A DNA stretch of 63,946 bases, filler included, from Reclinomonas americana ATCC 50394 (lineage: Eukaryota): the NCBI GenBank assembly GCA_048213135.1. It is 5 parts of 3 records of this genome, joined end to end, with 100 filler letters (N's around TTAATTAATTAA, not from the genome) between each part and the next. Parts side by side here need not be neighbours in the genome. Positions count along the whole stretch, not along the records: positions 34,903 to 62,367 come from PS015317.1; positions 62,468 to 63,946 come from PS015339.1; 3 more parts are not named here. The stretch is one strand, 5' to 3'. A program made the translations under genes and the position numbers. The notes beneath the pieces are model-generated. The model was given only the letters and a program-made list of their open reading frames with translations, was not told the DNA's origin and made no database searches. Below, piece after piece: positions 1 through 63,946 of this stretch (position 1 is the stretch's first letter; every line of letters starts with the position of its first letter).

Positions 1-51
1 GCGCTGTGGGTTTGTCGACTGTGGCAAGGGAGTTGTGCCTGACACTCTTAG

Positions 52-2253
52 ACGCAGCGTGTGTTGTGCTACTCGGCGGTGTATGGACGCGCTCCGGTGT
101 GGGACTGCTTGCTGCCGGAGACCATCACGAGTATGTGTGTCGTGGAGAGGCAGTGGCGCGATGAGGAGCAGGTGGAGGTGCAGTTTGGAGGGAATTTGTC
201 GGCGTGGGAAACCCAACTCATTATATCTCGCCCCACTTGCTGCCAGACGAAGAGCATGCCGGAGCAGGAGCTGCAGTTGTGTTGTGCATCGGAGGACACG
301 CTGGCGTGCCTGGATGCGGAGCACGGACGGGTGTTGTGGATGAGCAGTGCGGTGGCGAGTGGGATGCTGCCGGATACGTTTGTGGTGGGGCATGTGGCGG
401 CACATCCACTGGTCACGTTTGGAATGGGCAGGTGAGAAAGGGGGAAGAGGGAAGGGGGAAGGGAGGTGAAGAGAAGGGAGTAATGTCTCATGGGGTCGCT
501 GCGCTTTGTTCATGTGTGCGAGAGAGAGAGAGAGAGAAGAAGAAGAAGGAGAGAGTGAGACAATCAGGTGATTGCAATCGCGCGTGTCTGCACTTATGCG
601 CAGAGAGTACGTAGTTCGCACGGACTGTCTCTCTCCATCTCGCAAGTATGCACTTGGTGAGCTCTCTCCTGTCTCTCTCTCTCTCTCTCACTGGCACATT
701 TGAGTTGACTGTAGTCATGTGCGCCTTCCCGCGTTCTGTCGCACTGACTCTCTCTCTCTCTCTTTCTCTTTCTTGTCTCACGTACTGGTCGATCAATATG
801 TGTCAGTGAGAGAGAAGAGCGTCTAATTCGTTGAGAGCAATCGTTGAAGCGTTCAGACAGACGGCAGAGAGCATGTACTCGCCTGCTGTCTCTTGCACAC
901 ACAAGTGTATTGGTGTGCACGCCTTCGGAGCAAGAGAGAGAGAGAAGAGAGAAGCACGACCAAAGAGTTGGCTGCGATCCAGTGTGATCTCTCGCGGCCC
1001 TATTTTGTTTCTCACACAATACTGTGTCGGTGCGCACTACTGGAGAGAACACTCTCTCTCCTTCTCACACGCCTTCTCCTCTATCTACAGTGGCCAAATC
1101 GGCTTCTGGAATCCATCGACAGGCGAGTTGGTGCAGCATGTTCAGCTGTCAGCTGAGGACTTTCCTCCCGGATTCCGCCAGTCCAGGTTTGCTCTTTTTT
1201 CCCCTTCTAGTCTGCCAGGTGCGACCTTCGCCTCACTCGCTGCACCCGCAGAGTACGCCGACAAGAGAGCAAGACGCTGCCACAAATCTGTTTTGAGCGG
1301 CACTCGGCATTTGTGCTGTACGATGGACACGTCGTGCAGGTGGACATGAATACCATGCAGCTGGTTGGCGTGTACGCCGTGCCCTTGTTGCGTCGACCAG
1401 TATGCTGATATGAGAAAATCGAACCACCTGACCATGCTCGGCAGTGTGATGACGCGGGCGATTGCCTTGTCAGTGGCCAACGGTGTAGCTGTAGTCGAAT
1501 CGGACTCGGATCTGTGCGGCCGTATCACTGCAGTTGCGTGTCGCATGCTCACGCAGAGACTTGTGGTTGCATCCTTCTGACCCACTGCCCGAGCGCAGAT
1601 CGACGTTCTTCGCCAGCCCGGTCACGTGCTGTGGACGATTGATGCGGCGTACCCGAGCACCACTGGCATGATGCGTGTGCCACGGCACTGCATCTCGACC
1701 TCTAACAACATGCTGTACTTGGCCGGTGCCACTGGATCGACCATGTCGCAGACTGGCATTGTGTTTGTGGACTTGATGAGCGGCAAAAAGGTGAGCAAGA
1801 ACTTGGTGTGTGCTTCTGCCTTACGATATTTGCCTTAAGCCGGCCGCAGCTGCACAGCATGCGCTTTCCGAAGCCAGAGGCCGGTCGCAAGGAGATTTTT
1901 GGCTCGCCGTTGCTGATCAATGAGCGCCACCTCGGTGAGTGTTTGTTGAGGTTGTCGGTCTGTCAGTGCTTTTTTTCGTGCTGATTTTGATTCCCCCGTG
2001 CGACACGATAGTGGTGGTGCGACACAGCTTGGTACGTGATGCATTGTGAGTGTGTGGTGTCGTGCCGCACTCCTGACTGGGTGGTTGCAGGCGTCGGATT
2101 CGGAGTTTGTTGTCAGCAACCAAGCGTTTGTGATCGACACCGAGTCGCGCACCACACTGTACGGCTTGCCGATGATGGGTGTGGTCCGGCAGCCGCATGG
2201 TTGGTCTCTCTGAGGATGCTCGAGTGCTCCCCTCCAACAGCTGTCTCAATAAT

Positions 2254-2287
<34 letters not shown>

Positions 2288-2608
2288 NNNNNNNNNNNNN
2301 NNNNNNNNNNNNNNNNNNNNNNNNNNNNNNNNNNNNNNNNNNNNNNNNNNNNNNNNNNNNNNNNNNNNNNNNNNNNNNNNNNNNNNNNNNNNNNNNNNNN
2401 NNNNNNNNNNNNNNNNNNNNNNNNNNNNNNNNNNNNNNNNNNNNNNNNNNNNNNNNNNNNNNNNNNNNNNNNNNNNNNNNNNNNNNNNNNNNNNNNNNNN
2501 NNNNNNNNNNNNNNNNNNNNCAGTCATGGCGCGGTTTACTTTGTCAAGCGCACCGATCACGACCGAGTGTCTGTGGTGGTGGGCAGCTTCCTGGGAACGA
2601 CGCACTGA
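52..2608 (+). CDS. Multi-exon beta-propeller (PQQ-like/WD40-like) protein, 5' end outside the window
   Basis: GT-AG-bounded exons encode blade-like segments: TLACLDAEHGRVLW, GQIGFWNPSTGELVQ, IVFVDLMSGKK, FVIDTESRTTLY. The last exon after the N gap ends ...VVVGSFLGTTH*. Family not recognised. Confidence 0.5.
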
Positions 2609-2620
2609 TGCGTGGTGCGT

Positions 2621-8116
<5,496 letters not shown>

Positions 8117-8603
8117 GACTTCCAGAACGTTTCTCGTGGAGACTGGTGTGCGTTGGCTTCCGGAATGCATGCAATTGAAGAAAACTGGATGGAAAACCGG
8201 TCGATCGAGCAAAAAAAACACCCAGTCCTGCAAATCGCAGAACTTGCGAAAGGGAAAGTGTCAGTGAATACAGGCGCTGTGCCTGTGGCGCTTCAGAAAG
8301 ACGACTGTGGAACGCTTTGGAGTTGTCGGAAAAGCGAAATTTCCAAAATTCAACTTCTTTTCCCTCACTGCGAGCTATGCGGGGTGGTCACTATGCTGTT
8401 GCATTACTCTCTGTCTCAATTGCAGACAGCAGTGTGGGAACACAATTGAAGTGATCTCACCAGACGGCCGATCGACGAGAACCCCAATTTGCCGCCATTT
8501 CGTTCTCACACACTCACACACACGCACTTTATCGTCGCGCATACACACTGCGCACACACACGCAAGCGCCTGTCGTGCATCCACACGCGCACAAGCAGTG
8601 AGC

Positions 8604-15979
<7,376 letters not shown>

Positions 15980-16072
15980 AGACGGCGACACGTGCGTGCC
16001 TACGCAATGGCAAGAAATGAATCGCAGTATGGAGGGATTCTATTTTTTCTCTCTCGCTGTTTACTCGTGCAC

Positions 16073-19410
<3,338 letters not shown>

Positions 19411-19479
19411 TGTGTGTTTGTGAGAACAGAGTGAAAATTTGACTAAGTGCGCGGAGAAACACTGAGTTTGAGAGAGAGG
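19411..19479. promoter_or_regulatory. Putative 69-bp bidirectional promoter (IF3 / PH gene)
   Basis: Lies between inferred divergent ATGs at 19410 (-) and 19480 (+). Confidence 0.55.
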
Positions 19480-22400
19480 ATGGCGGTGAGTGCTGTGTGT
19501 GTGTGTGAGTGTGTGTGTGTGTGAGAGAGAGGAGAGCGTGTGTGTGTTTGCGAGAGAATGTCTGTCACTGTCTTATCTCTTCTCTCTCATTCACTCGTGC
19601 TTGTTGTTGCCCTTGTGTGTACATGAGCAGTCACAGAAAGAGAGAGGGAGAGAGAGAGAGCACGTACTCTGCCTGTTCTGTGACTGAAAGTGCATGATTG
19701 CAGTCAACTCATCTTACACACACACACACTCTCATACACACTCACGCACTCACACTCACACACTCTCTCACTCACTCATACACTCTTCACTCACAAACAC
19801 ACACACACACACACACACACTGCACTCAATCACTCACAAACACTCATTATTCACTCACTCACTCTCCCCCCTCAGTCCCCTCACTCACTGCACTCACCTC
19901 ACACACGCTGTCTCTCTCCCCTCACTCACCCCTCTCACCCCTCTCTCTCCCCTCACTCACCCCTCTCACCCCTCTCTCTCACCCCTCACCCTTCCCTCAC
20001 CCCTCTCACTCCCCCTCACTCCCATCACTCTCCTTCCCCTCTCCCTCTCCCTTCTCCCTTCACCTCCCCTCTNNNNNNNNNNNNNNNNNNNNCCCCTCCC
20101 TACCCACCTCCTACCTCTCCTCCCTCCTCCTCCTCCTCCTCCTCCTCCTCCCTCCCTCCCTCCCTCCTCCTCCTCCCTCCCTCCTCCTCCCTCCCTCCTC
20201 CTACCCTCCCTCCTCTCCTCCTCTCTCTCTCTCTCTCACGCCCTCCTCTCTCTCTCTCTCTTCCCTCCTTCTCCTCAGGAAATACGACGACCGTCACCTG
20301 CATCCTCCTCCGCCACCGCCGCCGCCGCCGCCTCAGCTGCTGCTGGAGGAAGTGGCAGTGGATCACTGGCACCCTCTGCTCCTCTCACTGCCTCGTCGTC
20401 CAGCTCGCAAAAGTACTCCATTGTCAAGCATGGCTATCTCACAAAGCAAGGTGCGTGGAGCAGTGTGTCTCCTCTCTTCCCTCTTCCTCACCCACCTTGC
20501 TGTGTCATTGTTTTGCGTGCACTCTGCCTTTGTTCTCTTCTCCCTTCCTCGCTTCTCCCTCTCCCACACCTGCGAGAACATCACTGTTTCGCTGTTGCAT
20601 GCATTCCTCCTCTGCTCACCTCCTTGCTTCTCCCATTCTCCCTCTCTTCCCTCACTCTCCTTCACCCGTGAGTACATCGCGTTGTCATCCCGTTGTTGTA
20701 TGCACTCATTTTGCGGTCTTGTCTCCGGCATCGCTTTCCGAGTCCCTTCACTCGCGAGAACCTCACTGTTTCACTGTTGCATGCAGTCCTCCTCTGCTTT
20801 ATTCCCTCTGCAGCCTTCTCCGTCTCTTCTCTCCCCTTCCTCGCCTACGAGAACGCCGCCTTGTCATCCCGTTCTTGCATGCACTCATTTTGTGCTCTTT
20901 GTCTCCGGCATCGCTTTCTGAGTCTCTTCACTCGCGCGCGCTCTCTCTCACTCACGAGAACATCACTGTTTCGCTGTTGCATGCACTTTCCTCCTCTGCT
21001 CTCTTTCCCCTCCCTCCCCTTGCTCCCTTCTCCATAACTCCCTCACTTCTCCCTCACTCCTTCTCCCTTGCCTACTTCCCAGGAAGCACATGGAAATCGT
21101 GGAGAAAGGTAACTCACTGTTCCTTACGATTTGCCGCTCTCTCCCCCCAACACTCACCATTTCTCGCAGCGCTGGTTCGTGCTCGAGAAAAACGAAGGTG
21201 TCGTCTTCATTGATCCCCCATCCTCATCACCCTCTCCTGTTCTCATCGCCGTCGCTTGCAGGCACGCTGAGTTACTTTGGCGCCGAAGTCGTTGCGTCGC
21301 GATTCCGCGCATGCATCGCCTTTCCATTTTCAGCTGACCCNNNNNNNNNNNNNNNNNNNNNNNNNNNNNNNNNNNNNNNNNNNNNNNNNNNNNNNNNNNN
21401 NNNNNNNNNNNNNNNNNNNNNNNNNNNNNNNNNNNNNNNNNNNNNNNNNNNNNNNNNNNNNNNNNNNCTGCAACGTTGAGTCACCCACCTCTGTTTGCTG
21501 TTTCTTCTGCGCGCCTTGTTGTCAGCGGGTCTTCCATTCCCGTTCTGTCACCCTCTCTCTCTCTCTTCTCCGTCCCTCCCTGCACTCGTCTCCCACGCAC
21601 TTGCTTTGTCTCATACAAAAACAGTTTATCCTCCGCTGTGTGCCTACTTATTAGCGGGCATTCCCCCCTCCTCCTTTCCTTTCAGTAGCACTCTCCCTCA
21701 CTCACCCGTCCCCCCTTCTCTCATTCTTCCTTGCTTCTCCTCTCTTCTCTGTTTCTCTCTCTCTCTCGGGCACGTGCATTTTCTTCTCGGCTGTCTCTTG
21801 TGCGTCTCGTTGTCCGCGAGTTACTCCACTCCTCTTCCAGTACTCTCTCCCACCCTTACCTCTCTCTTCCATCCATCCACCCCTCTTCTCCCTGACCAAC
21901 TCTCTGTTCCTTGCACACTCACATTTTCTCCTCCGTTTTGCGCCACTTTGCCAGCGGGTACGCTCTCCTCCCTTCCAGTTCTCTCTCGCACCCGTACCCC
22001 TTCCCTCCTCCCTTCCTCCCCCCCTCTCACCCTCTTCCTTGCTTAATCTCCGTTCCCCTCCCTTCCCCCTCCCTTCCCCCTCCCTTCCCCCTTCCGTCCT
22101 CCCTCCTTCCTTCCCCCCTCTCACCCTCTCCCTCACCCTTGTCCTCCCTTCCCCTCTCCCCACAGGCCTGGTCGACGACCCCTACATGAACCGCGTGCAA
22201 CTGCAAAACGTCGGCATCTCCCTGCAAGTCCCACAGCAGTGGCGACCGGGGCCGGTGCACTCGCAGCTGTGCATCCTCTCCAGTGAGGCCTTTGACACGG
22301 AAGCGTACCCCCCATGGTTCGTCTTCACACGCTTTCTTCGTGGAGCTTGTCAATCTCACAGCAGTTCTACAGGACGTGCCACTTTGCGCTGATGACGGAC

Positions 22401-25400
22401 CACGTCAAGCTCGATCCGGGCGAGGAGTTTGGTGCGGTGGTGCAGAGCATCATTCCCAGTGTCATTGGTCACTCTGAAGGTCCATCATTATCATCGCCCT
22501 TGTTTATGCCGCTGGTTTCCATGCTCTCACTCCAGCGTGTGTGTGTTGCGTGCGCATAGACTATGAAGAGGTGCAAGAGCTGCGGCGTGTGTCGTCGGCC
22601 TCGATGCAAATCGGGGAGGATGTGTATGATTTGGTGTACAAGACAGTTGCGTGCGATTTGTTCTCTTGAGCGCAGTTGACGACGATCCAGCTGTCACCAG
22701 GGTCACTCGCTCTCTCTCTCTCTCGCTGTCTCTCTCTCTCTCGCTGTCTCTCTCGTTCTCTCTATCTCCCTGTCTTTCTTCACACAAACACACACACACT
22801 CTCGCCGTTTGTCCCTCTCTCTTTCACATGGTTTCTCTGACTCTCTCAATTCCTTTCTCCTTCCTTCTTCGACCCCTTGCACTCAGTCGGTTTCTCTCTC
22901 TCTCTCTCTCTTCCTTGCACCTCCCTCCCTTTACTCACCCACCCTCCACAGACACTGTCGGAGCTCGACACGGACCAGCTGCTGCACGTCTTCCAAGCTC
23001 ACGTGTGGTACGTTGCACGACGGAGAGCAAAGATGAAAACCCTCCTCTCACTGGTCCCCCTTCCTCCAGGATGACATTCATCTGCGTCCGCCGCGACGTC
23101 TTCTTCATCAAGTTCTGCGTCAGCTCTTCGCTGTACCCGATCATGTACCCGCTGCTGGAGCGCATCCGCAACAATATTTCGCTGATGCACCTCCCCGAGG
23201 ATCCACTGACGCAGACATTTGATGGAGGTCTGCAATCCCTCCCGCTCTCCATACTCTCTCTCTGTTTGTGGCTGAATCATTCACAGAGTTCGAGTACCTG
23301 ACGTTTTTCTCGATCGACAACCGCTTCGAGATCCAGGTCCCGTACCGAACACTGGTACATCGCGGCGTGGGCTCCACCGACGCCTCCTTCTACTTTGACA
23401 CCATGACCGACTCGGAGTCGTACTCGTTGGATGCTGGCGCCGGTGGCTCCACGCCGTCGCCCTTCCGTTTTGATTTCCTCGCTGTCGATACGTCGGCGGG
23501 CGCGAATTTGACGGATTTCTCGCAGGTCCGTCGCCCTACTCGTGCCCTTCTCTTGCTGCAACTCACACGCCACTTTGCTCAGTTCGACATTGTGCGCTTC
23601 ATGATGGCCAAGTTCAACGCCATTTGCCAAACGTGCGTCGTGCAAGAGACGGAGAATTCGTTCCTGATGGATGCCGAGGCCGTGCGTCACGAATTGAACC
23701 TGCTGGTATGTTCTCGCCGCCCGATCTCTGCTTCTTCAACAACAACACATGTGAGTCAACCACTCGTGCATCACAGGATGATTACTCGACGGTGGTGGGC
23801 GTCGTCGTCAGTTGGACACTTGAGTATCGGCTCGGAACGAGGTGATTTCTTCTTGAACTTTCGCCATGCCTGCTTTCCACCTCGCTGACCTTTGCGCTTG
23901 CAGACCCATGTTGTGCTGCGCGTGGATGGGCATGTCGCCGTTCCGCCGGGCCACATCCGAGCGCATCCTCATGAAGAGTCTGCAGTCGCTGCGCGTGAGC
24001 GTCGACGGTCCGTCGGCCGCCGATGTTGATTTGCACGTGCTGGCGGAGCATTGTGTGGGTGCGTTTTTCGTCGCGCAAGGACGATCAGTTGCACTGTCAC
24101 CGCCTCACCCCTCGTCATTGCAGGTCTGTGTCAGTACACGAACATCAACGAGGGATTCAGTATTGCCTTCCCATCCACATGGGAGGTGTACGACGATGTT
24201 GCGTAGCATGCATGCATTGTGAGCGACTGTTGCGGAGAAGCTCATATGTGCGCNNNNNNNNNNNNNNNNNNNNNNNNNNNNNNNNNNNNNNNNNNNNNNN
24301 NNNNNNNNNNNNNNNNNNNNNNNNNNNNNNNNNNNNNNNNNNNNNNNNNNNNNNNNNNNNNNNNNNNNNNNNNNNNNNNNNNNNNNNNNNNNNNNNNNNN
24401 NNNNNNNNNNNNNNNNNNNNNNNNNNNNNNNNNNNNNNNNNNNNNNNNNNNNNNNNNNNNNNNNNNNNNNNNNNNNNNNNNNNNNNNNNNNNNNNNNNNN
24501 NNNNNNNNNNNNNNNNNNNNNNNNNNNNNNNNNNNNNNNNNNNNNNNNNNNNNNNGAATTGGCAGGAATCGTTGGCCTTTGGCCTCATCATCCCCGGCGC
24601 CAATCCCGGCGAGGTGCTGGGCATTGTCAAGGTGCGAGAGAAGAGAGAGAGGGAGAGAGAGAGAGAGAGAGGAGGAGAAGAGGAGAGAGAAAGAAAGAGG
24701 ACGAGAAAGAAAGCAAGAGAGAGAGAGAGAGANNNNNNNNNNNNNNNNNNNNNNNNNNNNNNNNNNNNNNNNNNNNNNNNNNNNNNNNNNNNNNNNNNNN
24801 NNNNNNNNNNNNNNNNNNNNNNNNNNNNNNNNNNNNNNNNNNNNNNNNNNNNNNNNNNNNNNNNNNNNNNNNNNNNNNNNNNNNNNNNNNNNNNNNNNNN
24901 NNNNNNNNNNNNNNNNNNNNNNNNNNNNNNNNNNNNNNNCGGGGTCAGAGAGGCAATTTGTGAGAGAAAGACACACTTAAAACAGTTTTAGTTGTAGAAG
25001 GAAAGCACACGAGACTTTTTGGCGATCACTGGTAGATGCTCATTGTTGTGTATGGATCAGTGAAGTTTCTATTATTATTATTTGTGTGAGAGAGAGAGCG
25101 AAATAGGGTGAGAGAGAAAGAGAGAGTGAGAGACAGAGTGAGCGAGAGACGGAAAGAGAGAATAATAGATAGAGCAATGAGGGAAAGCTATCCAGAGATA
25201 GACGTATTACTGTGCCGTCAATCTGTGAGCTGACTTCCAAGAACGTGGCAGGTGTTGCGTCAAGGCTGGCACCTGCCGTTGGCGACGCTGGTGGAAAAAT
25301 GGGTCGAGGACTTTTACGCCACGTACGGGTCGCCATCGGAGGACCGCAACATGCTAAGCACTCACAAGATTGGCGGTCACTTGTGGGGTGGTTTTGTGGT

Positions 25401-26194
25401 TGCGTTTACCTCCCATGGATGTGTGCCGATTATGAGCGAGGCTCACGGTGTGTACAGCATAATCCGTCGCGAGCGGCGGCGGAGACGACCGGTGGTTCCA
25501 AGTGCTTCCTTGTGAGGGTGAGTGGGGGGAGAAAAGGGCAAAGGAGAGAGGAAAGGTATTGAGTTTGTTTTTTGCCTGGAAGAGTGAGAACTCAGCAATG
25601 GTGAGCTGAAGATGGAGAGAACTCACCTGCTGCTGGGCGAATAGTGAAATGAGTGTTCTGAAAGAGCAGGCGAAGAGTGACAGATCTAGCAGTGGAATGC
25701 AGAGGTTGGGGGAAGGAGACATGAAAAGGCAGCATGCGAGGAGGGTGAGCGACTGAGATCTGCCTCGTTGTTGCGGAGACCCTGTTTGCCTTCCTTCATG
25801 AAACTTGCACTCAGTCAGTTGTCTTCTACCTGCTTTTTGTCGAGTCGCGAAACTGTTTTCTCTGTGCCTTCTGGTCGTTACCGTCTTCCTCTTGCTGTGT
25901 GCTTAATTCTGCTGATAATCTCGTTTCCGTGGAGGTTTATTTCCGTCTTCCACCGCGGTGTACGGTGGATCTCGCTGCTGATCTTCTCGTGTCGTCGTTT
26001 TCTCGATAGTGGTTTTCATCTTTTGTGGTTTCACTTCAAATCTATTCCATGCCCCAATGCTGACTTTTATTCTTCTTGCTACTTCTGAACATCCAGTCAA
26101 TCTCACTGGTTCTCCCCTCTCCTCCCCTCTCCTCCCCTCTCCTCTCCTCTCCTCTCCNNNNNNNNNNNNNNNNNNNNTGCAAAGATCGAGTTAA
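19480..26194 (+). CDS. PH-domain protein followed by two or three PsbP/Mog1-like repeats; 3' end approximate
   Basis: MA|EIRRP...KHGYLTKQG|STWKSWRK|RWFVLEKNE|GTLSYF is a canonical PH beta1-beta3. Downstream units open with NVGISLQVPQQW or DNRFEIQVPY and close with LLERIRNNISL or ILMKSLQSLRV. Gaps interrupt the model. Confidence 0.65.
20570..21000. repeat. ~190-bp intronic tandem duplication (2-3 copies) in the PH gene
   Basis: cgagaacatcactgtttcgctgttgcatgca recurs near 20573, 20755 and 20955; ttgtctccggcatcgcttt occurs twice. Confidence 0.8.
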
Positions 26195-27806
26195 GTCAGC
26201 AACGTGGCGATACGATGATTCGCCAGAGCTGAGCGGAAGCAAACGCACCATAATGTAGTCGGTCAGGCGCTTCTTATTGTCGAGTTCCTGGTCGGCCAGG
26301 AAGCAGCTGACCTCGCTGGGAACGGCACCGAGACGGGCCTTGAGCTGCGCGCATGGAGATAATTGACGATGAGACGAGGAGTACGCGAGAGGAGGGAGGA
26401 CTATAAACAAACCAGTGCGACGGAGCACGAGTGCGGGAGGGCCAGGGAGGAGGGGGAGGACGAGTTGCTCGGTGAGGGAGCAGAGGACGATCGCACGACG
26501 ATATTGTGCGTGCGAATAATCTCCTGTCCCAGGACCGAGGTGGCCACCTTGCCGAGGCCGTGCGAGATCTCGCGTTGTGCTTGCGCCACAATGGCACCCG
26601 ACAAGCACGCCGTCAAGCGCGCCACTCGATCGGTGCGCTCCGACGAACGGCCAGAGGCTGTGGCACAAAAAAGAGGGGGAAAGGATGAGCACTCAAAGAT
26701 CCCAACAGTTGTATGTGATGGAGTAGCACACATACACACACACCTTTGCTGGTGGCCTGATGAATCATTTCGGCCAGCTGTCGCATATCGTCGACAGCCT
26801 CCAGGCACGTGCGCAGCACCTCGGCCGGCATCTCTACAGTCGTCTTGCTGGCGGCGGCGGGTGCTTTCGGCTTCTCCACCGCCGGCATCCGTGGCGCGAG
26901 GTACGCATCGAGAGCGCGATACTCGTAGTGCTCGGCCTCGGCACGGAGCGCACACAAGTCCACGGCGCTCATAAAGTCAATGCCAGCGATCTTGCCGTCG
27001 CGCATAAAGTTGAGCACGTGCGCAAACAGGTCGCCGCTCCTGTGTGCATACGAAAGGGTGGCGGTTGAGCATAACGAGTAAATTCACAAGGCATGCAGAG
27101 GCGTCACTCACCGATCGACAAACACGCGACCCTCGCAGTCCATCAGAGTGCCCTGCTGCATGCCGTTCGCGATGCGCGCCAGACGAGGGGCGCCACAGCC
27201 GGCCAGCGCAGTGCGATCACAGCAGAAAATCTTGCCGCCGACATTGAGGTGCACGAGGCGCATGGCGTTCAGCGGCGACGGTTCTGCGCGAGACGTGTCA
27301 GCGACGGCGATGGTGCATGTTCATGGAAAAAAGAGCTGAACGCAACGAGTGGCGACAGGCAGCGGGGCAGCACTTCGCAAGGCAGCTGCTTTGGGGTGGG
27401 GAGGAAAGTCAGTACGCATGAGAGAGTGAGGCTTGCCATGGAAAAGAGCAAGCACAAACCAGGTGTGCTCCTGCTCGTCGGCGACGCGGGAGAGATGCAA
27501 GCGCGGGTGGGCGAGGGCGACGCCGACAGCGGCCGCAGCGGCTGCTGCTGCGGCGACAACGACCGCTGATACCGCAGTCCATTGACGACCGCCGGCGACG
27601 GCTTCCCCGCAGCAGAAGGTGTCATCGACGCAGCAGCAGCAGCCGCAGCAGCTGCCACTGCACTCGACGGCGACGCCGGCAGTGTAATGCGCAAGCTGTT
27701 GGCAAACGCACTGGTTCGTCGTTGCGCCTGCATCGGATGATTGGGCGACGACACGGAAAGTGCCGGTGGCGCTGCTGTCGCCACTTNNNNNNNNNNNNNN
27801 NNNNNN

Positions 27807-27841
<35 letters not shown>

Positions 27842-28339
27842 GGCCACTGCTCCAACACAGCCTTGGCCGACACCACAGCATCCTCCAGTGGCGACACAGT
27901 CGTCGGTGCCACCACCACTACAGTCGACGATGCCACAGCCTCCGCCGCAGAAGCAGCTGCAGTTGCGTCTGCGGCAGGTGCCGGTGACACCGACGTCGTC
28001 GATGACTCAGCCACCTTGAGCATGTTCTCCTGCTCGTCCTCCTCCTCGTCATCCTCGTCCTCACCCACTGGTCTCAGCTCCTCAAGACTGCCTCGTCGCT
28101 GTTCCGCGACCATCACCTTTCTGCGCTTCAGTTGCGGTGGTGATCCGTTGCTCCCAGGCACTGCTGCTGCTGTTGTTGTTGAAGAGGAGGAGAGAGGGCG
28201 TGGAAGTGGCGATGATTGAGGGAGATCATCGCGGCCTGTGTAAAAAGAGAGAAAAACGATTTTGAGGTTTCTGTGGAGAGAGGCAGAGAGAGGGGCAGGA
28301 GAACGCACTTGACAGCCGCCGCTTGCGAATCATCAGCAT
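26178..28339 (-). CDS. KCTD/T1-type BTB/POZ domain protein with long disordered N-terminus; 3' end uncertain
   Basis: VHLNVGGKIF...GRVFVDR|SGDLFAHVLNFMRDGK...LRAEAEHY is the BTB_2 signature. Start is MLMIRKRRLS|, followed by a poly-Q/Ala-rich region. Confidence 0.8.
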
Positions 28340-29063
28340 GGTGGTTTGGTGAGAAGTTGCGTTATTCGCTGTTGTGTGTGGGCGAGTGAGAGTCAGTCAC
28401 GCGGCACGCTCTCGCGACTGGCTCGTGCGTGTCACCACCACAACAATGGAAAACAATCAAACAGTGTGTCTCGCTGTGTGTGTGTGTGTGCAGTGTGTGT
28501 GTGTGTGTCTGTGCGCGCGTCCACTGATGTGCAGATGTGAATTGTCAGAGTGTGTTTGTGTGACGAACCTGTCTCCTTCGCAGTCGAAGATTTTTTTTGA
28601 TCAATGACAAACGAAAAAACCGAATTCGCAATGTTCGGTTCGGGTTTTTGCGTGATATCTTGGTGGTGGTGATGGGGAGGTGGGGGCGGGTGTGGCGGTG
28701 GCGGAATTGTTTAAAGGGAGAGGAGGGGAGGGAGGGAGGGGAAGAGGGTGCGGAGAGGGGGAGTTTTAATACTGTATAACGTGATATTCGAATACTGCCG
28801 CGCGCGGTAACCGAACAAGATGCTGATGGAAACAGAAACGGCTAAGAGTGTAAAAATGCAGAGCGGGGGAATGGTGGTGAAGGAGGACGAGTTTTCGTTT
28901 GCAATTCGGGAAAGGATGAATGGGCTGTTGGTGAAAGATGGCTTTTCAACTAATATTGTTTGTTAGTCGACGTCAACACGCAAATCTGGCTGTTGACTGA
29001 CGAAGAAAACGCTGAGCGTCTGCAAGTGTGACAGATGTCCACCGCTCAACATCGCGGTTATCG

Positions 29064-31095
29064 ATGGTGGAGCCCGCAGCAATCTCGACTCGCTCGAATT
29101 CGAAGCTCCGAGAGCGTGCAATCGATCCACAGAAGTCATTGCTGGATTCGTCGGGATCCTTGCGGTCTCTTTTGTTCTCTCTGCAGCGTTGAGCGCCAGG
29201 TCAATCGCCACTCCCATGCGAAGGCGCTGCTGTGGCCGACTTCTCTTGCACTCGTGTCCTGCAGTGTCCCATCACATATTTTCTCTTTCTCGTCGTCGAG
29301 CGTTCCTCTTTCTCACTCACACTCACTCACAATGGTTTGTCTCGTTGTCTTCCCTGCTCTCACTCCTCTATCTTTCTCGCTCACCGTGTCCACTTCATTG
29401 CACAGGGCATCACCGGAAGCAACGTTACTTTACAATCTCACTCTCTTCTCTCTCTCTGTGCATTCTCCTCACAGCACTCACTCTTTGCGCGCGTTCCTCT
29501 CACACAGCCCTCGGGAAAGTTGCGTACATGAGTGTGACTTTGTGTGAGAAGTCAGTGCGAGAACTTTCTCTCTCATTGTGTCTTTCTTTTTCGCCATGCA
29601 GCATGCCAGTCGAGACGACTACGGCCAGCATCACTGGAGAGGTGCGTTCATGCTCTGTATGTTGTTGACTTGTGTTTTTGTTTTTTATTTGCTTATATAT
29701 TTTTTGTGCAGGATGACTCTGGTGAGTTGGTGTGCTGCAAGTCGGTGGAAAGGAGAGGGAGGAGAAGAGCTTGTTTGTCTTTCCCTCCTTTGTGTGCACG
29801 CTGATCGCGAGAATTTGCTCGACCGCTTCGATATTCGTCCCTAAGTCATTCCTCTTGTCATCTCTGTCATTCGTTGCCTTGCTTGCCACTTGATGTACCT
29901 TGCGCTCCTCGTTCTCTTGTTAGTCACGCATCTCCGCCATTCGTCGCACTCTGTCAAGGCCTGCTTGTCTTGCTTGTCACTCGGAGTGGCTTCGTGTGCC
30001 TTGTTCTCCCTCTTGTCATCTCTGTCATTCGTTGCACTCATTGTAAGCCTTGCTTGCCACTTGATGTGCCTTGCGCTCCTCGTTCTCTTGTTATCCTTGG
30101 CGGCTCTTATGCAAGTCACGCATCTCCGCCATTCGTCGCACTCTTGTCAAGGCGTGCTTGTCTTGCTTGTCACTCGGAGTGGCTTCGTGTGCCTTGTTCT
30201 CCTTGTCTGGTTCCCTAAGCCATTCCCTCTTGTCATCTCTGCCATTAGTCACTCTCCCTTTGCACGCCTTGCTGGCATCATGTGCCTCCTCCTGTTCTCC
30301 CTGGCGGTTCTCATGCAGGTCATTCCGTNNNNNNNNNNNNNNNNNNNNNNNNNNNNNNNNNNNNNNNNNNNNNNNNNNNNNNNNNNNNNNNNNNNNNNNN
30401 NNNNNNNNNNNNNNNNNNNNNNNNNNNNNNNNNNNNNNNNNNNNNNNNNNNNNNNNNNNNNNNNNNNNNNNNNNNNNNNNNNNNNNNNNNNNNNNNNNNN
30501 NNNNNNNNNNNNNNNNNNNNNNNNNNNNNNNNNNNNNNNNNNNNNNNNNNNNNNNNNNNNNNNNNNNNNNNNNNNNNNNNNNNNNNNNNNNNNNNNNNNN
30601 NNNNNNNNNNNNNNNNNNNNNNNNNNNNNNNNNNNNNNNNNNNNNNNNNNNNNNNNNNNNNNNNNNNNNNNNNNNNNNNNNNNNNNNNNNNNNNNNNNNN
30701 NNNNNNNNNNNNNNNNNNNNNNNNNNNNNNNNNNNNNNNNNNNNNNNNNNNNNNNNNNNNNNNNNNNNNNNNNNNNNNNNNNNNNNNNNNNNNNNNNNNN
30801 NNNNNNNNNNNNNNNNNNNNNNNNNNNNNNNNNNNNNNNNNNNNNNNNNNNNNNNNNNNNNCTCCTCCTCCCTCCCCCCCCCTCCCCCTCCTCTCTCTCT
30901 CTGCCTCTCTTTCCTCTCTCTCTCTCTTTCTCTCTCTCCCTCTCCCTCTCCATCGCTCACCCCATCTCTCTCTCTTCCCTCCTCTCAGTGCACGTGTCAT
31001 ACGGAAGCCCGACCCCCGACTCCACCCCCTCGAGCGGCACCACTCAGCCCGACACTGCCTCTCCGCACGCACACAACGGCGACTCGGACATGTAA
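29064..31095 (+). CDS. Putative small low-complexity protein built from micro-exons
   Basis: Phase-consistent GT-AG chain including 18-nt (29406-29423), 11-nt (29508-29518) and 10-nt (29712-29721) exons, giving ...GITGSN|PSGN|MPVETTTASITGE|DDSV...HNGDSDM*. No homology recognised; a gap lies inside. Confidence 0.35.
29850..30250. repeat. Intronic tandem duplication, two full copies and one partial (160-220 bp units)
   Basis: tcttgtcatctctg recurs near 29853, 30011 and 30228; the block gtcacgcatctccgccattcgtcgcactc is duplicated. Confidence 0.85.
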
Positions 31096-31200
31096 AACAC
31101 CTCCCCCCGCACGCACGCAGCAGCAAGCAGACGACTCGGAACTCTTCGAAATGAATGAATGAAATTTGTGTTGTCGCCTACTTGCTTGCTTTTCTCTTTG

Positions 31201-32204
31201 ATGGTCGACGCATGGGACGTGCTGGTTCCACTCGCCTCCAGTGTGTTTGCCGGCTGTGTGGCCGTGGCAGTCACTGTGCTCATTGAAAAGGTCTGCTGCT
31301 GATGCAAGATGCAAGAAGAAGAAGGGAATCACATACTCACTGAAGACTGCAGTGTGGTGGCATTGTCGGAGGAGTGCTTGGATCGGTATAAGGCAGTGGG
31401 CGAGAAGAGTGGCATTGTGTCTGTCTCTCACATACTCCTCCTCTCTTGCAGGTTCCGACCACTGTGGTCCCGAGTGCGATTGGTGACTGTGCAAACTCTC
31501 CTTGCATGCATGCATTGCATCAGTCACCGACTTGTCTCTCTCCGTGCAGGCTGGTACTACGCCGCCCTTCGACGACCCGACAGTCAGGGTGCCTATGATC
31601 CCACCTTTGTCGTGCCTCTACACGCTGTTCCCATGGGCGTTGCGTTGTGCGAGCACGAGAAGAGCAATGGAGACTTGACTCCTCCCTCTGACTCCCCCCC
31701 CTCCCGCAGATGCTGGTCAACGCCGTCTTCCTCTCCGTGTGGAGATTCCTTCCACCTCGCCTCCCCGCCTCCTGGTCCATGGGCCTCCGTCTGGCACTGG
31801 TCATTGTGGCCTCGCTGAGCGTGTGGCTCGTGCTCGGCATCGCCGAGGTGTTCTTTATCAATCATGTGACGCAAGGTCGACCGGCCGAGACGCTGTATGC
31901 GTCGCTGGCGGCCACCGGTACGCTCTTGCTGATTGGACTGGCCATTACGTGGCGACCGGCGCCACCGGCCAAGGGCTCCAAGAAGGTGCCGGGGTATGCG
32001 TACGTGCTGCGGGCGCTGCTGGCCGCTGTCTGCATCGGCATGGCGGTGCTCTTGTCGCAGGCGTCGTCGGCGGTGGCGTCGTTGGTGGCCATTTTCCCGG
32101 CCATATTCTTGACGTCCATGGTGGGTGGGAGGTAGAGGGAAAGGGGACTGGGAAAGAGAGGAGAAGGGGAAGGAGAGAGATAGGGTCAGGGGAAGAGAGG
32201 GATT

Positions 32205-32278
<74 letters not shown>

Positions 32279-32935
32279 AAAACAGACAGGCAGACACAGA
32301 CAGGCAGACAGACAGACAGACAGACAGACAGAAAAACAGACAGGCAGACACAGACAGGCAGACAGACAGACAGACAGACAGACAGACATGCAGAGAGAGA
32401 GAAGAGAGAGAGAGAGAGAAAGAGAGAGAGCGAAACAGACAGACAGGTTCCTTTCCTCCCGCTCACTCTCCATCTCCTGCCCAACAGATCGCCACCTCGG
32501 TCTCGCAAGGCAACGCCGTGTCGGGCGGCGCCGTCGGTCCACTCATGGTGCGTCTTCCACCAGTCTCTTACCATCGTTCGTCCCTCTCTGCTGACCTCAC
32601 TCGCTGGCAGCTGGGCGCTATGAGTGTCTCGGCGTACGCCATGACGTACCCCACCATCACTCAGCTAGTCGGTTCACCCTGGATTGCCATGGTTCGGCTC
32701 TCGCATCTCTCTTTCTTGTCACCTGCCGCTCACGCGCTTCACACAGCCCATTTGCTGGGTGCTGGCCGTCGGCGGCGTCTCCATTCCCGTCTTTCTGTGG
32801 ATCCGCTGGCGCAATCTAAAGACCAACGGGAGCCCCACGGCACCACCGCCGTCCTCCGTAAACGACGACTCGGCAGCCGCCACCGCGGCCACTGTAGAAT
32901 TCGAGCTGCTCGAGCAGGGCGCTAATGGAAAATAA
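31201..32935 (+). CDS. Multi-pass membrane protein, internally duplicated DUF3147-like
   Basis: Spliced product MVDAWDVLVPLASSVFAGCVAVAVTVLIEK|CGGIVGGVLGS|VPTTVVPSAI|G...MLVNAVFLSVWRFLPP...ASLVAIFPAIFLTSM|IATSVSQGNAVSGGAVGPLM|LGAMSVSAYA has many hydrophobic helices and ends TAA at 32933-32935. Confidence 0.7.
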
Positions 32936-33081
32936 AGGAGAAGCACGATAGACGAACGCAAGATGAGCTTCACTCATCATTTTTCGCGTCACAGTGATCA
33001 GGCGCCACAATGCACGGCCAGCTTATCCACTCGCTTGAGCCGAGCAACTACTATAGCACGTCTTCTCCGCCTGGCACACAA

Positions 33082-34144
33082 TCACTTGCAGCAAATCCAC
33101 ACATGCACATGCGACAGATCCTCGGCATCGGAGGCCGCCGCTGACTCTGCGCCTTCAGTCGCATCACCCAGCGCTATGCAGCTAATGGAGCTCCACAGTG
33201 GCGACTCCGCATCCACGTGCTGCTGCGCCAACACACGCCGTGTGTATTCCGCCTCGTGGCCCGATACGCACACGTAGAGACCGCCGGGGCGCAACACACG
33301 ATGCGTTTCCCGCACCAGCTCCCACCCACGACTGCTCGCCTCGTCGTCCACACTCAACAGCGCGTCCAGCGTGCCCTTGTCCAGCGCCACGGCAAACATC
33401 TCGGCCGGCAGCGGCATGCTGCAGGCGTCCAGCTGCCAGTACAACATGCAAGGAAACTGCGCACATTGCGATCAACAACAGGGCGGAGTCGAGAGAGAGG
33501 CACTGCACGGGAACTGTGGAATCCGTCAGCAGCGACACCACCAACTCGGCCTCGGAGAAGCACACACAGTCGACGGCATTGACGGTGGCCACGCGATCGC
33601 CGACTCGACGCTGGCACACCTCCGCACTCTGCGCCAGCAGGTGAGCGTTGGAGGCCAGTGTCACAGTGTGTATGAAGAGCACACCTTTCGTGCTCCTCGA
33701 CTTCCCTTGACCACAGCACAGGAGGTGAGCGACTGCACTTGCTGTGCCACTGCCTCGGGGCAAATGTCGACACTGAGGCATCGACTGACGAGACACTCTG
33801 GAGAGAGAGGGAGAGCGTGAGAGACTGCGCACGTGCACGTGTGAGAGAGTGTGAGTGAAAGCACCTGCGAATAGATCGCGATCGAGTGTCGAGTTTCCGC
33901 ATCCCAGCTGCAGCACTGGATCGTGTTCTGCGCTCAGCTGCAGTGCCTTGCGCAGTGCTGCACGCAGTCGCTCATTCGTCGGCGACACGTACCACTCGTA
34001 AGGGCGACTGAAGGATCTTTGTTTGTGAGAGGCGGTGGTTTCTTCTTCTGTTTTTCGTTCTTCTCACCGTCCATGCTGTTGCTTCCCGTAGAATGCACTC
34101 CAGTACTCGGGGTCGGAGGGGATGAGCTCTCCAAAGTCGCACAT
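33082..34144 (-). CDS. Class I SAM-dependent methyltransferase, EEF1AKMT4/METTL13-N-like
   Basis: MCDFGELIPSDPEYWSAFY...PYEWY; motif I VLQLGCGNS; WQLDACSM; ALDKGTLDALL; HRVLRPGGLYVCVS. Confidence 0.85.
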
Positions 34145-34221
34145 GACGGAAGAAGCACGCACGCAGGACGACTGCGAAGTGCGCAGCCTCCTTCGGCTGA
34201 CGCGCCACGGCGATCAGTTCC

Positions 34222-37200
34222 TCAACCACCTTCCATTTTCCCCCATTGACNNNNNNNNNNNNNNNNNNNNGATTGATAACATGCATACAGTACACTTGAC
34301 GCGTTTACAAGAATGGCTCGAGCATCTCCTTGAGTTCCACCAGACGACCTGTGTGTGGAGAAGAAGAGGTGAGCAGGAGGAGGGGGGAGACAGAAACACA
34401 GAAGTGTTGAACCTTCGAGGAGTTCTTGGAAGGGGATCATTTGTTGCGGGGCGAATTCACGCGAGGTCTGCAGGGTGAGCTGCAGTACTTGCACGTGTGC
34501 TCGCATGGCCTGTTGCGGAATAAGGAGGTGTGTGAGCAATCGAGAGGACACGAGGGATCAGGTGAGGCAAATGCAGTGCAGTGACTCGCGCTGGGTAGCG
34601 GTGCTCTCTCTCTCTGCCCTCTCTCTCTGTCTCTCTCTCTCTCTCTGCTTCTATTCGTCTGTGTGTCTGTCTATCTCCATAGCTACTCTCTTGCACTCCT
34701 GCTCTAAATACCATACACATGAGAGACTCGTCTCCTTTGCACGCAGTTGTGCATTTTCAGCTTCTCGTCTTCTCCCTTTCCTTCCGTCCTCCTATCTCTC
34801 TCNNNNNNNNNNNNNNNNNNNNNNNNNNNNNNNNNNNNNNNNNNNNTTAATTAATTAANNNNNNNNNNNNNNNNNNNNNNNNNNNNNNNNNNNNNNNNNN
34901 NNCGGTCCTGAGCAAAGGTGCCACTGCGCCGGTATGCCGAGTCGCGTGCATTGGGCGCCCGTGATGCTCGTCGCTCTGCAACGCGATCGATGAGAATCGC
35001 GCATCAAAGAGAAGCAGCAGAACACCACGCACACACACACACACGCACGCACTCAAACATACACACATGGAGAGGACAGGCGAGGCTAGAGAAGAGAGAG
35101 AAAGTGAGTGAGAAAGAGAAAGAGAGAGGGGGAGAAATACACGAGAGAGAGCGAAAGGTGCCGTTATGAGTTGAGAGTCGTCTCGAAAGCGCGACGCAAT
35201 CTTCTCCCCCTCTCTCTTTCTCACTCGTTTACTCTCTTCTCTTCTCTTGCTTCTCCTTTCTCCTCTCTAACATACACACTCTCTGTCTCTCTTCTTCTTA
35301 TTCTTCTTCTTCTCTAGCTTCTCCTGTCTTCTGTAGCACGCACTCTCTCTCCGTCTCTCTTCTTCTTCTTCTTTTTCTCTTTTTTCTTTTGCTTCACCCG
35401 TCTTTTCTCTAACACACACTCTCTGTCTCTCCTTCTCACTCTCCAATTCTTTCTCCTTTTGCTCTTGCTTCACCTGTATTCTCTCTAACAAACACACACA
35501 CACACACTCAGTCTCTCCTTCTCTCTCCTTCTTCTTCATCTTCGTCTTCTCTACCCGAGCCTCTTCTGTCACCATACACACTCTCTCACTCACTTACTCT
35601 CTCCTTCCCCCTTCACTCCCTCCCTCTCCCCCTTTCCCCTTCCTCTCCCTTCCCCCTCCTCCCCCTCCTTTTCACTCACCATCACCACGCTTGCTCTCGC
35701 GCAACCGCCAATTAAAGTACAGCGCCGTGTGCAAAATCTCATCGAAAACCAAATAAAGTGTCTCGTCGCGCAGCTCGGTACCCTGTCGAACACAGTGAGC
35801 ATCACTCGCATCTTCCTCCCCCTCCTTCCCCTTAATCTGCGTAACCTCCACGCCGCTCTCGTAGGCGTCGACCAGCGAGGCCAAAATCGACACGCACACC
35901 GCGCGATCCTTCTCGCTGCCGTTCACGTAGCGCTTGACTTCGGCGATAAACACCGGCAGCACAATGCGACGCGACTCCTCCTGCACCAGCAAGTCGCTGC
36001 CGCACAATTTGCGAATCAGTTCCAGCTTGCCGACCACATGATTGCCTTTGATGTCGTGACGCTGGTCGGCCTCGATGTAGCTGACCACGAAATGCGCAAT
36101 CTCCGAGTGCGAGAACGAGCCGGCCAGCGCTTCGAACATGGTGCTGATGTGCTGTGTGTGATGGAAAGAGTGGTGGTTAGCGAGTGGAAAGAGGGGAGAG
36201 AGAGAGACAAGAGACAGAGCGCGCGCGACTCACCTTGACTGTCTTGTCTTGCACGGCAATGACAAACGGCGGTTCACGCAGTCGCATCATGTCACACAGC
36301 GCCTTGTTCAGGTTCTCCACTTGCCGCCGGAACAAATTGGTCTCTTCGGCCGTGGTACGCGATGGGCCATCGAGAATCGAGTCTGTCGAGCACATGTGAG
36401 CAATTCACCAAGCAACAGCCGAGTCCATCATCACACACAGACCGGAAATGGACGAGCGACCAATGATGGAGACCGTGCGACTCTGCAAGTCCCACTTGAG
36501 CTTCGAGGCAATGACGAAGCGGAACATGTAGTCCAGAGCCTGCGCGTGAGGGGATGAGGAAGCCGACCCGACTTCTGGTGCACTTCACTGTCACCGACAA
36601 CGCACCTTGGTCAACTTCATGACCACATCCTTGTGGGAGCTGTCGGCGACATTCTGCAAATCCGACATCATGCAGTCCAGCAGCTTGATGTGCACACCGC
36701 TAAAAGTAAAGAAGCGCTCAATGTACTGGTCCAGGATCACGCGACAGTTGGCGAATTTGGTGCCGGACAGTTGGCCAATTGTGTACACCAAGTCGTCGTA
36801 GCTGCGCGACGGGTGAGTGACACAACGAGGGGAAACGAGTCTCAGAGAAGGAGACGCAACACAAGACGGCACACGGACTCCTCTTGCCGCGACATGAGAA
36901 TGTGGAAGAGGGCATCGAAAATCTCGCGCAAAAACTGCACAGCGTTTCGTGAGTGTCACCTGCTTCTTGACTATCGAGCAACCACACAAACCTTGACGCT
37001 CTCTGTAAAATCAATGAATGAGAAGCGGCGTAGCAGCTCCTCCAGGTCGCCGCGGTACGAGCGCCACTTGAGAAGGCTGTTGAGACACTCTGTGGGAGGC
37101 ACAGGCTTCGGGTGAGCTCAAAATCGAATACACAATCGTGAAGGAGAGCCGTACCGTCTTGCGTGACACGAGTGGAGACCAGTCGCGTGCGAATGCGGAG

Positions 37201-40200
37201 CACCTCCTTTCGCAGGCCTTGCATCTCCGCTTGCTCAGCTGGGCGGGCGAATAAGAAGTGAGCACTGAGACTCTTCACTCACACAGGAGATGCCAGTGAA
37301 ATCTCACCAGCCGACACGCGAATCAGGTCCTTGAGGGGAATGTTGGCCGCCGGCCCCGATGTCCGCAGCATGGGCACCGAAGAGACGCCATCTGGCACAA
37401 TCAAGCCGTCCTGTGTTGCCACCTTGAACAGGCCAAAGGCGATGGGGTCCGGTTGGTGAAGCTTGTCTGTGGGGGGAGGGAGGAAGGGAGAAGGGAGAAG
37501 GGAGAAGGGAGAAGGGAGGAAGGGAGGAAGGGAGGAAGGGAGTAAGGGAGGAAGAGAGGAAGAGAGGAAGAGAGGAAGAGAGGAAGAGAGGAAGAGAGGA
37601 AGGGAGGGAAGGGGGAGGAGGGAGGGAAGGAAGGGAAGGGAGGGAAAGAGACGGGGAAGACGAAGCGAATGAGAAAAGAGGAGAACAGATAAGTAGGGGG
37701 AAGGGAAGGAAAGAGGGAGAGAAAGAAATAAGGAAGCCGGAAAGGGAAGGAGGAAGGGAGGAAGGAAGGAAGGGAGGAAGGGAGCACGGAGGAAGGGATC
37801 ACGTGGAAGGAGGAGGAAGGGAGGAGGGAGGAAGGGAGGAAGAGAGGAAGGGAGGAATGGGGAGTATGGGGTAGATCGAAAGAGAAAGAGGGAAAGAGAG
37901 AGAGAGAGAGAGCGTGTGTCAGTCAAGCGCAACAACAGTCGACTGTCGCCTACGACGCGACGCAACGAGGCTTCAGCGACACGTGGTACAGCATGACAAA
38001 CACCCACGAGTGTTCAAGCACATTCTTCTCCACCGAGAAACGGATGGTTTCGCGCCATTGCGGCGTGGTGACGTGATAGTACACCGACGAGCGGTACTCG
38101 GTGACGGCGTCGAATCCGGACGCACGGCGAAGCGAGTTCTGCGGTTGTGAGAGAAATGGTAAGAGGGAGAGGAAAGAAGAAGAGAGGACAAGAAAAGAAA
38201 CGCACCGGGATAATGTCACCGCTTCCATTGACCAGGGCAACAGACACCTCCACGCTCTTGGATTCGGCGCCCATGGTGCCGGATTCTGGAGTGGAGAGCG
38301 TCAGAGCCAGCAAAATGCGTGATATGCGCACGACGATAAACTCACCAAGCGTGACATAAAAGTCATTGCGGAACTCGGTCGGCTCAATGACTTCGGGGAA
38401 GCCGAACTTGGGCGTCCGGTTCACTTCCTGCACACGCAAGCATCGGCAGCGAGTGACGACAAAGGAGAAGACAGGAAGGTTGTCACGAAGATGCACTCAC
38501 CCTCAGAGCCGGATTCTCGGCCAGAATCTGGTCCAAAGTGCCGGGGAACATGGTGACGCCCACGCGCAATGCGGCAGGACGTTGTGGTCGTTCCATGCCA
38601 CCGGCGTTGTCGATCAGCACTGCGGGAGGGAAGGGAAGGGTGGGGCACCGTGAGAATAACCGAAAGGGAGCATGCAAGAAAGTAATGAAAGAAATGCAAA
38701 AAAGAGAGAATGAGAGAAAACTTACAAACGAGGAAGAGTGAGGGCGCAGATGAATGGGAAGGAATCGCAAGAAAGAAAGAGACAGATATGCTGAACACGG
38801 CAAAGAGAGAGATAGGGAAACATAGAAATGAACCTCGGAGAAAGTGAGAAGAGAGCACACCGTGGGGAAAGGAAATGCAGGGATACTGAGTATGAAGAAA
38901 TAAGAAAGCGAGAGAGAGAGAGAGAGATACATAAGACCGAAGAGCCGAAGGAGCGGACGAAAAAGTGACAAGAAGAGACCGCAACGCCAACCACGGCAGC
39001 GGGAATGAGGGACAGTGAGAGAGTACACACAGAGAAAATCGTACTGTGCCGCCCTTCTACTGTCAACGCAACAGTCATGCGCCATGGCAAAACTGCCCTC
39101 ATCACGAGGGCACATGAAATCGAGTGGCTCCGGCATCCACTCCTGCTCCTCGGCGAGATCCGTGCGCAGTACTTGGCCGGCCAGCGGCAGCACAGCGATG
39201 GCGTACGGGCGGAGATAATCAGTCTGCATATCAATTAAGAAATGAGTTCGAGAGAAGGCAAGCACACACGACAAGGGACACACACACTCTCTCAATTCTC
39301 CTGCCTCTCTCATTCTCTTACGGTCATGCAGCTCTCTCTCTCTCTCTCTCTCACTGTTTCTCTCGTCTCTCACTGCTCCTATTGAGTACTCAATAGTTAT
39401 ATGCGAAACAGGGGTGTTGAGAAATTACATGTGCATGCCTGTCTGTCTTTGTACGTGTGTCTCTCTCCGTGAGTGCGAGGCTGACACGAGCGAGGGAGCG
39501 AGAGAGAGCGATGACGATTTCGAGCGCTGTTCGTGAACTGTGAGGATCTGTAACGCACCCTTGCACCCGGACGAATCGGCTGATCCTGATGCACAGCGCC
39601 CTGGCGATAGACGCGCACCACCAGGCACAGTCGCGAGTTGACATCGTCGCGCACAATGTCGGTGAAAATGGTGCGCAGATTGCCCAGCAGCTGGCGATCC
39701 ACCGGAATGCCCGTGTCGGCCAGCTTCACACCGTAGTCCTCGGTGAGGAACTGTCGCTTCTCCATGCTGTAGAGCGACAGGAAGACGTGCATTGGCTCGC
39801 CCGTCTGCGCATGGGAAGCGGAACGAAAAGGCAAGATCAGAAATGAGGTGATGAACGTGCAACGAGTTGGTGGCCAGGCGCAACATTAAACGACATGCTC
39901 TTGATGTCCACCATGAAGGCGTACGAGCCGTCGGACAGCTCCAGGCGGTCGGCAGCACCCGACATGCCGGCTGAGGGTGCCTTGTTGGCTGGTGCGCGGC
40001 GCTGTGGATGTACAATCATGGGCACATACAAAGGGCAAAGAAAGAGAGAAGGAGGGAAAGGGGGAGAGGGAGAATGGGAGAGGGAGGGAGGGGAGAGGGG
40101 AGGGGAGAGGAGAGGAGAGGGAGAGGAGAGGAGAGGAGAGGAGAGGAGAGGAGAGGAGAGGAGAGGAGAGGAGAGGAGAGGAGAGGAGAGGAGAGGAGAG

Positions 40201-42720
40201 GAGAGAGAGAGAAGAGANNNNNNNNNNNNNNNNNNNNNNNNNNNNNNNNNNNNNNNNNNNNNNNNNNNNNNNNNNNNNNNNNNNNNNNNNNNNNNNNNNN
40301 NNNNNNNNNNNNNNNNNNNNNNNNNNNNNNNNNNNNNNNNNNNNNNNNNNNNNNNNNNNNNNNNNNNNNNNNNNNNNNNNNNNNNNAGGGAGAGGAAGAG
40401 AAAGAGAAAGAGAAAGAGAAAGAGAAAGAGAAAGAGAACGAGAAAGAGAAAGACGGAGAGCGAGAGGGAGAGGACAAATAGAGGGAAAACAGCACGCGGT
40501 CACACGCCATGACAATCATCACCCACACGCACCCCTTTCCTCCCGCTAATGAGATCGCTCTTGCGCTTCTCCTCCATGCGCCGGTGTTGCTCGTCGAGCA
40601 GCTTGCGTTGTTGTTCCGTGTGCTACGCACGCACACCACCGCCGTCAGCACAGACTCAACACGACAATCTCCACACACACACACACCGCACCTGACGGAA
40701 GAGCTCCACCACACCAGTGTTGAATTCGTCGGCACGCTGACCCTTCTTCTCGCCCTTGGACACACGCACAATCATGTCGAGGTCGAGCATGCGTGAGCCT
40801 TCCTCGATTTGCTTGATGATGCGCACTTTGAGTTCCTCGCGTTGTGCCTGAAAAAGGATAAGTGAGCAAGAGACGAGGAGTGCTTGGTATACGGAGGTTG
40901 TGCACATACTTCAGAGATGCCCGCGGACATGATCTGCTTGCGCCAGTCGACCAGGTTGGTCATGCGCTTCTTCAGCATGTCGTACTCGCTGTGGCGTCCG
41001 TCCTGCGGCGGTGGAGGGGAAAGGGCAAGAGGGGGGGAAGGGGATGAGGAGATGCGCGAAGTCGTTGACGGGCAGCAGGGCAACGAGATCAAAAAGAGGG
41101 GGGATTGCACAAGGCATGAAATAAGCACAAGGGGAAAAGGAAAAGGAAGAGAAAGAAAACATGGACAAAAGGAAATGAAATTCGAGTTGGGAGGGGAAGA
41201 AAGACACACATAGAGGGAACGGAATTCAACAACACGAATGCCAGGGAAGAGAAGAAAAGCGAAACATGGGCAGCATGGAAGGAGCGAAGCAGGAATGTGA
41301 AATAGGCGACAAGACAAACTTGGGGCAACACGGCAAAGAGGTCAACAGCACAGAGACCGCGGAAAAGGAGAAACAGCAAACATGAGCGGAGACGGGGTGG
41401 GCGCAGTTCACGCTGAGAAAGAACAGCGGAAGGAATGGAAGCGGATGGAGTGAGAGCGAAAGAACGAGAAGAAAGAACAGAAGACAGAAGAGAGTAAGAG
41501 GGACAGGTAAAGACGACGTGAAGCATCCCTTCTCCCGCCTCACCTGCGCCAGCTTCTTCAACTCCAGTCCCCACTCGCGCAGCACATCAATCATTTCGTT
41601 CACCAGTGGGTCCTCATTCTGTGTGAGACCTACAGAACGAAGAGCCGCTGAATCGCCATGAGGCCTCGAAGCAGGGATGGGAGAAACAAAGAACGCGGCG
41701 TGTATGGGCGCACACCAACCTGCATGGGCGAGGGCGGCCTCGAGTGTGCCGTCGACCAACTCGATGTAGTTGACGGGGAAGATGCCCTTTTTCTTGGCGG
41801 AGATGAGGTAGCCCTTGAACCTGCACGAAGGGGAAGGGGAAAGTGAGAAGAGGAAGGAGGGAGAGGGGAGAGAAAAGAGGGTGGACTTTGCTTTCTCGTA
41901 TTCGTAATGCATTAAGAGAGTGCACACGTGTGTGCGTGGGAGTCACAAACGTTTGCCATGCATCAGAACGTCACTAACGAGTGTGTTCAAGTGTGCAGGT
42001 GATGAGCGTGCCAATGCATAGATAATCACTTTCTGAAGGCAAGATGTGCATCATGACGCTCTGATCCTCGTGCACTGTCTCCAAGAGCGAGTGCGCACGA
42101 GTGCGGGAAAACGTGTTTCAACAAGCGCAAACACACAATCGCTCAGACTGTGGATAATCTCTTTCTGCGCGTCTGAAGACAAACTGTGCAACATGACGCT
42201 CTGATCCTTGTGCACTGTCTCCAGAGCGAGTGCGCACGAGTGTGCGTGCGACAGCGCTTGCACGAGCGCGCCAATGCATAGACAATCTCATTCTGTGCGT
42301 CTGAAGACAAGCTGTGTATCCTGACGATTCCATCCTCGTGCACTGTCTGCAAAAGTGAGGAGTGCGTGCGTGCGGGAGAACGAAATTAACACGCGATCTA
42401 TTAGCCTCACTGCCTGTGCATGCGTCCGAAGACCGAGCTGTGCAAATGCGCATGTGATTGGGCGACATCCTCACAGCCTCTCTTCTGTGCCTGTGGACTC
42501 TCGTCTTACTCGCTCACAGCCTCACTGTCCGCCCGTGCTTCCCCTTTCTGCGTGCTTGCACGCACCATCCACCCTTCTCCTCTCGCACTTCCACGATATC
42601 GCCCTTGTTCAGTGACAGTTGATGCCGTCCGTTCGCAGCAAACGGATACACAGCTGCAGGCGGCGAAAAACAACATGATCAGCATGCGGAAATACACAAA
42701 GGCCCTCTGAAACTCGTCGT
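34222..42720 (-). CDS. DOCK: SH3-containing DOCK-A/B-type Rac GEF; most of DHR-2 missing in the linker gap, start not located
   Basis: SH3: VYPFAANGRHQLSLNKGDIVEVREEKGGW|FKGY...KGIFPVNYI. DOCK-N: EDPLVNEMIDVLREW, LVDWRKQIM, GSRMLDLDMIVR. Also FLTEDY, RTIFTD, LRPYAIAVL. DHR-1/C2: KFGFPEVIEPTEFRNDFYVTL, YRSSVYYHVTTPQWRETI. A DHR-2 lobe-C-like tail (AMRAHVQVLQLTLQTSRRLVELKEMLEPF) lies beyond the linker; the stop position is tentative. Confidence 0.9.
34803..34902. other. Artificial contig-join spacer
   Basis: TTAATTAATTAA at 34847-34858 flanked by N runs. Confidence 0.95.
42005..42350. repeat. ~140-bp intronic tandem duplication in DOCK
   Basis: atgacgctctgatcct.gtgcactgtctcca recurs at about 42053 and 42193; gtctgaagacaa and gccaatgcataga are duplicated. 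Confidence 0.8.
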
Positions 42721-43503
42721 GGCGCACGAGAGAAAGAGGAAGAGAGGGAAGGAGAGGGAGAGGGGGGAGGAGGGAGGAGGGAGGAGAGAGGGAGGGAGGG
42801 AGTGTGTGAGTGAGTGAGTGAGGGAGAGAGAGATAAGAGCGAAACAACTGAAATGAAATCAGTCTCGTCCCCCCTTTCTCTCTCTCAGCCTCCACTCTCA
42901 TGTGTGTGTAAGTGTGTGTGTGTGTGTGTGTGTGTGTNNNNNNNNNNNNNNNNNNNNNNNNNNNNNNNNNNNNNNNNNNNNNNNNNNNNNNNNNNNNNNN
43001 NNNNNNNNNNNNNNNNNNNNNNNNNNNNNNNNNNNNNNNNNNNNNNNNNNNNNNNNNNNNNNNNNNNNNNNNNNNNNNNNNNNNNNNNNNNNNNNNNNNN
43101 NNNNNNNNNNNNNNNNNNNNNNNNNNNNNNNNNNNNNNNNNNNNNNNNNNNNNNNNNNNNNNNNNNNNNNNNNNNNNNNNNNNNNNNNNNNNNNNNNNNN
43201 NNNNNNNNNNNNNNNNNNNNNNNNNNNNNNNNNNNNNNNNNNNNNNNNNNNNNNNNNNNNNNNNNNNNNNNNNNNNNNNNNNNNNNNNNNNNNNNNNNNN
43301 NNNNNNNNNNNNNNNNNNNNNNNNNNGAAACAACACAAACAAAGAGCACGCGTGCGTTCTCTGATGCTCTTTTGTGAGGAGAAAGAGTGTGGAAAGACGT
43401 GCGCGCGCGCGCAGAGTTTTGCGAGTGAGTGAGTGAGGGTTACCGGCCTGCGGGTCACCGTGCGGATTGTTCGCGCGTGACCCATTGCATTTTCCCGCCT
43501 TCG

Positions 43504-46500
43504 ATGACTGAGCTGCAGGAGTTGTGTCTCGATCGCTCTCTTCTCTTGCTATCGCTCTTCCTCTGCTCGTTCATCAGTTGTTCCTGTCCTCACTCGATCC
43601 CCCCTCTCTCTTCTTCTCCTCCTTCTCTTGTCATCGCTCTCTCTCTCTCTCTGTCTCGATCCTTCTCGTGCTTCCTTCTCTTGTCATCGCTCTTTCTCTG
43701 CTCTCTTCTCTCAAGACCGCTTGTTCTTGTCCTCACTCGATCTCTCTTTGTCCTCTCTCTCTCTCTCTCTCGATCCTTCTCGTGCTTCCTCCTCTTGTCT
43801 TCGCTCTTCCTCTGTCACTATCTCGCGACGATCCTTCTCGCGTTCCTTTCTTGTCTTCGCTCTTGCTCTGCTCGCCCTCCCTCTTCTTTCGCGATCAGTC
43901 ATCTTGCTGTTCTCCTCACTCGATTTCTTCACTCTTCGCCTTCTCTCATTCGATCGCTGTCAATTCTTCTCCTCTCTTGTCATCGCTTTCCTCTGCTCAC
44001 TCCTCTTCTTCTTCGCGATCCATCACTCGTTTGTGCTGTGTGATCGATCGCTCACTCCTCTCGCACTCTTCCTCCTCTCCCATTCGATCGCTTTCTTCTC
44101 TCTTGTCGCTCTTTCTCTGCTCACTCTCTCGCCGATCAGTCACTCTCGCAGTTTTCCTCACTCGCTTGTTCTTCACACTTCGCCTTCTCCCATTCTTCCT
44201 CCGCTTCCCATCGCTCTTCTCTACTCACATTCCTCTCCTCCTCTTTCCCCTCACTCTCCCCCCAGATGCGCCGTCACCTTCGAGGTCTTTGGCGTTCGTT
44301 TGCGCGGCGAATCGACACAACAGCAGCAGCGATCGCGTCGCAGCAAGCCAACAAGGCGACGGCGATCGACGACGAGTGGAGGAGGAGGAGTGTGGTCGGT
44401 GGTGTTTCGCTTGTGGGATTTCGAGGCGATTGTGGTGCCGGTCGCGATGCGTGACGATGATGATGACTGTGATGGAGAGGAGGAAGAGGAGCGGGAGTCG
44501 AGAAGGACGAGTGTGGTTCGCGAGTGTGTGCTGCGGACGACACCGGGTGAGTGGAAGGGAAGGCAAAGGAAGGGAGGAAAACAGAGCAGAGCACAAAGGA
44601 GGCGACGAAGGAACCACCTCTTCCCCACTCTGCTCCGCACTGCGCTCTGCTTCTGCTCCGCCTTCTGCGCTCTGCTTCTGGTCCGCACTGCGCGCTCTGC
44701 TTCTGCTGTGCCTTCTGCGCTCTGCTTCTGCTCCGCACTGCGCTCTGCTTCTGCTCCGCCTTCTGCGCGCTCTGCTTCTGCTCCGCCTTCTGCGCGCTCT
44801 GCTTCTGCTCCGCCTTCTGCGCGCTCTGCTTCTGCTCCGCCTTCTGCGCGCTCTGCTTCTGCTCCGCACTGCGCTCTCTGTTTCTGCTCCGCACTGCGCG
44901 CTCTGCTTCTGCTCCGCACTGCGCGCTCTGCTTCTGCTCCGCACAGCGCTGTTCCTGTCGTCCTCTCACTGATCCGCGATGCAGATCGACTCGCAACAGC
45001 ATTGCAGTCGTCACCTCCTCTTTCCGTGACTCTGGCAGTGCCCGCACCGCCCCCTGTTGCGTTGGACATGCCTTGCTGTTATTGTGATATCGTTCTCATT
45101 GATCTCTGCAGGCACGTCAAGCACTGGCAGCTTTCGCCGCCTGCACTGTCTCGCTGGTAGATCGATGGACAGAAGAGGTGTGGCACATCATCCCCTCTCT
45201 TTCTCTCTCCCTCACTCCCCTCATCCCCCTCCGTCTCCTCACAGTGTATGAGTGCCCTGTGCGATCCCTCCCGCGGGCTCGGTCGCCAGGGCACGTTTCC
45301 TCTCACCGACGCATTGGTTTGTGTGACTCGTTCTCGTCCAGAGTCGGCGATCGATCTCACACAGGGCTCGCCATCTAGGGCGCGGCCGTGGCCACGGTCT
45401 CCCTTCGCGTCTCTTTCGCACTGCTGACGCCACCCGAAGCGCCGCCGTCGCAAATGAGACATGTTGCGTCGCTGTTGATGAAGGGCTGTCGTTTCTCTTG
45501 TGAGAACTCATTTGACCTCATCGACTCGGCAGTTCGAGAGAGTGTCCACGGCGCGCGTGGTACGCGGCCCGTCGCGTCGACGACAGCGTTCGGTGCCGGC
45601 CTCTGCACGCCAGAAACGACCAAAGTCGGCGGTGAGCGACCGAGACAATGTTGTGGACCTGGCACGCTACGTTTCGCCGCCACGAGTCGCCAGTCTGTTG
45701 CCTGTTCAAGGATCGCCCAAGCAAGCCTCATCTCCTGCTGCTCCTTCTTCTCCACCGCCTCCTCCACCACCGCCTCCACCACAACCATCAGCCGCCTCCC
45801 CCCGCTGGTCGGCGTCGCCACCGCGCACTCGTTCGCGACAACCGTCGTCGCCGCCAATGCCGACGAGGTACGCCGATTTGCAAGAGGTGTTTTCGCGCGA
45901 CGAGGCCGAGGCCGACAGCTATCGGCGCATGCTGGCCTTCTCTCAAGGTCGCGACTCGCGCGACGATGACGGCAGCGACGAGCGGGACGAGGACGATGAA
46001 GAACTGAGACCATTGCAGGCACACGAGGAGCGATATGCGTGGCGACACCACATGCGCCGCCGCAAGACGCAGAGCGTGTTGAGAGTTGCGACTGCACACT
46101 GGGTGAGGAGATGATGGCGGATCTTCACTTGTTCTGATTTACTGGCGGTACACAGACCTTCAGGTCGGCGCAGACCGCACATCGAGTTGGTGGCGGCTTC
46201 CACATGCACGACTCGATGGCGTTGCGTCAATTGCCGGCCCAGGTGCAGCCGGGCAAGATCGTGCCGCCGGCCGAGGATCCACAGTCGCTGCTGCGGGTGA
46301 TGAGGATCATGTTGCGTGAGAAACGGGAAGAGTTGATGGGGGAGATGATGATGTTGACTGTCGTACATGTGTCAGGGCAACGTATCATGCGAGAACGGCA
46401 AAGATGGGTGAGTGTGCGTGGTGATTGGTGGCTGTCAATGGCGAGAATGGCTGATTGATGTGTTACAGACAAGTACTTGAACGAGCTCGCCGAAATGTAT

Positions 46501-46515
46501 GCTCCAGTGTATTGA
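43504..46515 (+). CDS. Uncharacterised protein, N-terminus possibly MAP10/KIAA1383-like; 3' end approximate
   Basis: MTELQE|CAVTFEVFGVRL...WSVVFRLWDFEAIVVP...RECVLRTTP|DRLATALQSSPPLSVTL recalls the MAP10 AVAFRLLDFPTLLV...KSCLF segment, judged from memory. Pro-rich and acidic regions follow. Confidence 0.4.
44628..44945. repeat. Intronic minisatellite, ~25-30-nt unit CTCTGCTTCTGCTCCGC(ACTG/CTTCTG)CG
   Basis: About a dozen tandem copies. Confidence 0.9.
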
Positions 46516-46949
46516 TGAGTGCGTTGGGAGCAGGGATGAGTGGTTTGTTTACGAGCCCGCAACGCAAGTCCCTTGATCGCATTGACTCCTGGACCTTCGT
46601 CCTTGGACACTTGCTCGTTGTGTCCTCTCCGCCGCAGCAGCGCATTCAGCAGCAACCATGTAGACTTTCTGACTTCTCCGACCTTGGACCACTCTCGCCT
46701 TTGACTCTTGTTCTTTGCACGCGTGCATCCATATGCATGCCTCTAGGAGATCTCACCTGGCCAACAACGCTTCGCTCTTTGCAGCAACTGTGGGCTGACT
46801 TCCCTCTCGTCCGAGGCCTTGACGTCCTCGTATGCACTCTTCCATCCAGTGACTAGTGACCACTTACACTTGCATGCATGGTCGTGGACCCTGCAGCACT
46901 TGTCTCCTTCACTTACAACGTCGAGTGTCCTTCTCCCTTCACCTCCCCA

Positions 46950-49900
46950 ATGGACACTCTCGCCGGCGCACTGACTCCCTCGGGTGGTGGAGGCCCGCCA
47001 CTGCTTTCCTTCACGCATGCTGCTCCCTCGCGCGTGCGAGTGACGTTTGGATGGGACGAGAACGTGCTGATGTTGGCGCACTCGTCGGTGCAGGCGCTCT
47101 CGTCGCTGTACATGTTGCCGGAGGAGTCGTGGGCGCTTGTGCCAGAGTCGTGCACAAGAGTGTGGCAGGTGAGGGTGGGAGAGAGGGAAAGGGAGGGAGA
47201 ATGGGGGGAGAATGGGGGGAGAATGGGGGAATACATGCATGCATTAGAACAGAATGTGTGTGTGTGCGTGTGTGTGTGTGTGTGTTGAAGAAGGCAGGGA
47301 GAAGTAGAGGCACACTTGTACACTGCATGCTCTCTCTCTCCCTCTCTCTGTCGTGAATGCATTCACTGAGTAACTGTGTGCATTGTAGAGGAGAAGTGCA
47401 GACTCAGTGCACACTGAGCTCTCTTTCTATCTGTGCATGTGCAGAGAGGACACACACACACACACACACTCTCTCTCTCTCTCTCTTGCACACAATACGC
47501 TCTCTCTCATGCACTGAGAGAGTGAGTGTGCAAGAGAGAAACGTGGACTGCTCTCTCTCTCTCTCTTTGCATCGTGTACAGTGAGGAGGAGAGAGACACA
47601 CACACACGCGCTCTCACACTCACGCCACTCTCACACTCTCATGCGCACGCTTTCTCTCTCACTCTCACATGCCTTCTGCGATGCATTCGCAAGTCTTTCT
47701 CTTTTCTCTCTCTTTTCCCCTCTCCCTTTGCCCTCCTTCTCCCTCACACACATGCACAGTCACTCTCCTGCACTTGCATCCCTCACTTCTGCCTGCATTC
47801 ACGTGCATGCGCGCGTGCGTGTGTGTTGTGTGCTGAACATGTCCGTCTTTCCTCCCTCTCTCTTTCTCTCTCTCTCGTGTTTTTCCGCACAGTTTGTGCA
47901 CCACTTGAGCGACATGTTTGGTGTGCAAGCGGCGGGTCTGAAGGCGACTTGTGTGCTGCTTGATGGAGCTCGAGTGCAGCCAGCGGAGCGCGTGCAAGTG
48001 TTTCGCGAGAATGATCGTATTTTGTGAGTGGTGATGTTGTACCTCCCCTGCTCCCTCCTCCTCCTTGCTCTCTCATGTCATGTCGTCTCATGCCCCCTCC
48101 CCTCACTGCTCTTCATCGTGCCTCTCTTGTTTCCCATTTGTATCTCTCCTTCTCACTCAATGCCCTCTTGTCTCTTGCCCTTCTTTTTCTTCCTATTCTC
48201 CTCCTGGTCCTCCTTCTCCTCCTTCGTTTCCTGTCATGTCGTCTCATGCCCTCCCCTTCTCCTGCTCCCATCCCCCTCTCCTCACTCTCCTCACTCTCCT
48301 CCTCCTCTCCTCCTTCTCCTCCTATTCTTCGCTTCACTGCTTTCTTTTGCCCTGTCGTCTCATGCACCCCTCCCCTTCTCCTCCTGCTCATTCTTCTCCT
48401 CCTCATCCTTCTCCCTTGACCTAACTCTCATGCGTTCTTGTCTCTTGCCTTTCTTTTTCTTCCTCCATTCCTCCTCGTCCTCCTCCTCCCTTCACTTCTC
48501 TCTCTTGCCCTCTTGCCTCTTCTTCTTCTCCTGCTCATCCGTCTCCTCATGCTCATCCGTCTCCTCCTCCTCCTTTTTTCCCTTCCTTGCCCTCTCATCT
48601 CTTGCCCCTTTTCCTTCCCTCTCCTCACTCTCCCTTCATCCCTTTCTTCTCCCTCGCAGAGTCCTCGTCGCACCTCTGAAGTCCCTGCGCCCTCCCGCCC
48701 GGAAGAGAACACGAGCGCTGACTGCCGCTGGTGAGCTGCTTCAAAACCCACGCTCCCCTCTCACCACCTCACCTCTTGTGCGTGTCTCAGTCGATGACGA
48801 CGATGATGATGACGAGGCGGTGCAACCCAAGGAGAAGCGAACCAAGAAGGGCGCGGAGAAGAAGAAACCCAAGAAGACGAAGAAGGACCTCAAGAAGAAG
48901 AAGAACGACAAGCGGAAAAAGGCGTCTTCCTCCTCCTCGTCTTCTTCTTCTTCATCGTCGTCGTCATCATCGTCTTCATCATCGTCGGAGGAGGAGGAGG
49001 ACGAGGAGATGGAGTCCGTGAATGACGATCGTGAAAAGGCTGTCCGCACACGCGCCCCTCTTCCACTGGCGCGTGAGGACGACGCGAAGGCGCCGAAGAC
49101 GAGCAAGAAGGCAAAGGCGAAGGAATCGGCGCCGCAGTCAGCCGCTGCGGGCGCTGATGAGCAGTCTGCGTCAGCGAAGAAACGAAAGACGCACCGCGGT
49201 CGACGAGGATCTGGCAAGGGCGCCAAGGCTCAGTCGCAGGACGGTGATCAAGTGATGGCGTCTGCAGCGGCACCTCCGGCACGAGCGCCTCAACAAAAAG
49301 TGGCGCCACCACCGCCACCACCACCACCGCCGCCGACGGAGCAACCCGCCGGCGGAAAGAAGGCCAAGCCGCTGTCAACTCCTCAGCAAGCCAGTGGACA
49401 AAAGGCCGCGGCTCCAGCGACGCCAGTGCCGGCGCCCGCGAAGCCCAGCATCAAACAGGCCACGCCCGTGCAGCCGCCACCAGCACCAGCGTCACTGAAC
49501 TCCGCCGGCAAGGCACCCCGTCCGTACGACTCGTATCCGCCTCTGCAGCGGCCTCTGATGGTTTGCGCATGTGCTGTATGCTTTAGATGTCCAACGCTCC
49601 CTTTTCATCCTTTGTCACCTCGCAGAGTGGATATCGGATTGCGTATCGCGTCGTGGAACTCAGCAAATCAAGAATGCCCTCGGTGTCGGATCACTATGTT
49701 GCGTCTTGTCCCCTCCCTGTATGGCCCCTGGCAACTGTGTCAATATTCATGCCGGCGTGCAGGAGGCTCTTGTGCTGTCGGTGAACGACGAGGAGCAGAC
49801 GGTGCGTTTGCGGCAAATCCATCCGCTGCGAGCGCCGACCTTTAGTCTGGCGTTGGAGATGGACGAGGACGGCAACCTGGTAGACGACGAGGAAGTGGAC

Positions 49901-50038
49901 GAGTATGGCGAGCCGGTGCGCCCACCGTCCCCGGAGCCCACAGTGGCGCAAGAGTTTGAGTGCGAAATCTCGGTGATGATCGACATTCGCATCATTGATC
50001 AGTCGGCGGGCTCAGTTCTATTACAATCGGCGCGATAA
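46950..50038 (+). CDS. COIL: Coilin (Cajal body scaffold)
   Basis: N-domain RVRVTF...SWALVPESCTRVWQ|FVHHLSDMFG...LLDGARVQPAERVQVFRENDRIL. Middle has Lys-rich NLS-like and poly-Ser/acidic stretches. C-terminal Tudor-like region RPYDSYPPLQRPLM|SGYRIAYRVVELSKSRMPSVSDHY|EALVLSVNDEEQTVRL. Confidence 0.85.
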
Positions 50039-50320
50039 TGGTTGTTTTTTTTTCTCTCTATAAGAAGAAAAAGGAGAGAAAGAGAGTGAGAGGAGATTGG
50101 TGGTGGAGCGAGCTCACACAGCTTCGACCGTGGAGGGAGAGAAGAAATTGTCGGCCGCCAGTGGCGATGCCAAGTCAACCTGCACGGGGGTGCGTGGTGC
50201 GGCCGCCATCATGGCGATCTGTGCGTGAAGCGTGAGCGTACTGAAAGATTTAGACATGGAGACAAGAGAGAGACGCAACTGCAGCACGGGTGGGACTCAG
50301 CAACAGATCGCATGTGGCGC

Positions 50321-52198
50321 TCAGTCGTCGCCGTCCGGGAAGGAGCACGTCGCGCATCTCATTGACCTGCGTGCAATTGAGAACTCTTCTTGCTGCGCGG
50401 CCTGCTTCAAGAGACGAACCTTGCTCATCATGCTCTTGAAGTTGTTCATCTTTTGCAAGATGCGTGCCTTACCGGCCTGGATCATTTCGTGCTGCTGGTC
50501 GAGGTTGTCAAGCAGTGCCCTGCGATCGGCCTCCCGTGTGGCGCGGTCCGACTCGGCATCGTCGAATGGGAGGAGCGACACTACTCGAAGAGTTAGTGGG
50601 AGTGCATAAACAAGCGCAAGTCTCCGGCGTGCAAAGTCAAAAAACCTGGATCGGTGCCGCACTTCTCCAGTGCGTTTTCCAGCTCGGTGATGCGCGCGTC
50701 TGCCTTGATGAGAGCCGCTTGCAATTCGTGAATCTCGTCGGCATGCGCTACCCTCATATCCGACAATTGTTCCTCGCAGTGGCGTTGAGCACGCAGGCAC
50801 TTGTCTGCGAGCACACCCTGTTAGAGGTCGAGTCGAGTACACATCTGTGGTCGGCGCACACACCTCGAGCCTCCTCGTGAGCCTTGCTGACAATCTCGGT
50901 GGCCTCTGCCAACTTGCGTTCGATTGTCGACCTGTTCTGTTGCTCCCTGTTCAACTCCGCCTGCGTTGAAGTGAAGGCGTCAGTACCTATGTGTGGAACA
51001 GACCTCTTGCAATCCCATTCTCTCTCGTTGCTGCACAAATTTCTCACTCACATCTTGCTTCTCTTTGAATGGTTCTCGATCCTCCACGTCAGTATCTACC
51101 TTACGCCACTCACTCTCCCTGCTGCCACGCATCTGTCAAGCTTGTGCCCCCAATCAGTCTCTCTCATCTGTCCCCTTCCACTCCCTCTCCTACTATCTCC
51201 CTACATTTCTCACCTTTGCTAGTCCGGTTGCTATCAATGCTACTACGTCCCCCCTCTTGATCGATTCAACTTCATCACTCCACATCTCTTGGCTTCTCAC
51301 AGTTCTCTCGATTCCTCCTTACTTTCTCCCTGCAGGTCTACTTCGCTCTTTCATCCGCTCTCACTTTTTTCTACCATGATTGAGTCCCTTCTTTCTACAG
51401 CTGTCCTCTCTCTCCGTCTCTCTCTCCGCTAATCGATCCTTCAGTCCTTCTGTTCCTCCTTCTCTCTTATCCTCTCCCTTCACCCCCCTTTTTCTCCTTC
51501 TCCCGCACCTCCAAATCGCAGACTCGCACGCGCATCTCCTTGACCGCCAGCTCCTTCTCATGTCCCAGCTGCTCCACTCGCTCCTTCAGCGTGTTGTTCT
51601 CCTCCACCACACTCTCGTGCAATCGCTTAAGCTCCGAGATGCTGCAATCACACTTTAGCATCCGTAAAGAATACTCTGGATGGAGAGCAGACGCACGCAC
51701 CCCATCATGTCAAACTTCTTCTTGGCCGCCACTGCAGCCGGTCCACTGGCCGCGACGGGCTTGGATGACTGCGGATGGCTGCGAAGAGCAGTCAGCGCCT
51801 GTCACGATAGGAGAAAAGGCCTTCACTGTGTCACTCTTCTCATTCTGTCAGTCTGTCATTGTACATGCACCTCTCTCTGTGTTTCTATGTCCCTCTTTCT
51901 CCCTTTCTCACAGAGACGCACTTTCCCCGAGTCTGCCTTGCCTTCTCTCTTACTCTCTCACCTTCTCTCGTTTCTCTCCCTCTCTCGTCTCTCTCTCCTT
52001 TTGCCTCTCTCTGACTTCAATCTCGGGATCTGCCCGTCAGCCTCAGTATTCTCATGCGCCTTCTTCCGGCCCCAGCCTGGCACCCTCTCTCTGGCTCATT
52101 CTCTATCTCCACCTTCTCTCCGTCCGACTTCCTCCTCTACTCTTAGTGTCCGCCTCCCTGTCACTGTGCCTTTCACACTCTATCTTCCTGTCTATCTG

Positions 52199-52235
<37 letters not shown>

Positions 52236-52487
52236 GTTCCTTTCTCTTTGTCTCTCCGACCCCCCTATCCAATCTCAGTATCTGCCTCCTTGTCAGTGTG
52301 CCTCCGACACTGTCTCACTGTGCGTTCCACTGTCTGTCAGCCTGCCTGCCTGTTACCTTCTCTCTCTCTCTCTNNNNNNNNNNNNNNNNNNNNCCCGTAC
52401 CTACCTACTACTACTACTCTCTCTCTCGTCGTCGTCGTCGTCCGTCCGTCCTACTCTCTCTCGTCGTCGTCGTCGTCTCGTCGTCTC

Positions 52488-52560
<73 letters not shown>

Positions 52561-52996
52561 CTTCTCCCTCCCCATCCCTTCACCTCCATCACACACACCT
52601 CTCACTATGACTCGCACTACCCGTAGGCGTCGTCGACACTGGTGCCACCACCACAGCCGCCGCCGCTGCCGCCGCCACTGTCACCGCTGCAGCAGCTGTC
52701 GCCGACGTTGGTGTCGATCCAGTCGGCGTCGTCGCCGTCATGTGCGTCTCCACCGCAGCAGGCGCCGCCTTTCCCTTCTTCGCCCCCTTCTTCCCCACAG
52801 CTGCTACTGCTGTCTGAGGAGCCGACAAAGACGAAGGCGGAGGAGGCAGCATCGAGGCACCCTCCTCCACCACCGCATGCCTGGCCGCCGATGCCGCAGT
52901 CGGCGCCAACAAGCGCGACGGAGGCGCGATCTTGCCACCAACACGAGGCGCAGAGGCAGAGGTGCCAGTGGCCTTGGGCTGCGGAAGCTTGGACAT
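50321..52996 (-). CDS. Coiled-coil protein with basic disordered N-terminus carrying SxIP-like motifs
   Basis: MSKLPQPK...PSRLLAP...|GWGRKK...GQIPRL, followed by heptad-rich exons (ELKRLHESVVEENNTLKERVEQL; ELENALEKCGTDP; LLDNLDQQHEM). Splice sites are GT-AG. Confidence 0.6.
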
Positions 52997-53088
52997 CTTT
53001 TCTCGTCGCTCAAATCGAAAACGTTGCAACGGACATCTTGTCCCGCGCAAATGTCCCGCATCAAATCCTCTCTTATCCTTGTTGCCAC
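52997..53088. promoter_or_regulatory. Putative 92-bp bidirectional promoter (coiled-coil gene / SLC33A1)
   Basis: Lies between inferred divergent ATGs at 52996 (-) and 53089 (+); contains TGTCCCGC twice. Confidence 0.5.
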
Positions 53089-54011
53089 ATGGCGACCTCG
53101 TCAGTGTCGACTGACGTGTTGTTACACGCCACTGGCATTGCGGCATCGTTTCAACCGCGTTCTCCTCGCGTTCACACACAGAGATCGCCTTCACTGAGTG
53201 CGGCCTCTCCGCGTTATGTGTCACTGGAGGAGCAGCAACAAGAAGAGTTGCTGTTGAATGGAGAAGGCGACGAGGAAGAGGCCGCTGTGACGCGCTCCAA
53301 GTCGTCGACATCGGTCAGAACAGTTGAAAGCGATCACGACGAGGCGGATGATGATGATGATGATTTCCGCCAAGAGGATGATGATGATGACGAGCGTCTG
53401 TCCAACATGTCATCGCCGCTGTTGTCAGCGACCGACCGGAAAGAGCGCGCGAGTCGAGCTTCACGGGAGAAGCGACAGCAGTTGCTGATGCAGCGGCATC
53501 ACCGACGGAGCAAGAGTCTCACTGCCATGGCACCCCCGATGCCGGCCGTGTGTCGCGTGGATGTGGAGGCGGCACATGCGGGAATGATCATGTCTTCGTC
53601 GGCTTCGTCGGCTGCGGCGGCTGGTGGATTCACGTCGCCGTTGTCGGTGGGGGAGAGCGGGGGAACGCCGAGTAGCGGTACGCCGGCGACGACGCCCACG
53701 GGACCCGGGTCGTGGGATGATCAGTTGTCGTTTTTGTTGCTGTGCTTTCTTTGTTGCGTTGGTGTGAGGGGCGATGAGGGAGAGGGGAGAGGGGGGAGGG
53801 AGAGGGAGAAGGGAGAAGGGAGAGGGAGAGGAGAGGGAGAGGGAAGGGAGAGGAGAGGGAGAGGAGAGAGAAGTGGAATGGGAGAGGGAGACAGCAGATG
53901 GCAATTAGAGACACACTTGCAGCGTCAGTGAGAGAGAGAGAGTGAACGAGAGCGAAACAAACAGCAACTAGAGACACACTTGCAGCGACAGTGAAAAAGA
54001 AAGTGACGAGA

Positions 54012-54043
<32 letters not shown>

Positions 54044-57000
54044 AACCAAACGGCAATCAGAGGCATGATTGCAGCGACAGTGGGACAGAGAGTGAACGAA
54101 GTGACAACTGACGGTGATTAGAAGCTTTCCTGCAGCGAGAGCGAAAAGGGAATCTTCTTTTCTCACTCGTTCACTCTCCCACTCACTGTGTCTCTCCCGC
54201 TCATTATTTCTCTCCCTTTCACTCCTTTTCTTACACTCACTCATTCTCTTCTTCTCTCACTCACTCACTCTCTCACTCCTTCTTCTCTCTCTCACACTCA
54301 CTCACAGTTCTCTTTTCTCGCTCACTCTCTTACTCTCACTCGCGCTCACTTTCTCTTTCGCTCCTTTCACCAACTCCTTCTCTTCTATCACACTCACTAT
54401 CTCTCTCGCTCTCACTCTCGCTCACTCTTTCGCTCCTTGCACTCGCGCCTTCTTCTCCTCTCTCACACTCGCTCTCTCCCTCCCTTCGTCACTCTTTCCC
54501 AAGGGGTTGCAAGTGTTGATTGGTTGTGTCGCGCTGCAGATGCGGTGCAGGGAGTGCCACTGGGTCTCGTGTTTGGATCGGTGCCATACCTATTGCAGGC
54601 CAAGAGCTCGTACACGGACATTGGCATGTTTTCGTTTGCCACCTGGCCTTACGCGCTCAAACTGTTGTGGTCGCCGTTGGTGAGGATGATTCCCTGGGCT
54701 GGTTGATTCTCTCTCTCTCTCCTCCCCTCTATCCCTCTTTGGCTTCCCTCTCTCACTATCGTGTGTCAACTGCTCTCGACTTTTTTTCGTCTCCCTCCCC
54801 CGTTCAATCCCATTTCTTCCTCTTCGCTTCAGCGTCATCACTTGTTCTTGGTTTTCTTTTCATCCTCCACCTCGTATCTGTATCTCTCAATTCTTCCTCT
54901 GTCTTCTCTGACCTCCATGTCTTTCTCCTCTCCTGTCTTGCACTCTCTCAACGTCTGGTACCCCACCATTCTCCATCTCCTCCCCCTCTCCATTTCCTCC
55001 CCTTCTTCCCCAACTCCCCCTCGCCCTCTCCTCCTTCTCCCACCCTCCCCCTTTCCCTTTCTCTCGCCCTTCCCACCACATCCTCCTGCCCCATATCCTC
55101 GTCTCCTCCATCCCGTCTCCTCTTCCCTCACTCTCTCCCTCCTTTCCCTTCTCTAATCCCTTCTCCCTCCTCCTCCTTCTCCCTCCCTCACCCTTCCCCT
55201 CCCACCAGGTCGACCACTTCCACTGGCGCTCCGTGGGCCGCCGCCGCTCATGGATCATGCCCATCAACATGATCTCTGGCGCCCTCATGCTCTACGGCGG
55301 CGTCTATGCCGACGCGTTGCTGTCGCAGGAAACGCTGAACATCGCGCTCATCACGATGTATGCGTTTGTTCTGGTCACGCTCATGGCCACGCAAGACATT
55401 GCGGTGGATGGATGGGCGCTGACGCTGCTGTCGCGGAGACACGTGGGGCTGCAAGTTTCGTGGCGGAGGGAAAACGAAAAGGGGGAAAGAGTCGCCATAG
55501 TTACCCATTTTCGTTGCAGTCGACGGCGCAAACCCTCGGCATGTCGGTCGGCTTCTTCACCTCGTTCACTATCTTCTTGGCGCTGAGTTCGGTCGAGTTC
55601 TGCAACTCATTTTTGCGATCCACGCCGTCCACGGAGCCGTTGGTGACGCTCGGAGGCTATCTCCAGTTCTGGGGGGTGATTTATGTTTGTTTCACTATCC
55701 TGCTGGTGTTTGTGCGCGAGGACGTCAACCGCCAGTCGGTGGCATCGCAGCAGTCCAGTCTGCGCTACGTGTACACGCAGCTGTGGTCCATTGTCAAGTC
55801 CAAGAGTTGCGCTTATTTGTTGATTCAACCAAGATGCTGTATTGTGTGGACTGAACTGTCGAGTGCAGACACGCGGCGTTTGTTGCTCTTGCTCACCATT
55901 TGCAAGTTTGGCTTCACGGTCATTGACTCTGGTGAGTGTGGGTTGATGAGCGTCTTAGGAATTTCGACTCACGTCTCCCTATCCCCCCTCAAAGTGACCG
56001 GGCTGAAACTGGTCGAGCTCGGATTCCGTCGAGATCACCTCGCATTGGTTTCGTTTATCATCACATGTGCTGCTTTTTCATGATGAGAGGACTCACAACA
56101 CCTCCTTGCGTGCAGATTGTCACCTTGTGTTTCCCGTTCGAGTTCATTTTTGCGATTATCGCTGGTCGCATGGTGACCGTGTCCAGCAGCCCACTCGAGC
56201 CGGTGTGTTCAAATGTGCCACGTGGTCTCACTGCGTCACGGTTGTACTCACACCGTCTTTCGTACACAGTGGCTGAAGACGTATCAGTTCCGCATCGGTG
56301 AGTTTCTCTGCTGCAAGCGTGTGAACTGGCGATCAGAGTGTTCACTTGTGTTCGTGCTCCGCAGTGGTTGCCGGTCTCGGTTCGATGATGGTGGTATTCA
56401 TTCAGCTGTCGGATGGCGAGGAAGTTGGTGCTGGATCGCTTCTGCTTGTGCTCACCATGGTGCGTCTGCATTCCTTGCGTCGGTTCGAGTGGAGACGAAC
56501 GCTTACATGTCGTGCACGTGCAGTTTTTGTTATACTCGGTCGCTCGCAACGTGCAAGCTGTATCTCTGGTGAGTAGGGGAAGGGAAAGAAGAGTCGCAAC
56601 AAGAGCAAAGGAGAGAGTGAGGAGTCTTGAGGACACTTTCTCCTTGGGTGAGGAAGCAGAGGAGTTGGTAGGAGAAGGGAAGGAGAGTCTCAGCAAGAGC
56701 AAAGGAGAGAGTGAGGAGTCTTGAGGACACTTTCTTCTTGCGTGAGGACGCAGAGGAGCTGTGTTGCTGGTTGGTAGTGGAATGAGGAGAGAAGGAGAGA
56801 ATAAGAAGTCTTTTCGATCGTAGAGGAGCAATCTGCGTTTGCAGCCTGGCTATTGTCAACGAGAGAATGCGTCTTCAGAAGCGCTCTGACACTTCCCTCT
56901 CTCTGCCGCACACATAGAGTGCATACTTTTCTCGGGTCTCCGACATGGACATTGCTGGAACCCATATGACGCTGTTGAACACGGTCATTAACTTTGGCGG

Positions 57001-57850
57001 CATGTGGCCCTCGATGTTGGTGCTGCCGGCTGTCGATTGGCTCAGTGTGCGTCGGTGCTCCCTGTCAGGTGACCACGTCCGTCTGTGCCCCGCGCCTCTT
57101 CCCACCACTCTTCTCACCATGATGTTGTGCTTGCGGTAGGTGAATCGTGCAATGTGGAGCTGTCGGCGTCCGAATCGTGTGGCCGATGCAATGTGCGATT
57201 CGACGGCTACTACGGTAAGAATTGCTCATTCACGTTACCATCCACTCTCCACCTCTCAATCTCGTCGCCATCGCGCAGTGGTGGCCTTTCTGTGTTTTGC
57301 TGCGGGTATCGCGCTCTACTGGCCGATTGCCCGACTGTGCCGCATGCTGGGTCCACTCGGACCCGACGACTTCAAGAAGCCCGAGGTGGACATTGATGAC
57401 TTGCTGTCGTCTACGGCGCGGCCACTGCCACTCGCCACCTCCACCGCTTGTGCCGGCAGCGTGCAAATGGATCCGTCACCACTGCCATTGGCGCGCACCA
57501 TGCACGTCAGCGAGGCGGGTGTTTTTGTGGAGATACTCGACGGTGGCGACAGCGGCGACGACGACCATGTTCATCCGCCGCCGCCGCCGTTGGAGAATGC
57601 GCGCACGAATGGCAGTGCGCATGCGCATGCCGACGACGATATCGAGGAGGAGGAGGATGGCGACGACACCACGGCACTCCTGCCCGTCCGCACTCCGTCG
57701 GCGGCCTCGGCATCGCTCCTGCGGCGATCGTCATCGCTGGTCGTGTCAGCGAGTGCTGTGCCGACAACCGCCACTGCGGCGGCAGTTGCGCACTCGGCCG
57801 GCTCGCCCCGCCGTGCTGATGCTGTCAGTCCGCCGACGGCGCTCAGGTAG
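53089..57850 (+). CDS. SLC33A1: Acetyl-CoA transporter 1 (MFS, AT-1)
   Basis: LLCFL|YAVQGVPLGL, FSFATWPYALKLLWSPL|VD, GRRRSWIMP, ATQDIAVDGWALTLLS, AQTLGMSVGFF, TGLKLVELGF, SDMDIAGTHMTLLNTVINFGGMWP, DGYY. Confidence 0.93.
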
Positions 57851-59518
57851 CTCCCAGTAAACCAATAGATTGTGGACCGTCTCGATCGCACAGAAACGTC
57901 ATTACGCGCGCCTCCTCGACCACAAAGCACCGCAGCACCAGTTGCGGTAGCGACTCCGCTGGATACTCGTCGTCATCACCGCCCTCCCCCGGCACCTCCT
58001 CCAAGTCGTTCACANNNNNNNNNNNNNNNNNNNNNNNNNNNNNNNNNNNNNNNNGCCTCCAGTGCCATCTCGGCCGCCCCATACTCGCCACGCATGTAAC
58101 TCTGCACCACACCTGCATGTGCACTCGTGAGGAACGTGCAAGACAGCAACGGACTCCATTGCTGTCTTGGTCATACAAACCCGGCCACAGGCGCAACGTG
58201 CCGTCGACTGCACACGACAGAATGTTGCCGGTCTCGAGAAACACCGCCGAGCGAATCGCATTGGCATGCCCCTCGTACACGGCAAGCCGCAGCCCCGGCG
58301 TACGCATGTGCCACACGCACATGGTTTTGTCTGCGACGCTGGAGTTAAGACAAATGACAGAGAAGAAAAGCCGTGCTCCTTGCCNNNNNNNNNNNNNNNN
58401 NNNNNNNNNNNNNNNNNNNNNNNNNNNNNNNNNNNNNNNNNNNNNNNNNNNNNNNNNNNNNNNNNNNNNNNNNNNNNNNNNNNNNNNNNNNNNNNNNNNN
58501 NNNNNNNNNNNNNNNNNNNNNNNNNNNNNNNNNNNNNNNNNNNNNNNNNNNNNNNNNNNNNNNNNNNNNNNNNNNNNNNNNNNNNNNNNNNNNNNNNNNN
58601 NNNNNNNNNNNNNNNNNNNNNNNNNNNNNNNNNNNNNNNNNNNNNNNNNNNNNNNNNNNNNNNNNNNNNNNNNNNNNNNNNNNNNNNNNNNNNNNNNNNN
58701 NACACACACACACCGTGTGACGCGCTGAGCAGAAACTCCTCGTCGTCCGACACGCACAGACTCGACACGCACAACCGGTGACCACACAGCTCATCAAAGC
58801 CAACAAAGGCCCGTCGATGCGGCATGCCGGGGTTGGGAACAACAGCAATGCGCCCATCGACACAACCACAAAAGAGCAGGCGATCGCGCGCAACATAGGC
58901 CAACGAGCGCACCGAGTCCTGCATCGCACGCAGCGTCACCGCCTGTATAGGCTGTGCGTCCCCTGCTGGCCACAGACACACTGTTTCGTCGGCAGATCCA
59001 CTGGCCAACCACTCATCGCCGACCAGCGCCAGTGCATTCACCGCGCCCGTGTGCCCGCGCAACTCGCGCAGCACTTGTCCATCTGCAGCATCCCACACAC
59101 AGATGCGCCTGTCGACTGACGCGCTAAACACTGCACGACCATCGCTGCTCATGGCCACCGCCATCACACCATCATCGTGTCCACTGGCACGCCACGCGAG
59201 GCTGACCTGCTCACTCGACTCATCCAGTGTCCACATGCACACTGGTCGCTCACCCGGATGCTTCCCTCCAAAGCCGCACACGAGCTTGGTGTGATCCACA
59301 GGGGAGAATGTGAGGCAGGTGATGGCTCCGAGGGTGGTGGCGTGCGAGAAGAGCAGGCGATGCATGCCTAGTGTGAGTGTGAACACGCGCAGAGTGCCGT
59401 CAAAGGAACCACTGGCGATCCACTGTGGAAGGCGGCGAGTGGGCGACACGGCGAGCTGGTTGACGGTGGCGGGGTGCTCGCCGACGCGAAAGAGCTCTTG
59501 GTGGATGCGGAGGGGCAT
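57843..59518 (-). CDS. WD40 protein A with C-terminal LVLRCF module
   Basis: GH...WD-type repeats (SGSFDGTLRVF, SASVDRRICVWD, SGSADETVCLW, SCAVDGTLRLW). Tail YMRGEYGAAEMALEAVNDLEE...ESLPQLVLRCFVVEEARV. Confidence 0.85.
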
Positions 59519-59553
59519 GTGTGTGAAAAGGATAGAAGGACGGAGGACAACTC

Positions 59554-61650
59554 TCATTCATTGGAGGACACTGCCCATCGGTATGCCCACGCTCGTGCAT
59601 CTTCCTCAATGAAGCATCGCAGCACGAGCGATGGCAGAGGTTCTGCGGCAAAGTCGTCGTCGTCATTGTCTGCCTCGACTTTGATATCCTGCACAGCGTT
59701 GCGGGCATGCAGAATGGCCGCGATGTCTTGGCGTGCACAGGTGACAGGATTCCACTTGCCTGCGTGCGTGTTTTTTTGGTGAGGGGCGGGGTGCGTGAGA
59801 GATGATGAAGGAGGAGAGTACCGGCGGCCCACATCACCGCCGTGGTGTCGTTGGAGCCGCTGATCACGCGACCGTCGCGCAGCACGGCGAGTGTGTTGAC
59901 GCGAAGGCGGTGGCCGGTGATCTGGGCGCACAACTCTCCGCTGGCGTATTCGCGCACGTAGATGATGCGGTCTGTGGGAAGGAAAAGGGAGAATGGGCGA
60001 AGGTGGATGAGGGGGAAGGAGAGGGGAATGAGGGGAAGGGGAAGGGGGAAGGGGGAAAGGAGAAGGGGGAAAGGAGAAGGGGAANNNNNNNNNNNNNNNN
60101 NNNNNNNNNNNNNNNNNNNNNNNNNNNNNNNNNNNNNNNNNNNNNNNNNNNNNNNNNNNNNNNNNNNNNNNNNNNNNNNNNNNNNNNNNNNNNNNNNNNN
60201 NNNNNNNNNNNNNNNNNNNNNNNNNNNNNNNNNNNNNNNNNNNNNNNNNNNNNNNNNNNNNNNNNNNNNNNNNNNNNNNNNNNNNNNNNNNNNNNNNNNN
60301 NNNNNNNNNNNNNNNNNNNNNNNNNNNNNNNNNNNNNNNNNNNNNNNNNNNNNNNNNNNNNNNNNNNNNNNNNNNNNNNNNNNNNNNNNNNNNNNNNNNN
60401 NNNNNNNNNNNNNNNNNNNNNNNNNNNNNNNNNNNNNNNNNNNNNNNNNNNNNNGGAAAGGAGGAAGGAAAAGGGGGAAAGAACAGGGGGAAGGAACAGG
60501 GCGAAGGAGAAGGGGGAAGGAGAAGTGGGAGTGGCAAAGGGAAGTGGGAAAGCTGAGAGGCAATGTTGAAGGAGTGGGGATACAGGATGTGGGAAGAAGG
60601 AAAGGATGAAGCATTCAGTGAACAAACAGGAAGTGAGGAAAGCAGGAACATGGGAATGACTGACGAAAGAAGACAAACATGTAAACACAGATAATGAGAA
60701 TTAGAGACGTCGAAAGCAGCGGACGAAGAAGGGCAAGCGAAGTGGGAAATGAGAAGAACGCCGAGACAAGCCCTGCGAACGAGAAACTCTTTCTCTCTCT
60801 CTTGACCTTTGACCTTGGGACAGAGAGAGCATCTTGTCACCCTCACGCCACGCAATGAAGAGGAAATTGGGAATCCGAAAGAAGCATGACGAGAATTCCC
60901 ACTCTCCGCCATCCACCACTCACCATTCGACGCCACAAACACGTACTTCCCACACGGCGAGAAGACCAGCGCGGTGATTGTACCGACCACAGAGTCGTGC
61001 ATGGCAACCCACGAGCGCGTCAAGAAATTCTCCGCATGCGACCACACCCACACAGCACCATAACAGTCGCCAAACAAAATCTCCCGCTCATCGCTACTCC
61101 ACGTCACCGCACCGGTGCCAGACTGACCCAAACGAGGCGAGCTGACCCGCGCACCCGTTTCTGTATCGTATACATGCGCAATATCGGCGCGCTCACCGGC
61201 GCACACGAGCAGCTTGCCGTCTCGCGACAGCGCCAACCCTCCAGGACCCACATTCGTCGTTGCCAATGTGCGCAAGCACTCTCCACTGCTCACGTCCCAC
61301 GTGCACACGCGATAGTCCGATGATCCCGAGTACAGGAGACGTCCGTCGGGCGAGAACACCACAGCATTCACCGCACCGTCATGCACACGTCCACACCACA
61401 CCAGAGGGCTTTCCCTCCACTCCTCGTCCTCCTCCCCCTCCTCCTTCATGTCTTCCGCTGGAGGACATCGCCATAGAATGACCACACAGTTGCCTTGAAT
61501 GATACCGCCACTGGCCAACACCGATGAGTCTGCTGGAGAAAACGCGACCGACACCACCGAGCGAACGTGTCCCTCCAGCACGTGCAGCAAGTCGCCGCTC
61601 TCCACATCGAATACGCGGACGAGGTAGTCGCCACAGGCGGTGGCCAGGAG
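59554..61650 (-). CDS. WD40 protein B with C-terminal LVLRCF module; 5' exon(s) not located
   Basis: LEGHVRSVVSVAFSP, HDGAVNAVVFSPDGRLLYSGSSDYRVCTWD, GHRLRVNTLAVLRDGRVISGSNDTTAVMW. Tail ARQDIAAILHARNAVQDIKVE...EPLPSLVLRCFIEEDARA. Confidence 0.85.
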   Translation of the reverse strand, partial: LLATACGDYLVRVFDVESGDLLHVLEGHVRSVVSVAFSPADSSVLASGGIIQGNCVVILWRCPPAEDMKEEGEEDEEWRESPLVWCGRVHDGAVNAVVFSPDGRLLYSGSSDYRVCTWDVSSGECLRTLATTNVGPGGLALSRDGKLLVCAGERADIAHVYDTETGARVSSPRLGQSGTGAVTWSSDEREILFGDCYGAVWVWSHAENFLTRSWVAMHDSVVGTITALVFSPCGKYVFVASNGEWWMAESGNSRHASFGFPISSSLRGVRVTRCSLCPKVKGQEREKEFLVRRACLGVLLISHFACPSSSAAFDVSNSHYLCLHVCLLSSVIPMFLLSSLPVCSLNASSFPSSHILYPHSFNIASQLSHFPLPLPLLLPPSPSPCSFPLFFPPFPSSFXXXXXXXXXXXXXXXXXXXXXXXXXXXXXXXXXXXXXXXXXXXXXXXXXXXXXXXXXXXXXXXXXXXXXXXXXXXXXXXXXXXXXXXXXXXXXXXXXXXXXXXXXXXXXXXXXXXXXXXXXXXXFPFSFPPSPFPLPPSPSPHSPLLPPHPPSPILPFPSHRPHHLRARIRQRRVVRPDHRPPPSRQHTRRAARRSRDQRLQRHHGGDVGRRYSPPSSSLTHPAPHQKNTHAGKWNPVTCARQDIAAILHARNAVQDIKVEADNDDDDFAAEPLPSLVLRCFIEEDARAWAYRWAVSSNE

Positions 61651-61675
61651 CTGGGGTGGAAGGAGGGAAGGAGGA

Positions 61676-61714
<39 letters not shown>

Positions 61715-61750
61715 AGAGAGAGAGAGAGAGNNNNNNNNNNNNNNNNNNNN

Positions 61751-61828
<78 letters not shown>

Positions 61829-62367
61829 AGAGTGAGAGAAGAAAAGAGAATGAGAACAGCAAGAGAAAGCTGAGCGTGGATACAGGGAGCTTGCAGGAGA
61901 GAGGCAAGTGGAGAGACAGAGTAGAAAGAGAGAGTGAGAGAAGAAAGGAGAATGGGAACAGCAAGAGAAAGCTGAGCGTGGATACAAGGAGCATACAAGA
62001 AAGAGCAACCTTGCACTGTCTGAGCTGCCCGGGGACCAAGAGAGAGAAGTGAGAGCGAGAGAAAGAAAGAGAGAGAGAGAGTAATTATAAGAGAAACACG
62101 AGAGTGAAGAGAAAGAGAAAAGAGAGCTAACGAGAGAAAGCACAGTGTGGATACAAGGGACATGCAAGAAAGAGCAACCTGGCACTGTGCGAGCTGCCCA
62201 AGAAGAGAGAACAGTGAGAGAAGTGAGAGTGAGAGAGAGAGAGAAGAGAGTGAAGAGAGTGAAGACAGAGAGAGAGAGAGAGAGTGTGTGAGAGAGAGAG
62301 AGAGAGAGCAGATGAATAGAATGTTAGAACATAACGAAAGGAACATGACAAGAGAGACGAACCGTGG

Positions 62368-62467
62368 NNNNNNNNNNNNNNNNNNNNNNNNNNNNNNNNN
62401 NNNNNNNNNNNTTAATTAATTAANNNNNNNNNNNNNNNNNNNNNNNNNNNNNNNNNNNNNNNNNNNN
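62368..62467. other. Artificial contig-join spacer
   Basis: TTAATTAATTAA at 62412-62423 flanked by N runs. Confidence 0.95.
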
Positions 62468-62825
62468 GGGGAAGGAGAGAGAGAAGGGAGAGGATGGAGA
62501 GGGAGAGGAAGGGAGAAGGGAGAGGGAGAGGAAGGGAGACAGAGAACGTGTGTGCTCGATCGCGTGTTCTGCGTACTTGCGTGTGAATGTGTCCTCATGT
62601 TGGAGGACGATTGATTGCTCCGTGGTCGAAGTTCGTGAAGGGTTTGTGGTCAATCTCAACTCCGTAGCGTGCACCCAGAACGTGTGCTTTGCCCTGCACA
62701 CCTCGACTCAACAGAGGTCCACCCCAGCTGCACGAATTGACATTCATACATTACGAGTCATCACAACAGAAAAGGACAAGAACACAACATTCTCTCAACC
62801 CTTATCCCTCGCCTTCTCCTCAAAG

Positions 62826-63917
62826 TCACAGACGATGGCTGCTGTCCGGAAAGCATCGATGCATGACGACCTCAGCCTCCTCGACCACGAAACAACGCAG
62901 CACGATCTCCACCAAACAGCGCGGATCTGGATCGGCTTCCCCTTTACCCTCCTCTCGCTGCAGCTCCTGCACTGCTTGCATGGCCGACTGCGCGCATCTG
63001 ACCTCCTGTTGCGCGAGGCCGTAAGGTGTGGACCACACGCGCACAGTCTTATCCACAGATCCGCTCACGATGTGCTGACCGTCGGGAGAGACGACGACAG
63101 CGAACAGGCTTCTAGTGTGCCCCTCCAGCCGCCGCACTTCCTCGCCACTCGCCATGGACCACACTCGCACGGTCTTGTCCCAACTACCACTCACCACGTG
63201 GCGACCATCGGGAGTGACGGCGACAGACATAACCATATGCGCGTGACCCACTATTTGTCGCAATTCCTCGCCGCTCTCCACGCACCACACTCGAACCGTC
63301 CCGTCCCAGCTCCCGCTCACCACGTGCCGACCGTCGGGAGTGACTGCGACAGAGGCCACGGCTGCCGAGTGTCGGTCCCACCGTTGCAGTTGTTCTCCAC
63401 TCGCCAGCGACCACACGCACACTGTATTGTCCGCACTCCCACTGACAACATGCTGACCGTCAGGAGCAAAGGCAACAGAGTACACGGCACGAGTGTGCCC
63501 CTCCAGCCATTGCACTGTCTCGCCGCTCGCCAGCGACCACACTCGCACACTCTTGTCGTCGCTCCCACTCACAATGAACTGACCATCCGGAGAGACGGCA
63601 ACGCAACGCACTGAAGATTTGTCTATCTTCAACCGCTGCACCTCCTCGCCACTCGCCAGTGACCACACACGCACAGTACCATCAACCGCTCCACTCACAA
63701 TGTGCTCACTGTCGGGAGTGACGGCGACGGCTTTCAGCCTACTTGTGTGTCCCTGCAAATGCAACACCTGCTCTCCACTCGCCACAGACCACACTCGCAC
63801 GCTGCATCCACTCGCAGACACCACATGTTGACCAGTGGGAGTGACTGCGACGGAATAGACGGTGTCGGGGTGTCCATGCAGGCATCGTGAAGGGAGAGAT
63901 GGAGGCGCAACGGACAT
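62826..63917 (-). CDS. Intronless 7-bladed WD40 protein C with highly similar repeats and C-terminal IVLRCF module
   Basis: Single 363-aa ORF with seven ~42-aa repeats (GH..V.SVAV[TS]PDG.H[IV]VSGS.D.TVRVW). Tail AQQEVRCAQSAMQAVQELQ...CLVEIVLRCFVVEEAEV. Confidence 0.92.
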   Translation of the reverse strand: MSVAPPSLPSRCLHGHPDTVYSVAVTPTGQHVVSASGCSVRVWSVASGEQVLHLQGHTSRLKAVAVTPDSEHIVSGAVDGTVRVWSLASGEEVQRLKIDKSSVRCVAVSPDGQFIVSGSDDKSVRVWSLASGETVQWLEGHTRAVYSVAFAPDGQHVVSGSADNTVCVWSLASGEQLQRWDRHSAAVASVAVTPDGRHVVSGSWDGTVRVWCVESGEELRQIVGHAHMVMSVAVTPDGRHVVSGSWDKTVRVWSMASGEEVRRLEGHTRSLFAVVVSPDGQHIVSGSVDKTVRVWSTPYGLAQQEVRCAQSAMQAVQELQREEGKGEADPDPRCLVEIVLRCFVVEEAEVVMHRCFPDSSHRL

Positions 63918-63946
63918 GAGGTGTGAGTGTGTGTGTGTGAGAGAGA

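What the first reader, a model, noticed from the sequence alone, without database searches (positions are those of the whole stretch)
57843..63917. Tandem WD40 trio sharing an unrecognised C-terminal 'LVLRCF' module: candidate cullin-ligase substrate-receptor family
Seen in sequence: three adjacent same-strand WD40 genes have clearly different propellers but the same ~55-aa tail. A: YMRGEYGAAEMALEAVNDLEEVPGEGGDDDEYPAESLPQLVLRCFVVEEARV (joined across a 40-N gap). B: CARQDIAAILHARNAVQDIKVEADNDDDDFAAEPLPSLVLRCFIEEDARA. C: LAQQEVRCAQSAMQAVQELQREEGKGEADPDPRCLVEIVLRCFVVEEAEV. The pattern is helix, acidic linker, then L[PV]x[LI]VLRCF[VI]xE[ED]A. Established: repeat domain plus short C-terminal adaptor box is the design of WSB/ASB SOCS-box proteins (BC-box [STP]LxxxC) and poxviral ankyrin-PRANC proteins (C-terminal F-box-like LPxEI). 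Inference: the tail resembles both but matches neither exactly, so it may be a lineage-specific adaptor that plugs variable WD40 readers into one ubiquitin ligase or another constant partner.
Basis: partly seen in the sequence, partly recalled or inferred. Interest (0 to 1): 0.85.

Follow-up and report, generated by a model that had tools for sequence, protein, structure and literature searches.

The report
WD40 paralogs sharing a conserved C-terminal helical hairpin
Three neighbouring WD40-propeller genes of an intron-rich protist end in the same short, conserved two-helix tail that matches no known domain; it probably docks the different propellers to a common partner, but nothing found here links it to a ubiquitin ligase.

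Summary
Three minus-strand WD40 genes (A 57843-59518, B 59554-61650, C 62826-63917) end in one homologous tail of about 60 aa with the core L(P/V)xxVL[RK]CF[IV]xE[ED]A. That core is expected 2e-6 times by composition and occurs 3 times. The tails are 32-45% identical and the propellers 28-31%. In the VLRCF codons the three genes differ only at synonymous sites.

New here:
- In A and B the tail is a separate exon behind a phase-1 GT-AG intron at the same place. C has no intron.
- The tail occurs elsewhere: a Reclinomonas americana EST protein and two unnamed 394- and 420-aa proteins. It always sits at the extreme C-terminus behind a propeller-sized domain.
- AlphaFold2 predicts an antiparallel alpha-hairpin, with helices of 26 and 21 residues joined by an acidic loop.
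- No Pfam or PDB sequence match was found, and structure searches gave only generic hairpins.
- BC-box, Cul5-box and F-box-start patterns match 0 of 6 tails. A loose Cul2-box-like pattern matches 4 of 6.
- C is separated from B by an artificial contig-joining linker, so its adjacency is not proven.

Best reading: a small undescribed family whose hairpin is a constant docking or assembly handle. A cullin-ligase role is untested, because no SKP1, Elongin C or DDB1 sequence was available.

The parts
62826..63917 (-). Gene C: one uninterrupted ORF of 363 aa plus stop. It holds a 7-bladed WD40 propeller (residues about 10-296) and the tail (296-363).
   Evidence: ORF. Pfam WD40 E 8e-77 with 7 stretches. 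AF2 pLDDT 90.6 with 28 strands. Foldseek and VIA matches to 7-bladed WD40 structures cover model residues 4-298.
62829..63032 (-). Tail of C (68 aa). Predicted helix 1 is 62949-63026, the acidic loop 62916-62948, and helix 2 62853-62915. The core VLRCF is at 62889-62903.
   Evidence: Alignments A1 and A2. AF2 helices 298-323 and 335-355 in the full protein, and 3-28 and 40-60 when the tail is folded alone.
60924..61650 (-). Gene B, large propeller exon. Its 5' limit is uncertain: it opens behind a (GA)n array at an AG, and the first half-blade and start codon were not found.
   Evidence: Pfam WD40 3.4e-16. Sequence. The three-exon model is 1080 nt (360 aa) with no stop.
59972..60923 (-). B intron 1 (952 nt as assembled). 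Donor GTGAGT, pyrimidine-rich body, acceptor CACAG. It contains N gap 60085-60454.
59822..59971 (-). B exon encoding the last WD40 blade.
   Evidence: Pfam WD40 6.8e-5 on the 52-aa piece. Splice model.
59760..59821 (-). B intron 2 (62 nt, GTACTC...CGCAG), phase 1 in a Gly codon, between the last blade and the tail exon.
   Evidence: The spliced blade plus tail is 354 nt with no stop.
59554..59759 (-). B tail exon including stop 59554-59556. The core VLRCF is at 59611-59625.
58703..59518 (-). Gene A, 5' propeller part (272 aa from the ATG at 59518). The ORF is already open from an ATG at 59557 that overlaps B's stop codon.
   Evidence: Pfam WD40 4.8e-31 with 4 stretches. Sequence.
58181..58384 (-). 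A exon with the last WD40 blade, cut on its 5' side by N gap 58385-58701.
   Evidence: Pfam WD40 1.3e-7 on the 57-aa piece..
58113..58180 (-). A intron (68 nt, GTTTGT...TGCAG), phase 1 in a Gly codon, at the same place as B intron 2.
57843..58112 (-). A tail exon including stop 57843-57845, interrupted by the 40-N gap 58015-58054. The core VLRCF is at 57924-57938.
   Evidence: A profile built from the other five tails scores the post-gap piece 40 bits. The pre-gap piece fits profile positions 9-20 only weakly, at 0.1 bits.
62368..62467 (.). Artificial spacer (44 N, TTAATTAATTAA, 44 N) between the sequence piece holding A and B and the piece holding C.
   Evidence: The identical spacer also occurs at 9385-9484, 18775-18874 and 34803-34902.

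Best explanation
A, B and C are paralogs of a small, so far undescribed family of single-propeller WD40 proteins, about 360-420 aa long. A 7-bladed propeller is followed directly by a conserved C-terminal antiparallel alpha-hairpin.

The hairpin has three parts. Helix 1 is amphipathic with small Ala residues on its packing face. A short acidic loop of variable length follows. Helix 2 carries the invariant L...VL[RK]CF..E.A.

The hairpin most likely acts as a constant docking or assembly handle. One face of helix 2 packs on helix 1. The remaining invariant hydrophobic residues of helix 2 are left exposed and bind something held constant, namely a common partner protein or complex. The fast-diverging propellers would supply different binding specificities.

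Shown: the family, the tail's conservation, its exon structure and its predicted fold. Inferred: the docking role and the existence of a constant partner. The partner is unknown, and a cullin-RING adaptor is only one candidate.
For: 1. The tail is real and non-random and better conserved than the propellers: 32-45% against 28-31% identity.

2. A profile of the three window tails, run against 1.84 billion representative proteins, gave 8 hits at E<=1e-3.
- 3 of the 8 are true tails at the extreme C-terminus behind a propeller-sized domain: P0002 (116 aa, 5.6e-18; named by its source as a Reclinomonas americana EST ORF), P0005 (394 aa, 1.1e-7) and P0009 (420 aa, 2.4e-4).
- The other 5 are repeat-driven false hits, with no single stretch above 6.4 bits under the six-tail profile.
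- P0009's first ~360 aa match no Pfam family at E<=0.001 (only DpnI_C at 0.066), yet its tail keeps LPxxVLKCFIxEDA.

3. The VLRCF codons of A, B and C differ at 3 of 15 sites, all synonymous third positions.

4. The tail is a separate exon behind a phase-1 intron at the same position in A and B.

5. AF2 gives a helix-loop-helix both in the whole protein (pLDDT 86 / 63 / 75-85) and when folded alone (mean pLDDT 83.9). The hairpin's confidence therefore does not depend on the propeller.

6. The invariant residues of helix 2 (335, 339, 340, 342, 343, 346 in C) span about 160 degrees of a helical wheel. That is more than a two-helix hairpin can bury (my own geometry from alignment A2).

7. None of the 120 closest propeller relatives of C carries the tail (0 of 120). 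The tail is not a general feature of such propellers.
Against: - No partner is identified and no binding was tested.
- I could not inspect model coordinates or PAE, so packing of the hairpin on its own propeller is not excluded.
- The alignment behind the models has only 6 rows.
- The family is tiny in public data: 3 window genes plus 3 proteins. Statements about invariance rest on 6 sequences.
- A and B are incomplete (N gaps) and their introns are inferred from sequence only, without RNA evidence.
- C's adjacency crosses an artificial linker.
- The six-tail profile was run only through the word-indexed search, not exhaustively.
Confidence: 0.5

Rival explanations
1. One reading: the tail is a lineage-specific cullin-RING substrate-receptor box. 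It would bind SKP1, Elongin C or DDB1 and make these propellers substrate receptors.
For: - The design is known: a variable repeat domain plus a short conserved terminal helical box. WD40-SOCS proteins such as WSB1 carry a C-terminal SOCS box of about 40 aa (PMC4812663 and PMC3355856 passages). [quoted passage not shown]
- The tail is a helix-loop-helix directly abutting the propeller.
- 4 of 6 tails fit the loose Cul2-box consensus Phi-P-x-x-Phi-x-x-x-Phi.
Against: - Pfam gives no family for any of the 6 tails at E<=10, and it includes F-box, F-box-like, PRANC and SOCS_box models.
- The BC-box matches 0 of 6, the Cul5-box LP-Phi-P 0 of 6, and LPxE[ILV] 0 of 6.
- A WDxR-like motif is found 0 times in any of the 11 sequences scanned: the eight window pieces (propeller and tail) plus P0002, P0005 and P0009. 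The motif is recalled as typical of DCAFs.
- The hairpin is C-terminal and about 58 aa. The DCAF1 H-box is N-terminal and about 30 aa.
- No F-box, SOCS, VHL or DCAF chain is among the 50 best structural matches of the tail, which does not exclude them.
Confidence: 0.17
2. The hairpin is an oligomerisation element. Two or more hairpins bundle, for example into a ROP-like four-helix bundle, joining propellers into homo- or hetero-oligomers of the paralogs.
For: - An isolated two-helix hairpin with an extra exposed hydrophobic face usually needs a second hairpin or a partner (general knowledge).
- The tail's weak structural neighbours are mostly bundle-forming hairpins: a ROP variant 1f4n (Foldseek E 4.0), the ESCRT-I core 2f66/2caz and EncB (Z 6.9-7.2).
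- Several paralogs with the same tail exist in one genome.
Against: - All structural matches are below the tool's own noise mark for helical models (Z under about 13) and have Foldseek E > 3.
- Nothing specific points to self-association.
Confidence: 0.2
3. The hairpin is an intramolecular cap that packs on the bottom or side of its own propeller. It would be conserved for folding or stability only.
For: - Helix 1 starts 1-2 residues after the last strand, so the hairpin is held close to the propeller.
- pTM of 0.85 for the whole model suggests a fairly defined arrangement.
- C-terminal extensions packing on propellers are known in other WD40 proteins (recalled, e.g. coronin).
Against: - The tail stays conserved while the propeller diverges beyond Pfam recognition in P0009. 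A purely intramolecular interface should co-vary with the propeller.
- Tail pLDDT is not higher in the context of the propeller than when the tail is folded alone.
Confidence: 0.13

Closest known systems
WD40-SOCS box proteins (WSB1/WSB2) and other SOCS/VHL-box receptors
   Same: A WD40 propeller is followed by a short conserved helical module at the extreme C-terminus, and total size is about 400 aa. 4 of 6 tails fit the loose Cul2-box pattern Phi-P-x-x-Phi-x-x-x-Phi.
   Different: No BC box (0 of 6) and no LP-Phi-P (0 of 6; consensus from PMC3355856 and PMC4812663). No Pfam SOCS_box match. The tail is predicted as two long helices of 26 and 21 residues, not a box of about 40 aa.
DCAF receptors of CRL4 (DDB2, CSA, DCAF1) with their helix-loop-helix H-box
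   Same: A helix-loop-helix directly flanks a 7-bladed WD40 propeller (PMC6821201 passages; AF2 models).
   Different: Here the motif is C-terminal, not N-terminal, and about twice as long. No WDxR-like motif is found in any propeller piece. There is no detectable sequence similarity.
F-box and poxviral ankyrin-PRANC proteins
   Same: A variable repeat domain is joined to a conserved short terminal box that begins with Leu-Pro in 4 of 6 tails.
   Different: No Pfam F-box, F-box-like or PRANC match at E<=10. LPxE[ILV] matches 0 of 6. Only about 25 residues follow the LP, forming one helix rather than three (the three-helix description is recalled).
Generic bundle-forming alpha-hairpins (ROP, ESCRT-I core hairpins, EncB)
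   Same: An antiparallel two-helix hairpin of similar length. These are the best, though weak, structural neighbours.
   Different: Scores are within noise (Foldseek E > 3; Z <= 7.3). There is no sequence relation and the context is different.
Highly repetitive WD40 propellers of bacteria and fungi and designed WRAP-T propellers
   Same: C's propeller is 41-43% identical to the Thermomonospora curvata WD40 domain 5yzv and to designed 7-bladed propellers (Z 46-48, rmsd 1.0-1.1 over 277-287 residues). Its seven 42-aa units are 47% identical to each other on average.
   Different: None of the 120 closest propeller relatives carries the tail.

Membership tests
WD40 beta-propeller proteins | WD40 repeats forming a 7-bladed propeller | tested here: met
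   Pfam PF00400 in A, B and C. AF2 model of C has pLDDT 90.6. Z 44-48 to solved 7-bladed WD40 chains over model residues 4-298.
SOCS box (WSB type) | BC box (S,T,P)LXXX(C,S,A)XXX-Phi (consensus from PMC3355856 passages) | tested here: not met
   The pattern matches 0 of 6 tails. It still matches 0 of 6 when the first position is left free.
SOCS box (WSB type) | Cul5 box with LP-Phi-P (PMC4812663 passages) | tested here: not met
   0 of 6. The fourth position is L, L, I, M, V or L, never Pro.
SOCS box (WSB type) | Match to the curated sequence profile (Pfam SOCS_box) | tested here: not met
   hmmscan of 6 tails against Pfam-A at E<=10 returned 0 families. HMMER filters drop most matches above about 0.1.
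SOCS box / VHL box | Binding to Elongin B/C | not testable with these tools
   No Elongin sequence of this or any eukaryote could be obtained.
VHL box | Cul2 box Phi-P-X-X-Phi-X-X-X-Phi lying 8-23 aa C-terminal to a BC box (PMC3355856 passages) | tested here: inconclusive
   The Cul2-like pattern is present in 4 of 6 tails (A, B, P0002, P0009) and absent in C and P0005. The required upstream BC box is absent in all 6. The pattern is loose.
F-box / PRANC | Match to Pfam F-box, F-box-like or PRANC profiles | tested here: not met
   0 families at E<=10 for 6 of 6 tails.
F-box / PRANC | Binding to SKP1 | not testable with these tools
   No SKP1 sequence was available.
DCAF (CRL4 receptors) | [quoted passage not shown] | tested here: inconclusive
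   A helix-loop-helix is predicted, but it is C-terminal and about 58 aa against about 30 aa in DCAF1. DDB1 binding was not testable.
DCAF (CRL4 receptors) | WDxR motifs at the ends of WD repeats (motif recalled, from no call) | tested here: not met
   W[DE].[RK] matches 0 times in the propeller pieces of A, B and C and in P0002, P0005 and P0009.

The most novel reading that the evidence does not exclude
The hairpin is a new type of E3-ligase receptor box, used by jakobid-like protists and at least one AT-rich eukaryote. In this reading a C-terminal two-helix handle plugs interchangeable WD40 propellers into a cullin-RING adaptor (SKP1, Elongin C or DDB1) or another E3. It would have arisen independently of F-box, SOCS/VHL box and H-box.
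Probability: 0.15. Interest if true: 0.7.

Novelty: new variant of a known kind. Interest (0 to 1): 0.4.

Why it matters
Short terminal boxes that tie variable repeat domains to constant machinery organise large parts of eukaryotic proteostasis and signalling. Almost all known boxes (F-box, SOCS/VHL box, H-box) were defined in animals, fungi and plants.

The module described here is conserved, has its own exon and matches no profile. It sits on propellers from a deep-branching, poorly sampled protist lineage, since the nearest named relative is a Reclinomonas americana EST. It is a concrete, testable candidate for a lineage-specific box.

If its partner turned out to be a ligase adaptor, that would show independent invention of the receptor-box design. 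If the partner is something else, it still defines a new small domain family. As it stands the finding is a solid but modest one: a real family, with function unproven.

Tried and rejected
- **Whole genome:** none is held for this window, so copy number and other domain architectures in this organism could not be counted.
- **Word-indexed search, tail of C:** 4 candidates, none at E<=10.
- **Word-indexed search, six-tail profile, 'longer' setting:** only P0005 and P0009.
- **Word-indexed search, whole C:** 3410 generic WD40 hits, of which 0 of the 120 listed carry the tail.
- **ESM Atlas:** no usable hit for the tail. For P0009 only weak leads with no shared family and distant PQQ-propeller clusters at 0.88-0.89.
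- **PDB sequence search with the six-tail profile:** 4 rows at E 2.4-9.4, all designed helical repeats.
- **Related loci:** P0009 in viral contigs gave none. The tail pattern in metagenome contigs gave 23 pattern matches, none confirmed. P0005 in metagenome contigs gave 595 pattern matches, none confirmed.
- **Structure search of the tail alone:** Foldseek best E 3.1 and VIA-align best Z 7.3. These are generic hairpins only. No F-box, SOCS, VHL or DCAF chain is among the 50 rows shown, which does not exclude them.
- **Complex prediction with two copies of the tail:** no verdict. The score was 0.01 against a mark of 0.32, the alignment was not used, and the partner's own fold was uncertain. This is no evidence either way.
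- **Sequencing runs for 58702-60084:** none was listed and no RNA holder was listed, so the introns and the possible B-to-A splice have no RNA test.
- **Earlier findings of the scan:** nothing by place, by sequence or by words.
- **Literature:** 'VLRCF' anywhere in the text gave 1 unrelated paper on Chandipura virus (listing only). 'WD40 / helical hairpin / C-terminal / propeller / dimerization' gave 13 papers, none about such a tail (listing only). 'WD40 / C-terminal / SOCS box / protist' gave 2 papers, neither relevant (listing only).
- **Beta-strand idea, rejected:** I considered that LVLRCFVV might be a strand completing a blade. AF2 predicts a helix there, and C already has 7 full blades.
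- **PTS1 or CaaX-type signal, rejected:** the last residues are not conserved among the six tails.
- **Fish Ig-repeat proteins P0003, P0004, P0006, P0008 and catfish RT-repeat protein P0007, rejected as relatives:** their scores are sums of many stretches of at most 6.4 bits each.


Full report
**Setting.** The window is a draft eukaryotic assembly with 29 N runs, many (GA)n/(CT)n and (GT)n arrays, and intron-split genes. Pfam found pieces of MutS, Vps52, IF3, DOCK and an acetyl-CoA transporter on separate short ORFs; 11 of 138 ORF pieces had a family at E<=0.001. No whole genome is held. Four of the gaps are 44 N + TTAATTAATTAA + 44 N, an all-frame stop linker used to join contigs. One of these (62368-62467) lies between gene C and gene B.

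**The observation.**
- Gene C (62826-63917, minus) is one ORF of 363 aa with seven WD40 stretches (PF00400, E 8e-77).
- Gene A has a 272-aa WD40 piece (58703-59518; 4.8e-31) and a last blade (58164-58334; 1.3e-7).
- Gene B has a 260-aa WD40 piece (60871-61650; 3.4e-16) and a last blade (59817-59972; 6.8e-5).
- A pattern for the tail core occurs three times in the six-frame translation of all 63,946 bases, only at these tails. By composition VLRCF is expected 0.075 times and the longer core 2e-6 times.
- The tails give 34-40 bits in pairwise blastp at 32-45% identity. The propellers are 28-31% identical.
- The invariant columns in the three-tail alignment are E, L, V-L-R-C-F, E and A.

**Gene structure.** In A and B the tail is not in the frame of the last blade. 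The DNA explains this.
- B's last blade ends at a donor GTACTC (59821). A 62-nt pyrimidine-rich stretch ends in CGCAG, and the tail frame opens at 59759. The spliced blade plus tail is 354 nt without a stop.
- A has the same arrangement: donor GTTTGT at 58180, acceptor TGCAG, exon resuming at 58112, intron 68 nt.
- Both introns are phase 1 and split a Gly codon a few residues after the Trp that ends the last blade. The blade-tail junction is therefore inherited, and the tail has its own exon.
- C has no intron there.
- B has a further intron of 952 nt as assembled (GTGAGT...CACAG, 59972-60923, containing an N gap). The three-exon model is 1080 nt (360 aa) and open. B's start and first half-blade were not found upstream, where there are microsatellites and gaps.
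- A's tail is cut by a 40-N gap. The post-gap piece scores 40 bits against a profile of the other five tails. The pre-gap piece fits positions 9-20 only weakly, at 0.1 bits. None or a few residues may be missing.
- The core codons for V-L-R-C-F differ among A, B and C at three third positions, all synonymous. The similarity is therefore kept by selection on the protein, not by recent gene conversion.

**Distribution.**
- A profile of the three window tails was run by HMMER over 1.84 billion representative proteins, giving 8 hits at E<=1e-3.
- Three are true tails. P0002 (116 aa, 5.6e-18) is a last WD40 blade plus tail, 62% identical to C, named by its source as an ORF of a Reclinomonas americana EST. 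P0005 (394 aa, 1.1e-7) is WD40 by Pfam. P0009 (420 aa, 2.4e-4) comes from an AT-rich coding sequence with no Pfam family at E<=0.001.
- In all three the tail is the extreme C-terminus and follows the same S/N-(T)-P junction after the last blade.
- The other five hits are fish immunoglobulin-repeat proteins and a catfish reverse-transcriptase protein with a tandem repeat. Under the six-tail profile no single stretch of theirs exceeds 6.4 bits, against 92-111 bits for the true tails.
- The six-tail profile in the word-indexed search of 5.8 billion proteins found only P0005 and P0009 again.
- The 120 best propeller relatives of C are all generic WD40 proteins, mostly bacterial or metagenomic. None carries the tail (0 of 120).
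- Scans of viral and metagenome contigs found nothing.
- The family is therefore real, wider than this organism, and rare in present collections.

**What the tail is.**
- Pfam finds nothing in any of the six tails, even at E<=10.
- A PDB sequence search gives only designed helical repeats at E>2.
- The ESM Atlas gives no usable hit.
- AlphaFold2 on C with a six-row alignment gives a confident 7-bladed propeller (pLDDT 90.6, pTM 0.85). It is followed at once by helix 298-323 (pLDDT about 86), a loop 324-334 (63) and helix 335-355 (75-85).
- The tail folded alone gives the same helix-loop-helix with mean pLDDT 83.9.
- Structure searches with the whole model match only residues 4-298, to ordinary WD40 propellers.
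- The tail alone has no Foldseek match at E<=0.001 (best 3.1). Its VIA-align neighbours have Z<=7.3 and are generic hairpins such as the ESCRT-I core, EncB and a ROP variant. That is within the tool's stated noise for helical models.
- The tail is therefore an antiparallel alpha-hairpin with no recognisable relative.

**How it may work.**
- Helix 1 shows a 4-3 spacing of hydrophobic and small residues (conserved A, hydrophobic, A, hydrophobic, V, hydrophobic). This is typical of the packing face of a hairpin.
- Helix 2 is hydrophobic over eleven consecutive positions. Its invariant residues spread over about 160 degrees of the helical wheel, more than packing on helix 1 can bury (my own geometry).
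- The tail remains conserved on P0009, whose propeller has drifted beyond Pfam recognition. An interface with the protein's own propeller would be expected to drift with it.
- I therefore favour an external, constant binding partner, or another hairpin, for the exposed face of helix 2. The propellers would act as the variable part.
- This is inference. I could not see model coordinates or PAE. The one complex job, two copies of the tail, gave no verdict.

**Comparison with known boxes.**
- The BC-box consensus (S,T,P)LXXX(C,S,A)XXX-Phi and the Cul2-box consensus come from passages of PMC3355856. The Cul5-box LP-Phi-P and the SOCS box size of about 40 aa come from passages of PMC4812663.
- On the six tails the BC box matches 0 of 6, and still 0 of 6 with the first position free. 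The position after C-x-x-x is the invariant Glu.
- LP-Phi-P matches 0 of 6. The Cul2-like pattern matches 4 of 6, but without the required upstream BC box.
- An F-box-like start LPxE[ILV] (recalled) matches 0 of 6.
[quoted passage not shown] That is the nearest analogue in shape. However, the H-box is N-terminal and about 30 aa, and WDxR-like motifs (recalled) are absent here (0 matches).
- The tail therefore fails the testable defining features of SOCS, VHL and F-box membership and is inconclusive for the H-box. This lowers 'it is one of these', not 'it works like one'.
- Binding to SKP1, Elongin C or DDB1 could not be tested, because no such sequence could be brought in.

**Verdict.**
This is a small, undescribed WD40 family with a conserved C-terminal alpha-hairpin that has its own exon.
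- The specific cullin-ligase claim is unsupported but not excluded, at about 0.15-0.2.
- Oligomerisation (0.2) and an intramolecular cap (0.13) remain alive.
- The tandem 'trio' is secure only for A and B. C sits across an artificial linker, although a second family member in the same orientation right behind it suggests real linkage or a larger family.
- Interest is moderate. The domain family is new, but there is no function yet, and the draft state of the locus limits what can be said.

Noticed in passing
window 9385-9484, 18775-18874, 34803-34902, 62368-62467: Four identical spacers of 44 N + TTAATTAATTAA + 44 N. The record is a concatenation of contigs or scaffolds, so gene order across these points (including C next to B) is not direct sequence evidence.
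   Followed up: partly
window 59496-59560 (minus strand): B's stop codon overlaps an ATG that opens A's reading frame (ATGA), and A's likely start at 59518 is only about 36 nt downstream. A pyrimidine tract followed by AG at 59497/59498 would let B's phase-1 donor (59821) splice in frame into A's ORF; the model has 315 aa and no stop. This raises the possibility of a B-A double-propeller isoform or of co-transcription. No RNA data were available.
   Followed up: partly
window 62826-63917 (gene C): C's propeller is seven exact 42-aa units with 47% mean pairwise identity (up to 69%). Variation is concentrated just after the GH dipeptide and around the S-x-D positions. Its closest structures are a bacterial WD40 domain and designed propellers at 41-43% identity. 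This is high internal repeat conservation of the kind seen in bacterial and fungal repetitive WD40 proteins.
   Followed up: partly
window 61674-62308: The region between C and B is filled with (GA)n arrays and a 102-nt unit present 1.8 times (90% matches). B's first exon was not found there.
   Followed up: partly
window 26616-27083 (minus strand): An ORF piece has a weak BTB_2 (KCTD-type BTB) match (E 6.2e-4, below Pfam's cut-off). It is possibly an exon of a BTB protein. No link to the WD40 genes was examined.
   Followed up: no
P0007 (catfish protein, residues about 360-790): A reverse-transcriptase protein carries seven copies of a unit with an acidic run followed by ALPTFVLNIFVV. This superficially resembles the acidic loop plus LPxxVLxCF of the tail. 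Per-copy scores are at most 6.4 bits, so it was treated as chance.
   Followed up: partly
window 3568-3981, 9487-14011, 17086-17442, 35675-39885, 54912-56080: Exon pieces of MutS (domain V), Vps52, an IF3-like factor, a DOCK-family exchange factor (DOCK_N, C2, TPR) and an acetyl-CoA transporter. These are ordinary intron-split eukaryotic genes.
   Followed up: no
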